A DNA stretch of 58,863 nt, the filler included, from Malassezia furfur (taxonomy: Eukaryota): the NCBI GenBank assembly GCA_052055015.1. It is 2 parts of 2 records of this genome, joined end to end, with 100 filler letters (N's around TTAATTAATTAA, not from the genome) between each part and the next. Parts side by side here need not be neighbours in the genome. Positions count along the whole stretch, not along the records: positions 29,490 to 58,863 come from JBQJIT010000105.1; 1 more part is not named here. One strand, given 5' to 3'. Within the stretch, counting starts at the first letter, position 1. Each line of letters begins with the position of its first letter. The notes beneath the pieces are model-generated. The model had not been told where the DNA came from, did no database searches, and saw nothing but the letters and a program-made list of their open reading frames with translations. The translations under genes were made by a program, and so were the position numbers. Shown here piece after piece: positions 1 to 58,863 of this stretch.

Positions 1-1673
1 GCGACGGCCGCGCCAGGCGCACCGCCGTCCGCGCGCGCGCCAAGCGCAGGCGCCGACGGCGGAGGCGTCGCGACCTTGCCGAGCGCATCGAGCACCTCGA
101 TCCCGGGTTGTGCGCTCGGCGCCGCAGAGCTGCCGGCATTCAAGGCACGCGCAAGGTAGCCTGTGCCCTTGCCGCGCATGCGCCGCGCGCGCGCCTCGCG
201 CGCCTCGGCATCAAGCTGACTTGAGAGATCCTGCAGCATCGACAGCATCTCGGTGCTATCGTTCGGCGTGTCCCGCTGCGAGACGCGCGCATGCGTCGAC
301 GACGACGAGTCCGAAAAGGCCGACAGCGTCGCGGGATCATCACGCGCGCGCCGTGTGCCGTCGGGCATGGGCGGCGACCGCCATTCGGCCGTGGGCAGCG
401 GCACACTCGCGGGCGCAGGCACAGACGCGAGCGCCGACACCGAGGACGGCGACACCCACGCGGGCAGCGGCATCGTGCGTGTGCTCGCGGGCGGCGGCGC
501 ATCGCCCATGCTCGCGGGCGCGGCCGGCACACGCGGCGGCGCCGACGTCGGGGGTGCATGCACAAGCTCGGTACGCACCATGGGCGAGTGCGGCAGCGGC
601 GCATCACTCGAAAGCGGCTGTGCGGGGCCGAGTGTGACGGGTGCCACCGGCGCACGGCGGCGCACAGCGACCTCGTGCGCGATCGCTTCGCTGCCGCGCG
701 GCTCCGCCGGCGACGTGCGCGCCGAGCGCGACGCACCTGCGCCCGCATCGGGCCACAGCGGCGTGCGAGGGCTATTGGCCACGGTACGTTGCGCGACCGC
801 GGCGGCCTCGGGCGGGAGCGCAGGCGTCGAAGAGGGGATCGGTGAGGTGCCGCTGCGGCCTGCCTTGGCGTCGCCCGCGGCGCGCTCGCGCTTGTTGATT
901 TTTTGGAACATGTGCATACGCGCGACCTCGCGGGCGGACACGGAGCGCATGAGCGTTGCACGCTTGGGGTTGCGTGGCGGCGTGCTCTCCTCCTGTGCGG
1001 CCTCGGCGGCCGGCTCGGGCTCCGAGGCCGACTCGAGGGAGACGTCGGCAGACACCGACTCGTCGCCGGGCGCAGCCGAGCGCGCCTCGTTCACGCTCCG
1101 GATGAACGCAAACATGTCGTTGTATGGCATGGGCGTCGTTGCTCCGAGCAGCTTTTGCATGGTGTACGCGCGGGCGACGCGCGATGTCGCACTTGCCGAC
1201 GCCGAGCGCGACAAACCCGATTTTTTGCGCTCCTGCAGAATCTTGCGGCGGAGCTGGTCGAGCGAGGGAAGCGCAGCGCCCTCGTCCGCGTGCGATGTCG
1301 CGAGCTGATCGAGGGACTGTGCACGCGGCACGTCCCCCGACGTCGACGGCGACAGCCACGGCGTGCTCCGGGGCTCTGACACGTCCGAATCGTTTACGCC
1401 GGAGCTGTCGAGCACGAGCGGCGGCGCCGGGCCCGCGGGTGTTGTAGGCGTCGTCACATGAGAAGCCGCATCCGCAGGGCGCACACGAGCGCGCCGCGGC
1501 GACACGCGCCGAATTTCGCGCTGCGACGCCGCGCGACGCAGTTTCGCAATGGCGTCAAGGCGCACATGCGACGGAGACGTGTCCGCGCGTGGCCCATCGT
1601 CGAACTCAGGTGAGCCGCGCCGTAGCGTGCCTAGGGGCGTACGCGGCGGTCCACCGGTGGCCGGCGCGTCCAT
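1..1673 (-). CDS. Hypothetical low-complexity (Pro/Ser/Ala-rich) protein, 3' end outside window
   Basis: Open minus-strand frame from ATG at 1673 (MDAPATGGPPRTPLG...RLDAIAKLRRAASQREIRR...LDQLRRKILQERKKSGLSRS) running off the window edge. Not in the ORF track, presumably because no stop is reached. Confidence 0.65.
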   Translation of the reverse strand, partial: MDAPATGGPPRTPLGTLRRGSPEFDDGPRADTSPSHVRLDAIAKLRRAASQREIRRVSPRRARVRPADAASHVTTPTTPAGPAPPLVLDSSGVNDSDVSEPRSTPWLSPSTSGDVPRAQSLDQLATSHADEGAALPSLDQLRRKILQERKKSGLSRSASASATSRVARAYTMQKLLGATTPMPYNDMFAFIRSVNEARSAAPGDESVSADVSLESASEPEPAAEAAQEESTPPRNPKRATLMRSVSAREVARMHMFQKINKRERAAGDAKAGRSGTSPIPSSTPALPPEAAAVAQRTVANSPRTPLWPDAGAGASRSARTSPAEPRGSEAIAHEVAVRRRAPVAPVTLGPAQPLSSDAPLPHSPMVRTELVHAPPTSAPPRVPAAPASMGDAPPPASTRTMPLPAWVSPSSVSALASVPAPASVPLPTAEWRSPPMPDGTRRARDDPATLSAFSDSSSSTHARVSQRDTPNDSTEMLSMLQDLSSQLDAEAREARARRMRGKGTGYLARALNAGSSAAPSAQPGIEVLDALGKVATPPPSAPALGARADGGAPGAAV

Positions 1674-1844
1674 ACCGTGCGGCGCGACACAAGGTGGGCG
1701 GCCTGCGAGCTCGGTGCGCGGCGCAGCGCTTCGCTGAGGTAAGCAAACGCCGCCGGCCAGGCGCGCAGCGCCGCGTGCCAAGACTCGCGCGCCGCCGTCG
1801 CCCAAGTGGAGGCGAGGCCATTGCACGCTTCCCTGACGACGGCG

Positions 1845-3853
1845 ATGGAGCGACCACCACTCGATGTGCGGGTGTGGTCGCCGTCACTCGTGCTCGAGTG
1901 GCTGCAAAAGCTTGAGCTAGAGCAATATGCTGCCCAGTTCCTCGGTACGCCCCTGCGCCGCGCTGACCGCGGCAGAAAACGATATCGATGGGGAGGCGCT
2001 CGTGCTCCTCGACGATGCTTCGCTGCGCGACCTCGGTGTGACGTCGATCGGACATCGCATGACGCTGCTCTCTGAAATCTTTCAGCTGAAACAGACCCAT
2101 GGGATCCAGATCGAACCGGGCGATTGGGTGCCGCAGAGTACGTCGTCTGTGCCGCCGCACACAGCTTACACAGACTACGAGGGCGTGCCCGACGACGTGC
2201 CCGATATCACCACCCTCTTGCGCGAGCGGGGTACGTACCGCATGCCTCGGCACACACACTCACACAGATGACCGGATCGCCGCACTCGAGGCGCGCGTCG
2301 CGCAGCTCAGTGCGAGTCTACTGCGCCTGCGCGAAGACGTGGTCGGCCTCGCGCGCGCCGCCGACAAGCCCGACGCTGTGCAGCAGAGTGCACTACTCGA
2401 CATGCCGCTCGGGCCGCCGACGAGCCGCACACTCCTCGGGACGCCCGGCGTGTCACGCTCGCCCAAGCCGCTCACGCCCACCACCGAGAGCGGCGGATTG
2501 CCATCGCGCCCTGTGACGCGTGGGCGCGGCTTTGTCGACACACCGACGCGCCGCTTGGACACATCCGAGACACAAAACACGAGCATGCTGCGCCTAAATA
2601 CCGCCACAACATCCGTCGCGCACTACGTCGGCAGCCTTGCGCCGATTAGCGATGCGGTAGGGCACATGCTGCAGGCGTCCGGCGCCGATGTCCCGACGCT
2701 GCCAAGCGACGAGTCGGTCACGATCGACGACACGACCCAGACGCTGCTCTTGCTTGCGCTGCGCAAGTACCACGTACATGACGACTGGCACAATTTTGCG
2801 CTGTTTGTGCACTCGGGGACGACAGAGCGGTGCCTGACCTACGAGGAAAAGCCGTTGCTCATCCTGCACAGGCTGCGCGACGCAGGCAACGAGCCGTGGT
2901 TTATCGTGCGTCATTTGCGCGACGTCGAGCCGCCGACTGCGCTCGCGGAGAAAAAACTCAAGGTGCGTCGCCGCGACGCGGGGCGCCACTCAAAAAACCC
3001 GGCGATGTGGATGCGCGCCGCAACGCTCGATCCCGAAGAGGCCCATGCAGATGAGCGTGCATTCGGCGTAACTCAGTGGGTGCAGCGCGCGCCGATGCAT
3101 GCCATGGAGGCTGAGCGCGCGCTCCAGAGCGCACGCTTCATGGGGCCTGCCGCCGGCATGCTCCAAGACACGTCGCAGCCACGTACTTATGCGCTGGCCA
3201 TCTACCCGTATGAATCGGAGCGCGAGGACGAGTTCGACGTACGCGCCGGTGACGCGTTTATCGTACTTGCCAAGGCCAAGGGCTGGTGGGCGCTACGCCG
3301 CGACTCACTCGCCGACGGGCGCGGCGACGTCTATGTGCCCGATGCGCTGAGCGACGCGCGCCGCCTCGAGGTATGGACCGGCTGGGTGCCCGCGGGTTGC
3401 CTGCTGGAGACCTCGCGGCCAATCGCCGACCTGCTGTTTGCGCAGGCGATCGGCAATGTGTCGGCGGCTTCGACGCCGGTACACAGCACGGCGGCCATGA
3501 AGGCCGCACAGACGCGCTCGCTCCGCTACGAACTCATCCACGCCCCGCTGCCGCTCGCGATCGTGCTCTCTGCCGGTACCCAAGGCACGCTCCTCGCGCA
3601 ATTCGACGCGCCAGACGGCACATTAAGCCTGCCGGCGGGCGAGCTGCTGCGCGTGTTCAAGCGGTACAACCACTGGTCATACTGCATCGTCGACGGCCCG
3701 TCTCAAAGTCGGGGATGGGTGCCCAGCTGGTGTAAGTGTCCTCCATCGACTCACACAGACATCTCACGCAAACCAAACACACGCGAGCCACGTACGCTCA
3801 GTGCCGGTGAGGTCATGTCGCGCCACACGGCCCCGCCGGCGCGCCTGCCCTAG
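1845..3853 (+). CDS. UBC2: MAPK adaptor Ubc2/Ste50 (SAM + RA + two SH3 domains), spliced
   Basis: N-terminal SAM domain (VWSPSLVLEWL...F-[intron 1945-1975]-ENDIDGEALVLLDDASLRDLGVTSIGHR), RA-like region (ALRKYHVHDDW...ERCLTYEEKPL), SH3 (ALAIYPYESEREDEFDVRAGD...GWVPAGCL) and a second SH3 (VFKRYNHWSYC...RGWVPSW). This is the Ustilago Ubc2 architecture. Confidence 0.85.
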
Positions 3854-3906
3854 CTTCCCCTCCATAGACGCGGCGCCGCACCACGGCGTCCGACCTCCAC
3901 ATCCCA

Positions 3907-5425
3907 ATGCTGCGTAGGTGCCTGCTGCTGGGCGCGGCGGCCGCCGCGCTCGTGTACGCCCACGGTGGGCATTCCTCCGTCAACATCGAGGAGGAGAAGA
4001 AGAAACCAGTCAGTGCTGCACTCTGGACGCACATCGCTTTCGAGGCGCTCGCTTGGCTCGTGCTATTTCCGCTCGGCATGGTGCTCGGCCTCGTCAGGCA
4101 TAAGCTGCACGTCCCTGTGTCGAGCGCCGCCGTTGCCCTGTCGTTCGTCGGCTACGTGCTCGGTGGACACCACAAGGGGCGTCAGTTTCCGCATACCGTG
4201 CATGGCACCATGGCGAAGCTGCTTTTCCTCTCACTGCTCACGCAAGCGGCGTGCGGCATCTACCTCAAGCTGCACCTCACATGGAAGCCCGAGACCTACG
4301 TCCGCCCCGTCGTGCTCCGCATCCACGGCATTCTCGGACGCGCATTCCCGGTGCTCGGATGGACGCAGATGGTGTTCGGCATCGCGACACTCCAGTCATG
4401 GTGCCGCGGCGGCCACCTGGGACAGTGCCTCGCGCATTACATCATGGGCTCGGCGTTCGCAGGGTACTCGGTCATCTTACTTATCATGCTCAAGTGCGCC
4501 GTCGAGTGGCTCCGCCGACGAGGGGTCTCGGAAGAGTACCTCGACAGTTGGGTCATCTTGCTCTGGGGCATCGTCAACACGTTTACCGAACACCACGGTG
4601 GGCCATGGACGCACAAGGATCTGCAGCACACCCTCATGGGCGTCCTTTGGTGGGCCGGGGGCGCAGTCGGCGTATGGCTCAGCCGCAAGGGCAAACGCAG
4701 CATCTTCCCGGCGATTATCATCTCGCTCACAGGCTGGGCCATGAGCGGCCATGCACAGGCACTCGTACGTGGGCGCATACGACTGACCCTAGATGATTTC
4801 GACCATGGTACACAGCTTGTTCGGCTATGCATTGATGGCTGCCGGCGTTTGTCGCATCATTGAGATCTGCTTCGTGCTTCACGACCGGCCCACGGGCGAA
4901 GAAGAGCGGCCAGCAGAGGACGGTGGATGGTTCAAAATCCATGCGTTCCAGTACCTGTACGTTCACCCACATTAACCGATAAAGACCCCCCTTCCTGCTC
5001 ACTACGTCGGGCATCTTATTCATGAGTGCCACCGATGAAGAGCTGCGGTGGGCCGACGCCAAGGGCGTCGACCACGTCACCTGGGGCATGATCGATTTCT
5101 CGGTCGCCCTGCTCCTCTTTTTGTGGATCAAGTACGTCTTGCTTACTTACCTAGCGTATTGATCGACACCTACATTGGCTACGGCGGCCGCTACGGCCTG
5201 GCTAATGCGCCGCAGTCGGTCGAGGCGCCCAGGCCTAGCGCACCACATGCGGGGTGGAGCTATGCCAGTCTCCAACCGACCGAGACGGCGCCATCTACAT
5301 CCGCGGAGGAATCCATACAGCTTGATACCTACCGTGCGCCTTCATCTTCAACACCGAAACACGAAGAAAATCACGTCCTCTTCGATGATGAAGACCCGTT
5401 CGACGACAAGGAGCTTGCCGCGTAA
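3907..5425 (+). CDS. YTP1: Ytp1-family membrane protein, spliced
   Basis: Signal peptide, multiple TM segments and motifs [45 protein letters not shown]. Three short introns join the ORF fragments. Confidence 0.8.
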
Positions 5426-5530
5426 ATAGCCGCCGAACCCCGAAAGCACCGATTTCCTCCACATAGTCATATTTTTGGCACGGTGGCGGAGAATCCGAAG
5501 ATTTGCCGCGTGGCGCTTTCCATCGTTACC

Positions 5531-6136
5531 ATGTCGTGGGTGCACAGTGCACGGATCGCCGGCCGCAGGGCTGCCGCCTCCTTTTCAAATTCCAGCCGTG
5601 CAGGGCACCCGCTTCGCCGCCTCGCTGTTCCGGTCGGCGCCGCCATCGCTGGCTCGGCCTTGGCGCTCGCACAGCCGCCTCTCCTGCTCGAGTCGACCGA
5701 GCCGAAGAAGTACAACTACCAGGAGCGCATGAAGCCGCGCGCGGCCCCCGTCATCACGCGGCGTGTTGTGGAGGAAGACATTGTTAGCGACGCCGAGGAC
5801 CTCCCGCTCGGCGAAGAGACGGTCATGTCTCTCGACGAGGAAGAACAAGAGTCGGCCTTTGACGAACGCACGGGTGAGATTAACTGGGACTGCCCGTGCC
5901 TGGGCGGCATGGCACACGGGCCGTGTGGCGAGGAATTCAAAAAGGCGTTTAGCTGCTTCATCTTCTCCGAACAGGAGCCCAAGGGCATCGAGTGTGTGGA
6001 CTTGTTCAAGGACATGCAGGATTGCTTCCGCAAGCATCCGGAAGTGTACGCGGAGGAGATCGAGGCGGATAATGCCGCAGATGCAGAGGCACAGTCCATC
6101 GCAGATGAGGCACCGTCGGCAACGACCTCAGCATAG
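5531..6136 (+). CDS. MIA40: Mitochondrial intermembrane space import oxidoreductase Mia40
   Basis: [29 protein letters not shown]...[20 protein letters not shown] (CPC plus twin CX9C). Arg-rich presequence followed by a hydrophobic segment. Confidence 0.93.
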
Positions 6137-6168
6137 CTTCCTTTGGTAGCCAAACATGCAATGCATTG

Positions 6169-7317
6169 CTAGATAGCTACAGGCCACACGTGGGTCTCAC
6201 AGTCCCAAGAACTGCTCGCAATCACCCCACGCTCAAACAGAGACCATGCTAGGCCCACAACAAATTCTTTGTGCATCGGGTATACCATCCGCGGCGAGCG
6301 CAAAAGCGGCACCCCGGCTGCGGGGGGTGCGTCGTCCACGTTCCAGATTCGAACGCTCATGTCATAGCCGGCGCTCGCCAGTATTTTTGGCTGGTGGGTG
6401 GACCACGCCAAGCTGCGCACGGCATACTGGTGCCCAACAAGCACTGCACTTTCCGTAAGAGGCGCACTGGGCACACCTCCTGATGCGCCGCTCATCACTC
6501 GACCATCCCAAACCTTGACGGCACGGTCTGTGCTTCCTGTAGCCAGTGTCATAGGTCGGTATTTATTCCAATCGAGTGATAGCACTTCTCCTCCCACCGA
6601 CATTGTGGAAACGGGCCGTGTGTACCCTGCGCCACCTCCTGCACGTAGATCAAAAATAGCTGCAGACCCATCGCCCGATGCCGTTGCCAGTACAGAAGGG
6701 TTATGCGGAGACCATGCGCATTTGTATACGCAATTTCCATGCGCTTGGATGGTTTGGACAGAACGCAGCAAGTCGGGGTTCCACTGGTGGTAAGACGCTC
6801 ATTTGTAGACACGTACCACTTTCACTGTGCCATCCCAACTGCTGCTTGCAAAGAGCTCTTTCTGAATGTTGTTCCAGTCCAGAGAAAAGATTTCGCGTGA
6901 ATGTTCAGCCCAGTTGCGTATGGGATGATCCTGACGGTGTAAGAATGGCATGAGCCTAACGTACATTTAAAGTGATGTCCCATAGCTTGATGCTTCCGTC
7001 GCCGCACGCACTGGCGATCTGATTCTCATGCAATTCGGACCAGGCCACATCGTACATGCCATCTTGGGTATCGAAGCTGAATGTCAGTGGAATAAATAAC
7101 GCACACTTTTGGCGCAGGCGCTGCCATGCTAAAAATGAACAGACGGCCATTGCCCACCAGACCGTACTGTGGTGAGCTAACCAGAGAAGGTACGCACATT
7201 TGCAGCACCAGCAACAGCGAACTTGTCAGGGAAAAACGGAGACCACGCTACGTTGTATCCGGCATAGCCCGCGGTTGGGAATCGCCTCGCAGGGGACGTA
7301 GGTCCTGCCTGTTGCAT
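6169..7317 (-). CDS. PEX7: Peroxisomal PTS2 receptor Pex7 (WD40), spliced
   Basis: GYNVAWSPFFPDKFAVAGAAN|YGLVGNGRL, FDTQDGMYDVAWSELHENQI, GDGSIKLWD, HKEFVVGLAWSLF. Four short introns. Confidence 0.92.
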
Positions 7318-7429
7318 TTCCAGAATGTCGTACAAAGCAAAGTGCGTCCGATCCAACGAGCGCAACCCCGCACACAAATTCATAAGAAATTTAGTATAAA
7401 GAAGGCGATGTTAACATTTCGAAGTTTCA

Positions 7430-7741
7430 TGGTTTCCTAGTGCAGTGGCATAACTACAGAAACTTCGTGCGGCTCGGAAGAGCAAGGATTGGTCATCGCG
7501 TCCACGGTATCGTACCGGGTTCTAATCCTGCGTTTGACAGTTACTAAATTACAGTTTATGATTGGCAGACTGTCTGCGCCTGGAGCGCAATTGAAAGTGC
7601 AAAGTAAGGCAGACTTGATTGTGCTTGGAAACTCGCACGGCGAGATGCGATTGGCTGGACTTGGTCAAGCAGACGTTGTCGAATTGGATCTTCCATTTGA
7701 CTTGCGTCCACGGACTGCACGAAGTGGAAACCAATTTTTTT
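7430..7741 (+). ncRNA. Candidate Pol III structured RNA, probably non-canonical SRP (7SL) RNA
   Basis: TATAAA at 7395-7400, A-box-like TAGTGCAGTGG (7438-7448), B-box-like GGTTCTAATCC (7518-7528), T7 terminator (7735-7741). Nested 5'/3' pairing: TGGTTTCC/GGAAACCA, ACTTCGTGC/GCACGAAGT, GCAAG/CTTGC, GTTTGAC/GTCAAGC. Confidence 0.6.
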
Positions 7742-8128
7742 GGATCCAGAACGAATAACCTACAATTCTATAGGCTGAGGACTGTATGATGCGTGGGTTT
7801 CTCTTTGCAAGATGCGTTTACAAATAGGTTTCATCAACGATCTCAAAAGTTGTCACTTCCGTTCTGCGCCAGGCAAGGCATGGATCGGCACCGCAGTGTA
7901 ATATTATAAATATCTTCTCCTTGCCTACACCCCAGATGCCTGCGTTTTCGCCGGACGGAGTCTGTCCGGTACCTGGTCGCTTGCCGATGCTAAATTTCGC
8001 CTACGGCGCAGTGCGTAGTCGTGCCAAGAACGAATGGCGACGATTCTTCTCATCACGCTTATACATCTGACCAATGGGACCTTTTTCTTCTCCCTTTAGT
8101 AAGAACACCCCTCTTTACGTGATTCTCG

Positions 8129-8337
8129 CACGTTGTTTGTGCTGAGTCATCAGCTATCCCCCGCGAGATTGCGTTCTGAATTTCAGACCACTAACAAGCC
8201 AAATTTGGCACACGTGTAGGGACCCGTCCAATCCCAAACACCAATGTAGTTCATTTTGATATGTACGAAAAAAGTATCCTAGCCTAGTTGACCGTGCGCA
8301 AAATACCAGCGTCCAAATGGTCCAGCTGGCAAACGTG
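8129..8337. promoter_or_regulatory. Putative Pho4-type bHLH sites upstream of the phosphate transporter
   Basis: CACGTT 8129-8134, CACGTG 8211-8216 and AACGTG (CACGTT on the minus strand) 8332-8337 in an unusually long upstream region. Confidence 0.5.
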
Positions 8338-8567
8338 CGCATTTGTCACTAGCCTAATAGGCTGCCATGAAGGTGTGCTAACACGACATTTTTAGACGCA
8401 TCGGCAGATGCAGAGGTCAACTGCAAGGATGAACAGAGTTTGCTCAACTCCGCAGTTTGGCTTGTCCAGCCCCGGAACAAGTACTAATAGGGCCAACCTT
8501 GCCTGTACCGCTCCCCACCGACTCCCCCCTCCTCAAGTCTCCAAGGGTCCACACCGTCCTGGTGAAA

Positions 8568-10664
8568 ATGTCGGGCACCAACGATTTTGCTTCGCAGTAC
8601 ATTCATCATAGCGATGAGCCTCTGGGCTTTCGCCAAGCGCAGGCTGCTGATGCCGGCTATCCTACTACGACGGAGCACATGTCCTCGGAGCCGTCGAACG
8701 GCAACGTCTCTGACTCGACTCGCTACGGTCCCTCGCAGGGTGTTGACGGCCTGAAGGGGAACGAGGCGACGTACGACTCGACCATGTCGCCCGAGGCTGA
8801 GCGTGCCTTCCATGACGTTCTCTTCCCCCCGGACATTTACACCTCGGACGGCACTTACTGGGCTGATCTGCCTTTCCGTGAGAAGATGGCTTTCTGCAAC
8901 AACCAGTCGAACACGGAAGCCCGCCGTGAGCTTGGTGTTATTGGTTCCATGATGAAGAAGGACCCGCTCAGCCCTGTTAAGGCCTACTTCAGTACCTACG
9001 TGCTGAACGGTCTGGGTATGTTTGTCGAGGGTTACACTCTTTTCTCCGTCGGTAACATTAAGCCTCTGCTGCAGAGCACCTGGCCGGCTTGCTGGAAGAA
9101 CCACGTCGAGTGTGAAAAGAACTGGATCTATGCGATTGACTACCTCGAAATTATCGGTATCATCGTCGGTCAGATTCTTGTTGGTGTTGAGGGTGACTGG
9201 GTTGGTCGTCGTTTCGGTATGGTTCAGGACGCGGTTATTATGACACTCGGTTCGGTGATGCTCACGGCCATGTGGGGTGTCAGCCACAACGGTTGGGTTA
9301 TCTGCTATGCATGGTCGCTGTTCATCTACGGTATTGGTGTCGGTGGTGAATACCCCATGACCTCGACGCGTGCGATGGAGGGCTCGGGCGACCGTTACGC
9401 GGCCTCGACGGGTGACCGTATGCACCGTGGTCGCAATGTGCTGCTCGCCTTCCTGATGCAGGGCTGGGGTCAGTTCTTCAACCAGGTCATCCTGATTCTT
9501 CTGCTTCTCGTCTTCCACAACAGTATGCACCCTCCGTTCTCGAAGACGGCTGTGCAGTGGACCTTCCGTGTTTCGTTCGCTTTCATTGCGGTGGTGACGC
9601 TCTTCCTGGTCTACTACCGTTACTACAAGATTTCGTACACGGAGCAGTCGCTTCGTGATGCCAAGGAGCGCCTTAACACGTCTGGTTACGACGCCAAGTC
9701 GCTGAAGCTTGCTATCCAGCACTACTGGGGTCGTCTGTTTGCCTCGTGCTTCGGCTGGTTCGCCAACGACTTCTTCTTCTACGGTAACAAGATCTTCTCG
9801 AACGTGTTCATCAAACTCATCACGGGTAGCGGTGGCAATCTGCAGACCACCTGGCTGTACAACCTGATCAACATTGGTGTCCAGCTTCCCGGTTACTACC
9901 TTGCTGCGATTCTTGTCGATAACAAGATGTACGGCCGCAAGAACATGCAGACGATTGGCTTCCTGTGCACGTTTGCGCTGTTCTGCGGTGCTGAGTTTGG
10001 CTACAACTCCCTCACGACCAAGGGCTCTGGTCACCTCAAGGCGTTCCAGTTCATCTTCTTCTTCTCGTCGTTCTGGAACCAGTTTGGCTACAACTCGACG
10101 ACTTTCCTTGTGGCTGCCGAGATGTTCCCCGCGTCGATTCGTGCCTCGTGCCACGGTTTCAGTGCCGCGTGGGGCAAGCTTGGTGCGCTGTGCCCGACCA
10201 TCATTTACAACTACGTGACGGACAACCACAGCAAGTTCCACATTGTGACTTGGTTCGGTCTTGCTGGTCTGATCACGACCCTTGTTTTCCTTCCGGACAC
10301 GACCGGTCTCGACCTGCGTGAGCAGGAGCGCTACTGGGAGTATGTCATGAACGGCCGTGTGGAGGACTACCACGGTGTGGCCATCCACCCCCGTCACCTG
10401 TCGCTGTACGAGCGAGTGGTGCTGAAGCGCAACCGCTACTACAACCCTGCGCTCGACCGCCAGCAGAAGACCCAGGAGTTCCGCCAGATCTACCACTCGT
10501 CGCTGCAAAACTACGAGAACAACCAGAAGGATCTCACGACGCAGCAGCAGGAGTTCCTCAACAGCGAGTTTGGCACGAAGTACGTCAAGGACATCTACAA
10601 GCCTCGCGACAACGAGAACCAGATCTATGCCTCCAAGCTGGAATCAGTGGAAAAGAACCTCTAA
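8568..10664 (+). CDS. MFS phosphate:H+ symporter family transporter (Pho84/Git1-like)
   Basis: Intronless ORF with a 12-TM pattern and motifs GDWVGRR, GIGVGGEYPMTS, MQGWGQ, NSTTFLVAAEMFPASIRASCHGFSAAWGKLGA. Strong GGT/CGT codon bias. Confidence 0.85.
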   Translation: MSGTNDFASQYIHHSDEPLGFRQAQAADAGYPTTTEHMSSEPSNGNVSDSTRYGPSQGVDGLKGNEATYDSTMSPEAERAFHDVLFPPDIYTSDGTYWADLPFREKMAFCNNQSNTEARRELGVIGSMMKKDPLSPVKAYFSTYVLNGLGMFVEGYTLFSVGNIKPLLQSTWPACWKNHVECEKNWIYAIDYLEIIGIIVGQILVGVEGDWVGRRFGMVQDAVIMTLGSVMLTAMWGVSHNGWVICYAWSLFIYGIGVGGEYPMTSTRAMEGSGDRYAASTGDRMHRGRNVLLAFLMQGWGQFFNQVILILLLLVFHNSMHPPFSKTAVQWTFRVSFAFIAVVTLFLVYYRYYKISYTEQSLRDAKERLNTSGYDAKSLKLAIQHYWGRLFASCFGWFANDFFFYGNKIFSNVFIKLITGSGGNLQTTWLYNLINIGVQLPGYYLAAILVDNKMYGRKNMQTIGFLCTFALFCGAEFGYNSLTTKGSGHLKAFQFIFFFSSFWNQFGYNSTTFLVAAEMFPASIRASCHGFSAAWGKLGALCPTIIYNYVTDNHSKFHIVTWFGLAGLITTLVFLPDTTGLDLREQERYWEYVMNGRVEDYHGVAIHPRHLSLYERVVLKRNRYYNPALDRQQKTQEFRQIYHSSLQNYENNQKDLTTQQQEFLNSEFGTKYVKDIYKPRDNENQIYASKLESVEKNL

Positions 10665-11013
10665 TTGTGTCGCCTCGTTTTGACATGGGGGTTCATGTGA
10701 TGTTGTGACGCCTCATGGGATGATTAGGAGGTTCTGTGGAGGAAACGAACGGGTTCGTTTTCTATGTAATGTGGGGGTACATGTAATAGCAAGGTTTTTT
10801 TTTTATCTTCTTCCAATTTGGTTGTGGACGTGAGCGTGCGTTGCGGTGTTCCCGAGCATCAGCTCTCGGCTGGGCGGGGAAAGTTTGTGTGGGGCCATCT
10901 GCATACCGTGCCCCACCTGGGTCGGCCCGGACCCTGACGCACATGCCACGTGCGCCGATATCGGATCCGGGCCATGCGGGCGCGTGGAGTTAACGCCGAT
11001 CCTCGCAACTACG

Positions 11014-12147
11014 ATGCGCTTCACTTCCGCATTGATGAACGTCGGACGCGCTGTGCGTATCGGCATGATCCCGGCGGATGGGATTGGCCGTGAGGTACTC
11101 CCCGTCGCCGAGCGCGTGATGACCGCTGCGCCAGGTGCACCCAAGTTCGAGTTTGTGCATCTCGACGCGGGCTTCGAGCTGTTCCAAGTGACCGGCACGT
11201 CGCTGCCACAGGAGACGATTGACACGCTCAAGAACTCGTGTGATGGTGCCTTGTTTGGTAGTGTCTCGTCCCCGTCGCACAAAGTTGAGGGCTACTCGAG
11301 CCCGATCGTGCGCCTGCGTAAGGAGCTCAACTTGTATGCCAACATCCGCCCGGTGAGTGGCCCCGTGGTCACGGATCTGCCGGCCCAGTACCAGAAGCAT
11401 GTGGACATGGTGACGATCCGTGAGAACACCGAGTGTCTCTACATCAAGCAGGAGACACAGGAGGACTCGCCGAACGGCAAAATCGCCCGTGCAACGCGCC
11501 AAATTACGGAGCATGCCTCAACCCGCATCGGACGCAAGGCGTTCGAGGTGGCGCTGGTGCGCAAGGCGATGCGCGAGCAGGAGGGCAAAAAGACGCCGAC
11601 CAAGGTCACCATCTGCCACAAGTCCAATGTGCTGTCGGTGACCGACGGCCTCTTCCGTACGTCGGTGCGCAGCGTGTTCGAGGCGGACGAGAAGAAGAAT
11701 GGCGGCCCCGGTCGCTACGAGGGTATTGAGCTCGACGAACAGCTGGTGGACTCGATGGTGTACCGTATGTACCGCGAGCCGAACGTGTTTGACGTGATCG
11801 TCGCGCCGAATCTGTATGGCGATATTATTAGCGACGGCGCTGCGGCGCTCGTCGGCTCGCTGGGCCTGGTGGCCAGTGTGAACGCGAGCGACACCTTCTT
11901 TATGGGTGAGCCTGTGCATGGCTCGGCACCTGACATTGTCGGCGAGAACCGCGCGAACCCGATTGCTGCGATCCGCTCGGCGGCGTTGATGCTCGAGTAC
12001 ATGGGCTACACCGACCCGGCGATGGCCATGTACAAGGCGGTGGACCGTGTGCTGCTCCAGGGCAAGACGCTGACTCCCGATCTGCCTGGCGGCAAGGCGA
12101 CTACGGCCGAGGTCGAGGAAGCAGTGTTGCGCGAACTGCTTAGGTAG
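11014..12147 (+). CDS. LYS12: Homoisocitrate dehydrogenase (mitochondrial)
   Basis: IGMIPADGIGREV, GALFGSVSSPSHKVEGYSSPIVRLRK, HKSNVLSVTDGLF, NLYGDIISD, GEPVHGSAPDI. Confidence 0.9.
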   Translation: MRFTSALMNVGRAVRIGMIPADGIGREVLPVAERVMTAAPGAPKFEFVHLDAGFELFQVTGTSLPQETIDTLKNSCDGALFGSVSSPSHKVEGYSSPIVRLRKELNLYANIRPVSGPVVTDLPAQYQKHVDMVTIRENTECLYIKQETQEDSPNGKIARATRQITEHASTRIGRKAFEVALVRKAMREQEGKKTPTKVTICHKSNVLSVTDGLFRTSVRSVFEADEKKNGGPGRYEGIELDEQLVDSMVYRMYREPNVFDVIVAPNLYGDIISDGAAALVGSLGLVASVNASDTFFMGEPVHGSAPDIVGENRANPIAAIRSAALMLEYMGYTDPAMAMYKAVDRVLLQGKTLTPDLPGGKATTAEVEEAVLRELLR

Positions 12148-14005
12148 ATTCGATGGTACAAGACACTTGCGATCGCGCGTCACGCTTGGCACGCTCAATC
12201 TTCGCACGGACGTGACGCAATCCAAAGGAGTGTGGATCGTTACACAAACGCAGCCAGGGCTGCCCACCCACCTCGGTACGCTCCAGCCAGCCCGGCGCGA
12301 TCGACATGAGCATGGCGACCGACGCTTCGCTTTCGGCACGGCTTAGGGCGACCTTTGCCGAATTTTCCAACGAGACCAGCACGTCGAGCAACGGTAGCAC
12401 ACGTGATGTCCGTCCATGGCGCGACTGTGCCGGCACGTTGGATGAGACAAAAAGAAGGTAGATGGCCTCTGCCATCTCACTCAGGCGCGACAGCATCGAG
12501 CGCTCATGCAGTGTTGGCGCCGCAGATTTCGGTCGGTGGCCGTGCCGTGCCGCATGCGTCGCCTGTTCCTTAGCCCGGATGCGCTCCTCGAGCGACATCT
12601 TGATCGTCGTCTGTGGCGTAGGCACTGGTTCAGGTGCGCGGACCTCGCGCGACACAATTGGTGCGGCCGGTACAGCGACACGCAGCGTTGGCAGCTTGGC
12701 TTCGACCATGGGCGGCACCGAGTCCAAGGCAAAATCGGGATGCCACGCCGTCAAGCTGAGCGCTTTGGGCTTGCGCTGTGCACTCCGCGGTGGCGTCGTC
12801 GGCAGTTCGCGAGCGCCGCGGCCTGCAAGAGGCGAGGTAGGCGGTGAGGCCGGCGGCTCGTGCCGAATGCGCTGCGCATGCGTCCCGCCCGATCGCGTCG
12901 CTGTGGGCGTAAGGAGGCCATTGGATGTGCAATAGCCTGTAGGAAGCTTGGGCGTACTCGGCGTGTCCACGGGGGGTGGCGGGGTATCATCCGAAGGCGG
13001 CTGTTGCGCAAGCCATCGGTCGTGCGACATGGCGACGAAATGACACAGGCGACGGTGAAATTCAGCGCGCCGCTCGTCAACGCCGTTGTTCCACATCGCA
13101 AGGTAGCTCATCTCTTCACGGGACGAGGGCGATGCGGGTGGACGTAGGCGGTTTGGCGACCGCCGCCGCGGGCTTGCCGTATTGCCTGGCGACCCAAACG
13201 TCACGGTTGGCGAAACGATAGTTTTGGGCTCATAGAGCTGCATCTCAATCCCAATGCCGTAGTCATAGATGCGCTTGTGAGTGTGTGAGTCGATGGTGCG
13301 GGCACGAGATACAACAAAGCCCATGCCGCCCACCTCCATGGGCATCGGCGCCGGCGACGAAGGAAGTTGGGTATCGGATCCCGGCGCATGCGACCATACC
13401 CACACGAGCCGCTTAAAGTCGGCCATTGTGAATGTGCGCCGCAATGTACGCTCCACCATGGGCCGCAAAGTATGAAAGTGGATCACGTTGGCGATTCGCA
13501 GGCATCGAGCCAGGCCATCGTCGTGTGACTCGGCGGCCGGGGCCCCCGACGTCGCCATGTGCACAAGAATGCTCTGCTCCACCGCAACGTGCGCATCAAG
13601 CAAGAACTGCAAATGGTTTGGGAGTGGGAGTGCATCGTCAAATGTGTAGTGCATCTTGCTGCGCATCTCCTGCGCAATGAAGCGCTCGCGGTCCAGTTCT
13701 TCCTCAGAGTGGAATTTGGGCAGGCTCGTTTTCCGCGGCGATGCCCGCTCCACGAGCCGCGCCGTACTTCCGCCTAGTTCGAGTTTTACCGGCGGCCCTA
13801 GGGAGTCGGTGAGTGAAACGGCACGCCGCTTGGCATGGCTGCGTGAGTCGTCGTGCACGTACGATTCGCGTACCGACTTAGGCGTGAGGAAGAGCTCCTC
13901 GTCGCTGTCTTCGCGCCTATGATCCAGCGGGCCACTATCGTCGTCCAACGTAGGGTTGACTCTCGTCCCTGCGTCGCGGCCCGCTAGCAGCGCCCACTCG
14001 GACAT
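12140..14005 (-). CDS. CDT1: DNA replication licensing factor Cdt1-like
   Basis: C-terminal SLEERIRAKE...RSMLSRLSEMAEAIYLLF...SRAESEASVAMLMSIAPGWL winged-helix region, AWHPDFALDSVP motif and many S/T-P sites. Confidence 0.72.
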   Translation of the reverse strand: MSEWALLAGRDAGTRVNPTLDDDSGPLDHRREDSDEELFLTPKSVRESYVHDDSRSHAKRRAVSLTDSLGPPVKLELGGSTARLVERASPRKTSLPKFHSEEELDRERFIAQEMRSKMHYTFDDALPLPNHLQFLLDAHVAVEQSILVHMATSGAPAAESHDDGLARCLRIANVIHFHTLRPMVERTLRRTFTMADFKRLVWVWSHAPGSDTQLPSSPAPMPMEVGGMGFVVSRARTIDSHTHKRIYDYGIGIEMQLYEPKTIVSPTVTFGSPGNTASPRRRSPNRLRPPASPSSREEMSYLAMWNNGVDERRAEFHRRLCHFVAMSHDRWLAQQPPSDDTPPPPVDTPSTPKLPTGYCTSNGLLTPTATRSGGTHAQRIRHEPPASPPTSPLAGRGARELPTTPPRSAQRKPKALSLTAWHPDFALDSVPPMVEAKLPTLRVAVPAAPIVSREVRAPEPVPTPQTTIKMSLEERIRAKEQATHAARHGHRPKSAAPTLHERSMLSRLSEMAEAIYLLFVSSNVPAQSRHGRTSRVLPLLDVLVSLENSAKVALSRAESEASVAMLMSIAPGWLERTEVGGQPWLRLCNDPHSFGLRHVRAKIERAKRDARSQVSCTIEST

Positions 14006-14083
14006 CGTGGTCGCAACCGCACGGTCGGCTCCGTCGAGCTGCAGGGATGCGCCGCGTAAATGAGCGTGCATCGGCCGAGAGGA

Positions 14084-16327
14084 TCAGGGGTCGTCCAGCG
14101 GCAGAGACAGCGCGGCTCTGGGTGAGTCGGGGCACACACCTCCACTGCATGGCACTCGCCGCGCTCGGGGCGCTCAGCAGGCACGCCGTGTTGTTCGTGT
14201 ACAGGCCGAGCACGTGTTTTTGTGGGTCGTCCACCATGGCAGGATATACGTGTACGCCACACAGATAGATATTCAATATCACATCGCGACTTCCCGGTTG
14301 GCAGCGTGCAATCAGAAAAGGGCTGCATTAGCATGGTTTCGTACGGGCGCAGTTCGAACCAGGCGTGCAGCCAGGAGTTGGACAATGCATCGCGCTGGAT
14401 ATCAAGCCATCCTTCGACCGTGCAGCGGTCCATCGTGACCAGCTGCGATTCGGCGGTGTAGGTGAATGTGCCGGCATTCTCGAGCACACATGTCCAATGC
14501 GCACGAAGCTGTGTAAGCCGGCCCACCTACCATAGCATACGCGCTTGTCCGTTTCTGCCAATACGCCACGAGCGGGCGCAGATCGTTGCATGTTGCGGGC
14601 GGCAGTGTCAAGTGTAAAAGCCGCTCACGGGTCCGGCACACGTTCACTGCGTGCATATCTCTCCGCCATGCCGCCATGTAATCAGCGATCAAAGTCAGGC
14701 CTCGCGGCATGGGTGTCGTGCCTGTATCGCCAGGCACCTGCACTGTCCGCGTATCCACGCGCCACAAGTCTTTTGCACTGACAATGCGCCCAGGAGACAG
14801 CGATATGCTGAAAAATGCATGGTGTGCGTCGCGCGGAAGGCGCTGAACCTTGTCCCAGAGCACGTCTTCGACGTCGGGTGCCTTTTTCCTAGGTGCAGGC
14901 GCATCCTGGATGCGGAAATGGACGGGTATCGAGAGGACCAGGGGCTGAGAGTCTTTGATATGCACTTCGACATGCAGGAGGAGTCGGATGCTGTGTCGCG
15001 GAGGGGTCGTCTGCTGCAGGAGATCTTGTGTCGGCCGCCACAGCGCATGAACCTCGGTGTTTTGCGATTGAGCGCAGCGCTGGAGGGTGCAGTAGCCCGG
15101 TTCGGACCTGACTACGGTCCCCAGTCCGTCGTAGAGTTGCACGTCCCCGACTTGCACGCGCCGGATTCCTTGCCAAGGCAGTTCCGCATTCGAGTCGGAG
15201 TCGAGGGAAACGACAAGGCACTTGGTGCTCGTGTTGTCAATGAGGAAGTAGGGTGTGCGTGCCGGTGAGGGCTTTACAACTAGCGGTAGGCCATTACGGT
15301 TCAGGCTGAGCATGTGGACCTCAGCGCGAATGCCGTGGACCGAGCGCAACCGACGTTTCCGCTCGTGGATGCGTGCCTGGCTTGAGGGGGGCGTAACGCC
15401 CAAGATGGACACCAAGTCCTTGCTTGGCTGCCGAAATTGTGACTCTTTTTCCTCGTCTGTTGCGGCCATACGGTCAAGAAAGGCGGTCGTTGGGTATGCG
15501 AATATATGGATGGCGGCCGAGCCATATTGCCAGTGTGCACGCGCATGGTCAGTTTGTGGCACACGAAAGGTCGTTTGCATGCGTACGTTGGAGCATGGCT
15601 GAGCCTCCAAGAGAATGGGACGTGTCGCATATGTCTCTGCATTCGAATCGTACGTTCCCGTCAGTGAATCCAGACGCAACTGCAGGTGCAGCTCACTGAC
15701 GTCATCCACTGTGAGACCCGTCAGCTCATCCAAGGTGACCCTGCATACAACGCCGCCTTCGTATGGGCACACATAGGCAATACCCACGCGGCAGTGGCCC
15801 TGGACGCTGAAATCCAATGACTGGATCGGCATGTGCCACATTCGCTGTGTTTGCTCTGCCAAGGGGAAAAGTGGCAAACGCACAGATCCGATGTGCGAAA
15901 ACCGCGTTGCATCGTCGCCGAACAGCTGGGCATAGATATCGGTGTGGTGGGCCACGGATGGCCCGAGTTTGCCGGACCACAGTTTATGCAAAGCGCTTAC
16001 TTGCTCCGTAAGCTTGTCTGCGTCCCAGTACAGTATACGGCGAGCTTTGCGGTGGATCACACGAACAAGTGTCTTAGGAACCATTCCAAAGTAGGGGTCG
16101 CCGTGTGACTCGCCTGCCACGCCCCCATGCACCGAGCTCGCAACGTTGCAAGGAAAGGGGCGCTGAATCGCACTTTGAAACTCGACCTGGACCTCCAACA
16201 AATTGCTCAGCACATTTGCCTCGCGCACCAGAGCCGCATTGGCCAGCACGGTCTCGGCGGCGCCTAGCAAGGTTATGTCTGCCCACGCCCGCGTCCAGAT
16301 ACGCGCATCGCGTCGTCCCAAGGCCAT
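14084..16327 (-). CDS. Kinesin-3 (Unc104/KIF1) tail-like protein with C-terminal PH domain and no motor domain, spliced
   Basis: AETVLANAALVREANVLS...QVEFQ and LVRVIH...LYWDADKL stalk motifs. After three 22-nt introns (first at 14509-14530), a PH domain (VEGWLDIQRDALSNSWLHAWFELRPPFL...VLGLYTNNTACLLSAPSAASAMQW). Stop TGA at 14084-14086. Confidence 0.65.
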
Positions 16328-16358
16328 GGACCGTGCTGCCTAAGGTCGCGTAATTGGA

Positions 16359-18039
16359 CTATGAAGACTTCTCCACATTTTCGGCCTCGGCCTCGATCTT
16401 GGCCTGGGCCGGGGTCTCCGGTTTCGAAGCGACCTCTGCCTCCTGCTCGTCGAATTCAGAAGCTCTGGCATTGCCCACCGTCCGGCGCATCTTGCTCTTT
16501 GACCATTCATCCACAACACGTTGTAGTTCTTCATCTTCCCGTTTTTGCTCCTCGATTTCGAGCTGGCGCAGTTCTTCCTCGATTTTCTCGAGATGCCCCT
16601 CTTCGTGAGCACGCTGGATCGGGTTTTCCGGTTGGATTATGCCGTCATTTCCAAGAGCAGACATCAACTCATAGAACTGCTCGGCGGTCATTTCGTCGTC
16701 AACCAAGTGCATCTTGGCTTTGAGCTGCTCTTCGTCCTCGTCGACTTCCGCTCGGTTCTCGCGCTCCTGCATCTCGCGCTCCATCTTCGTCTGTTCGCCG
16801 ATGGTATAAAGAATTCCGGCAGATGACTCAATTCCAAATCGATTCAGCATGACGCGGGCTGCGTGAGTTGGGAAACATACCGTTCTTGTCGCCCATGAGG
16901 AACATCGCATTCCCGATCGAAAAGGCTAGCAAGGGGTATTGGTCAGAGGTGAGCATCTTGGCCAGCTGCGGAAATTTGGGCTTGGTCGGAGGTCGGTCCG
17001 GTTTGTCGGTTTCTGCGCGCTCAAAGAAGTATTCTTCCATAACTTCGCGGAGCGCAATGCTGTGCTCGGATAGGTTCGCGATCAACATCCAGAGCGGCGA
17101 AAGGGCGGACTCAATGGTCAAGTCATAATTGAGCTTGACATTGGTCTGTGAGCCCGTCTGCGGATCAACAAACCTCTCCAGCGAGCGAGCAGCAATACTG
17201 CAAACCTTTTGCGCGAGATCGACGATCCGTACATAGCGCCCACGATCGGGCGGCCGACAGACGCTCATCAACGAAGCTGCATATTGTACCGCAACATCGC
17301 CAAGAAAATCATCCGTGACCTTGGCTGCCATGAGGGTGCGGTACGCAAGAATGTAAAGGTCTTCCGGACCGGGTTCCTCTGGATCCATGGCGCTCATTGC
17401 CGCACCCAATGCCATACCAAGTTCATGCGACACATGCCACGAATCCTGTGGTGTGTCGTCCGGGGGTACGAGCTTCTGGATGGCTTTAATCACGACGCGT
17501 AGGATTTTCCGTCGCTCGATGGGTGAAATGGTCGGGACGTAAAATGGGCGCGAGAACGAGACATTGGCCAATCGTACCGCGCACGAAACCGAATGGACCG
17601 GCTCCTTCCCCTCGTTGAGCGCATCAAACACCTCGGGCTGGTCAATGAAGCGGACGAGTGCTCGCATCGTCGACTCATCTATGTCGTTGGCGAGGTCCTT
17701 GTTGTGCACGACAATGTTGTTCATTGCACGCAGGGCGTATTCGGCCACATCGGGCTCCTCTGCATATGGCTGCATCACAGAAATTTCCGCCATGCGTTTC
17801 ATCATTGGCGCCGAGACGATCAGCGAGTCGGGCGACGCATCGCGACTCAGCCGGTGAATGGCACGCACCACCAAGCGACGGAGCTCCGCATCAGGGATGT
17901 CGCCCATGACCTCCTCAACCAGCTGCTTCGTGACATCCTCCAGTTCTGGCACATTGAAGTTGTCCTCCTCCAGCAACGACGACAGTGCCGCGCGGCGCTG
18001 CGCCGGGTCGTCCTGGACCTTCGCGTACGTCTTCCACAT
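16359..18039 (-). CDS. Divergent Ric8/synembryn-like G-alpha GEF/chaperone
   Basis: Helical-repeat body (ALRAMNN), DKPDRPP, FGIESSAGIL (cf. GYGNAAG) and C-terminal AEQFYELMSALGNDGIIQPENPIQRA. One 22-nt intron near 16860-16880. Confidence 0.58.
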
Positions 18040-18084
18040 GGGATGCGAGATACCTCCACACCCGCGCGCGCTCGGACATGATCG

Positions 18085-21000
18085 ATGGGGGCCACGGACG
18101 ATCGATGGGTGCCTCCGCGACAGACACAGTGCGCGTTTGCGCATGCGAGTCTCGGAAACGTGCACCGGATCGAATGGCGTAAACTCACTGCAAAAGACGG
18201 CGCGAGCGGTGCAATTGACCAGCTCGCACGGGCGGCGCAGCACATGCAGAAGCAAGCGGCCGCCGCGCGTACGTTCTGTTCGGCGACGAGCGCACCCGCG
18301 CAGGTGCTCCAGCTGCTGCAGTATGCTTCGCTCTATCACCTCGAGTCAGTTTCGGATGAGCAGGTGTTGTGGCTTTTTCAGCTGCCTGAGGGACCGTCGA
18401 TTGTGCCGGACGCGGCCTTAGAGGGGCTGGAAGGTACGTGCGCTGACTGACGCAGTGCATGAGGCGGGCGAGTACGTTGTGCAAAGCGCGACGCAGACCC
18501 CCACGTTGGCGCACACGCGCTTCCTCGAGGCGGTTCAAGCGGCCGTCGCCGATGCCTATGTCGACAGCACCGACGACGCCGTGCGTTGCAGCTCCGGCGT
18601 TTTTTTACCCCATGACGCGACGCTCGTTCGTTTCCGAGCACATACTACCCAGACGAACCTTGTTGTGAGTATGGGGACAGAGGCGATGCCGTGGCAGCCG
18701 CTCGCGATGGAGTACGAGGCTGGTGATATGCCCGTCACCCGGCCGGAAGAAAAGCCGATCGTACTGCTCCCGTCGTTGGCACCCGCGACGTTTCTGGGCG
18801 CGGTGCCATATACGTCCACACCATCGGCCATGCGGCTTTCCGACGCACTCAAAGGTTCCCTATCTCAGACGCACGCAGACGATACAGCACTATGTCGTGT
18901 GCGCGTACTGATCCACGCGCCGCCGAGTGCGCTTCCGACTGACGCGCTCGATATGGGTCTCGAAATGGGCCAGGACGCCATCTCGGTAACGCTTTCGTGG
19001 CCTGCAGCGCTGTGTCTGCAACGCGTGCCGAGTACACAGGCAAGCGACGCACTTGTTCCGCTGCGTGAGCAGAGTGTCATGGCTTTGCTGAATGCAGCAC
19101 GCGCACCAGCAGCGCCGCGGACGCCGCCACATGCGCCGCTGCTGCCCGACGTGCATGTACACGGCCCTGGTGCGCCGCTCGCCGCCAACGAGCTGGACGA
19201 CGACGTGTTCCAAGGGATTGGGCAGCTGACCGAGGACGACCTCCGCTTCTTTGATGGCCCGGGCGAGGCGCCAACTCCGCACAATATGCCGCTCATCCAG
19301 GGTCCCGGTGCGCCCGAAGCGACGGCGCGTGCCGATGTGGAGCTCAAGTCGGTGTCGGAGCTCGACACCGAGCCCCGGTCCGTGTCAGAGCACGACGTCG
19401 AGACGGCACCGGCGCCGGTACCGCAAGACGCCTCCAGTCCGCCGCCGGCCGCGGCGCTCGCTCCGCCGCCGCTCCCCGTGCTCAAGTCGTCGAGCCCCGT
19501 GTATACCCCCAGCGCGTGGTCGCCTGAGCGCAGCGCGCGCCTCGCGGACAAATACGACGTGCATGGCAAGTTTTACACGCCGTCGGCGCTGCGCGACCGC
19601 AAGCGCGCGCACTCGTTCGAGGCCGACGAGCGGCGTACCGCGATGCGCCTTTCGCCGCGCACCTCGACGCCGCAGAGCACGGCGCTGAGCTCGCCGTCGA
19701 CACATGTCTCGCCGTCGGACTCGTCGGGCTCGTCGGACGACGAGCCGGATGTGCCATTGACTATGCGTGCCGCATTGCTCTACCGACTGCACACGAGCGC
19801 ATGGGCGCCGCCGCCCGCGCCACTGAAGCACGAGGCCGCGCCAGCGTCCGAGCAGGCGCGCCTTGCGTCGGCAGCACTCGGCCACGTCCTTGCACCGGCC
19901 GCTCGCGCAACGCTCCCCACATGGGGCGCCTTGTCCACTACGTGTGCCGCCGTGCGGCTCGCGACGCCGCGTCTGCTCGTCGGATGCCAGCGTGCGGTCG
20001 TCGAAGTGGACGCTGACGCCATGGATGCCTGGCCGACGCTCGGGCTCGAGCCTGTCGACGGCCCCAAGCGCATGCACGTCGCAGCCGTGCTGGTTGGCGA
20101 CGTAGACACGGCAGCAGTGCGCGAATGGCTCGTGGGACTGCAGCGCACGTATGCGCGCCTGCGCATGGGCAGTTTGTCGCCGTGCGACGTGTATGTTCTG
20201 CGCAACAGGCACCTTGAACACACCACGGGGCAGTCCGCCGCACTCGTCGACGCATTCCAGGCGGCGTCGCCCGCGGACGCACGCGCAGTGCTCGTTGTAC
20301 ATGCACCGGACGCACAGCATGCGGCCGAGCAGGCGTACGAGATGTGGCACAGCGCGCACACTGTGCTGCCGGTGCCGCGCGCGGCGGTGCAGCCGGCCGC
20401 GACGCAGCAGCCCGCATACCTTGCGCAGCAGGTGCATGCGCTCTACAATGCTGCAGCGCGTGCGCACAGCCAGATGCGGCCTACTGCCGCGTTGGCGCCG
20501 TCACACTACGACCCGTGCCGCTACCTGCGCCCGCGGTGTGCCCTGCGCCTCGACGCGCGCGACGGGCCGCACGAGGTGTTGCAGCACGGAGCGGTGCTGC
20601 ACGTTGCGTACGAGGTGCGTGAGCGTGCGCGCGGCATGTGTGTGCGTGTCGCTGGCATCGACGACCGTGCACAGCGCACCTTTTTGCACGCCTGGACGGC
20701 GACCGACGCCGATGCGGACGTCGCCCGGGTTTGGGAAACCGCATGTAAGGAGATGCACGAGGCCGTCGGTGTCTCATGGCACGTCATCGTGAGCCGCGCT
20801 GGAGCAATGCCGCCAGACGAGGTGCGCGCATGGGCGGCACTCAACGCATCCGGCACGCTCCGCCGCGACCGGTGCGCGCTCGACGTAGTCGTCGTATGCG
20901 TCGAGCTCGGGGCGCCGCTACTGCCGTGTGCCGCGCTGGACGGCACACCACATGCGGTGCTCGCGGGCGAGCGCATGGCCATTCTGCAGGAGCCGCTCGT

Positions 21001-21229
21001 CCTCGCGCTGCACACCGCCTACGTCCGCGGCCGCGACGGCGCCGATGCCTGGTCCGTGCACCTCGTGCACGTGTTGGCGGCGCACCCCGCACGGCCCGTG
21101 GTGCTCGAGGCGTACATGGCCGACGTTGTCATCCATCTCGCCGCAATGCAGCACATCACGACGATGCGGTGGCCGGCTTCGCGCGCTACCGCACTGCCAT
21201 GGCATTTGGCCATCCTAATGTGTTCCTAG
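18085..21229 (+). CDS. MED13: Mediator kinase-module subunit Med13-like
   Basis: N-terminal LGNVHRIEWRKL...LWLF, intron 18434-18455, GQLTEDDLRFFD, KYDVHGKF, WPTLGLEPVDGPK, TYARLRMG and C-terminal LPWHL. Confidence 0.65.
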
Positions 21230-21315
21230 AGGATCCCTATGCCAACGTGTACTAGTATAAAATAATTAATAGAGGGGGAAAGGGGTGCCCTTACAATTCA
21301 TCTACATTTCGCTGT

Positions 21316-23250
21316 CTAGGAGGCCGTGGGGAACAGGTTGAACAGGCCAGCGGCTTCCGACAGACCCTGCGTGTGGTGACCGCCGTCCGAGTAGGTCTGC
21401 GTGCGCACATACTCCAGGTCCTTCGAGCTGCCCTTCGACACAATCACAGCGTGCGACGGGCGCGAAGCGGCACTGGACGAGCTGTGCGTGCCGGTCGAGG
21501 TGTGGTGGCTCTTGTTCTTGCGGTTACGGCAGCGGCGCATCGACTTGGTGGTCGTCGTGCTGCCGCTGTCGCTGCTGTCGCTCAGCGAGCGCTTGCGCGC
21601 CGCCGGGTCGCTGCCCAGCGTCGGGGCCACCGCATCCGTCGCCGCCGAGGCGCTCGCGTCATCCGTGCCGGCACTGTCCGTGCTGGCCGCACTGTCGCTT
21701 GCACTGTCCGTCGCCGCAGCCGACGAGCTGGGCGCAGCCGAAGAGCTGGCGTCCGCCATGTCCGTGGTCGCCGAGGGCGTCGCCGACGACGACACCGACG
21801 ACGTGGCCGACGACGCATCCGACGACGCATCCGTGCCCGAGGCCGAGGCGCTGCTGCTCTTGTGGTGCTTGTGGTGCTTCTTAGAGCTGCTCGAGGCGCT
21901 CGACGTGGGCGCAGCCGAGCCCGACGACGACGACGAACTGCTCTTGTGGTGCTTATGGTGCTTCTTGGAGCTGCTCGACGCCGACGGCGTGCTCGTGGAG
22001 CTGGCATGGTGCTTGTGGTGCTTGGACGAGGTGGCAGCCACCGTTGCCGCCGCTTGGCCACGGTGGTGGCCCGCCGACGAGGCGCTGCCGTGATCCGCGC
22101 CCGGCACAGAAGTCGAGTAGCTGCCCATCGACTGGATCAGGCGCGACACAGACGAAGCCTGTGCAGCGTTCAGGTTCATCGTCTGGGTCTGCTGCTGGAG
22201 CGAGCTCGCCATACGCTGGCGGTTCAGGTTGGCGAGCTCCGCGGACGACGGCACCTGAATGTTGCCGTTCATGTAGTGGTTGCCGTTGTTGTCGTTACCC
22301 GTGATCTGCTGCAGTTCTGCAAGCGCAGAGCCCAGCTCATTGGTGTCCAGCTGCGTCGAGTCCGAGTTGGCCATCGTCGTCTGCGAGTTACGGTTCTGGC
22401 TCAGGTACGCGTTCAGCGCCGCGTTCTGGTCCGAGTTGGAGTCCGTGCTCGACAGCGAGCGCTTCTCCGAGCCCGACGTCGAGTTTTGCGACACAATCGC
22501 GCCGTTCAGGATCGCCTCACGCCCATGGCGGGTGCCGCCATTGCTAGTCGAAGGGATGCGACTGCCAAGCATCCCGCTGCTCGTCGCACTCGGCGTGGCC
22601 GAACTGCCGTTCGCCGAGCCCGAGCGCGTCGCGTTATGGTGCGACGCATTGCGGTGCGCCGAGCCGTGGTGCGACGAGCCGTGGTGGGCCGAGCTGTGGT
22701 GCGACGAGGTGCTCTGGCTCGGCGTCGCGCTCTGGGCGTACGCACTCAGCAGGCTCTGCAGCTCGTCGTTCGACATACTGCCCTGGCTGGATGCGCCGTG
22801 GTGCGAAGCGCCACGGTTCGACGAGGCCTGGCTCGAGGCACCCTGGCCCAGCGCGCCACTGAGACCCGAGCCCTGGAGCAGCGAGCCATCACTCGAGGAG
22901 CCCTGGTTCGACGCAGCCTGGTTCGACGACATCTGGCCAGACGAGCCCTGCTGCACGTTGGCCTGGCGACCGGCGGAGCCGAGACCCGACAAGCCCTGGG
23001 CCGTGCCCGTGGACTGCGCAGCCGGGTCCGGGTACGAGTACGCATGGCCGTTGTAGATCACCGCGTAACCCACCGGACGCGAGGTCGAGCCAGTCGACCC
23101 GCTCGAGGAGCTGTGGTGGTGGTGGTGCTTGTGGTGACTCTTCGACGACGTGGCCTGCACGTTCGCGCTGTCACGCGCCTGGATGGGTGCGGCGTTCGTA
23201 GAGAGTGCCGCGAGTGAGAGGGCAAGCACAATGGCGGTAGAGAACTTCAT
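21316..23250 (-). CDS. Secreted Ser/His-rich repetitive protein with Kex2-type sites
   Basis: Signal peptide MKFSTAIVLALSLAALSTNA, APIQAR pro-segment, repeated (K)HHKHH motifs, two KR|SLS sites, intronless. Confidence 0.8.
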   Translation of the reverse strand: MKFSTAIVLALSLAALSTNAAPIQARDSANVQATSSKSHHKHHHHHSSSSGSTGSTSRPVGYAVIYNGHAYSYPDPAAQSTGTAQGLSGLGSAGRQANVQQGSSGQMSSNQAASNQGSSSDGSLLQGSGLSGALGQGASSQASSNRGASHHGASSQGSMSNDELQSLLSAYAQSATPSQSTSSHHSSAHHGSSHHGSAHRNASHHNATRSGSANGSSATPSATSSGMLGSRIPSTSNGGTRHGREAILNGAIVSQNSTSGSEKRSLSSTDSNSDQNAALNAYLSQNRNSQTTMANSDSTQLDTNELGSALAELQQITGNDNNGNHYMNGNIQVPSSAELANLNRQRMASSLQQQTQTMNLNAAQASSVSRLIQSMGSYSTSVPGADHGSASSAGHHRGQAAATVAATSSKHHKHHASSTSTPSASSSSKKHHKHHKSSSSSSSGSAAPTSSASSSSKKHHKHHKSSSASASGTDASSDASSATSSVSSSATPSATTDMADASSSAAPSSSAAATDSASDSAASTDSAGTDDASASAATDAVAPTLGSDPAARKRSLSDSSDSGSTTTTKSMRRCRNRKNKSHHTSTGTHSSSSAASRPSHAVIVSKGSSKDLEYVRTQTYSDGGHHTQGLSEAAGLFNLFPTAS

Positions 23251-23587
23251 TGAGACAGGGTGTGTGATGAAAAAGAGGTTGTAGATGAGAGGACACGGTC
23301 ACCAGTACCGTGTGTTTGAGAGCGGGCAAAGGATACAGCCAAACCAGTTGGCTTGGAGGAGGAGAAGCAGCAAAAAGGGCGCACAAGGGAGAGGGCAGGA
23401 GGTGCGGAACACCGGTGCCGCTCACCTCTTTTTATGCATGGGCCACAAAATGGGTGTGCAACCCACGCCGGTTCGTTGCTAGATTCTACACCAACATCTA
23501 TACCCCCGCAAACGTCACGGATTGGCTCAATTGGAAATCTCCACATGGCCCCTGCCTTGGCGTACTGTACAATCTAAGGAGGCTCGG

Positions 23588-24951
23588 TCAATAGAGCAAG
23601 CGAATCAGCCAAGAGGTCCACAGCCCCATCAGGAAACGCTCGAGGTTGTACACTGCCGGTTAGTCAATGTCACTGCGCCACACGTACGTAGAGAAAGAAC
23701 GGGGAAAATGCCATCGATCATTTCGCGCATACTCCACGAATCTTCGTGCCGCACAATCCGCCCCGCCTCGTTAAACTCGAGGCGGCTCAGCAGACGCAGC
23801 TCGATCGAGAAGAGCGAGCGGAGCGTCCGCCGCGGCGAAATGAGATTCAGTAGAAGCACCCAGATCGAGTTGCGCCCCAGGCCCTGTGCAGACCAGTGCG
23901 GGATACCAGCGTCCAGCGGCATGGCAGGTCGCGTGTCGATTGGCATTGGCGTCGACATTGAGTCGCGGCTCTCGCTTATCGGCAGCTCCGAGGTATTGAG
24001 CTGCTCAGGCTCCGAGCTCCGCAGCATCGGCCCGAATTCGTTGTCGGTCATCGAATCCGAGTTCGACTGCGGCGCCGGCGACGTCAGGCTCTGCTGTGCC
24101 GAGAATGGCTCTGCGTCCACTTCGTGGATGCCGGGCGTCCGGGGCCGCGAGCTCCACCGGCTGCTGCTCGAGTTGGAGCGCTGCATGAACGGCGTCGCGG
24201 GCGTTGCGGGACTCATAGCGAAGCCATACCCCGACCGGGAGCGGTGGAAGCCGCTGCCGTCACCCATAGTCGGTGTCGCATAATTTGCAAAAGGGTGTGG
24301 GGTAACCGAGCCGTGGCTCATTGGTGCGCCGGGCGTCGTGGCCGACGACACGCCGTTGTAGTCTTTGTGGGCGCCAAATAGCATAGGGAAGAAGGTGATG
24401 GTGATGGTATGGTCGATGATCCCCGCGCGTGTCCCGTCAAACTCAAAATCGGAGCAGATCACGTCGCGGAGCTCGGAGCGGATGTCGATGCCAGGGCATG
24501 CGAACGCAAGCACGAACTGGTCAATGATGCGCCGCCGGCCATGTACAGAGACGAGCGGGCTGTCAAATACAGCGTCGCCGTCGTAATAGCGCCAAACAGT
24601 CTCGCGAATTTCCTCGACGCTGCGTTTGGCGCCGTACAGCGACGCATGGAGGGTGAGGATGATGTCGGTGAGCGTGCTAGGGGACGGGGGAGCGCCCGTC
24701 TCGAAGTCGCTCATGTCCTCCACGGCAGAGCCTTGCAGGTTGTTGAGCGTAATATTCATCGGCTGCGGCGTATTACCGTTGGGGGGGATGGACACCTTGG
24801 GCTCTACGGCAGGAGCCGACTGGATGGCGCTCGAGCGCCTGCGCAACACCCCACCGCCAGATGGGCGTGGTGTAGAGCTGGGGAAATATCCATCTCCTGT
24901 GAATTGCTTCGCATGGCTCCAGCTAGGGGAGCGCGAATGGTGGCTCGCCAT
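23588..24951 (-). CDS. NTF2/SnoaL-like fold protein with disordered insert
   Basis: [25 protein letters not shown] and [19 protein letters not shown] are NTF2-like. A 3' intron leads to the last exon [21 protein letters not shown]. Confidence 0.6.
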
Positions 24952-25075
24952 GTCCTGCTCTACCCCGCGGGCTGACGGAATCCGGGATCCGGTGTGGTCG
25001 CGGCGAGGTCAGTCGACTGCTTACGTCACACTTCATAAAGGAGCGCGGACCACCCGGGCTACGCCACGACCGACC

Positions 25076-28000
25076 ATGACCTCGCAAGATTCGATCGACG
25101 AGTCGCTGTACAGCCGGCAGCTGTATGTGCTGGGTCATGATGCGATGAAGCAGATGTCATCGAGCAGCGTGCTTATTGTGGGCGTGCAGGGGCTCGGTGC
25201 CGAAATTGGTACGTTGTGACGCCACACACTGACGCAGCCAAAAATACGGCGCTTGCGGGCGTCAAGAGCGTGACGCTGTACGACCCGGCGCCCGTCGAGG
25301 TCGCAGACCTGAGCACGCAGTTCTTCCTGCGTGCCGAGGATGTGGGCAAGCCAGGCGTGACGCGCGCGTCGGCGACGGCCGCACGCCTCGCCGAGATCAA
25401 CACCTACGTGCCCGTCAAGGCGCTCGAGGTGCCTGAGCTCACGCGCGAGGTGCTGTCGCAGTTCCAGGTGGTGGTGCTGTGCAACCAGCTGCTCACTGAG
25501 CAGCTGCGTGTGAACGACCTGACACACAACACTGCGACGCATTTCCTTGCCGCGTCGATCCACGGCCTGTTTGGCAGTGTGTTTGCCGACTTTGGTCGCG
25601 ACTTTGTGTGCAAAGATGCTACTGGCGAGCAGGCGCTGTCCGGCATGGTGGTGTCGATCGACAAGGACGGCGAGGGGCTCGTCACGACGCTCGACGAGAC
25701 GCGCCACGGCCTCGAGGACGGCGACTACGTCACCTTCTCCGAGGTCGAGGGCATGACGGAGCTGAACGACATCGAGCCGCGCCGCGTCACGGTCAAGGGC
25801 CCGTACACCTTCACGATCGGCGACACGTCGTCGTTCGGCGACTACAAGCGTGGCGGCCTGTTCAAACAGGTCAAGCAGCCGGTCAAGTTGCAGTTTGCGT
25901 CGCTACGCGAGAGCCGTGCGGCACCCGAGTGTCTCGTGTCCGACTTTGCCAAGATGGACCGCCCGCCGCTGCTGCATGTTGCGTTCGAGGCGCTGTCGCA
26001 GTTTGCCGAGGCCGCGCAGCGCCTGCCGCGCGCGCGCAACGACGAGGACGCCGCGGCGGTGCTGGAGCGTGCGCAGGCGCTGGCGACCGAGCGCAAGGTG
26101 CTGCCCGAGGATGAGGCGGGCCAGAAGCTCTTCACGATGCTCGTCAAGGAGCTCGCGTACCAGGCGGTGGGCAACGTGTCGCCGATGGTGGCGTTCATTG
26201 GCGGTTTTGTCGCGCAAGAGGTGCTCAAGGCGTGCAGCGGCAAATTCCACCCGCTGATGCAGTACATGTACGTGGACTGCCTCGAGGCACTCCCCAGCAA
26301 CATTGCGACGCTGCCTGCGAGCGAGTTCGCGCCGCAGGGCACGCGCTACGACGGGCAGACGGCCGTGTTTGGCACCTCGTTCCAGCAGCGCATCGGCAAT
26401 GCGCGCCAGTTCCTGGTGGGCTCGGGCGCGATTGGCTGTGAGATGCTCAAGAACTGGAGCATGATGGGCCTCGGCAGCGGTCCCCAAGGGCAGATCTATG
26501 TCACGGACAACGACACCATCGAGAAGAGCAACCTGAACCGCCAGTTCCTCTTCCGGCAGCAGGACGTGGGCCACTTTAAGGCGGACACGGCCGCCGCGGC
26601 GGTCGCTGAGATGAACCCGGACCTCAAGGGCAAGATCCAGAGCTTCCAGAACCGCGTGGGCCCCGAGACGGAGGATGTGTACGGTGACGAGTTCTTTGAG
26701 CGGCTCGACGGCGTGACCAACGCCCTCGACAACGTCAACGCGCGCCAGTACATGGACCGCCGCTGCGTGTACTACCAGAAGCCGCTGCTCGAGTCGGGCA
26801 CGCTCGGGACCAAGGCCAACACCCAGGTGGTGGTGCCGAACCTGACCGAGTCGTACTCCTCGTCGCAGGACCCGCCGGAGAAGTCGATTCCGGTGTGCAC
26901 CCTGAAGAACTTCCCGAACCAGATCGAGCACACGATCCAGTGGGCGCGCGAGCAGTTTGACGAGCTCTTTTTGAAGCCGGCCGAAAACGTCAACCTGTAC
27001 CTGACGCAACCCGACTTTGTCGCGTCGCTCGGGACGAGCGATGCGGGCGCCAAGCAGCAGCTCGAGCAGGTCAAGGAGTACCTGGTCGACGCGCGCCCGC
27101 AGACGTTTGACGCGTGCATTGCGTGGGCGCGCCTCAAGTTTGAGGAGAACTACGTCAACATGATCAAGCAGCTCCTCTACAACCTGCCGGCGGACGCCGT
27201 CACCTCGACGGGCCAGCCGTTCTGGAGCGGCCCGAAGCGTGCGCCGACGCCGCTCTCGTTCGACCCGAGCAACCCGCTGCACATGAACTACGTCGTGGCC
27301 GCGGCCAACCTGCACGCCGCCAACTACGGCCTGAAGGGCTCGGCGGACCCCGAGGTGTACCGCCGCGTGCTCGAGCAGGTGTCGGTGCCTGCCTTCACGC
27401 CCAAGTCGGCCAAGGTGCAGATCAACGACAACGACCCTGTGCCCGCGGCGAGCAACGCCGCCGAGGACGAGGCGAGTGTCGAGGAGCTCGCGGCGAGCCT
27501 CCCCGCGCCGAGCTCGCTGTCGGGATACCGCCTGCAGCCGATCGAGATGGAGAAGGACGACGACACCAACTACCATATGGCGTTCATCACCGCCGCGTCC
27601 AACCTGCGTGCGGAGAACTACTCGATCCAGCCCGTGGACCAGTACACCACCAAGGGCATTGCAGGCAAGATCATCCCCGCGATCGCCACCACGACGGCGC
27701 TCGCGACCGGCCTGGTCAACATCGAGCTGTACAAGCTGCTGGACGGCAAGATGGACATCGAGAAGTACTCGAACGCGTTTGTGAACCTCGCGCTGCCGTT
27801 TATCGCGTTCAGCGAGCCGATCGCTGCGCCGCGCCACAAGTACAACGACACCGAGTGGACGCTCTGGTCGCGCTTCGACATCGAGGGCGACGTGACGCTC
27901 CGCGCGTTCCTCGACTACTTCCGCGAGAAGAAGCTCGATGTGACGATGGTGTCGAGCGGTGTGTCGATGCTCTACTCTGACTTTATGCCGCCCAAGAAGA

Positions 28001-28161
28001 AGGAGGAGCGCCTCGACATGCCCATGAGTGAGCTCGTGCAGACCGTGTCCAAGAAGCCGATCCCGGCGCACGTCAAGAACCTCATCGTCGAGATCATGGC
28101 CGACGACGCGAGCGGCGAAGACGTCGAGGTGCCCTACGTCAACGTGCGCATCCGCCCATAG
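25076..28161 (+). CDS. UBA1: Ubiquitin-activating enzyme E1
   Basis: [14 protein letters not shown], intron 25209-25237, [19 protein letters not shown], catalytic [21 protein letters not shown]. Confidence 0.97.
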
Positions 28162-28164
28162 ACT

Positions 28165-29389
28165 CTATGCCAGTTTTTGCGCCTCGTGCAGCACATCCAT
28201 GCCCATCGTGAGCGCCTGCTGCCGCAGCGACGCCAGCCGCGCATCGTCGCCCCGGCGCGTCGCGGCATGCGCCGCATTTTCGGCCACATACGCCCGGCAC
28301 GCCGCAACCATCGCCGAGGCACGCATGCGCACCACCATCGCCGCACGCGCCGCACCGGCCGGGCGCGTATTCACGTACTGTACCAAATTCGCCGCCATCA
28401 CCATCGCTCGCAGCGCCAGCTGGTGCGCATCCACCAGCGGCAGCGTGCACTCGGGCATCAGCATGCGGCCCAACACCGCGTCCGTCGTCGGCGACAGCAG
28501 CCGCGCACACGCCGCAGGCGACGACGTGAGTGTCGCGAGCGTGCCGGACGCCGCGAGCGCTAGTGCCACCGCCGTCGCGTCCGGCGTCCCACCGGTCAGG
28601 TCGCTGAGCGACACGAGCAGCTGCAGGCGCCCGCGCGCCGTGTGTAGCCGCAGCGCCACCGCGCCCCCTTCGTCGCGACGCACCGGCTCCTCACTAAACT
28701 CGCCGCCCTCGGCGACAGGCGTCGCGCCGTGCGCAGTGTCCTCGGCTTCGCCGGACCATTCGGCAAAGGTCGCCTCGTCCTGCACCAGATTGCACAGCAG
28801 CTCGATCAGCGCCCGACGCACCATCGGCTCGTCGTGCTGCAAAAAGAGCGGCACGATGGCGCGCTCGACCGTGCTGTGCTCTGCGTCGCGCGGCGCCGCC
28901 GGCGGCGCACGCGCCACGGCGCCCGCCAGCGCGGGGCTGACGCTCGCGAGGTTCGTCAGTGCCATCGCCGCCTCGAACAGCTGGAGCAGTGTGCCTTGCG
29001 GCACAAAAAACAGCGCCGCGACGTATTGCACGCCCTGCTCCGTCGCCCCGTCCTGCCGGAAGAGCAGCGCCGGGTCCGTCGAGATGCACAGCTTCGCAAG
29101 CGCCTGCAGCGCCGACACATCGGCGTTCGCGGCACGCTCTGCACACGCCGCATATGCATCCTTGCACAGCGCGACCACTGCGCGGCCCACACCAAGCTGC
29201 AACAGTCGGCCCCGCAGCGGCGTGTTTTGCTCCGTCACCAGCGAGAGCAGCAGCGCCGACAACGTACGCCGCAGCTCACTGTCCACCGCGGACGAGGTAC
29301 GCAGCGCGAGCGCCACGAGCGGCGGCACACACCCGGCCTCGACCACCGCACGCGCACGCCGCGCCGCGTCCGCGGGCGCCACCGGCGGC
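28165..29389 (-). CDS. UCS-family myosin chaperone (She4/UNC-45/CRO1), 5' part lost in gap
   Basis: RGRLLQLG, ALQALAKLCISTDPALLF, LLQLFEAAMALTNLAS, MVRRALIELLCNL. The frame runs into the N gap. Confidence 0.82.
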
Positions 29390-29489
29390 NNNNNNNNNNN
29401 NNNNNNNNNNNNNNNNNNNNNNNNNNNNNNNNNTTAATTAATTAANNNNNNNNNNNNNNNNNNNNNNNNNNNNNNNNNNNNNNNNNNNN
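29390..29489. other. Assembly gap / artificial linker (44 N + TTAATTAATTAA + 44 N)
   Basis: N runs flank a 12-mer giving stops in all six frames (29434-29445). Confidence 0.97.
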
Positions 29490-30376
29490 CCATTGCAGCC
29501 GGTGCATCCGATAATCGCAGGTGCGCCGCCGACGCCCACGCCGCGCGGGCTGGCACACCCACCGCGGGCCACTGGCGAGCTCGGACGCGACGTCCAGCGC
29601 CTCAGAAAACGTGTGCATCACCGCATCGAGCGCGCCGGGCGGCGCATCGTCGCACGTCGGCAGTGCGTACCGATGCCAGAGTTGCGCTGCGTCAGCCGCC
29701 GCACGTACCTGCACGGGTCATCGCAGGATACGCGTCTTGCGCCATGTACGCATCCAGGTCATTGCCGCACAGCACCAGCCCACGCAGCTGCACCGCATCC
29801 CAGTTGGCACGCAGCACCGCCTCGTACAGCGCACGGGGGCATTTCGGCATGTACACGAGCGTCGGGCGGTCCAGGGTATATTCCCCGCACTGGTCAGCCG
29901 CACGCACGTACTTTGTTTTGCGCCGGAAGTGCCATGCCTAGACGCGCAACCAGCGCGCAGTCCTGCGCATCAAACAGCGGATCGTAGATCGTCACGGCGC
30001 ACAGACCCGGGGGGTGTTGCTGCGTGAGCACAGGTCGTACCTCGAGGCGCGCACGGAATGCCAGCACCATCGCCAGCTGGAACTGCGCCGCGGACGTGTC
30101 GAGCTTGCCGATTCCGAGGCACAGCAGGCGCTCGGGCGCCTCCTTGCGCGCACGCAAAGCATTGACGACCGCTGCGTCAGTGCACCACCTACCGTCCAGG
30201 CGCGCGCGCGCTTGGTCGTACTCAAGCTGCGCTAGCTTCGCCTCGATGGCCGCGACAAGGCCTTCAATGTGTACCGCGCGCTCCTCCTCGCTCTGCTCCG
30301 CCCACGTCTTGGGTGCTGCACGCGCAGCGCCCCGCCGGCGCCGGCGCCGCGAAGCAGTCCAGACTTCCTCGCCCAT
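29490..30376 (-). CDS. SRR1/Ber1-like protein, 3' end at gap, spliced
   Basis: LLCLGIGKL...AQFQLAM, IYDPLFDAQD, PTLVYMPKCPRALYEAVLRANW, LCGND, HTFSEA. Introns at 30020-30040, 29890-29911, 29687-29708. Confidence 0.8.
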
Positions 30377-30430
30377 CGTGGCCCTCCACAAATTGTGCGT
30401 ATTTGCGCAGCGCGTCGCCTTTTCACCGCC

Positions 30431-31612
30431 ATGGCGTCGTCGATGCTTAGCCGGCTGCCTGGTGGACCCAAGACCCTGATTGCGTTCGTGGCGATCCTGT
30501 TCGCCTACACGGTGCAGACAGAGTCAACGCAGCACATCCAGTATGCGCTGCGCTTTGAAAAACCATTGCAGCTCTTGTATGTGACGCACAGCAGCTTTAT
30601 ACTGCTTCTACCGCTGCAGCTCGTCGCGCTCCGCGTGCTCAAGGGCAAGCCCGCGTCGCACTACCTCGGTCTGCTGCGCCGCGACATCCAGAAACAGATC
30701 GATCATGTGCGTGCCTCCTGGGGCTGGTCTCCAGCGCAAACGTCCTCGTCGTTGTACGCGACGCTGGCGCTCATCCTGTTTCTCCTCACACTTGGGCTTA
30801 CCATCCCTGCCGTGAGCTGGTTTATTGCGCTGCCGCTCACGACCATGGCCAACGTCACGGCCATCTACAACACGTTCAGCATCTGGGCACTCGTGTTCTC
30901 GGTGCTCTTCCTGAACGAGACGTGGATCTTTGTACGTCACCACCCACTCACCCAGCACCATGCGATCGCCGTGTTGCTCGGCGTCGTGGGCGTCGTGATG
31001 GTCGCCTACGGCAGCACGCAGCCTGCGGCCAATGCCACCATGTCGGTGACGCCAATTGTGTCGCGTGCCCTGATCGGGAACGGCATGGCCTTCCTCGGCG
31101 CGGTGTCGATGGCGGCCTACGAGGTGGTATACAAGCTGATCGGCACTGTGCCTGACCTCGAGCATGCGGGCTTCCGGCCGCTCGCGCCTTCCGAAGAACA
31201 CGCAGAGCGCGAGCAGGATCAGCCACCCCACGACGATGAGCCCTTGCCATTCGGTATGCATGCAATCGCCATGACGACGGGCATTGGGCTTATGACGATG
31301 CTCACGTTGTGGTCCATGCTAGTTATTGCCGACTGGACCGGGTTCGAACCGTTTGGGCTACCGCCGAACTGGACGACCGTTGGCTGGATCGCCACGGGTG
31401 CGTCGTGCGGTGTGCTGTTCAACGCGTGCTTCTCCATCCTTTTGTCACTCTGGGGCCCCGTACTGGCGAGCATGTCGTGCCTGCTTACCACGGTGCTGGT
31501 GCAGCTTGTCGACCTGTTTTTGGGTGTGCCATTCACCTGGGTCACGCTCACCGGCTGCGCCATCATCGCCGTGAGCTTCGTGGGCCTTTTGCCCTGGCAA
31601 AACAAGGACTAA
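30431..31612 (+). CDS. EamA/DMT (SLC35F-like) membrane transporter
   Basis: About 10 TM segments, KPLQLLYVTHSSF, LTTMANVTAIYNTFSIWALVFSVLFLNE, LWGPVLASMSCL. Probable in-frame 24-nt intron 30932-30955. Confidence 0.8.
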   Translation: MASSMLSRLPGGPKTLIAFVAILFAYTVQTESTQHIQYALRFEKPLQLLYVTHSSFILLLPLQLVALRVLKGKPASHYLGLLRRDIQKQIDHVRASWGWSPAQTSSSLYATLALILFLLTLGLTIPAVSWFIALPLTTMANVTAIYNTFSIWALVFSVLFLNETWIFVRHHPLTQHHAIAVLLGVVGVVMVAYGSTQPAANATMSVTPIVSRALIGNGMAFLGAVSMAAYEVVYKLIGTVPDLEHAGFRPLAPSEEHAEREQDQPPHDDEPLPFGMHAIAMTTGIGLMTMLTLWSMLVIADWTGFEPFGLPPNWTTVGWIATGASCGVLFNACFSILLSLWGPVLASMSCLLTTVLVQLVDLFLGVPFTWVTLTGCAIIAVSFVGLLPWQNKD

Positions 31613-31639
31613 GTCGCATGGGAATATTGTACAGACAAT

Positions 31640-33336
31640 CTACAGTACGTAGTCCTTGTTGTGCAAAACACATACCCCTTCGACGTGGCTGCGGTCAGTG
31701 TCTCACGTACTGTGTCTGCGGGAAAAAGTCGAAGCCGCGCACACTGTCGATCACATACGAGGGGCACGCGCGCAGCAAGGCACCCACATCGCGTGCTTGC
31801 GTCTGGGTAAGTAGAAAGAGCGTACGTGAACGTTGCACGAAACTGCGTTAGGCATACCCACGTACCGTAGACAATGTTTCTCGGGCGCAGCGCCACCAAC
31901 TGGTCAAGGAACGGCTGGTCACAGCCCCGACGCGGCGGGTCTATCACCACAGTCGTCTGCTCGGGGGGGTACGAAATGCTCGCAAAGATGTTCTCTGCAC
32001 TGCCCGCCAGGAACTGGGCGTTAGTGATCTGGTTCAGCGCGGCGTTCTGCTTGGCGCATTCGATGGAGCTGGCGCTGATCTCGACTCCCGCCACTTCGTG
32101 GAAAAGCGAAGCAAGCGACAGCGCAAAGAGCCCCGATCCACAGTACGTATCGACCAGGTACCGCGGCTTGCCCTTGTCCTGCGCCAGCACCTGCTCTTTC
32201 ACGTACTCGATCACCAACGGGATAATCGAGCGGTTGTTCTGGAAAAAAGCACCAGCGGGCGTCGAGAACTGGATGTCTCCCACAGTCTCGTACACCGTCG
32301 CATGGTGGTCGGTTACCACAACGGATTTTTGCGCCTCGATCGTCTCTGGCTGCAGGTCGGCCAGCGAGTCGCGCAGCAAGAGCGTTGCACCGTTCTTGTA
32401 GTGCTGGATATTGGCGCGCACTTTGGCGTACTCGCTCGGCATCTGCGCATTGATCGTGGGTGTGCCAATGGGACACTCTTCAATGTCCATTACATGGCCG
32501 GTGTTGACATTGTCAAAGCCGATCGGGACAGAAAGCGTGCCCACGTCCACGTTCTTCGTCTTGCTTTTGCGACGCAGCGCATGCGGAAGGTCAAAATGCG
32601 GCGTGAGTTTGGTGCGGTATTGCATCACCTTGGGCGACCCCACCGTGGGCAGCACGTCGGGGACGAGCGACTTGTCCAGCTTGGAGAAGTGTGCAAAAGC
32701 TTTCTCCACGACGCTCTTTTTCAGCTCCAACTGGGTTTCGTAAGGGATCATTTGGTATTGACATCCACCGCACTGGCCAAAGTAACGGCACTGGACCAGT
32801 TCGTCGTTGCGCATCGGACTGTGTCCACCCACACGTTCGACCAGCCGCGACTTAAAATGCAGCCGCTCGGCCCCATATGGAACCACACGCACAACCTCGC
32901 CCGGAAGGCAAAAGGGTACCACAAGCACACGGTCGCCTTCAGGCGAGCGGGCGAGACCGTCGCCGTGCGAGCTTAGTCGCTCAATGGTCACTGTAACCTC
33001 TTCGCCAAAGGGCTTGACCCGGTCAAACTCCTCCTTCCGCTGCAGGATAGTGTCTACCCGCTCTTTCCCCAACATCTCAATAATGTCGAACAAGATCGGC
33101 GGGTCCCCCTGTTTGCTGACCTGTTTCTGGTAGGCTTTCTGCAGGTAGTGAATCCGCTTCCGGTCGCGCTTGGCCGCTTGCCGGTCTTGCTTGGAGGGTG
33201 CCGTGCGAATGCCCTCTTCCTGCATACGCATCTTTTTCTCCGTAGGTGCAGCGGGTGGGCTTGGCGGGGAACGAGGTGTTACCGACGTCATGATCCGGCG
33301 CACAATCAAAGGAGCCCTCCGCAAACGAAATGGCAT
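31640..33336 (-). CDS. TRM2: tRNA (uracil-54-C5)-methyltransferase Trm2, spliced
   Basis: CRYFGQCGGCQYQ, YRTKLTPHF, FFQNN, VDTYCGSGLF, IDPPRRGC, spliced YVSCNVHTQARD and DFFPQTHHVEG. Confidence 0.92.
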
Positions 33337-33430
33337 GCACGCCTGAAAAAAAGGCGCTCCACTACCGTGCACATTACAAACACAAAATTTTGGGCCAGAT
33401 GTGGAGGAGGTTCACTTCCAGCGTGTACCA

Positions 33431-35178
33431 ATGGAGCCTGCCAACGACATTCTGGGGCAGGTGCTCGTGGTGAGCGGTGGAAGCGGCTACAATGACCTGG
33501 TTGGCGCTACACCGAATGCGATCTATGTTCTACCAGGTACGTATTTGCGTTCTCATCGCTAGTATCCGACAACGGTGGTGCGTAACAGCAGTCACGAAGC
33601 GATGCTCACACCCTGTCCAGGGTCGTCTTCGGGTAGGTACAACATCTCTGACATCCAGAAATCATTCGCGTACTTGGTATGTATACCTAACTCACGCAGG
33701 CGGCCCATCACTGGGAGATATCCGCTCCCGGCTTGTCCGTCTCGCTGCGATCGCAATGACTCACCGCGATGACTCATGCTTGAGCCAGCCCCATTCGCGA
33801 GAGGCGCTCTACACGCTCTTGATGCATCGGCTCCCTCTTGAGGGATCATCAAGGGCGATTAAGCAGGAATGGATGGATATTCTCGAGGGAAAACATAAAC
33901 TTTGGCGAGGTATCGATCCGGAGAAGCGCGAATGTGTGCGGGGTTTTCTGGTCCAATTCGAAAGCGATGTGCTCCATCGTGCGCACCGAAATTTCAATTT
34001 CCGCGGTGGAAGCATCGGAAACTTTTTCTTGGTCGCGATGCAGCGATTTTTCCGATCGATCCAAAGCGCAATCTTCCTGTTCTCAGCCCTTGTGGGCATA
34101 CAACCGGCGCTACCGGACTGTCGCATCCTCCCTGCCATTAATACGAACAGAACCGTAACCATTGCAGCTATTTTGGATAACGGCGAAAGTATCGTTGGTC
34201 AATGCGAAATTTCTCATCCAAGCGTTCGTCCAACCGCCAATGTTCAAGAGTTTATCTCGAGTCATGTGTCCACGCGACAGCCCTCACCTGAAGCGACACC
34301 CTCCGCATCTGTTCACAATCTTCAGCATCTGGACGTGGTTTCACCTAGCAAGGCGCACGAACAGCTGGTATCGCGCTCGATTGGCATGCAAGGAGGTGCT
34401 TCGGATGCTTCAAGCGCACACAGTATGGAGGAAGCCGAATTCGGAGACGATGATGAGGACAAGGACGAGCACTCAGATTCTGACAATGAAGCGCTCGGAA
34501 ATCTTGCTTTTTCGAAGCTGGACGAAAGTGCGGTTCTGCAATCGCCCATTTCACGTACGTCGTTTGCTAACACAGGCATCTACTATGTGAATGTATGCTT
34601 TTTTTTTTGCTGACCCCAGTCCTTCCGCAACGAGGTGTTCCCGTCCCCTAACCCCGTTTACTTACAGGCGCTCGAGCGGTGCCGCATGCTTGTGTACTCT
34701 TGGTACGTATTTGCCTAATACCAGTGGTTCTCTGTGGACAAGTATCATTCCTTGCCTTGCGTTGCGTGGCATTGCCTCTGCCATCGCGAATTCGCCCACA
34801 CTAGAACACAAGGTTCTACTCCTCAATTCCTCACATGACCGTGAAACCATGGGTATGAATGGAATGGACTTTGTGCGGGCTATCTGTCGGTCACTGAACG
34901 ACCTGGACAAGGAACCAGGTTTCTTACTAGGAACCGGTCCCTATCCAATTCGCAAACTCGTTACCCATGTGGTTTACGTGAGGCAAGGCTCAATATACGT
35001 ACCTGTTGACGAGCTTGAGGTATGTTTCGCAAGGTTCTGACCCAGTCTCTGGGTGTGAAATGTATCCCAGTTGATGCTGAGTACCCCAAGCCTCGCCTTA
35101 ATGAACATCGTGAGTCTTGCCAAATGCGCTTACACAGTCTTGAGGTCTGCCCTCGAATCCATTGCCCTCAACCGCTGA
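33431..35178 (+). CDS. CofD/UPF0052 (YvcK/GlmR, yeast YNL011C-like) family protein, many introns
   Basis: Spliced VLVVSGGSGYN...VLPVSDNGGSSSEIIRVLGGPSLGDIRSRL, GSIGNFFL, IVGQCEISHP, RIYYVN, GSLWTSIIPCL. Confidence 0.82.
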
Positions 35179-35318
35179 GCGAAAATATCCATTCTACCAT
35201 CGTTCCCATTAACTCGCCTTTGCGTCAAACATAAGTTCGTGAAAACGGAAGCATACACAGTTCTTCGGAAGGTCCTCCTTAACACTTTTATTTCATATCC
35301 TGTCCTCCAAATGATCTA

Positions 35319-36401
35319 CTATTTTTCTGTTTCAGATTTATGCATATATTCGCCCTGGTGTCTCATGAAACGAGCCCAGCCAATTTTGGCTTGCTGTCCC
35401 TGGATGTATAAGGGATTTGAATGATAGTGGTGGATGGCTTCAGCCGCAGAAGCATGTGTTTTGAGCGTGACAAACGCAAAATGACGTTCTAGGAACAGTT
35501 GTATTGAAACAACAGGTCCATAGGCCTCAAAATGCGAGGAAATTTCCTCCGAAGAAGCCGAGGTCGGAAGATTGCCAACATAAACTGCTGTGATTTCTGA
35601 AGGGGGTTGAGTGTTAGATGTGTGCCGGGTCAGGTTTGCAGGGCTTGAATTCTCTTCCACAAATGTGGGCCGAATCTCTAGGCGTCTGTTTGCCCAATTC
35701 ATTCGAATCGGTCTACTCCCAAGCCATTGCCCATGCATGGTTGCAATACTTGTTGCAGCATCAGATTCTTGTTCAAACCGCACGAAGCCATAGCCCCGGG
35801 AACGGTGCGATTGTAAGTCCCAAATGACTCTTGCATCAAATAATGACGGGAAAATAGAGAACGCATGTACAAGGGCCGCATCGTTGATTTCCGGGGCTAA
35901 GTCTCCCACGAAAACTGAAAATAGCCTGGGTCCTGCCAGACTAGCATCAGCGGCTTCCGGTGAAGGTTGTTGAACAGAGGGAGTAGCAGAAGATGATTGT
36001 GACGTAGAAGAGTTGTGAGGGGATGCGGCATTTGGGCTTTCAGCGCCTCGAACTAGCCATGGAGGTAGAGGCTCACCCGAATTAGCGCCTTGGTGCGCCC
36101 AGTTCAGACGCAGCGTGCGTCCAAACAGTCGATATCCATGAAAGATAGAGATTGCTTCTTCCGCACTCGCTAGGCGCGCATATTCGACAAATCCATAGCC
36201 TGTACCGGGTTGACCATCAGCCGAGGTGGGTGCAACAATCTTTGTACTTCGAACAAAACCAGCCTGTCCGAACAAGTCAGAGAGCATCCTTTCCGAAACA
36301 AGTGGGGAGAGGTTGCCAACGTAGAGGTAAGGCCTCCGCGACGCAACCTCGAGATTCCGTTGGATGGGGCTCCCCCTCCAAGACGGAGGAGCTTTCTCCA
36401 T
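35319..36401 (-). CDS. Three-RRM RNA-binding protein, Pub1/TIA-1 family
   Basis: LYVGNL/GYGFVEY, VFVGDL/SRGYGFVRF...WLGSRPIRMNWA and VYVGNL/FAFV. Confidence 0.85.
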   Translation of the reverse strand: MEKAPPSWRGSPIQRNLEVASRRPYLYVGNLSPLVSERMLSDLFGQAGFVRSTKIVAPTSADGQPGTGYGFVEYARLASAEEAISIFHGYRLFGRTLRLNWAHQGANSGEPLPPWLVRGAESPNAASPHNSSTSQSSSATPSVQQPSPEAADASLAGPRLFSVFVGDLAPEINDAALVHAFSIFPSLFDARVIWDLQSHRSRGYGFVRFEQESDAATSIATMHGQWLGSRPIRMNWANRRLEIRPTFVEENSSPANLTRHTSNTQPPSEITAVYVGNLPTSASSEEISSHFEAYGPVVSIQLFLERHFAFVTLKTHASAAEAIHHYHSNPLYIQGQQAKIGWARFMRHQGEYMHKSETEK

Positions 36402-36597
36402 ACGGTCTTCAGCAGCTGTTGGCGCCTATAGTGATAGAAACAGTCTGACACAAGCTGTCAATCCTTCGTAGGTGTCAATTTCATCGGCCCAATCACGCAC
36501 TGTATATGGCTGACATGTCCTATTTTTCACGCGCAACAATATGTTTACGCAGCTCCCGAGCTAAATGCTTACACGTCTCTACGCGCCAAATTTGGAA

Positions 36598-37266
36598 ATG
36601 GAGGGGTCCAACTATGGCGTATCCCTAGCGATCCGATTGCAGGCGCTGCTCGCCTTGGTGGTATCTGCCAATGAGCAGAACCATGAATTAGATACAAAGA
36701 ACGCACTGGTGCTGCGATACAAAGCATTGCAAGACACTATAGAGCGAGCTTCGGTGTCCCATCCTTCCCTGGGAAAGGCTCTTGCCAAATGTATGGAATA
36801 CAAGAGTTACTGACCGCTAGCATCTCAATGGAGTTCCGATCTAGACAAGGTTCTATCAGCACAGGACGGAGCAAGTCGCGCGGACCCTTACGTCCAACTT
36901 GCGTTCACTTTGGATGGAGCAGACGACATGCGCGCTTTCCTGCAGCGCATGGAACAGTGTAAAACCCTCGATCAACAGGGGGTTACCAACACAGGCACGC
37001 TCGAAGGTATGTTCTTGGTCGTAATCCAGACATCACCGCCATGCAGGACCGTGTCATTACCTGCGCGCGGGCGCAAGAAGCTCTCTCCACGGAGCTCGAA
37101 CAAATCAGACGCAAGACTGCAGACTTGCTCGACAGCTACGGGAGCTACGTAAGTTGCCATACATCACTCACACGCTCAGGTCGATCAGTTATCGCGTATT
37201 TTTCTGAGCTTAGACCATACCATTGGTCAACTCGAGAGACGAGTTCCACGTGGCGAATGCACATAA
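36598..37266 (+). CDS. Small helical protein, dynactin p24 (DCTN3/RO10)-like, spliced
   Basis: SLAIRLQALLALV N-terminus and, after three short introns, LLDSYGSY|VDQLSRIFLSLDHTIGQLERRV C-terminus. Confidence 0.5.
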
Positions 37267-37302
37267 TGCATAGGGGGCGTACCATTTGTACAATTACAGT
37301 GA

Positions 37303-38017
37303 TCACGGACGCGTCGCGCTTTCTACAGGTGCAGTCGAGGAATTACGAACCGATAGGTCAGCTTCGTCTTGGGACAGAGCCGCAACCTGGTCGGTAGCGG
37401 CATCGCGTGGTGGGTTCATCGCCTCCAGTTGCTTCATAGCCGTAGTGAAGAAGGGGCGAAGCTCGGCAATTTCCATGGAAGAGATATTGGTCATCTAGGT
37501 TAGGTGGTGAGGACACACCTCGAGATGGTTCCGGTTTATCATTTGGAGACCCGACGAAATTTTGCTCTGACGTGCCTCACGGAGATCTTTTAGCAGAGAA
37601 CGAACTCGTGCAGAGGAAGGAATGTCTTCAGCGGCACTAGGGTCAGGACAAACACGTACTGCTCCAGTAAAAGCTTGGACACGGCAACGTAGTGCAGGGG
37701 CAAAGGGGCAAAGGGTAATGACTGTGTTTCCTGACGGACAAAATCTGAGAGGGTGTCTGTGTTGGAATCGTCCACGTACCGACCGTAAGCCAATCAGGTG
37801 GAATGATCACACACTTCCGTTTCTTCCGCAGCGATAATGCCAACCACAACGGAACCTCTGCATGGGACAGTGGTCGAAATGGACCATATGTGCCACTTAA
37901 TAACCGGAACTTGTCCACAGTTACAAGAGGAAGAATCTGAATCGGCGTTTCACTTGAGGCCACGAATTCCATCTCAGTAGGCAATATGCCATACTGCGTT
38001 GCTGCTGGGAGCGCCAT
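37303..38017 (-). CDS. PSF2: GINS complex subunit Psf2, spliced
   Basis: MALP...EMEFVA, GPFRP...EVPLWLALSLRKKRKCVIIPPDWL, DLREARQSK, NISSMEIAELRPFF. Confidence 0.92.
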
Positions 38018-38082
38018 GGTCGTTTGCCAGTCGTGGGGTGGAGGTGCTTTGATCGGGGAATCGGGGTTGAGCACGGCCCTCC

Positions 38083-39071
38083 ATGTTGGAGGCAGTGAAC
38101 CGCAGGGTCTCTGACCTGTGGGGAAAGCTCCGGGAACGGGTAGAGCAATTAACCCCTATTCAAAAGGGGACAATTGTAGCACTCGGAACTCTATATGCAG
38201 CTATTCTCATCGGGCTGATGTTTGTCGGTGGAGATTATGTCTTCAAAGGTAAGTTGAGCGCTAACGCAGTCATCGCACATATAGCCACCTGGATGCGTGC
38301 ATCAAGGCTCGGTGCCCTCGTGCTTTATGCAGCAATGACGCTGACTGCCATTCCTCCTATATCCGGGTTTGGAACATGCGTTACGATGGCAGGCATGGCC
38401 TATGCAAGTGTACAGCCATCGGAATCCCATTCTTGGACACACGTTTCTTGGCGCCTCATACAAGGGTGGATTATTGCATCAGGAGGGCTTGTTTTAAGCT
38501 CTTCCATTAGCTTCATTGCGTTGCGCGCCTTACTCAATCGTCTCCATGGTCATTGGAGCATTCTTACTGATATCAAAAATGATCGTCGATTCCGCGCTCT
38601 ACAGCAGGCTGTTCGAGAGCGGGGCCTTTGGATGGCTGTACTTGCAAGGTGCGTACGCTCACTAACAAAGGTTTTGCCCATTACCACACTGTTGTACGTG
38701 TGCTAACTCACTCAGATACCAATCTTCTCCTTGCGGTACGTGTTATACTGACGCAGTCGCTTGACTCTCTATCCCTCCCAGTGTACATTGTTTCCGCAAC
38801 TCTATCTGCTCCACGTATACTGATTCATGTGTTTATGGGTGCAAAGCTTTATGAACTTATCGACAGCGACGTCCGTGCGCATCAAGACACAGCGACGAAA
38901 GTAAGGAACGTTATCTCGATCATAATCGGACTCTTGCTTGGTGTTGGAAGCAGTTGGCTTATTTGGAAAGAGACCAGCCGTATTCTGGATCTGGACAGTG
39001 ATGAGCCGTTGCTCGAAGAAGGTGCGGAAGAATGGAGAACAGAACACGAAGAAGACCAATTCGTGCTCTAA
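38083..39071 (+). CDS. TVP38: Tvp38/TMEM64 (DedA/VTT) Golgi membrane protein, spliced
   Basis: AIPPISGFG, RFRALQQAVRERGL and spliced LARFCPLPHCYTNLLLAS, PRILIHVFMG. Confidence 0.78.
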
Positions 39072-39080
39072 CATGCGTGA

Positions 39081-39881
39081 CTATGAAGTGCTAGTCTTGG
39101 GGGGTAACCACCAGCGGTGCAAGCGCATTGCAATGCCTTCGAATGTATCGGGTGCGGGACGAACGTCCAGGTAGAAACTGATTTTGTTCTTGGGATCAGA
39201 CGCCTTCATCATCGCGTCGGAGGATGTTTGACTCGGGTTCCGACCAGCGTAGAAGTCAATGATGTAGCGCATGGTCTTTGGTTCACCTGTCGCATCCGGA
39301 CGTACAACGATCCAGTCATGCCGATCGAAAGGCAGCTGATATCCCGCAATGCTTCGCATCCAAGCACGCCAAGTGTAGTCACGAGGACGACCCACGAAGT
39401 TCACAAGCTCCGGCTCTGATGCCCCGGGCTCATTCCAGTTCTTTTCCCATTCGCGAATCATATGCCAAGCCTGTTCGTTGACGGCATTGTGAATGGGAAC
39501 CACAACATCCATGTCTTCCGCACGGGCGTCGTGGTTTTTCCGCCGCACCGCGCTATAAAATTGCATGGGAGAAGGATACACCCATTTTTTGTCCTGCTCA
39601 CCCAATTCATCGGCATCCGTATGAGCCGAGTCTTCCTTCCCTACCGAGCCCATATAGTGCCTAGGGATCGAAGATACCTCCCGTTCCGTAGACAGGTGAG
39701 GAGCACCTTCCGATGTCCCTGTTGCCTTGGCCTCTTTCGCTTGCTCTAGGTAGGCAGCTTGCGTTTCGTGGTCAACAGGACATCCAACATTCTCCTTCCA
39801 TTTGTGACGTGTTTCATGGTCCACTGGGCAGCCGCTTGGCTGCGCAGGCGCCGCCTTCGCGCTGCTGGAGAACGGCCACAT
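39081..39881 (-). CDS. Holocytochrome c/c1 synthase (heme lyase, Cyt2-like)
   Basis: Two GCPVDHET heme-regulatory motifs, LSTEREVSSIPR, WVYPSPMQFY, IHNAVNEQAW, PFDRHDW, RYIIDFY, LDVRPA. Confidence 0.92.
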   Translation of the reverse strand: MWPFSSSAKAAPAQPSGCPVDHETRHKWKENVGCPVDHETQAAYLEQAKEAKATGTSEGAPHLSTEREVSSIPRHYMGSVGKEDSAHTDADELGEQDKKWVYPSPMQFYSAVRRKNHDARAEDMDVVVPIHNAVNEQAWHMIREWEKNWNEPGASEPELVNFVGRPRDYTWRAWMRSIAGYQLPFDRHDWIVVRPDATGEPKTMRYIIDFYAGRNPSQTSSDAMMKASDPKNKISFYLDVRPAPDTFEGIAMRLHRWWLPPKTSTS

Positions 39882-39982
39882 CGTGAAGCCACCTTGGCAA
39901 GAGTATTTCTTTAGTCAGCACGCGGTGTCCTTCGCTTCTGCAGCCCAAAACCTCACGGCCCAACGGCCCTGGCTCATGCAAA

Positions 39983-41938
39983 ATGAGTATGGTATGGTCG
40001 CGGGAGAGCGCGCGTCTATGCCAGAATATTATAAGGGAGCATTTTGGACCGGTCGTTGAGGTGCGTTCATCTAGCTTACCCAGCGCGTCGCAGCTGTGTT
40101 GCTTCAGCGCGGCAGAATGACCGTACGAGAGTTGGCTCGCTATGTCAACATGGTTACAACGGGCCGATCTACGTCCAAGACTGTATGGAATGCCAGGGGA
40201 AGACCACCGGCATCGGGCCAATATACCGAAGAGCAATCAAAAAAGCGACCCGTTTCCATGCGGCTGATCCAACAGTCTCTCATGATCTTAATTCAGCATC
40301 ACTGTGTGCTCCATTCCATACATGCACGCGAGGATGCAGACATGCACCAAGAGGAATTTTTTGAGCCTAACATCGATGAAATTCTCGCGCGTCTTCGGTT
40401 CGGAATCTACCGAAACATCGCTCAGAACTGGGGCGGTGATATTGCGGAGAATGTGGTTGTCCTTCTCATGATTCATGGGCAAATGCGCGCTGGTGATATC
40501 ATCGATACCCTCGCCAGTACGGAAGGTAACTTTCTTGACCAGATTGTCCTTTCTAGCACGGAGCCCGCGTCTGGCCAAAAAGCCGCACGGATTGCGCAAA
40601 CACTCGTCCACATGCTGCAGGAATCGTTTGTACGGCCTTCTACGGCCGTGCAGCATGTCTCGCGACAGGACCGCGAAATCGCTTATGAGACCATGCTGCG
40701 GAAGTCTTATAAAGGTATACCAACCGCAAAAGTCCTCAAGGAATTCAAGGTGAAAGTCGCGCAGATGATCGACGAAGAAGACCGTCGCGAATGGGAGGTT
40801 CCTAATAACGCACTAGATGAGCCGCGTCTGGGTCTGAAACGCAAGACGCAAACTCCTCATCATCGCGAGAAGCGTGCCAAAAAGTCGGCTCGCACAGATG
40901 TCTCTTCGGATCGTATGGAGGATGATCAGAGCTGGGACATTGACAGGGATGTCTGGCTCCGTGTCAACCACGACAGGTTTAATGTGCGGATCCGTAACGA
41001 AATTCTCGTTCGCGCCGTGGCCCAAAAGTACAATCCCACCACAGGAGAAGTGTTCCGTGCTATGCTTGTTGACGATCGCCCCGGTATGGTCCGTTGTGAG
41101 ATGGACGAGCGTTCTCGGCCCATATCCATCAACACCCTGTCTCATAACATCCCGCATGGTCTCAAAATTCAGCGAGGACTGGACAAACGATCAATTCTTG
41201 GCGAGAACTCAAGCCAACATCCTACCACCAATGAGCTGTTGGCCGAATACTTTGCCATTCTGTCGAACCATGACAACATTTCTTCCTCGGTACGGAATAC
41301 ACGCTTGCTGGCGCCTTTCGGGAGTGCAACTACGACGAGTGCGGGAGGAACAACCAAGGTTCCGACTTCCGTAACGGTCGAATACATCAACATTATCCGA
41401 CAATTGCAAATGCAGATGGTCCGCGACGTTGTTGTTGAACGTTTTGGTCCGACAGCAGGTCGTATTTTCTCGATCCTGACCGAGAAGGGCAAATTGGAGG
41501 AGAAACACGTATGTCCCTTTGCTGACCCAGATTTCCAAAATTGGCCTAATCTCTATGGGTGAAACGCGCGACATCTGCGCACGGATGTTTGCTGCGTCCT
41601 TGTTGAGCCTGCAAGAAGTGCCAAAGAGCAATGAGCGAAATCCCCAGCGCACGTTTTTCCTATGGTTTGTCGACCTGAACAAGTCTAAAGCGTGGCTCAA
41701 GGATCATTATTCGAAAACGATTGGGCTTATTATCGAGCGTCGACTGTTTGAACAAAGCCGCAAGTCGCTGCTGTTGCGCAAAGTGGAGCGCTCTGACGTC
41801 AAAGAAGACACCGAAGGGCTGCTGACGGAATGGGAGCGGAATAGTCTGGCGTCCCTCCACTCCGTATTGGAGGCCCTCACCGTGGTGGAGACCCGCGTGG
41901 TCCTGGACAGCTTTTTGCTCGACCATTTCCCCTCATGA
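39983..41938 (+). CDS. RPC82: RNA polymerase III subunit C82/RPC3, spliced
   Basis: LCQNIIREHFGPVVE|RVAAVLLQRGR, SLMILIQHH, RIFSILTEKGKLEEKH|ISK, LQEVPKSNERNPQRTFFLW. Confidence 0.88.
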
Positions 41939-42039
41939 ATCCGCCTCCACATAGATCTTGTACCAACATGTTGAGTTTGGTTCTATCTGGGGAATGTGTT
42001 TTCGTTGCCTCGCACTAGCATCTGTCGACGCTCACGCTG

Positions 42040-44245
42040 ATGGTCTCTGACAACGCAGTGGATCTTGCGCTGATCCGCAGCGAAGCACTATACTGCTTGC
42101 GTCGCGAGCAGCTTGTAAACTTGTGCAAACGACACGGTATTAAGCCCAAAGGAAAAGTACGTGTACACCGTAACACAGACGAGCCAACTCGCTGATGCAT
42201 TGCGCAAAAGCATTGATGCAAGTCTTACTCAAAGCCCTCCAGCTACTATGAGTCCTGAGGGAGCTCGCTCCCCGGCATTGAGGATGAGTACAAGCGAGGC
42301 TGCAGCAAAGGAGCCAAGCAAAGAACTTGCTGAGTTGTCACCCAGGCTGAACTCACCGCGGGATGGCACTGACTCGACTGAGTCTGTTGTTGGCTTGTAT
42401 CGCGACCCAATCATTCCACACGCTATGACCCCCGTGCTTGCTGAGGAAGTTGCCGAAGCATCTCGTAAAGCAACCGAATCGCGTTTCGGGTCAGACTGCG
42501 GCAGTTCTTCAAACAGTTCGAAAAATGCCCCGAAGCTGACCATGGAACTTCCACAACTCAGTCTCAGTCTATCCAATGAAGACATCATGCCGAAAGAGGA
42601 AGGTCAAATTGCAGATGCTCATGAACACCGCGCTGCGTCGCCGTCTACAACCGATCGGAACGCAAGTGGCCTGGGCGAAAAAGAGGAAGGAAGTAACCCT
42701 GAGCAAGACTCTCCGTCCGATGGCCCCGTGCAGCTAACTGACACGGCCACAGATGGTGACATTAGCCTGAAGGCGCCAAATCATGCTTCTGAGCCTGTTG
42801 CACAAGAGCAGCTCCTGGGTCCTGCTGCGCAGGCGTCGCCCACGCCCGCGACGCCGCAGACTCCAGCGGCTAAGTCTGATGAAGCCGAACAGCGGTCCTA
42901 TTTTGATTCTCGGTCCGCTCTTTCCCCATCTCAATCCCCTGCCATTTCCAGTCGCAGCCCTCGCCCCTCTTCTCCCTTTACTGGTGCCCTGTATCGACTT
43001 CCAGGATCCTTGCGCCGTCATCGCTCTACGCGGTCGACCAAGTCAGCGGCGTCCAAGGACCCATCCGATGAGCATCCTCCCCAATCGCCTGTGCCCAAGT
43101 CGCCTGTGCCCAAGTCGCCTGCTTCCAAGTCGCCTGCGCCGCAACAAACGCATACGCAACACCGGATGGTTATGTTGAGCCAGAACACGCAACGTAACGA
43201 CAGCCAAATGCGTGCCAAGCCCCAGACAACCGATTATTCGTCGCAGCCGAGTGCCCTGGAAGCCACAGCGGGGCGGTCCCTCTTCCCGGATCTGTGTCAT
43301 GACAGCATGTATTTCCCCGGTGTCTCATCACCACCCGAGCGGCCACTTACGCACGGCGATGTCCGCCGCATCTATGCTGAGCTCTTGGCGGAGCGGGATG
43401 CAGCAAAGCCCCCGACATTGTCCCGGCGCGTCGGCAAGTTTATGCGCCGCATGCGCGGGGTCAAGGACAGTCAGCCTGCCGATCAAGGGTCGCAAATCCG
43501 CGCACGCACGCAGCCATACCCTGTCCGGCGTTCGGCTCCGCCTATGCCGGAAGACGATCAGATCAATGTCGCAGGACCGGACATGCTGGAGGCAGCTATG
43601 CAAGGCTGCCAAAAATCATCCGTGATGTCGCCTGAGCCGATGCCGACCCTCCAGGTGGGAGAATACGGCAACGTGGTTCACTTCGCGGAGCCCGTGCCTG
43701 AGGAGAGCGAGGAGGAAGAGGAGCCCGAGACCCCAGCTATTGCCATCACGAGCCCCAGCATCGAGGCGTCATTGGACCAAGCCCCAGTGCCTGAGGAGGC
43801 GCCGGTCCAGGAGGCAGATGCCGATACCAGCAGCTCGTCGTTGGTGCCTACCGAGCTGGTTGAGGCGCCGCGTCGACGCAAGAAGCGGTCTGCCTCGGTA
43901 CTCGAGGCAGTCACTTTGCCGCCTGCGCTGCGCTCGAGCACCACCCTGGAGCCGACAGTGAAGCCGATGGTGCAGGCACCATTCTTCCCTCCGTCCCCGT
44001 CGAGCGTGAAACAAGAACTGCCGACGCTCGACGATATGGTGGACACGCTCGGCTGGGAGAAGGCGCTCGAGCTGATCCAGCAGGAAAAGCGCAACGAGCC
44101 CAAGTCACTTCGGAGCACGACGCGTTTCCGTGCGTCCGGCGCTGAGAATGTGCCGCCGGGGTGCGACACGCCTCGATCGCGGGCACGCATGCAGGGCACG
44201 CCCGGCCGGCCCCGTGCGCGGCTGCAGGCGAGCGGTCTTCGTTGA
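42040..44245 (+). CDS. Hypothetical protein with N-terminal SAP-like motif and long disordered S/P-rich body
   Basis: EALYCLRREQLVNLCKRHGIKPKGK|TSQLADAL joined by a 22-nt intron near 42157-42178. Confidence 0.62.
43085..43144 (+). repeat. 15-nt tandem repeat x4 encoding SPVPK/SPASK
   Basis: tcgcctgtgcccaag x2, tcgcctgcttccaag, tcgcctgcgccgcaa. Confidence 0.85.
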
Positions 44246-44291
44246 TCAGAGTAGTAAATAACACTAGTGGGTATGAAGTCAAGAGTCACTA

Positions 44292-46327
44292 TCATTTTGC
44301 AGATTCGCCCTTGACCGTAGCATCGCTCTGGATGGCATCCTCCGGCATCGGGACCGGTACGTTCTCCGCAAGTGCCGTGCGATTGGTCCCGGAAGCAGCC
44401 GTCGGCGAAGGCGCTGGGCCGTTGACGGGGTCCACAAACTGGTTCAAAAACGAGTCGAGATCAAAGTCGCTCGCTGCGTTCCCATTCGGAGTAGGCGCAG
44501 AGGTCGTGCCCGAGGCAGACACATACGAGGACGGAGAAGTCATGTTGTTCAGTGGTGGCACACCGGCGTTGACGGGCTGTGCCGTCTTGTTCGCAGGCGC
44601 ATTGGGGTCCAGCCGCAAGCTCTGCACCAAGGCGTTGATTGAGTTTTGCAGCTTGGTCGTCTGATCCACATTGGACTGCACATTGCGGTTCACACGCTGA
44701 ACATCCTGGGCAAATTGCTGCTCGGGCAGAGGGAAGGTGCCGCTGCCTGACTCGGGCAGCGGCGTCACACTGCCCCGGGGCGTGTGCACCAGGGCATTTT
44801 GGATCGGGCCTGGGTTCCATTGGTTAGGACTGGTCGGTGCATCGCCCGTGTTCCAGGAGGCCATAGGTATGTTGGAGGCCTGTGCCCCAGATCCCGAGAC
44901 GCCATCCTCGACTCCGCCCTGCGACGCCAACGCATTTTGCAGCGCGGCCAACAGCTGGGGGTCCACACGCGCGTTGTTGTCGGGCGACTGCGATGCGAGG
45001 ATGCTGTTGATCCATGCACTGTTGTCGCCCTGCGTACCCATGGCATTCATTAGCGCTTCGCTCGACTGCAGCGGGGTCTGGGGCTGCCAGCCTTCGGCGT
45101 TGGGCGTGGCCTGTGAACTGCGCGACGAGGCATCCCGTGCCGAGTCGGGCGAGAGCTTTTCGGTGATGCGAGTCCAGGAGTTGGCGGGGCTGTCCGTCTT
45201 TTCAAGCCGTTCGCCATCGCTCATGGCGTTGTAGTCGTTGGCATCCTTGAGCATGCCAAACTCGGAGTTGTTCAGGAACTGGTCGGCATGGCTCGTGTCG
45301 CCAATCAGCAGCCGCTGCCGCTTTTGCGGGCGCGGAGGACCATAGGTGCGAGGCGGCGTACCAATGTCGTTGAAATTGGTGTCCTTGTTCATCGTGCCAT
45401 TCGCACCGCCATCCGCCGACTGGTTGTGCAGCATATCGCCCACATTGGACGAGCCAAAGACGCTCGCCATGAACCGCAAAATCCGGTTGATAGTGTCCTG
45501 CTGCTTCCGTGTTTGCTGTCGGTTCTCGATGCCTTGTTGCCAAAGCGCATGGCTAGAGTGCTGCAGCTGTGAGATCTCTTCAATGATAGTACGTTGATTA
45601 TTTTTGATGCCCTGAATAGCGTTCATCAGGCTGTTGAGCTGTGTCGTAGTGATTGCTGCGCTGTGACCGTCGGCGTCGCTGAACGCATGCGAAAACTCGC
45701 CGCGCGTCAAAGCGTTGCTCGTCGTTCCAACTTGCCGCGCATCGTCATTGTGCGCCTGGTTTGCGTGCTCGCGCTCTTTCCCGCTCCGCTTGCGCTGCAC
45801 CTTGGACAGGAGCTCGGGCTGGTCGCGGTGAAAACAGGGGTTGGAGAACTCCCACAGCTCGTTCTGCGAGGGCTGGTCGTGCTTGAGCGCACCCTGCTGC
45901 AGGTGGGGCACTTTGTGGAAGCCGTACATGTTTAGCTGCCGCACAAATGAGCTAAAGTTGTTGTGCTTGAAAAAACGTGGCAGCACTTCGTCGCCGAAGC
46001 GGACATGGTTGGGAACAAGGAAGGTATCGCCAGCTGGCGACCAACGAATGAATTCGTCGGTGTTTGGGTCATCCACCATGCTGTGTGAGTGGGGTCGGCG
46101 TACCTGCGCAGCTTGTTCAGGAAAGCTGGGTTGCTTCGGCTCATCACGGTCGGGGCTGCGTGGTCCGCTTCAGACCGCTGTGTACCCGAAGACACCATTT
46201 CGGGGCGAAAGGGTTGAAGCGGCGTTGACGAAGACTCGGCGTGGGGACGTGAGGGGGCGTGTGGCAGAGTGTTGATGGATTGCGCCACGCTCGTGCTCCC
46301 TGTCGACCACGCCGGACGCTGGGCCAT
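44292..46327 (-). CDS. HSF1: Heat shock transcription factor
   Basis: PAFLNKLRS|MVDD...FFKHNNFSSFVRQLNMYGFHKV DNA-binding domain followed by an HR-A/B coiled coil. Intron 46081-46103. Confidence 0.9.
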
Positions 46328-46370
46328 CGTGCAGCCGACCAAAAATCCCGCGACGGGTTTTGTGGAGGAT

Positions 46371-46409
46371 CACGTGATGTGTCGGGAAGGGGGACCGAGA
46401 CTATATAAA
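46371..46409 (+). promoter_or_regulatory. CACGTG E-box and TATA box in the HSF1/TBP divergent promoter
   Basis: TCACGTGA palindrome (CACGTG 46371-46376) and TATATAAA 46402-46409. Confidence 0.55.
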
Positions 46410-46512
46410 CTCGCGCTTGCCCCACCTGCCCCCCGGGCGTGGCGCGTGTGGCGGATCGAGCCACGGAGCGGAGGCAAGGGCGGTTTTATTTTTTTGGGTG
46501 TCGATCGGTTCC

Positions 46513-47340
46513 ATGTCGAATAATGGTGCACTCCAGCTTCCCCAAGCACAGTCCAAGCCGTCTGTAGACGCATCCTCGCAGAACAGCAAAGCGCTGGCAC
46601 TGCCGAGCCAAGCGGACGGTGAAAAGTCCCAGGGTACGGAAGAGAAGAAGGAGGAAGATTTAAAGGTTCCTCCGTCTGTGCATGCACCGATCACGGAGCA
46701 GATGCTCTCGAGCATGCACGGTATTGTTCCGACGTTACAGTAAGTTGGCCTTGGCCCGTCTTCGGTGGTTGGACAGTATGCTAATGGCTTAGAAACATTG
46801 TCGCGACCGTGAACCTCGAGGCGCGTCTGGATCTGAAGACCATTGCGCTTCATGCTCGCAATGCCGAGTACAATCCTAAGGTACGCATACTCCAGATTAA
46901 TACGGTAGCGTTTTGCTGCGGTCATTATGCGTATTCGTGAGCCTAAGACGACGGCGCTCATTTTTGCGTCGGGTAAGATGGTCATTACGGGTGCCAAGAG
47001 CGAGGAGGACAGTCGCTTGGCGAGCCGCAAGTATGCACGCATCATCCAGAAGCTTGGGTTCGAGGCGCGCTTTAGCGAGTTCAAGATCCAAAACATTGTG
47101 GGATCTTGTGATGTGCGCTTCCCCATTCGTCTTGAGGGTCTTGCTTACAGCCACGGCGTGTACTCCTCGTATGAGCCAGAGCTCTTCCCTGGCTTGATTT
47201 ACCGCATGGTCAAGCCGAAGGTCGTGCTTCTCATCTTTGTTTCGGGGAAAATTGTTCTTACGGGCGCAAAAGTGCGCGAGGAGATCTATACCGCGTTCAA
47301 CCTCATTCTCCCCGTGCTCTCCGAATTCCGAAAACCCTAA
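46513..47340 (+). CDS. SPT15: TATA-binding protein, spliced
   Basis: [15 protein letters not shown]...[30 protein letters not shown]...[13 protein letters not shown]. Introns 46740-46792 and 46881-46908. Confidence 0.97.
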
Positions 47341-47458
47341 GTGGCGCGTAGCTGTTCGAATGCGCCGTAGTTTGTATTCATATTGTGGGCAGACACGCGA
47401 CCGGCCAACGAACCCTGGGGCACCGCTCGGCGGAAAGCCACGTGATCCTTCTTCCTCG

Positions 47459-49378
47459 ATGGTCAGACCAAGTGCGGGACTGCGGGTGTCGAGCGTCGTG
47501 TGCCGACACGGCGTGTGGAAGACGCATGCGTCGGTGCCGCGGCTCGCGCGTGCACCGGGTGTACTCCTGGCTATGCGCTCTTTCTCGCTCTGGGGCAACA
47601 GCGGGTCCAACGAGCAGGCGCGCATGACCGCCTGGGCGCAGGTGCAGGATGCCAGGGCGCATGCGGGCACCGGCGCCGAGACGCTTTCGCGCGATGCTGC
47701 GCAAGCGGCTTCGGACGTGCGTGATGGCCTTGCATCGACGAGCGCGTCGCTGCAAAACAACGCGTCGTCTGCGAGTGCTTCGATGCAGGACACGCTCTCC
47801 TCGGTGAGCTCTTCGATGCAGAGCGGATGGGCGAGTGCCAACGCGTCGCTGCAGCAGGGCGTGGCGTCGGCGAAGCAGGGATTTGAGAGTGCTAAGCAGA
47901 CATTGCAGGGCACCAACGCATCCATCGAGAACGGTCTGGCACGTGCGGACGAGTCCATTCAGTCCGGCTGGTCGACGGCCAGCCAGGCTGGCAAGGAGTA
48001 CGCAGCGAGCGCAGGCGATGCTGCGGCGTCGGCAAAGCAGACGCTGCAGGGCGCCAACACCTCGATCGAGAACGGGCTGGCACGTGCGAACGAGTCGATT
48101 CAGTCGAGCTGGGCGAGCGCCACCAAGGCCGGCAAGAACGCCGCGGCGGACGCCGGCGAAGCCTCGCAGAAGTTTGTGGACAGCGCGCGTGAAGGCACCG
48201 CTGAGGTGGCGTCGGATGCGCAGGGTGCGCTCTCGTCGATCCAGGACCGCCTGACGCACGCGAACCACGGCCACGGCAGCGGTATTTTGGCGTCCGAGAG
48301 CGAGGCCATCTCGCAGGCATCGCAGGAGGCCACCTCGGAGCTGACTGCGCACGGTCTGGGTGGCTGGTCGCCGTCGGGGCTCCTGCAGCACCTGCTGGAC
48401 ACGACGCAGTACCTGACGCACCTGCCGTGGTGGGCGACCATCATCCTGGTGACGTGTTTGATCCGTCTGTCGGTGGCGCCGCTGCTCGTGTATGTGCAGG
48501 GCAACTCGATCCGCCTGTCCAACATTCAGCCGCAGATGCAGAATATGCTCAAGGACCTCGAGTATGCCAAGGCCACGGGTAACCAGCAGGAGATGCAGCG
48601 GGCGGCCGTGCAGGTGCGCAAGCTGCTGGCGGACAACAACTGCTCGCCGTTCCGTTCGCTGCTGCTGCCTGCGGTGCAGATGCCCATCTTCCTGTCGTTC
48701 TACTTCGCGCTGGACGGTATGGCCAGGGCCAAGCTCCCCGCGCTTGTCGCTGGCGGCTTTGGCTGGGTGCCTGACCTGACGGTGGCCGACCCGTACTATG
48801 TGCTGCCCATTACGTCGGCGTTCATGACCCTGCTCGTGCTCGAGACCGGTGCCGAGACGGGCACCACGGCGATGAACCAGACCAAGCAGGCGCGCATGGT
48901 CAAGAACCTGCTGCGCGGTGTCACGGTGCTGGCCGCGTGGTTTGTGTCCAACTTCCCTGCGGCTGTGCTGCTGTACTGGACGACGACGAACACGTTCTCG
49001 CTGGTGCAGCTGCTCGTGCTGCGTACGCGCTTCATGAAGCGCCTGCTCAAGCTCCCCGAGCGTGTGCAGCACCCGGTGCAGCCGCACGTCAAGCAGCAGT
49101 CGTTCATGGAGGGCCTGCGTTCCGGCATGGCGAGCGGCAGTGCGCACCCGAACTCGGCGGCGTCCGCGCGTCGTCCGCCGCCCGCAAGCCTGTACAAACG
49201 CGGGGGTGAGCGCCCCGTCGAGGCCGACACGCGCAACCGTGCACTGGACAGTATGCTCTCGTCCAAGCCCGGTGCGGACAAGGCTGCATCGGCCGCCCCG
49301 ACTGGCGACGACGCTGCCGCCGAGAAGCAGTCGCGCCTTGCGGCCGCCCGCGAGCGCCGCTTGCGCCAACGGAATTAG
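47459..49378 (+). CDS. OXA1: Mitochondrial inner membrane insertase Oxa1 with long N-terminal repeat insert
   Basis: Presequence ending RSFSLW, GLGGWSPSG, LPWWATII, QMPIFLSFY, WVPDLTVADPYYVLP, LYWTTTN. Confidence 0.88.
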   Translation: MVRPSAGLRVSSVVCRHGVWKTHASVPRLARAPGVLLAMRSFSLWGNSGSNEQARMTAWAQVQDARAHAGTGAETLSRDAAQAASDVRDGLASTSASLQNNASSASASMQDTLSSVSSSMQSGWASANASLQQGVASAKQGFESAKQTLQGTNASIENGLARADESIQSGWSTASQAGKEYAASAGDAAASAKQTLQGANTSIENGLARANESIQSSWASATKAGKNAAADAGEASQKFVDSAREGTAEVASDAQGALSSIQDRLTHANHGHGSGILASESEAISQASQEATSELTAHGLGGWSPSGLLQHLLDTTQYLTHLPWWATIILVTCLIRLSVAPLLVYVQGNSIRLSNIQPQMQNMLKDLEYAKATGNQQEMQRAAVQVRKLLADNNCSPFRSLLLPAVQMPIFLSFYFALDGMARAKLPALVAGGFGWVPDLTVADPYYVLPITSAFMTLLVLETGAETGTTAMNQTKQARMVKNLLRGVTVLAAWFVSNFPAAVLLYWTTTNTFSLVQLLVLRTRFMKRLLKLPERVQHPVQPHVKQQSFMEGLRSGMASGSAHPNSAASARRPPPASLYKRGGERPVEADTRNRALDSMLSSKPGADKAASAAPTGDDAAAEKQSRLAAARERRLRQRN

Positions 49379-49447
49379 AGGGCCCCCCGCCCTACCGTAG
49401 CGGCTAGCCTTAGTCAGCACACCTTGTCAGGGACGACGACGCCCGGC

Positions 49448-51739
49448 ATGGCGGCGTCCGATACAGCATCCCCCCACGCAGCGACGCGTGCAGACGCAAG
49501 CGCACCTGCACTTGGTACGCGTGTGGGGATCGAACATATGTGCACAACCACGCTGGCGTGGGTGCGTCGCGTCGCCTCGGCGCTGCTCACGCCGTCGAGC
49601 GGTGCCGAACTTCGTGCGCGGCGCCCCGCAAATGCAGACGCGGACGCAGTGCGCCGCGCCTACGAAACTGCTTGTGCCGCCGATGACGGTGCGACGGCCT
49701 TTGCCGAAAAGTTCAAATACATTGTCGCGACCTCCTTCCTGCTGACGCCGACGCTGTCGATCTCAATGTATGGCACCGATGCACCTCCCTCGCCAGCACA
49801 TGCGCGACGGCCTGCAGTGGTAGAGGAGCGAGGACACTATGACGAGACGGCGCGCATCTCGGGAACGCCGCCACTCGCACTGCTTGTCGTCGTTGCGGGC
49901 ATCGTGGTGCTATTTGCCGCCGTGCAGTGCGAGCCTTTGCTGCATGCCTATGTGCCGCTACATGTGTTTTTGCTTGCGGTGACGATCGGCACCGTGGAGC
50001 TGGTGCGGCTCGTACTGCTTCATTCTGCGGAGCCGTCGTTTCTCGAAAACACCTTGGGACCCCGTACGGTTGCATGCACCCTGTCGCGGGCGCCGGATGC
50101 GACGCGCCCGCGCTACCTCGCAACGGGGGTGCCCGTGCCGACGTGGGTCGCCGATGAGCGTGCGCGGATCCAGGCGCAGGCACTGCGCCTCGTGGCCGAG
50201 CTGGTGCGCGCCGCGCACGCCATGGACCGCAGCCTGAACGCGGCGCTCGCCGCGGTGCAAGAGGTGGAGGTCGTTGCGCGGGGGCTAAGCCTCTCGACGC
50301 CGCTGCCGCCCATCTCGCGCCTGGAAGATGCGACGCTCGAGAGTGACGGCGAGTCTTCCGGGGCCATTTCGGCGCCGACCGAGCCGCGCGGCGTGTACCG
50401 CCAGCGGCTCACGCCGCTACGCAAGGCGTTTTCGGAGCACGTCGAGCAGGTGCGCTTCCACTGCCTTGCGTCGCAGCGGCGGCTCGCGCCGCTCGTGCAT
50501 GCCGATGTGCTGGAGCAGTCGTTGCGGTGCATCACGCCACAGCGCGTTATGTCGCCGACGCATGTGCCGCTCGAGCGCGCGCCGTCCGGAAGCGCTTTGA
50601 CGCCGCGGTCGTTTGCGTTGGCATCGTCGCTGCTGACGCCGCCGCGCAAGGGCATGCACCTGCCGCCCATGTCGCCCGTGCCGCGGCGCGCACGTAGCGC
50701 CAAGGTCGTTCCCGCCGAGCTGGGCGGCAGTGCGCCGGACAGCGACGCGACCGACGGCGCGCACAGCTCTGCGGACGAGGCCGACGAGTCGCGTCTGCGT
50801 GCGCGGCCGCCACGCACCGACCGCTTGGCGCTGTCGCTGCTGCGTGCGCGCTTTGAGCACATGCACGTCGCGCGCGCTGCGCTGCTGTACCACTTTCTCG
50901 CGCTCGACTTTTCGCTGCATGCGCCGCGCGACGACCCGCGCGGCTGGCTCCATGCGTACTGGGACGACGCGGTGCTGCGCGAGCTGGCGGAGCTGGCGGA
51001 GCTCTTTGGCACAACGGCCGCACGCATGGACGCGCAGCTGCAGACGGCGATTGGTCTACCGCTCGATGCGGAGCCGCCGGCGCTGTCGTTGCACAAGCAC
51101 CTCGGCCTTGCAGACCGCATGGTCGAGATGGGCCGCATGCTGCGCACGATCCAGTGCAAGCTGCACGTGTGCGCCGAGGAGCTCAGTCTGCCGCCCGTGA
51201 CACTGCACGGCACGCCGAGTGCGCCGTCGCCGCCGTCGCCGTCGGTCGAGACCATGTTCAACAGCATGCGGAACGACCTCCTGGCTCTGTCGAGCGAGTG
51301 GGAGGCCGGTCTGCGCATCGTGCAGACGGCGCTGCACCCCGCGCCGCCGGCGCAGCGGACGCCGAGTCCGCCGCGCGATACGATACCCGATGCGCCGTGG
51401 GCGGCGGCGTCGCAGCCGTCGCCCCCGGCCTCGCCGCCCGCAGCGGCCGAATACGATACCTCGATGGAAATGGGCGCCGACGTTCCGCGCGACACGCTCT
51501 CTGCGCTGCTGCTCGACACGGCCGACGCGCAGCACCTGCCGCCGCCCGGTGTGGAGGAGGTGTTTGAGGGCGACACGCACGTCGCACCGCGCGCGACGCT
51601 ATCGCGCGCCGAGCGCATTGCACGCATGCACGAGCGGCGGCAGCAGGCCGCGCCCGTGTCGCCGCCGCGCCCGCTCGCGATGGTCTCGGAGCTGAAAGGC
51701 GTGCTGGCGCACCGGCACGCCGCCCCCCGTAGCCCCTAG
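49448..51739 (+). CDS. Vezatin/Inp2 myosin-binding-domain-like membrane protein
   Basis: FAEKFKYIVATSFLL, two TM segments, AVQEVEVVARGLSLSTPLPPISRLE, EEVFEG, MVSELKGVL. Confidence 0.65.
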   Translation: MAASDTASPHAATRADASAPALGTRVGIEHMCTTTLAWVRRVASALLTPSSGAELRARRPANADADAVRRAYETACAADDGATAFAEKFKYIVATSFLLTPTLSISMYGTDAPPSPAHARRPAVVEERGHYDETARISGTPPLALLVVVAGIVVLFAAVQCEPLLHAYVPLHVFLLAVTIGTVELVRLVLLHSAEPSFLENTLGPRTVACTLSRAPDATRPRYLATGVPVPTWVADERARIQAQALRLVAELVRAAHAMDRSLNAALAAVQEVEVVARGLSLSTPLPPISRLEDATLESDGESSGAISAPTEPRGVYRQRLTPLRKAFSEHVEQVRFHCLASQRRLAPLVHADVLEQSLRCITPQRVMSPTHVPLERAPSGSALTPRSFALASSLLTPPRKGMHLPPMSPVPRRARSAKVVPAELGGSAPDSDATDGAHSSADEADESRLRARPPRTDRLALSLLRARFEHMHVARAALLYHFLALDFSLHAPRDDPRGWLHAYWDDAVLRELAELAELFGTTAARMDAQLQTAIGLPLDAEPPALSLHKHLGLADRMVEMGRMLRTIQCKLHVCAEELSLPPVTLHGTPSAPSPPSPSVETMFNSMRNDLLALSSEWEAGLRIVQTALHPAPPAQRTPSPPRDTIPDAPWAAASQPSPPASPPAAAEYDTSMEMGADVPRDTLSALLLDTADAQHLPPPGVEEVFEGDTHVAPRATLSRAERIARMHERRQQAAPVSPPRPLAMVSELKGVLAHRHAAPRSP

Positions 51740-51776
51740 TTGCCACGTGGCTTTGTCCTACGACGCGCGCGACGGC

Positions 51777-54192
51777 ATGAGCGCACATGCAGCGAGTGCG
51801 GTCGCGCCTGTGCGGCGCGCCGACGACCCCGCGGCGCGGTCTGCGGCGCCTGCGCGTGCTCCGCTAGAGCGTACGTTGCACCGACTCACTCGCAGCGCTG
51901 TATTTGGAGCCGGGCCCACTGAACCGCCTGTACCTCTCGGTGTGCTCGGGGATTCCGTCGCAGGTCGCCTGGGCGCTCGCGCGTCTTGCGCTATACACGC
52001 AGCAGCTTGGCGACCGCTTCCAACTCGCCGACTACCCCGGGCTAGATGAAGCGTTGGTGCGCCTCGTGCGCCGCTTGACGCTCGCACTGCAGGGAGCGCC
52101 GCGCGCCGATTGGGACGACGACGTGCCCGACGTCACCGCGAGCAACCTGCGCGTCGACCAAGGCATCGGTGCCCCCGGCGAGAACGGCGGTATGGATCTT
52201 GCTGCAACGCACGTCGCATTTGCGCGCGCGCGCGCGCCCGAGGCGGTGCCTGCGGCATTTGCACCGCAGCAGGTCACGCGCGATGCAACGCTGCTCCAGC
52301 ACGCGGCGGGCGCCGCTCTCGTCCTGCGCAATGTCGTACTGAGCGCCGCGAATGCAGCACAGCTTACTGTGGTGCCCGGTGTGCTGCAGGTGGTGTACGA
52401 GCTCGCGCACGCCACGATCGATGCGCCCGTTTCGCTCCGGGGGGGTGCATGGGCCGACGTGCGCGGCAATGCGCTCGACATCCTCGAGGCGCTCGCGCCG
52501 CGCATCGTGCTAAGCGAGTGGGTACGCGTAACGTACGGCCAGCGCACGGCGCCCGAGCCGCGCGCCGCACCGACGCGCACCGAGGACCAGGTGTTTGCGA
52601 TGCTGCACACCCTCCTACACACGACGCGTGACCGTGCGCTGCTGCTCGCGAGTCTGCGATGTCTGCGCGCGATCGCGATGAACGAGGCCAATGTGCCGCA
52701 GCTCGTGGACGCCACGCCGCAGCTCGAGCCGACGCAGCTAGGGCTCACGGCGCGGTGTGTTGCGCTGCTGCCGCTCACGCAGGACCCGGAACTGCTTGAG
52801 GCGGCCGTCGACTTGCTGTACCAGATCGCGGCTACGGGCGAGAACGCGCTGCTCCTCGGCACGCTCACGCTCGCGGACGTGTGCGACGCGGGCTACGGCA
52901 CGGGCCTCGCGCGCCGTGCGCTGCACGAGGTGGACACGGCGGCCGACGAGTGCGCGCCGACAGACACGTCGCTGGCGCGTGCGGTCGTGGCGTACCTCGC
53001 GCGCAACGTCGACCTTGGCAAGACGGTGTGGGAGCGCGACTCGGTGATGAGCGCCAACACGAGCGCCGCATGGGCAGCTCACGTCCCGAGCGCCGCGCGC
53101 ACGCGTCGCGAACGCGAGCGCGAGCGCCGCCTGCGCAAGGAGCACGCCACGCCGCAGGAGCGCGCCAAGTGGAAGGAGCTGACGCGCGACGAGCTCGAGC
53201 GTCTCCGGTGGCTGGACGAGCCGGTGCGCGGCATTGAATGGTGCGTGCGTGATTGACGCAGGATGCAGTTGCTGTTTGAGCGCGATCCCCAGGGCGAGGT
53301 GACGCAGATGGAGTTCTGGATTGCGTACCGCGACCAGTTTACGCCGATCGCCGCCGAGGGCGGCGTTGCCCTGCAGCCCGCGGCGAACCTGATTCGCAAT
53401 GTGTCGCAAACCTTCCCGGGGGCGGCGGCGGTGGTCATCCCGTCGACAATGGGCGCACAGCCGCGCTTTATCATCCGCGGCATCTCGGTGCGCGACCGCA
53501 GTATGCCGCGCATCGAGTGTGCGTGGGAGGCGTGCCCGGCGCCGCACGTCGGCGACTGGGACGCCGTACGCGAGCACCTCGCCGTGCACGCCCAGGCGGC
53601 GCGCGACGGACAGTGCCGCTGGCGCTCGTGTGCGTACGCGGTCGACCCGCGCGACCCGCACCGCGCTGTACGGCTGTATGCGCACGCGCTGACACACACG
53701 CCACGCGATACGCCCATGGCCACGGCGCAGCCCGCCGAGGGCACGCAGGAGAGCCCGGGTGTGATCACATTCACCGTCGAGCGCACGCCGTCGGTGCCGA
53801 ATGCGACGCCAGGCGAGGCGCCGCTGCCGTGCGGCGTCGCGTTCCTCTCGGCGCTCGTGCTGCGCTTCGTGGCGCGCGCGGCCCACAATGTGCTCAAAAG
53901 CGCAGGGCAGGGGTGCCCACCACAGACGTACGGCGGAGCACAGGAGGCCGCCGCACAGCCAGGCGACCGCGACGAGCGATTCGGGTGCCCCGTGCCGCGC
54001 TCCGTGCAGGACGCGATGCAGGACGCCGCGCAGCAGGCATCTGCGCTCTCGCCGCGGCACATGGCCGCCGCGACGACGATCATGGAAGCCCTGGCGCTCG
54101 CGGAAGAGGGTATGGTACAAAGCTCGTTGCGGAACGACATCCTATGTCGTCTACTGAACGATATTCTCGTGGCCATCCGGCCCGTAGCGTAG
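51777..54192 (+). CDS. RSC9: RSC chromatin remodelling subunit Rsc9 (ARM repeats + RFX-like domain), spliced
   Basis: GPLNRLYLSVCSGIPSQVAWAL, W|MQLLFERDPQGEVTQMEFWIAYRDQF, AANLIRNVSQTFPGA, RFIIRGI, C/H zinc-finger-like segment. Confidence 0.82.
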
Positions 54193-54247
54193 CGCGTCGA
54201 GAATGTAACGATACATGCTGGGTGTGAGTCGGTTCGCGGGGGAGGGA

Positions 54248-54332
54248 GGGACCATCAGGGAAAAGGTGTCTATCATGAAGATCGGTAGTCTAACATATGT
54301 GACTCGCCGAAGCGAAAGCATCCTTTGGTCCC
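54248..54332 (-). ncRNA. Box C/D snoRNA, snR58/SNORD104-like (LSU rRNA Cm guide), intronic
   Basis: Terminal stem GGGACCA/TGGTCCC, box C AGGATGC, box D CTGA, D' CCGA preceded by guide CACATATGTTAGACT, complementary to the LSU rRNA motif AGUCUAAAC-type segment after GGACCAAGG (AGUCUAAC). Confidence 0.75.
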
Positions 54333-54401
54333 ATATGTACGTACCGTGATAGAGTGCGGTCATGTGAGTCGTTAGAGGAAGTGCGGAGCCGTATGAGTCG
54401 G

Positions 54402-56909
54402 TCAAGACGATGGCGACGATGCAGGGGCATCCGTCGAGGCGGCAGGAGGGTCCGTTGCGGAAGGTTCCGAGGCGGCGGGCTCCTTTGCAGGGTCTTTCTC
54501 CGCGGCAGCGTCGTTCGCGGGCTCCTCGCCCTGACGCATCTCCGCCGAGGCGTCCTTCGCGGCGGTCTCCGCACCCTTGGAGGCTTCTGCCTGTGGGTGC
54601 TCCGCGATGGATTCTTCGCCCTTTGGCGCCTCAGCGGAGGCGTCCTTCGCCGCGTTCTCGTTCGTCCCGGCCCCAGATGCATCCGCAGGCGGTGCGGCGC
54701 CGTCTTTGGACACGGATTTGAACACATGCCGCTGAACAATGCCCTCGCAGTGCGCCAGCTCGTCCATGAGCTCCTGCTGCACCTGCTGAAACGTGTGCAC
54801 ATACTCAGCGAGCGCCGCACGCAGGTCCGCGACCTTTTCGCGCTCGAACCGCTGCATCTCCTTCTTGCACAGCGCCGAGACATCCTCAAAGCGGTTCTGC
54901 AGCGCGGCACTCACAAGCTCGGCATTCGACACCGCGCGCATCTGCGCATCGATGTGCCCATTCGCCGTGCGCTTGTGCCGCGTCTTGAGCTTGGCGAGGT
55001 CGTCGTCGGCGCGCTGCCACGCATTCCACACGTCGATGCGCGTCGCAAACGCCTTGCGGACGCTGCCGATCAACCGCTCATACTCGTAAAATACAAGCTG
55101 GAGGACGTGCGACTCGTGCGACGCCAGCCGCATCGACGCCTCCGCACTGCGCTTCTTGAGCTCCGCAAGCGCACCAAAGCACGTCGACACGCTGCGCGAC
55201 AAGGCGCCGCCGGACAGCGTGACGAGGTGCTTGTACAGCACGGTTTGCGCCTCCGCAAGTTCTTGGCGCCGCTGAACGAGTGTGTGGATCGCCGCGACAA
55301 TGTCACGCAGGCGCGCCTCAAGCTGCGCGAGGTACTCGAGCTGCTGGTTGAACCACTCGTCCGTCTCGCGGAAGCGCACGTTGTACAGCGACTGGCTCCA
55401 CCCCAGGTACGTCTTTTGCTCGGGCGTCACGACTGCACCCTTGACCGCGTCGCGCGCCTTGATGTCGACCGCGAGGTGCGTGCTCTTGAGGAAGAGCACG
55501 AGGTCTTCGTCCTTCTGCAGCAGGGGATGCTCGAGCATCTTTTGCAGCGCCTGCTCCAACGCACGCTGGCGGAACTCGACGAGGTCGGGCTTCATGTTGT
55601 TCAGCTTGACCTTTTCGGGGATCGGCGGCACCACCACACCGGGGTGGTTGTGTACGAGCGCCGCATGCAGCCAGCGGAACTCGCTGTAGCGCCGCAGCGC
55701 CGACCATTCGGCCGGGCCGCCAAGCCACGCCGCATCGGTGGCCACACGCACCGTGTACACCACGTGGGACGAGACACGGTCGCTGATCCGCTGCGGATTG
55801 CACACGCGCACGGAAAACGTCGCACTCAGCGCAGTGTCATCGCGCGGTGGCGCAGCGGCGAGAGGGGTATCGGTCGGCGAGCGAACGCCGTAGCGCGCCT
55901 CGTCATCGTCCGACGCAGCAGCCGGCGCGTCCGGAGCGGGTTTGTCCTTCGGCGCATCGGCCGGCGCATCGTTCACGTCCTTTGGCGGCGGAGGAGGGCC
56001 GCGGCGCACTAGGTACTCCCGCCACCACGTCGCAAATGCGACGCACTCCATCGGCAGGCCGAGCGCCGCCGAAGCCTGGGTATCGAGCTGGCAGTTGCCA
56101 GGCCGCTGCGTCGTGGCATTGGGGTCCGGTGTCCGCTCGGGTACGAAGTGGTCCGTCGCGATCTTGGTGCCGCACGCCGCTTCCCACGCCGCAGCCATCG
56201 CAAGGCACATGTCGTACTTGGTCATGGGCTCGGCCGCGGAGAAGTGCAGGATCGGCGGGAGCGGCCCCTTATCGTAGGCACACACGGCCAGCAAGAACTG
56301 CGCAACATCGGACACGTTCGTAGGGAACCGCACGCCATGGGCGTCCATCTTGGCCGGCGTCGTCTTCAGCAGGGCGCCCAGCAGCACATTCACGGCCGAC
56401 TCGCCGTCGTATTCCGTGTCGCCGTAGAGCACCGGCACGCGCACGCATGTCGCCTGCCCCGGCTTAGCCGCGGCCGCGATCGCACGCTCCGCATCGAGCT
56501 TGCTCTGCCCATACGCATTGAGGGGGTGCGGTGCGTCGTCTGGGCGGTAGGGCGGGTGGGCCCCGTCGAAGACGTAGTCGGTCGAGAGGTGCACGAGGCG
56601 CGCGGGCCGCTCGAGCGCCGCACATGCTGCCACCAGCTGTGCCGGCACATTGACATTGAGGCGGCGCGCCTCATCCGGGTGTGCCTCCATCGCATCTGGC
56701 CGGCGCTCGGCGGCGGTGTGGATCACCGCGTCCGGCTGGACGTCGGCGAGCAGTGCACGCACCGCGTCGGCGTCACACAGGTCGAGCTTGCGTAGCGCTC
56801 CGTGCGCACGCGAGTGTGCGATGCCGACCACGTCGTCGCCGCGTGCCTGCGCGGCCGCGACGACGGCGCGGCCCAGGAGCCCCGAGGCGCCCGTGACCAG
56901 CACACGCAT
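54402..56909 (-). CDS. Fusion of RmlD/MAT2B-like NAD(P)-binding domain with PX-BAR sorting nexin (Vps5/SNX1-like)
   Basis: VLVTGASGLLG, HTAAERRPD, STDYVFDG, YGQSK, RVPVLYG, then in the same frame PX (HVVYTV, RRYSEFRWLH, PGVVVPPIPEK) and BAR (FRETDEWF, EYERLIGSVRKAF, CKKEMQRFEREKVADLR). Confidence 0.85.
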   Translation of the reverse strand: MRVLVTGASGLLGRAVVAAAQARGDDVVGIAHSRAHGALRKLDLCDADAVRALLADVQPDAVIHTAAERRPDAMEAHPDEARRLNVNVPAQLVAACAALERPARLVHLSTDYVFDGAHPPYRPDDAPHPLNAYGQSKLDAERAIAAAAKPGQATCVRVPVLYGDTEYDGESAVNVLLGALLKTTPAKMDAHGVRFPTNVSDVAQFLLAVCAYDKGPLPPILHFSAAEPMTKYDMCLAMAAAWEAACGTKIATDHFVPERTPDPNATTQRPGNCQLDTQASAALGLPMECVAFATWWREYLVRRGPPPPPKDVNDAPADAPKDKPAPDAPAAASDDDEARYGVRSPTDTPLAAAPPRDDTALSATFSVRVCNPQRISDRVSSHVVYTVRVATDAAWLGGPAEWSALRRYSEFRWLHAALVHNHPGVVVPPIPEKVKLNNMKPDLVEFRQRALEQALQKMLEHPLLQKDEDLVLFLKSTHLAVDIKARDAVKGAVVTPEQKTYLGWSQSLYNVRFRETDEWFNQQLEYLAQLEARLRDIVAAIHTLVQRRQELAEAQTVLYKHLVTLSGGALSRSVSTCFGALAELKKRSAEASMRLASHESHVLQLVFYEYERLIGSVRKAFATRIDVWNAWQRADDDLAKLKTRHKRTANGHIDAQMRAVSNAELVSAALQNRFEDVSALCKKEMQRFEREKVADLRAALAEYVHTFQQVQQELMDELAHCEGIVQRHVFKSVSKDGAAPPADASGAGTNENAAKDASAEAPKGEESIAEHPQAEASKGAETAAKDASAEMRQGEEPANDAAAEKDPAKEPAASEPSATDPPAASTDAPASSPSS

Positions 56910-56968
56910 GGAGGCGGAAACGGAAGACCCACGTGACGCCCCGCGCGCGCGTCGCGGTGGAGGGCGTC

Positions 56969-58863
56969 ATGATCGCCGAGGCGTGGGCGGCCGCCGAGCG
57001 CGCCGAGCGCGCCGACGGCGTGGGCGAGGTGCGTGAGAAGCTCACACAGGCATGGGCGTATGTGGAGCGTACGTTTGATCCGAGCGCACCGGCGCCCGCG
57101 GACGTGCGCGAGAGCGGTACGTGGTCCGACTCACACAGCGCCGGTGCAGCAGGCCTTGAATCAGGTGCACGCGCGCCTAGACGGTCTCGACGCGTGGTAC
57201 CTCGATGCGTGCGACCGTGTGTTTGCGCGCTTCTGCCACGTCACACTTGCGCCGCTGCACGATGCGGGCGCGCACAACGCCGTCCCTGGCGCCATCGACG
57301 CGTGTTATAATTGGGTGTGCACGCGGCATGCGCTGCTCGGCACCGACCGTGGCGCGCTGGGCGTGCCCGGCACGAGCGCTGCCTTCCTGATGCAGTGCCA
57401 GACGCACTTTACCCTCGCGATGCGCCCCGCGGCGCTCGAGACGCTCGCGGCCTACTTTGCGCACGGACTGTCCAGTGCACACAATCACATTGTCGCCGAC
57501 GCCGAGTGTATCCAGGTGGCCGCGCAGCTGCGTGCGCTCGGCCTCGCGACCTACGTACAGGGCGTGCTCACCACCACCGCAACACAGCTCCTCGAGGCCG
57601 CCGTGCGCCGCGAGACGCACGGCGCGACCGTACATGCGCTGGAGCACGCGGCATTCCCGCGGATGCACGACCTGCTCCAGACGCAGCTCGTGCCGGCGCT
57701 CGAGGCGCTGCTCGAAGCGCGCCCCGGCGGCGTGCACCTGCTGGACGAGCCGCTGCGCGACGCGTGGGACACGAGTGTATCCCACGTGCACGACGATGCG
57801 CTGCATGCGAACCCCGAGCAGGCGTCGCTGTACCTGCGCCTCGAGTACCGACTGTCGCGCGCGCTGGGACATGCACGGTACGTGCGCCCACTGACGCAGC
57901 CTGGCACAGCTGTTCGACATTGTCGGCACCTACCCACGGAGCCGTGCGGCGCTGAGCGATCTGATGGTACGCCGCAGCACTGACGCAGGTATGGCTCGAA
58001 AAGTCGGACGAGCGCGTAGCGGTCGCCGAGGCGTTCCTGGCAACGCTGCATGCGCGCCTACTGCACCCCGGCGTGGACACGCATGCGATCCTCGTGTACT
58101 ACGTCAACATTGTGTACGCGCTGCGGCTCGTCGATACCTCTGGCGTGATCCTGTCCAAGGTGCTGCCGCCCGTGCAGCGCTACCTGCGCACACGCCCCGA
58201 CATCATTCCCGCGGTCGTCAATGCGCTGCTCGGTGACGACGATGCGTTCGCGCTGCTGCGCATGGAACTGGCGAGTGCAAGTGCCTCGCTGAGCCGCAGC
58301 GCGCGGCTGCAGGAGGACGACGCGGCGCAGGCGCGGCCCGAGTACTGGATGGACCCGACGTGGACGCCGCGGCCCGTCGACGCGGGCCCCGAGTACAGCC
58401 AGATGCGCACGCGCGACGTGATTGACTTGCTGGTGTCCATCTTTGACGACCACAACGGGTTCATCCACGCGCTCGAGGAGCACACCGCGCAGCAGCTCGT
58501 GCGCACGCAGGACTACGATACGACGCGCGTGGTACGTGTGCACGCTGACGCAGCAACGCAACAACGACATCTTCAAGCGGCGCTTTGGCGAGAGCAGTCT
58601 GCACCACTGCGACGTGATGCTCGCCGACATTGCCGCGTCGCAGACGAGCGACGCATCCTTCCACACGGCGCGCGACGCGGCGCTGCGCACCACATCCGCG
58701 CCCGCCGTGCACGCGCTCGTCATCTCGCGCCAGTTCTGGCCAGAGATTGACACGCGCACGTTTACGCTGCCGCGGCGCATGTCTGAGGCGCTCGAGGCGT
58801 ACGCAGCGCACTATGCCGCGGCGCAGCGCAAGCGGCGCGTCAAGTGGCTGCCGTACCTCGGCA
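56969..58863 (+). CDS. APC2: Anaphase-promoting complex cullin subunit Apc2, 3' end outside window, spliced
   Basis: LFDIVGTYPRS, RLLHPGVDTHAIL, VQRYLRTRPD, WTPRPVDAGPEY, FKRRFGESSLHHCDVMLADI, VISRQFWP. Confidence 0.88.

Follow-up and report, generated by a model that had tools for sequence, protein, structure and literature searches.

Results

Gene neighbourhood of the locus

The window, that is, the whole 58,863-nt stretch of Malassezia furfur DNA that was analysed, contains a candidate RNA locus between two divergent genes, PEX7 on the minus strand and a Sugar_tr/MFS transporter on the plus strand (from ~8457), as the original prediction had placed it (Table 1). The two genes are separated by a spacer of ~1100 nt, a divergent promoter region of 1.1 kb. 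The closest named relative of PEX7 was that of Malassezia yamatoensis, with 72% identity across the 200-aa exon in a search limited to proteins of at least 351 aa, and ORFs elsewhere in the window fall into 90%-identity clusters together with proteins assigned to Malassezia furfur and M. brasiliensis, which places the window in the M. furfur group. PEX7 (minus strand) has its first in-frame ATG at 7383, only 12 nt from the TATAAA element of the candidate RNA gene; therefore, the PEX7 promoter must overlap this gene.

The PEX7 gene (6172-7383, minus strand) apparently consists of at least four exons separated by very short introns. One in-frame stop falls within 6772-6933, which tblastn aligned as one piece, and probably reflects a further small intron. 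Two ORFs elsewhere in the window (12143-14071 and 14405-16327) share a protein cluster and were considered as a tandem duplicate; this was rejected because their sequences are unrelated, and they are probably linked in the cluster only via a long annotated protein spanning both.

Table 1. Features of the PEX7-transporter spacer and of the candidate RNA gene (positions in the window)
Feature	Position	Strand	Remarks
PEX7 exons	6172-6933, 6965-7093, 7110-7187, 7198-7287	-	
TATAAA, candidate upstream Pol III TATA element	7395-7400	+	~30 nt before the predicted RNA 5' end, 30-35 nt before the terminal helix; may alternatively serve the divergent PEX7
Predicted primary transcript, ~305-310 nt	7429-7738	+	5' end placed by distance from the TATA element, 3' end by the T run
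Terminal helix, 5' strand	7430-7437	+	8-bp pairing with 7726-7733, mean p 0.97; 7431-7437/7726-7732 form a 7-bp acceptor-like stem
A-box-like TAGTGCAGTGG	7438-7448	+	directly after the 7-bp stem, as in tRNA genes
Second rod helix, 5' strand	7462-7476	+	pairs with 7711-7725; 11-bp part 7462-7472/7715-7725 p 0.98, 3-bp part p 0.73
Third rod helix, 5' strand	7480-7501	+	pairs with 7645-7666; segment p 0.80-0.94
Head hairpin	7502-7519	+	one of four in the ensemble head
B box GGTTCTAATCC	7518-7528	+	within a T-arm-like element, 7516-7530 (4-bp stem, 7-nt loop UUCUAAU)
Head hairpin B1	7526-7584	+	core helices p 0.97
Head hairpin B2	7585-7624	+	10-bp stem, 3x3 internal loop AAG/GAC, 3-bp stem, 8-nt loop; p 0.96-0.98
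Small hairpin CUCGC-ACG-GCGAG	7632-7644	+	p 0.80; GGAAAC adjoins
Side hairpin on the rod 3' strand	7672-7708	+	p 0.91-0.99
3' strands of rod helices 2 and 1, contiguous	7711-7733	+	followed by unpaired A7734
T7 run, candidate Pol III terminator	7735-7741	+	one A after helix strand 7726-7733

The locus carries candidate promoter boxes and a candidate terminator of a type 2 Pol III gene

The upstream TATAAA, the A-box-like 11-mer, the B-box-like element and the T7 run behind the 8-bp terminal helix, all of which had been pointed out in the original prediction, are present. The A box TAGTGCAGTGG shares 10 of its 11 positions with TRGCNNAGTGG, the consensus of tRNA A boxes, and the B box GGTTCTAATCC agrees equally well (10/11) with the B-box consensus GGTTCGANNCC. 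The order of A box, B box and T-run terminator is that of a Pol III type 2 gene, the two boxes are 80 bp apart, and no T run longer than three occurs inside the RNA body. The combined pattern TATAAA-N25-45-TRGYNNANNGG-N50-80-GGTTCNANNCC, which was composed post hoc, matched once on the two strands of the 58.9-kb window and in none of 100 shuffles; of the separate elements, the B-box pattern was found at 3 sites, the A-box pattern at 20 and runs of at least six T at 17 on both strands. The A box had also been likened to the fungal SRP Alu motif, and this held in part: UGCAGUGGC matches UGUAAUGGC at 7 of 9 positions, but the UGU of UGUNR is missing. When genome contigs were scanned for the pattern of A-box and B-box words, 7 loci came up; they are all bacterial and alike only at the pattern, and were set aside as chance matches.

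The arrangement of these elements resembles a tRNA gene. The 7-bp stem is followed by U-A and then by the A box at its tRNA position, which in our own reading corresponds to U8 A9 G10 ... A14 G15 U16 G18 G19 of tRNA numbering, and behind the 3' strand comes an unpaired A. In terms of a tRNA gene, A7733 would take the place of the discriminator base, with the T run behind it. Thus, the locus shares with tRNA genes a 7-bp terminal stem plus one unpaired base, the position of the A box, the placement of the B box within a hairpin resembling a T arm, and a T run close behind the 3' strand. Unlike the cloverleaf of a tRNA, however, it has ~195 nt between the T-arm-like element and the 3' stem strand. 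ARAGORN reported no tRNA gene in the window and none in 4 of 5 settings on 7380-7760, where the sole match (80% threshold) extends beyond the T run, and the Rfam tRNA model had no match on 7300-7850. Given that no tRNA passes the normal thresholds of ARAGORN, what suggests a tRNA ancestry is no more than a resemblance. Moreover, the T-arm-like hairpin has a p of 0.03 in the RNA ensemble, which makes the B box likelier to be a DNA promoter element than an RNA fold. Both boxes have the appearance of promoter elements in the DNA, like those of type 2 genes for RNAs other than tRNA.

The putative RNA is predicted to fold into a rod with a four-hairpin head

On the plus strand, 7425-7741 had an MFE of -114.5 kcal/mol, compared with an average of -92.5 for shuffles (z -4.30), and none of 100 shuffles folded as well; the minus strand of the same stretch gave -89.8 kcal/mol (z -3.24). 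A sliding fold scan (18 windows over 7000-8574, 20 mononucleotide shuffles per window) had its lowest z on either strand, -5.0, at 7450-7749 on the plus strand. The predicted fold comprises 110 pairs in 306 nt (52 G-C, 41 A-U and 17 G-U), so that 72% of the nucleotides are paired, and its hairpin loops are AGUG, UCG, CAGUUUA, AAAGUAAG, ACG and UCU.

Four long-range helices had been proposed for this RNA. Two of them were recovered in the ensemble, namely 7430-7437/7726-7733 (p 0.97) and 7462-7470/7717-7725 (p 0.98, within an 11-bp helix), whereas 7482-7486/7701-7705 and 7532-7538/7664-7670 are complementary on paper but have an ensemble p of ~0.00 and are replaced by 7483-7486/7660-7663, 7489-7501/7645-7658 and local hairpins. 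The proposed rod with a multi-hairpin head was borne out, with four hairpins in the ensemble head (7502-7519, 7526-7584, 7585-7624 and 7632-7644). The last of these is the predicted CTCGC-ACG-GCGAG stem-loop beside GGAAAC; the GAAA loops also expected in the head were not seen, GAAA never being a hairpin loop in the predicted fold.

A perfect 9-nt inverted repeat, CGAAGTTTC / GAAACTTCG (7420-7428 / 7459-7467), brackets the A-box region and is in competition with helix 7462-7472/7715-7725 of the rod. The modelled RNA could switch between two folds, provided that its transcription begins at 7420 or further upstream. In addition, two exact direct repeats were noted inside the RNA, GCGTCCACGG (7498-7507 and 7704-7713) and GGCAGACT (7564-7571 and 7608-7615), as well as three to four GATTGG-like words. 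Such repeats may offer several sites for protein binding or may be left over from a duplication within the sequence.

The translated part of the candidate RNA body is unchanged in a variant contig

The plus-strand frame 7441-7758 is open by accident and was used as a handle on protein collections. Two proteins correspond to it: P0121 (66 aa, 4 contigs), which is identical to the window ORF, and P0122 (100 aa, from a single contig of 975 nt), which falls in the same cluster. An all-against-all search of representatives with the plus frame returned only these two. P0122 equals the window translation at 83 of 83 positions (7492-7740), a comparison in translation only, to which synonymous changes are invisible. 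Past 7740 it switches to the other frame of the window with three F residues, indicating T9 instead of T7 in a second lineage, and after the T run it differs at 3 of 16 residues. For the neighbouring protein ORFs, some cluster mates show 95.5-97.5% identity and others 99.5-100%; the former indicate that a diverged lineage is present in the protein collection. These comparisons suggest that the RNA body is constrained while its 3' flank is free to vary, judged from the translation of one variant contig that may come from the diverged lineage.

The element is absent from the same spacer in other Malassezia-like lineages

A metagenome scan with a PEX7 exon yielded 24 loci (234,434 nt). In 9 of them (L008-L015 and L029) PEX7 is 63-64% identical, and in five (L008, L009, L013, L014 and L015, representing about three lineages) the transporter lies in the same divergent arrangement. 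The spacer of these five syntenic loci measures ~570-650 nt, compared with ~1100 nt here. When the RNA was compared with all 24 loci, blastn gave nothing longer than 26 nt or better than E 1.4 and nhmmer nothing at E<=10, and Rfam had no match on the 5 metagenome loci to which it was applied. The syntenic spacers contain no comparably structured stretch, the lowest z being -2.9 (21 windows, both strands). With neither similarity nor a strong fold in the five syntenic spacers, the element appears to be absent from this site in about three other Malassezia-like lineages, and the spacer comparison provided no covariation. Accidental ORFs likewise revealed no diverged homologue: the plus frame found its own cluster only, and the minus frame found nothing.

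In the L013 spacer (2021-2611) and the same region of L014 and L015 (minus strand of the loci), two T runs of T6-T7 and T10-T11 occur in the plus orientation of the window. The T6-T7 run is interrupted in L014, and these three spacers have no A or B boxes, no strong fold and no Rfam match. The runs are probably poly(dT) promoter elements.

The hallmarks of SRP RNA are missing from the predicted RNA

The original prediction had labelled the locus a candidate SRP RNA. On this reading, the lineage studied here would have a non-canonical SRP (7SL) RNA of basidiomycete type, in which helix 5 corresponds to the rod, helices 6 and 8 lie in the head, and the one helix inserted into helix 8 is hairpin 7632-7644. 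This assignment agrees with the size, the rod shape and the layout of the Pol III gene, and with the strong conservation of the body between two lineages; in addition, AAGCAG at 7667-7672 resembles the 3' strand of the helix-8 symmetric loop.

Basidiomycete SRP RNAs were studied by Dumesic et al. 2015 (PMC4605306), the available text of which describes 152 of them and states, as the original prediction did and in favour of the SRP assignment, that standard models miss them. The same text gives UGUNR as universal in fungal Alu domains and depicts helix 8 as a symmetric loop with an invariant A-C pair and an adjacent 5' G, followed by a short apical stem whose loop carries A in position 4; the A-C pair is kept in all 152, and the adjacent G is altered only in four named species, among which no Malassezia appears. 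Non-canonical SRP RNAs are reported there for M. globosa and M. sympodialis, and Malassezia species are listed as having a single helix inserted into helix 8. An SRP RNA of non-canonical form has thus already been published for Malassezia (PMC4605306).

The SRP label was not supported by the tests for these features. The window has no Rfam match of any kind at gathering score, and at E<=10 only 2 junk matches were obtained on 7300-7850 and 1 on 7560-7700, none of them SRP, RNase P, MRP or tRNA; the SRP families of Rfam 15 are silent at this level on both stretches (551 and 141 bases). UGUNR is absent from the 5' domain, which has UGCAG instead, and matches only at 7409, before the RNA, and at 7677, inside the 3' hairpin. 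A loose helix-8 descriptor (A-G, 3-5-nt loop strands, apical stem, loop, C opposite and flanking stem) gave 1 weak match with a 2-bp stem and a 9-nt loop, below the mean of 4.5 in 300 shuffles, in agreement with the failure of the original prediction to find the canonical helix-8 loop. The sole symmetric loop with A opposite C, AAG/GAC at 7595-97/7612-14, has A instead of G beside the A and an 8-nt apical loop. The position facing the C of the AGCA word (7668-7671) holds U or C, not A. A 13-nt hairpin does lie at 7632-7644 (p 0.80), with no definable helix 8 around it. No GNRA or GNAR hairpin loop occurs in the predicted ensemble fold, including the GNAR loop (A at third position) of helix 6. 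Three C. neoformans SRP RNA oligos taken from Table S3 of PMC4605306, a weak test, showed similarity not above shuffles.

As described in the available text of PMC4605306, basidiomycete SRP RNAs thus share with our locus a basidiomycete yeast host, escape from Rfam, a long rod and a multi-hairpin head, with a small extra hairpin near an AGCA word here. They differ in that the 5' domain here has no UGUNR, no symmetric loop with A-C plus G lies beside a short apical stem, GNRA and GNAR loops are lacking and the termini pair with each other; Malassezia SRP RNAs enter this comparison by description only.

Discussion

We tentatively propose, with a probability of roughly 45%, that a genuine and conserved Pol III gene lies at this locus and encodes a rod RNA of ~305 nt whose ends are tRNA-like, which occurs only in the furfur group, at least at this site, and falls outside the recognisable RNA families. 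In our reading, it is none of the canonical SRP, RNase P and MRP RNAs. At the level of sequence, the unannotated ~310-nt Pol III-type rod RNA of the original prediction agrees with all tests, namely the boxes, the terminator, the strand-specific fold and the conservation of the body relative to the 3' flank, and a new Pol III RNA, offered there as a fallback, is now the better reading than SRP RNA.

According to our model, RNA polymerase III would transcribe the gene from a tRNA-type (type 2) promoter, with TFIIIC on the A and B boxes (7438-7448 and 7518-7528) and TFIIIB over TATAAA at about -30. Transcription would start near 7429 and stop in the T7 run, and the ~305-nt RNA would adopt the shape of a long rod, in which three helices stack, two hairpins branch off sideways and four hairpins make up the head. 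With a 7-bp acceptor-like stem and one unpaired A, its ends may resemble pre-tRNA to La and tRNA end-processing enzymes, which would stabilise the RNA. Such an RNA would be restricted to the Malassezia furfur group, depend on a tRNA-gene promoter and act as a protein-binding scaffold.

Several observations weigh against the Pol III RNA gene. Its conservation comes from one variant contig, as translation; there is no covariation, and five syntenic loci are without the element. TATAAA, 12 nt from the PEX7 ATG, could be a PEX7 promoter element. The T-arm-like hairpin has a p of just 0.03, and ARAGORN finds no tRNA at normal thresholds. Furthermore, a fungal Pol III rod of ~300 nt is a priori most often an SRP RNA. 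Because of this prior, SRP RNA stays in consideration, although we regard it as unlikely. The S. cerevisiae SCR1 (7SL) gene reportedly has a TATA box and internal A and B blocks spanning ~80 bp. This layout speaks for SRP RNA, and SCR1 and our candidate have in common a non-tRNA Pol III gene with an upstream TATA, internal A/B blocks spanning ~80 bp and a T-run terminator. However, SCR1 has canonical SRP motifs and an A block that overlaps the UGUAAUGG Alu motif, whereas here the A box comes after an acceptor-like stem. To our knowledge, fungal SRP RNAs do not pair their 5' and 3' ends in such a stem. Together with this pairing, the silence of the Rfam SRP models, the missing UGUNR, the helix-8 matches below the shuffle mean, the wrong neighbour of the only A-opposite-C loop, the U or C facing AGC at 7668-7670, the lack of GNRA and GNAR loops and, as a weak test, the C. 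neoformans oligos all argue against SRP RNA. The SCR1 RNA is 522 nt long according to the available text of PMC7901838.

It is more doubtful still that the locus is non-functional, being either what is left of a decayed tRNA gene or a site bound by TFIIIC, in a promoter region with an inverted repeat, so that any transcript would be a by-product. Orphan TFIIIC sites and tRNA relics exist in S. cerevisiae, and the element is missing from the syntenic spacer in 5 of 5 other Malassezia-like loci that keep both flanking genes. A TATA element belonging to PEX7 would also suit a relic, and the minus strand, too, folds better than shuffles (z -3.24), as expected of an inverted repeat at the DNA level; yet the fold is much stronger on the plus strand (-114.5 versus -89.8), where it includes 17 G-U pairs, and pairing of 72% of 306 nt goes far beyond promoter needs. 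A relic would further have to accommodate a body unchanged at 83/83 translated positions next to a 3' flank that differs at 3/16 in the same contig, a T run retained and lengthened in the P0122 contig, and a body with no internal run of T4 or longer.

The folded domain might also belong to a Pol II transcript, for instance a long 5' UTR of the transporter gene, a transcript from upstream of that gene, or an antisense of the PEX7 promoter. The locus does lie within a 1.1-kb divergent promoter region, and TATAAA suits a Pol II promoter as well, but we consider this origin quite improbable: it leaves unexplained why an A box, a B box and a T7 run should be arranged as in a tRNA gene and line up with the folded domain, and ~715 nt of unstructured sequence separates the element from the transporter ORF. 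Hardly any weight goes to a divergent RNase P or RNase MRP RNA, for which the pairing of the 5' and 3' ends as in P1, the A and B boxes of the S. cerevisiae RPR1 gene and GGAAACUC at 7627, which we take to resemble the start of CR-I, could be cited, since no Rfam RNase P or MRP model matches at E<=10, the full CR-I and CR-V patterns (P4 strands) are absent at the locus, the CR-I-like word lies ~200 nt from the 5' end and is paired locally in hairpin 7632-7644, and a rod with 19 stacked terminal pairs is not the architecture of these RNAs.

Two further identities were rejected: a snoRNA or snRNA, since the locus has no C/D or H/ACA boxes and no Sm site, and a MITE or foldback transposon, since the terminal inverted repeat is just 8 bp, with no target-site duplication and no second copy in the window.

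Lineage-restricted Pol III RNAs with tRNA-like A/B boxes are known from other organisms, including RNA170 and ZOD1 of yeast and the metazoan vault RNAs, all ~90-170 nt long. Our candidate Pol III RNA resembles them in both respects, and vault RNAs also pair both ends; however, we know of none among these that is a 305-nt rod with a four-hairpin head. Very few fungal Pol III RNAs are known to us beyond tRNAs, 5S, U6, SRP, RNase P and MRP. We consider it possible, albeit with less than even confidence, that the locus represents a class of fungal Pol III RNAs not described before: a conserved rod of ~305 nt, with termini that mimic an acceptor stem and might thereby enter the tRNA end-processing/La pathway, restricted to the furfur group and serving there as an RNP scaffold; an SRP RNA minus the universal helix-8 and UGUNR motifs would be equally unusual. 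Our literature search found no paper on a Malassezia Pol III RNA and none on Malassezia SRP RNA beyond Dumesic et al. 2015, and no Pol III RNA outside the standard families was found described for this dominant human skin yeast. If the locus is expressed, its product may be either a novel structured RNA peculiar to this lineage, with ends like those of a tRNA, or an SRP RNA in which supposedly universal motifs are broken. If a normal SRP RNA is encoded elsewhere and the locus is silent, it would be a tRNA-gene relic of little importance.

A second folding stretch was noted on the minus strand of the same spacer. At 8050-8424, directly upstream of the transporter ORF, the sliding fold scan (20 mononucleotide shuffles) gave z values of -3.1 and -3.2, and a T6 run lies at 8273 on the minus strand.

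Follow-up and report, generated by a model that had tools for sequence, protein, structure and literature searches.

Does the short gap between two convergent genes of Malassezia furfur hold a small nucleolar RNA (snoRNA), and if so, from which transcript could it be released and which nucleotides of the large-subunit (LSU) rRNA might it modify? We examined these questions in a stretch of 58,863 nt, filler included (assembly GCA_052055015.1; positions 29,490 to 58,863 come from JBQJIT010000105.1), which as a whole is referred to here as the window. An initial annotation had placed a box C/D snoRNA in an apparent 3'-UTR intron downstream of a fusion gene on the minus strand. Our findings suggest that positions 54332-54248 (minus strand) are probably a genuine double-guide box C/D snoRNA of furfur-clade Malassezia, released from the 3'-UTR intron of the fusion gene. 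The motifs and their geometry, the complementarity to the LSU rRNA of other eukaryotes and splice signals equal to the local consensus are direct observations, and they are described below together with the features on which they depend. The locus itself is laid out as follows.

54402..56909, minus strand: presumed host open reading frame, 835 aa and uninterrupted, an RmlD/MAT2B-like NAD-binding domain fused to a PX-BAR Vps5 sorting nexin (from the list of open reading frames)
54404-54402, minus strand: host stop codon, TGA (sequence)
54345..54401, minus strand: 3' UTR of 57 nt separating the stop codon from the putative 5' splice site (sequence)
54218..54344, minus strand: putative spliceosomal intron of 127 nt (splice signals equal to the local consensus)
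54344-54339, minus strand: 5' splice site, GTACGT (sequence)
54230-54224, minus strand: branch motif, GACTCAC, with the branch A at 54225 (sequence)
54220-54218, minus strand: 3' splice site, CAG (sequence)
51904..54192, plus strand: convergent neighbour gene, two open reading frames joined in frame via a 21-nt intron at 53241-53261 (open reading frames, sequence and intron pattern)

The presumed host encodes a protein with the Pfam domains RmlD_sub_bind (1.9e-56), PX (1.2e-21) and Vps5 (1e-42). Its identity to related proteins is 84% in M. brasiliensis, 75% in M. obtusa, 64% in M. psittaci and 62% in M. yamatoensis, and one further homologue is 93% identical. On these protein sequences, the source lineage of the locus is assigned to furfur-clade Malassezia. 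The fusion of an RmlD-like domain to Vps5 is also found in Tilletia, Ustilago, Pseudozyma, Exobasidium and other Ustilaginomycotina. Metagenome contigs searched with a 21-sequence alignment of the fusion protein yielded 35 loci and no Malassezia orthologues; at all 35, the match was limited to the N-terminal RmlD/MAT2B-like domain, with at most 49% identity. For the convergent neighbour, a search of its product gave no Pfam domain. The two genes are separated by only 209 nt, with 25 nt between the neighbour's stop codon and the putative 3' splice site of the 127-nt intron. Because the downstream exon starts this close to the neighbour's stop, the host transcript must end antisense to the neighbour's 3' end.

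The intron had been described as a unit running from GTACGT through GACTCAC to CAG and beginning 57 nt past the stop, and all of its parts were recovered on the minus strand. To place it among local introns, we searched the whole window for GT[AG]NGT followed by CT[ACG]A[CT] and then YAG, and compared the outcome with 30 dinucleotide shuffles. This short-intron pattern gave 39 matches with a modal length of 22 nt, against a shuffle mean of 4.6 (n = 30). The earlier estimate of about five times the local norm for this intron therefore holds, with 127 nt set against the mode of ~22 nt among these 39 matches. Malassezia genes are described as having very short introns in a review (PMC7426719). 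Two local introns were confirmed through reading-frame continuity, one of 29 nt at 25209-25237 in a ubiquitin-activating-enzyme-like gene and the other being the 21-nt intron of the neighbour gene (53241-53261).

Local introns recurrently begin with GTACGT and end in (C)GACTCAC-N-CAG or CTGAC-N-CAG, and the GTACGT, GACTCAC and CAG of the candidate intron are identical to the signals of the ~22-nt local introns. Counted on both strands of the window, GTACGT occurs 62 times (0.53 per kb) and GACTCAC-N0-8-CAG 6 times (0.05 per kb). At these frequencies, the chance of finding both signals around any one 85-nt element, the first at most 20 nt ahead of it and the second at most 40 nt behind it, is ~2e-5. 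The predicted snoRNA is set back 12 nt from the 5' splice site, its other end lies 23 nt short of the branch A, and the branch and 3' splice site motif follows 17 to 30 nt after the 85-nt RNA. The folding energy of the whole intron is unremarkable (z = -0.20).

The candidate RNA inside this intron is built from the following elements.

54248..54332, minus strand: box C/D snoRNA candidate, 85 nt (K-turn frame scan; fold)
54326..54332, minus strand: 5' half of the terminal stem, GGGACCA, 7 bp with UGGUCCC at 54254-54248
54318..54324, minus strand: variant box C, AGGAUGC, preceded by the 3-nt bulge AAG (frame scan: bulge 3, stem 7)
54303..54316, minus strand: possible spacer hairpin, UUCGC-UUCG-GCGAG, between box C and the guide (-5.0 kcal/mol folded alone)
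54287..54301, minus strand: D' guide, 15 nt, CACAUAUGUUAGACU, with G54290 as the fifth base upstream of D'
54282..54285, minus strand: box D', CCGA (sequence)
54270..54276, minus strand: box C', AUGAUAG, 5 nt after D' (sequence; UGAUAG is 54275-54270)
54259..54269, minus strand: D guide, 11 nt, ACACCUUUUCC, with U54263 as the fifth base upstream of D
54255..54258, minus strand: box D, CUGA, followed directly by the 3' half of the terminal stem, 54254-54248 (frame scan)

The elements claimed for the 85-nt RNA, namely the 7-bp stem, AGGAUGC with its GAUG, CUGA and CCGA, were each found in place. Box C fits the consensus RUGAUGA at five of its seven positions; positions 2 and 7 deviate, and the GAUG core is intact. 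In a K-turn, GAUG stands opposite CUGA and forms G.A, A.G, U.U and G-C pairs. Box D, the terminal stem and the K-turn geometry, with the 3-nt bulge AAG before GAUG, are those of the box C/D class, whose members are stable RNAs associated with Snu13, Nop56, Nop58 and fibrillarin. Both internal boxes, D' and C', are present 5 nt apart and both are degenerate, as is usual for C'/D' boxes in eukaryotes. With an 11-nt spacer between C' and D and a 5-nt loop between D' and C', the RNA is compact and symmetrical in an archaeal-like manner. Its terminal stem forms in the minimum-energy folds of both the 85-nt RNA and the whole intron, and the folding energy of the 85-nt RNA is unremarkable (z = -2.07). 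The UUCG hairpin reported between box C and the guide fared less evenly: it is there in the sequence and stable when folded alone, yet it is absent from the minimum-energy fold. It could serve to shorten the longer first spacer, though it is unused in that fold.

A scan of the window against Rfam gave no family at the gathering score, and a search of 54000-54600 (minus strand) with E-values up to 10 returned no snoRNA family and only an irrelevant viral element. Lack of a sequence match to curated families is common for snoRNAs, which are short and drift fast. The function of the candidate was examined through its two guides and their complementarity to LSU rRNA.

Reverse-complementing the D' guide, CACATATGTTAGACT (54301-54287), gives exactly AGTCTAACATATGTG. 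As an rRNA reference we used eukaryotic LSU contaminants in a collection of prokaryote genomes, which was scanned for AGTCTAACATATGTG. The 15-mer occurred in 86 stretches of this collection, 79 of them scattered bacterial or archaeal sequences with unrelated flanks and seven of them eukaryotic LSU rDNA (L047, L056, L060, L065, L079, L095 and L117). All seven LSU contigs read ...CCCGTCTTGAAACACGGACCAAGG, then AGTCTAACATATGTG, then C[GA]AGT..., with the target directly after ACGGACCAAGG. Rfam LSU_rRNA_eukarya was found in 5/5 contigs tested, with E-values from 1e-18 to 1e-272, and by sequence the seven are classed as eukaryotic rDNA that contaminates bacterial bins. Within the Rfam alignment, the consensus at the target reads GGAGUccaacguguguGCgAG, the 5' part being near-universal and the AUAUGUG part lineage-specific.

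In all five LSU fragments, every one from another eukaryote, the D' guide forms 15 consecutive Watson-Crick pairs, and the duplex energy with L095 is -22.7 kcal/mol. The fifth base upstream of CCGA, G54290, pairs with the C of AGUC, and this C is the +5 base in 5/5 fragments. The pairing and register that had been claimed for the D' guide are thus exact in these other eukaryotes. A guide of this class has at least 10 nt of antisense sequence placed 1 nt before D or D', with a known methylated nucleotide at the fifth base; measured against foreign LSU, the D' guide has all of these.

Which methylated nucleotide this C represents can be read from published modification tables. For yeast 25S, the available part of one table lists m1A645, Am649, Cm650 (guided by U18) and Cm663 (guided by snR58) (PMC5199042). 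Arabidopsis Cm675 (AtsnoR58Y) is equated with human Cm1340 and yeast Cm663 in the accessible portion of another (PMC8583080), and the part seen of a third assigns human 28S-Cm1327, in the older numbering, to SNORD104 (PMC8677024). Counting back from the C of AGUC, the LSU contigs have C at -13, A at -14 and A at -18, and these bases fit the yeast Cm650, Am649 and m1A645 given in the available part of PMC5199042. A second register, on the C of UAAC, also fits the -13/-14/-18 check. We prefer the AGUC register because it agrees, to within one base, with the position of primer LR3 (635-651), and also with the yeast sequence. The assignment of the D' guide to the snR58/SNORD104 site is supported by this register and by the literature tables, as applied to foreign LSU and with the choice of register made through the LR3 coordinates. 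Sequence comparison thereby supports, as the predicted target of the D' guide, the C that corresponds to Cm663 in yeast, Cm675 in Arabidopsis and Cm1327 in human. A full-text literature search for the 15-mer found no occurrence, and a literature search found no paper naming both the yeast and the human guides.

The second guide had been left without a recognised target in the initial annotation, a point that our comparison revises: its probable target is the equivalent of yeast Am1133, through nine Watson-Crick pairs and one G-U pair in L079 and L095. When the 14 bases upstream of box D are compared with these two contigs, they match best at ...CCCACAAAAGGTGTTGG..., where the guide pairs with ACAAAAGGUGUUGG through the nine Watson-Crick pairs (54261-54269) and G54270.U, with a duplex energy of -11.9 kcal/mol. 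At the matched site, ACAAAAGGTGTTGG, the third A is at +5 in both of the two fragments that cover the region. The distance from the first target downstream to this site is 540 nt in L079 and 525 nt in L095. In the available part of PMC5199042, yeast Am1133 (guided by snR61) is 470 nt after Cm663 and position 1142 is a G; in the fragments, a G lies nine bases after the predicted A, which fits that G. Arabidopsis Am1143 (AtU38) is given as the equivalent of human Am1871 and yeast Am1133 in the accessible portion of PMC8583080, and human Am1858 is assigned to SNORD38A/B in that of PMC8677024.

The next-best matches of the D guide in L079 and L095 have eight Watson-Crick pairs, one fewer than the best, and L065 has a different sequence at the site and no match. 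Pairing of the D guide with AAAAGGUGU(U), which would direct methylation of the Am1133 equivalent, is therefore best described as suggestive, not conclusive. We also considered the D guide as an accessory pairing element, with eight Watson-Crick pairs and one G-U pair to ACAAGGGTGTC, 20 nt downstream of the first target in L079. This reading, though conceivable, was not adopted because the match is found in one fragment only and coincides with no known methylation site.

Could such an arrangement arise by chance, from ordinary 3'-UTR or intergenic sequence that happens to hold a GAUG, a CUGA, an inverted repeat and an rRNA-like 15-mer? We scanned for K-turn frames, defined as a stem, a bulge of 2-4 nt, GAUG, 45-130 nt, CUGA and the complementary stem half. 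Among the frames of the real window, only the candidate has a stem of at least 6 bp. Dinucleotide-shuffled windows nevertheless hold on average 0.67 frames with a stem of at least 7 bp, and 58 of 100 such windows hold at least one. Under a loose guide criterion, an antisense element of 10 nt, 244 of 2743 shuffles also give a frame with a guide. The K-turn and terminal-stem frame alone is not beyond chance, whereas its combination with the guides is. When frame, 15-nt antisense element and D-like box were required together, none of 2622 shuffles had them, and one reached an antisense element of 14 nt; this joint test is in part circular, as it was the 15-mer itself that retrieved the LSU fragments. 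Not affected by that circularity is the occurrence of the 15-mer in real LSU genes: seven independent eukaryotic LSU contigs have it precisely at this conserved methylation site. The window contains AGTCTAACATATGTG a single time, with 0.03 occurrences expected even when two mismatches are allowed. The D'-guide match is the longest of the 85 antisense matches of at least 11 nt between the window and the five LSU fragments, and the only one of those 85 that is common to all five. The exact register relative to D', the second guide that matches a second known site in register, and the splice signals on both flanks all argue further against coincidence, which we regard as very improbable.

If the resemblance is real, the RNA might still be a decaying or inactive snoRNA copy, its degenerate box C no longer supporting assembly of Snu13, Nop58 and fibrillarin. 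The two deviating positions of box C include the usually conserved U2 and A7, and the RNA matches no Rfam C/D family, both of which would fit such a copy. Against this, the GAUG, the 3-nt bulge, the 7-bp stem, the 15-nt guide and the intron signals are all intact, and we disfavor inactivity because decay is not expected to spare all of these parts. This is a compact genome, of a kind that discards unused sequence according to the available text of PMC7426719, and on balance a dead copy is very unlikely. A functional snoRNA need not, for its part, derive from splicing within the 3' UTR of the fusion mRNA. Its transcription could be driven by a promoter of its own, its host could be a separate non-coding transcript with a start site within the last part of the Vps5 reading frame, or endo- and exonucleases could excise it from read-through transcripts that were never spliced. 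Independent transcription of C/D snoRNAs is common in yeasts, and the 209-nt gap, with a 3' exon 25 nt from the neighbour's stop, leaves scant room for an exon and a poly(A) site. However, a perfect GTACGT and a branch and 3' splice site motif flank the RNA, an arrangement with the chance of ~2e-5 given above. We consider an origin outside the spliced fusion mRNA to be unlikely, though it deserves more weight than inactivity or coincidence, and continue with the intron-encoded, double-guide snoRNA as the preferred reading.

Some other candidates in the window were set aside. A 115-nt intron-like match at 25123-25237, with a box-C-like AUGAUGC, consists of coding sequence of the ubiquitin-activating-enzyme-like gene together with its 29-nt intron. 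An 11-nt antisense match at 9123-9113 lies within apparent coding sequence. The other K-turn frames, at 28846-28945 (plus strand) and 45420-45300 (minus strand), have 5-bp stems and no guide.

Grouped by its predicted targets, the candidate belongs, as far as sequence can tell, with snR58, snoR58Y and SNORD104, and probably also with snR61, U38 and SNORD38. In common with the first group, its antisense element covers ...GGAGUCUAAC... after ACGGACCAAGG and has the C of AGUC at +5. It differs from these guides of Cm663, Cm675 and Cm1327/1340 in having no similarity to the Rfam models at E-values up to 10, in carrying its guide upstream of D' together with a second functional-looking guide, and in its box C, AGGAUGC. 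Yeast snR58, by comparison, presumably has a single target. With snR61, U38 and SNORD38A/B, the guides of Am1133, Am1143 and Am1858/1871, it shares the pairing of ACACCUUUUCC with AAAAGGUGU(U) and the third A at +5; here the difference is that the Malassezia D guide has nine Watson-Crick pairs and one G-U pair, with foreign LSU, and again no Rfam match. Both guide functions would thus reside on one 85-nt RNA in Malassezia, whereas they belong to separate snoRNAs in yeast, Arabidopsis and human in the available parts of PMC5199042 and PMC8583080. As a side observation, the main text of the fungal snoRNAome paper, in the part available, has one line on snR58, as CD_68.

The position of the candidate in an unusually long intron has parallels in other fungi. 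Intron-poor fungi, M. sympodialis among them, retain snoRNA introns, with snR59 in RPL7 and snR191 in NOG2, according to the available text of PMC8476143. Likewise in a lineage with reduced introns, the Malassezia intron is about five to six times the local length and is mostly filled by the predicted snoRNA. The setting differs in that the host is a membrane-trafficking fusion gene unconnected to ribosomes and the intron falls in its 3' UTR, whereas the RPL7 and NOG2 introns are in the coding sequences of ribosome-biogenesis genes (PMC8476143). The intron may, as was initially proposed, be retained solely to release the snoRNA.

The candidate provides a concrete snoRNA annotation in a Malassezia genome; supplements of the fungal snoRNAome paper aside, a literature search found no paper listing snoRNAs for the Malassezia furfur clade. 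It exemplifies the idea that introns with snoRNAs are the ones retained in intron-poor fungi, and it predicts two LSU methylation sites as well as the LSU sequence at the first of them. Modest points of curiosity are its variant box C, its location in a 3' UTR and the presence of two old guide functions in a single RNA; the current understanding of snoRNAs is unchanged by what is a well-formed but ordinary case.

Under the preferred reading, the fusion gene would be transcribed beyond its stop codon, such that the RNA is included in the 3' UTR. The 127-nt intron would then be spliced out and its lariat debranched, and exonucleases would trim it from both sides down to a snoRNP whose core is defined by the terminal stem and the C/D K-turn. 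In this particle, the D' guide would pair with LSU AGUCUAACAUAUGUG directly after the universal ACGGACCAAGG and place fibrillarin on the C of AGUC. The D guide would most likely pair with AAAAGGUGU(U), ~500 nt further, where the third A would be yeast Am1133, Arabidopsis Am1143 and human Am1858. The particle would thereby methylate the Cm663 equivalent in pre-LSU rRNA, and probably the Am1133 equivalent also. For Malassezia itself, we infer from the sequence features expression of the RNA, its splicing, the identity of the host transcript and the methylation.

Splicing past a stop codon may also bear on the fate of the host mRNA. In human cells, decay is best predicted by an intron lying more than 50 nt past the stop, and genes that host snoRNAs are over-represented among the targets of nonsense-mediated decay (Colombo et al. 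2017, PMC5238794). A bolder version of our reading would have the Cm663 and Am1133 guides merged on an archaeal-style RNA, with the splicing that releases the snoRNA marking the Vps5-fusion mRNA for nonsense-mediated decay. We regard this version as doubtful. If true, snoRNA output would be traded against expression of the trafficking protein. Decay coupling is drawn here by analogy, and in contrast to the human decay-targeted snoRNA hosts, the Malassezia host encodes a conserved protein and is not a disposable transcript. The 3'-UTR position nonetheless offers a simple basidiomycete-yeast system for the coupling of snoRNA release to host-mRNA stability, with the intron junction at 57 nt past the stop, just beyond the 50-nt threshold of human cells.

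The presumed host gene of the candidate snoRNA, on the minus strand at 54402-56909, encodes an RmlD/MAT2B-like domain and a PX-BAR Vps5 sorting nexin in one continuous fusion, as found by Pfam and homologue searches. The same architecture is present in named proteins from many Malassezia species, as well as from Tilletia, Ustilago, Sporisorium, Pseudozyma, Exobasidium, Ceraceosorus and others. Because it is common to all of these, the fusion is old within Ustilaginomycotina.

The convergent neighbour (51904-54192, plus strand) is made up of two ORFs, of 450 aa and 309 aa, which a 21-nt intron links in frame, and is without a Pfam domain at E-values up to 0.001. Between its stop codon and the putative 3' splice site of the candidate intron lies a short, AT-richer stretch (54193-54217; minus strand, CATGTATCGTTACATT), with UGUA-like elements on both strands. 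We speculate from these bases that the two convergent genes might both use it as a poly(A) region.

Ultrashort introns like that of the neighbour recur in the window. The pattern GTRNGT...CTVAY...YAG had 39 matches, compared to 4.6 expected from the mean of 30 dinucleotide shuffles, with lengths across the whole window mostly of 21 to 29 nt and a mode of 22 nt. Examples of pattern matches are:

25209-25237, plus strand, ultrashort intron
53241-53261, plus strand, ultrashort intron
57117-57138, plus strand, ultrashort intron
13862-13839, minus strand, ultrashort intron

Around the candidate intron, fewer than 170 nt of the minus strand hold three copies of a branch-site-like motif, CGACTCA (at 54400, 54371 and 54231), with two of these copies in the 57-nt UTR segment upstream of the putative 5' splice site. 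The whole window holds 13 copies, counting both strands.

Seven contigs from the prokaryote genome collection that contain the complement of the D' guide are short eukaryotic LSU rDNA contigs in assemblies that carry the label of a bacterial or archaeal genome or MAG, and are contaminants or mis-binned. In the window itself, N runs occur twice, with 44 bases each, at 29390-29433 and 29446-29489.

Follow-up and report, generated by a model that had tools for sequence, protein, structure and literature searches.

We identified, on the minus strand of a 58,863-nucleotide stretch of Malassezia furfur DNA (assembly GCA_052055015.1; the whole stretch, filler included, is called the window here), an intronless open reading frame of 835 codons (54402..56909) that runs without a stop through three Pfam domains: RmlD_sub_bind (residues 1 to 283; E = 1.9e-56), PX (400 to 476; E = 1.2e-21), and Vps5 (510 to 716; E = 1e-42). 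The predicted 835-aa product consists of a MAT2B-like reductase, a linker, a PX domain, a Vps5 BAR domain, and a disordered tail, and it agrees with the NCBI Vps5 model of M. furfur at all but 1 of its 835 residues. An earlier note on this DNA had described a one-frame fusion with no Met across the junction and no recognisable intron there, and these points were borne out: all three domains lie in one stop-free frame, the methionine positions jump from 287 to 439, and the branch-point-like motif RCTRAC is absent from the entire frame. Elsewhere in the window, a pattern of our own found 17 intron-like elements of 21 to 35 nt, many of them of 21 to 22 nt.

The extended short-chain reductase (SDR) domain covers residues 1 to 303 (56001..56909, minus strand, as are all features of the gene; PF04321). 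The GxxGxxG cofactor loop (residues 7 to 13; 56871..56891) and the YxxxK motif, previously reported as intact, are both present and conserved in an alignment of 36 fused proteins. Glycines G7, G10, and G13 occur in 34 of the 36 rows, the other two being gapped there, and the catalytic-type residues S109, T110, Y133, and K137 (56499..56585) are invariant in 36/36. R34, kept in 35/36, follows strand 2, which is not followed by an acidic residue; judged by what is known of the SDR family, this suggests NADP(H) as the cofactor, and the domain is probably an active NADP(H)-binding enzyme. Its closest solved relative is human MAT2B (E = 9e-55, 189 bits, ~40% identity), versus 69 bits (E = 4e-18) for the best RmlD-named entry and 21 to 25% identity to RmlD enzymes, and its fold matches 9qpp/2ydx with an rmsd of 1.6 to 2.1 Å. 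By these comparisons the domain is classified as an ortholog of MAT2B-like extended SDRs, with RmlD enzymes (dTDP-4-dehydrorhamnose reductases) far more distant by bit score. Bacterial RmlD shares the Pfam family, fold, and catalytic-type triad with the fused domain; nothing in these comparisons points to a rhamnose-pathway role.

In other fungi, Vps5 binds PI3P through its PX domain and, with its BAR domain paired to Vps17, builds retromer tubules. The PX domain of the M. furfur protein (residues 363 to 477; 55479..55823; PF00787) has the RRY and downstream K/R residues predicted to bind PI3P, and R406, R407, Y408, K433, and R447 are present in all 36 aligned fused proteins; the same PX and BAR domains are found in fungal Vps5 and metazoan SNX1-SNX2. 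The BAR domain (residues 478 to 732; 54714..55478; PF09325) matches the folds of 8afz (an SNX1-SNX5 coat entry) and 6h7w (retromer-Vps5), and in a tree the fused PX-BAR part groups with named fungal Vps5 outgroups. A low-complexity tail (54402..54713), predicted to be disordered (pLDDT <50), closes the protein. On this evidence the fused protein is identified as the Vps5 ortholog of a genome that carries no other Vps5. Genes for Vps35, Vps26, and Vps29-like and Vps17-like proteins are present in the genome, the last being two weak PF09325 matches that look Vps17-like.

A second, diverged copy of the gene (802 aa, contig C89) is likewise fused in one frame. The 13.7-Mb genome contains two strong Vps5 matches and two strong RmlD-family matches, and these are the same two fused genes (contigs C105 and C89; 147 to 199 bits, versus 28 to 36 bits for the remaining matches to either family). 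The fused gene is the lineage's sole Vps5 and its sole MAT2B-like reductase. All five alignment gaps between the copies have lengths divisible by three, including an in-frame linker gap of 18 nt, and since the second copy is itself fused in one frame, the fusion is not a sequencing accident. With dS between the copies at ~0.6, dN/dS was 0.084 for the reductase, 0.39 for the linker, 0.025 for PX, 0.039 for BAR, and 0.52 for the tail; every domain of the fused gene is under purifying selection.

Upstream, a 59-bp spacer (56910..56968) separates the gene from an APC2-like gene lying head to head with it and contains a CACGTG box. We make no claim for this box, as the window shows no enrichment of TCACGTG, with 5 occurrences versus 12.6 expected. 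The spacer is identical to that of the second copy at 58 of 59 bases.

Distribution and ancestry of the fusion

A homolog search scored 8000 candidates, of which 125 passed. Among the best 120 of these 125, 78 carry nearly complete versions of both parts, and in 7 one of the parts is truncated; 14 consist of PX-BAR alone, most of them starting within the linker, and the remaining 21 are reductases, either alone or merged with other domains. Named fused models come from 14 Malassezia taxa and from Tilletia, Exobasidium, Pseudozyma, Tilletiaria, Parajaminaea, Sympodiomycopsis, Sporisorium, Ustilago, Melanopsichium, Kalmanozyma, Ceraceosorus, Testicularia, and Moesziomyces, and include Ustilago maydis UMAG_05287 (1249 aa) and M. 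sympodialis SHO77349 (779 aa). The latter presumably belongs to the strain of the M. sympodialis proteogenomics annotation. Manual curation with RNA-seq and peptides was part of that strain's annotation (PMC5389616).

Both halves also exist apart in other fungi. Among the best 120 of 3451 matching proteins shorter than 459 aa, the top 13 are Ustilaginomycotina-type pieces and the other 107 are free reductases of ~300 aa from other fungi or unnamed sources, with Agaricomycotina, Pucciniomycotina, Mucoromycota, Zoopagomycota, and chytrids represented. Conversely, none of the 134 new representatives among the best 150 matches to a PX-BAR query joins a reductase to a Vps5/SNX1 relative, and five named ones (i.e., from Schizophyllum, Rhizoctonia, Cryptococcus, a Microbotryomycete, and Cronartium) are reductase-free Vps5 proteins. 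In the reductase tree (quick IQ-TREE), Ustilaginomycotina form one side of a branch with 33 of 55 rows (SH-aLRT 99), and in the PX-BAR tree (FastTree) they do so with 31 of 55 rows (support 100); both trees use chosen rows, quick methods, and midpoint roots, without bootstrap. The stem branches are long (0.69 and 0.38, respectively). A single origin of the fusion in the ancestor of Ustilaginomycotina would be the simplest reading of these trees and is not rejected by them.

The suggestion that genome compaction had produced the fusion does not stand, as the fusion spans Ustilaginomycotina and the linkers of smuts other than Malassezia are 293 to 477 aa long. Since both halves form one Ustilaginomycotina group in the trees, compaction in Malassezia did not create the fusion; by sequence comparison, Malassezia merely shortened the linker and lacks a junction intron (see below).

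Two taxa depart from the general pattern. Tilletia horrida models comprise fused (4 accessions), reductase-only (4), and PX-BAR-only (3) forms; the single-domain models are ~70% identical to the fused ones and adjoin them in both trees, and the reductase-only model does not have Val as its end residue at the site of the junction intron. Either the fused gene split later or a free copy arose by duplication, which suggests that some lineages can do without the link. In Violaceomyces, the annotated protein is a free reductase (P0132).

The earlier note had left room for an architecture that was already widespread and described. Widespread it is, within one subphylum; no description of it beyond a single census entry was found in the literature open to search, which takes in few subscription journals or preprint supplements, and a search for literature on UMAG_05287 likewise found no match. 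The entry, in a survey of PX domains published in 2010 (PMC2837644), records RmlD_sub_bind with a count of 1 as a domain associated with PX, in a column that reads as fungi, and U. maydis is in the species list; the accessible parts of the census name no protein or species for the entry and carry no comment on distribution, origin, or function. The gene is a conserved, subphylum-wide fusion of two known families that was tallied once and is otherwise apparently undescribed, and it provides a clean shared marker of Ustilaginomycotina.

Junction intron and linker

Several relatives carry a phase-0 intron at the junction, at a site six codons past a WW pair; the corresponding position in M. furfur (56003..56004) is intronless. 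In 17 of 17 unspliced Ustilaginaceae-type calls, the WW pair is followed by six residues, then by Val, and by a stop exactly eight codons on, whereas spliced NCBI models of the same Ustilaginaceae species continue into a charged helix. The calls from Violaceomyces (P0132) and of Microstromatales type (P0133) break at the same codon after WW, and calls P0097, P0128, and P0134 break about three codons before WW instead. The two halves of the U. hordei gene are separate gene calls on equal-sized contigs. A metagenome scan with a smut reductase returned 23 loci, one of them fungal (L013), and this contig has a GTGAGT donor, seen in the DNA itself, at the position six codons past WW and stops inside the intron. 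The fused protein of the intron-bearing relatives is taken from gene models.

In free fungal reductases, the C-terminus lies a median of 8 residues past the WW motif (106 of 107 parsed). The donor therefore lies just before the ancestral stop. This is where splicing of read-through transcripts into VPS5 would place it, which suggests that the fusion was born by splicing past the old stop codon of the reductase. By this route, the reductase gene would have come to sit immediately upstream of VPS5, and read-through transcripts would have been spliced into VPS5 from a donor within the final reductase codons, bypassing the reductase stop. The junction intron would then have been kept in several lineages, and its loss in Malassezia, and probably in U. 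maydis, would have fixed a single open frame. Such a birth by splicing would be one that is still visible in living relatives. An unbroken junction is seen in Malassezia and in several further contigs, including the Logan/ENA contigs of the U. maydis cluster, where no 318-aa form occurs among the 15 of 18 members listed. Together with the three calls that break before WW, these junctions speak against a simple history; they would call for repeated intron losses, a later gain, or spliced templates. A donor-like GTG at codon 301 of the M. furfur frame was rejected as an intron relic, being two codons before the ancestral site and absent from the second genome copy.

In M. furfur, the Met-free linker rich in Pro, Ala, and Asp covers residues 304 to 362 (55824..56000) and is predicted to be disordered (pLDDT <50 at residues 310 to 359). 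Linker length varies ninefold among fused proteins, and Malassezia linkers have 53 to 156 aa. A proline-free segment rich in E, K, R, A, and Q (83 to 97% of 70 residues) was found in all 17 non-Malassezia proteins checked. Malassezia has lost this charged helix and likewise the RPTPP motif, which is present in 25/25 other linkers versus 0/28 in Malassezia.

A short motif of the form acidic-YG-x-P/R-S/T-P (residues 334 to 345; 55875..55910) is conserved across, and specific to, the Vps5 proteins of Ustilaginomycotina, and is the one linker element retained in all of the groups. It occurs in 94 of 96 PX-BAR-bearing matches and in 2 of 132 further representatives, both of them smut-type fragments; Y340, G341, and P345 are kept in 36/36 aligned fused proteins. 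SNX3/Grd19 similarly has acidic residues followed by Y-G-x-P in a disordered stretch ahead of its PX domain (DDMYGVP in the genome's own Snx3). However, the Snx3 tyrosine lies ~7 residues before the PX strand, versus 18 to 119 residues in the fused proteins (one outlier at 396), in which the motif continues with S/T-P. SNX3 with the substitution Y22A loses VPS35 binding (PMC6137200). We treat a Snx3-like retromer-binding site in the linker as a lead only, and the motif could equally be a phosphorylation site. A complex prediction of linker residues 322 to 361 with M. furfur Vps26 and the first 305 residues of its Vps35 scored 0.02 against a mark of 0.34, in a run without alignments and for a peptide, a class outside the calibration; this score speaks neither for nor against binding.

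The linker also bears on how retromer is held. Fungal Vps5 binds Vps29 via a PL motif in its disordered N-terminus, a motif that metazoan SNX1/2 lack (bioRxiv 10.1101/2024.03.24.586500). Our own pattern for this motif, [DEST]PL[NGL], matched 17 of 25 linkers of other smuts versus 0 of 28 in Malassezia, and any PL at all was found in 23/25 versus 9/28. Compared with fungal Vps5, the fused protein has a folded 300-aa enzyme ahead of the disordered N-terminal region and carries the lineage-specific acidic-YG motif, and in Malassezia it has no match to our pattern for the PL-type Vps29-binding motif. This raises the question of how retromer is held in Malassezia.

Possible roles of the joined reductase

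AlphaFold2, run on the 36-row alignment, gave a pLDDT of 82 and a pTM of 0.50. Since the reductase and the PX-BAR part fold separately in this model, the best reading is a Vps5 with a tethered passenger, and we consider it somewhat more likely than not that the protein functions as Vps5 and takes an independent NADP(H) reductase along to endosomes. The earlier note had proposed a reductase tethered to endosomal tubules, and this stands as the most likely reading; that the full-length protein exists in cells, resides at endosomes, and is catalytically active is what we infer from the sequence. PI3P binding by PX and pairing of BAR with Vps17 would build retromer tubules as elsewhere in fungi, and the reductase would fold and work alone as an NADP(H)-binding enzyme, carried along on a spacer that is short and disordered in Malassezia and combines a long charged helix with disordered sequence in smuts. 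The chief reason for the persistence of the link would be that each half is required and has no copy or promoter of its own. The separate T. horrida models, the free-reductase annotation of Violaceomyces, and the missing PL pattern of Malassezia linkers speak against this model. As deletion of vps5 removes two activities, vps5 mutants of U. maydis and Malassezia need to be read anew; U. maydis is a standard model for moving endosomes.

The link may instead be adaptive, with the reductase modifying a local endosomal substrate, the reductase reading NADP(H) to tune assembly of the retromer coat, or the enzyme being spread through hyphae on moving endosomes. We regard this as possible, though less probable. 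The retention of both parts in 78 of the 120 listed homologs, over three classes, would fit it, as would the invariant catalytic residues, the lineage-specific charged segment, the invariant linker motif, and the long stem branches of both trees; subphylum-wide survival with a new spacer and motif is as compatible with an adaptive role as with a passive one. Against it, no contact between the halves is predicted at the pTM obtained, linker length varies widely, a Tilletia lineage may have split the gene, and the reductase has no known substrate. A bolder version, which we hold to be doubtful, is an enzyme-bearing coat protein: the reductase on its spacer would act on or sense redox at retromer tubules, the Snx3-like motif would have replaced PL, and splice choice would switch between free and endosome-bound enzyme in the intron-bearing smuts. 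If true, this would expose an ancestral, SAM-independent job of the MAT2B family.

That the gene yields two products, namely, a free reductase upon intron retention and the fused protein upon splicing in intron-bearing smuts (with proteolytic halves or none in intronless species), appears improbable. The stop at a fixed distance in all 17 unspliced Ustilaginaceae-type calls and the free reductase models of T. horrida are in its favor, but a conserved branch site might have brought about the fixed stop as a side effect, Violaceomyces, P0133, and L013 do not conserve the tail, and Malassezia and probably U. maydis lack the junction intron. The retained-intron tails of the 17 calls comprise 11 distinct but similar sequences. 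The usual peroxisomal C-terminal signal follows a small-basic-Leu pattern; none of the 11 tails matched it, and a peroxisomal signal there was rejected as weak.

The earlier note had also proposed a SAM-synthetase regulatory module. Human MAT2B is the closest solved relative by both sequence and fold (the same fold, GxxGxxG, S/T, and YxxxK are shared by human MAT2B, free fungal MAT2B-like proteins, and the fused domain), and a SAM synthetase gene is present in the genome, so that the fused domain might tether this enzyme to endosomes as MAT2B associates with MAT2A in mammals. Human MAT2B binds MAT2A via its C-terminal tail in the tunnel of the MAT dimer, with Val-Phe-His as the minimal motif (PMC4107924). 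The fused domain, in contrast, has no free C-terminus and is joined to a membrane-shaping coat protein, and none of the 107 free fungal orthologs ends in Val-Phe-His, which weakens this reading for fungi generally. Regulation of SAM synthetase in the MAT2B manner is unlikely for the fused domain, and an endosomal tether for this enzyme, which would need a different interface, is very unlikely. The fusion thereby offers a handle on what MAT2B-family proteins do where SAM-synthetase binding through the known tail is impossible.

Sporadic models in which MAT2B-like proteins are merged with unrelated neighbours do occur elsewhere (with Rot1 in Wallemia, BAR-PH in one Rhodotorula, and ankyrin in Rhizopus), but an assembly or annotation artefact, or a by-product of compaction confined to Malassezia, is scarcely credible here: for Malassezia the artefact reading is refuted by independent assemblies, the unspliced frame running unbroken through both genome copies and through clusters of up to 358 sequences from related-yeast assemblies, and the long-linker smuts carry the fusion as well.

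Paired gene copies and the spacer shared with an APC2-like gene

The M. furfur assembly (13.7 Mb) contains many genes in two diverged copies, which are found on contig pairs C105/C89, C174/C160, C38/C34, C178/C257, and C307/C463. Such pairing is what a hybrid genome would be expected to show. One match was obtained for SAM synthetase in the assembly, and two partial matches for Vps35. A spacer of only 59 bp (56910-56968) lies between the fusion gene's start codon and that of a head-to-head APC2-like gene. Despite a dS of ~0.6 between the two genome copies, this spacer is identical at 58 of 59 bases to its counterpart in the second copy (L005, positions 5982-6040).

Very short intron-like elements and other ORFs

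Matches to an intron-like pattern (GT...CTRAC/TTRAC...AG) numbered 17 in the window, of which 11 were only 21-22 nt long, i.e., shorter than the reported 30-bp mean of M. sympodialis introns (PMC5389616). Nine of these lie on the plus strand (18434, 34555, 38249, 38736, 41509, 53241, 57878, 57967, and 58532) and two on the minus strand (29708 and 31710). The element at 53241 (+) contains an in-frame stop and is flanked by two ORFs sharing one frame.

An Oxa1/YidC-family ORF (47360-49378) encodes a long Ser/Ala-rich repeated helical segment preceding the 60KD_IMP domain (357-554); an apolipoprotein match to this segment was weak and below the cut-off. Another ORF (33492-34613) matches CofD-like 2-phospho-L-lactate transferase (E, 3e-8). 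The window is a scaffold join of C104 (1-29389) and C105, with two N runs between them (29390-29489).

Homologs with unusual labels or partner domains

One fused homolog (P0080), deposited as a Cichorium endivia protein, is 85% identical to the Moesziomyces protein and probably represents fungal contamination in a plant assembly. Other fungal MAT2B-like proteins (P0104, P0107, P0108, P0110, P0100, and P0102) appear to be joined to different partner domains, including BAR-PH in one Rhodotorula, Rot1 in several Wallemia members, and ankyrin domains in Mucorales. These combinations may have arisen by merging of gene models or as fusions in their own right.
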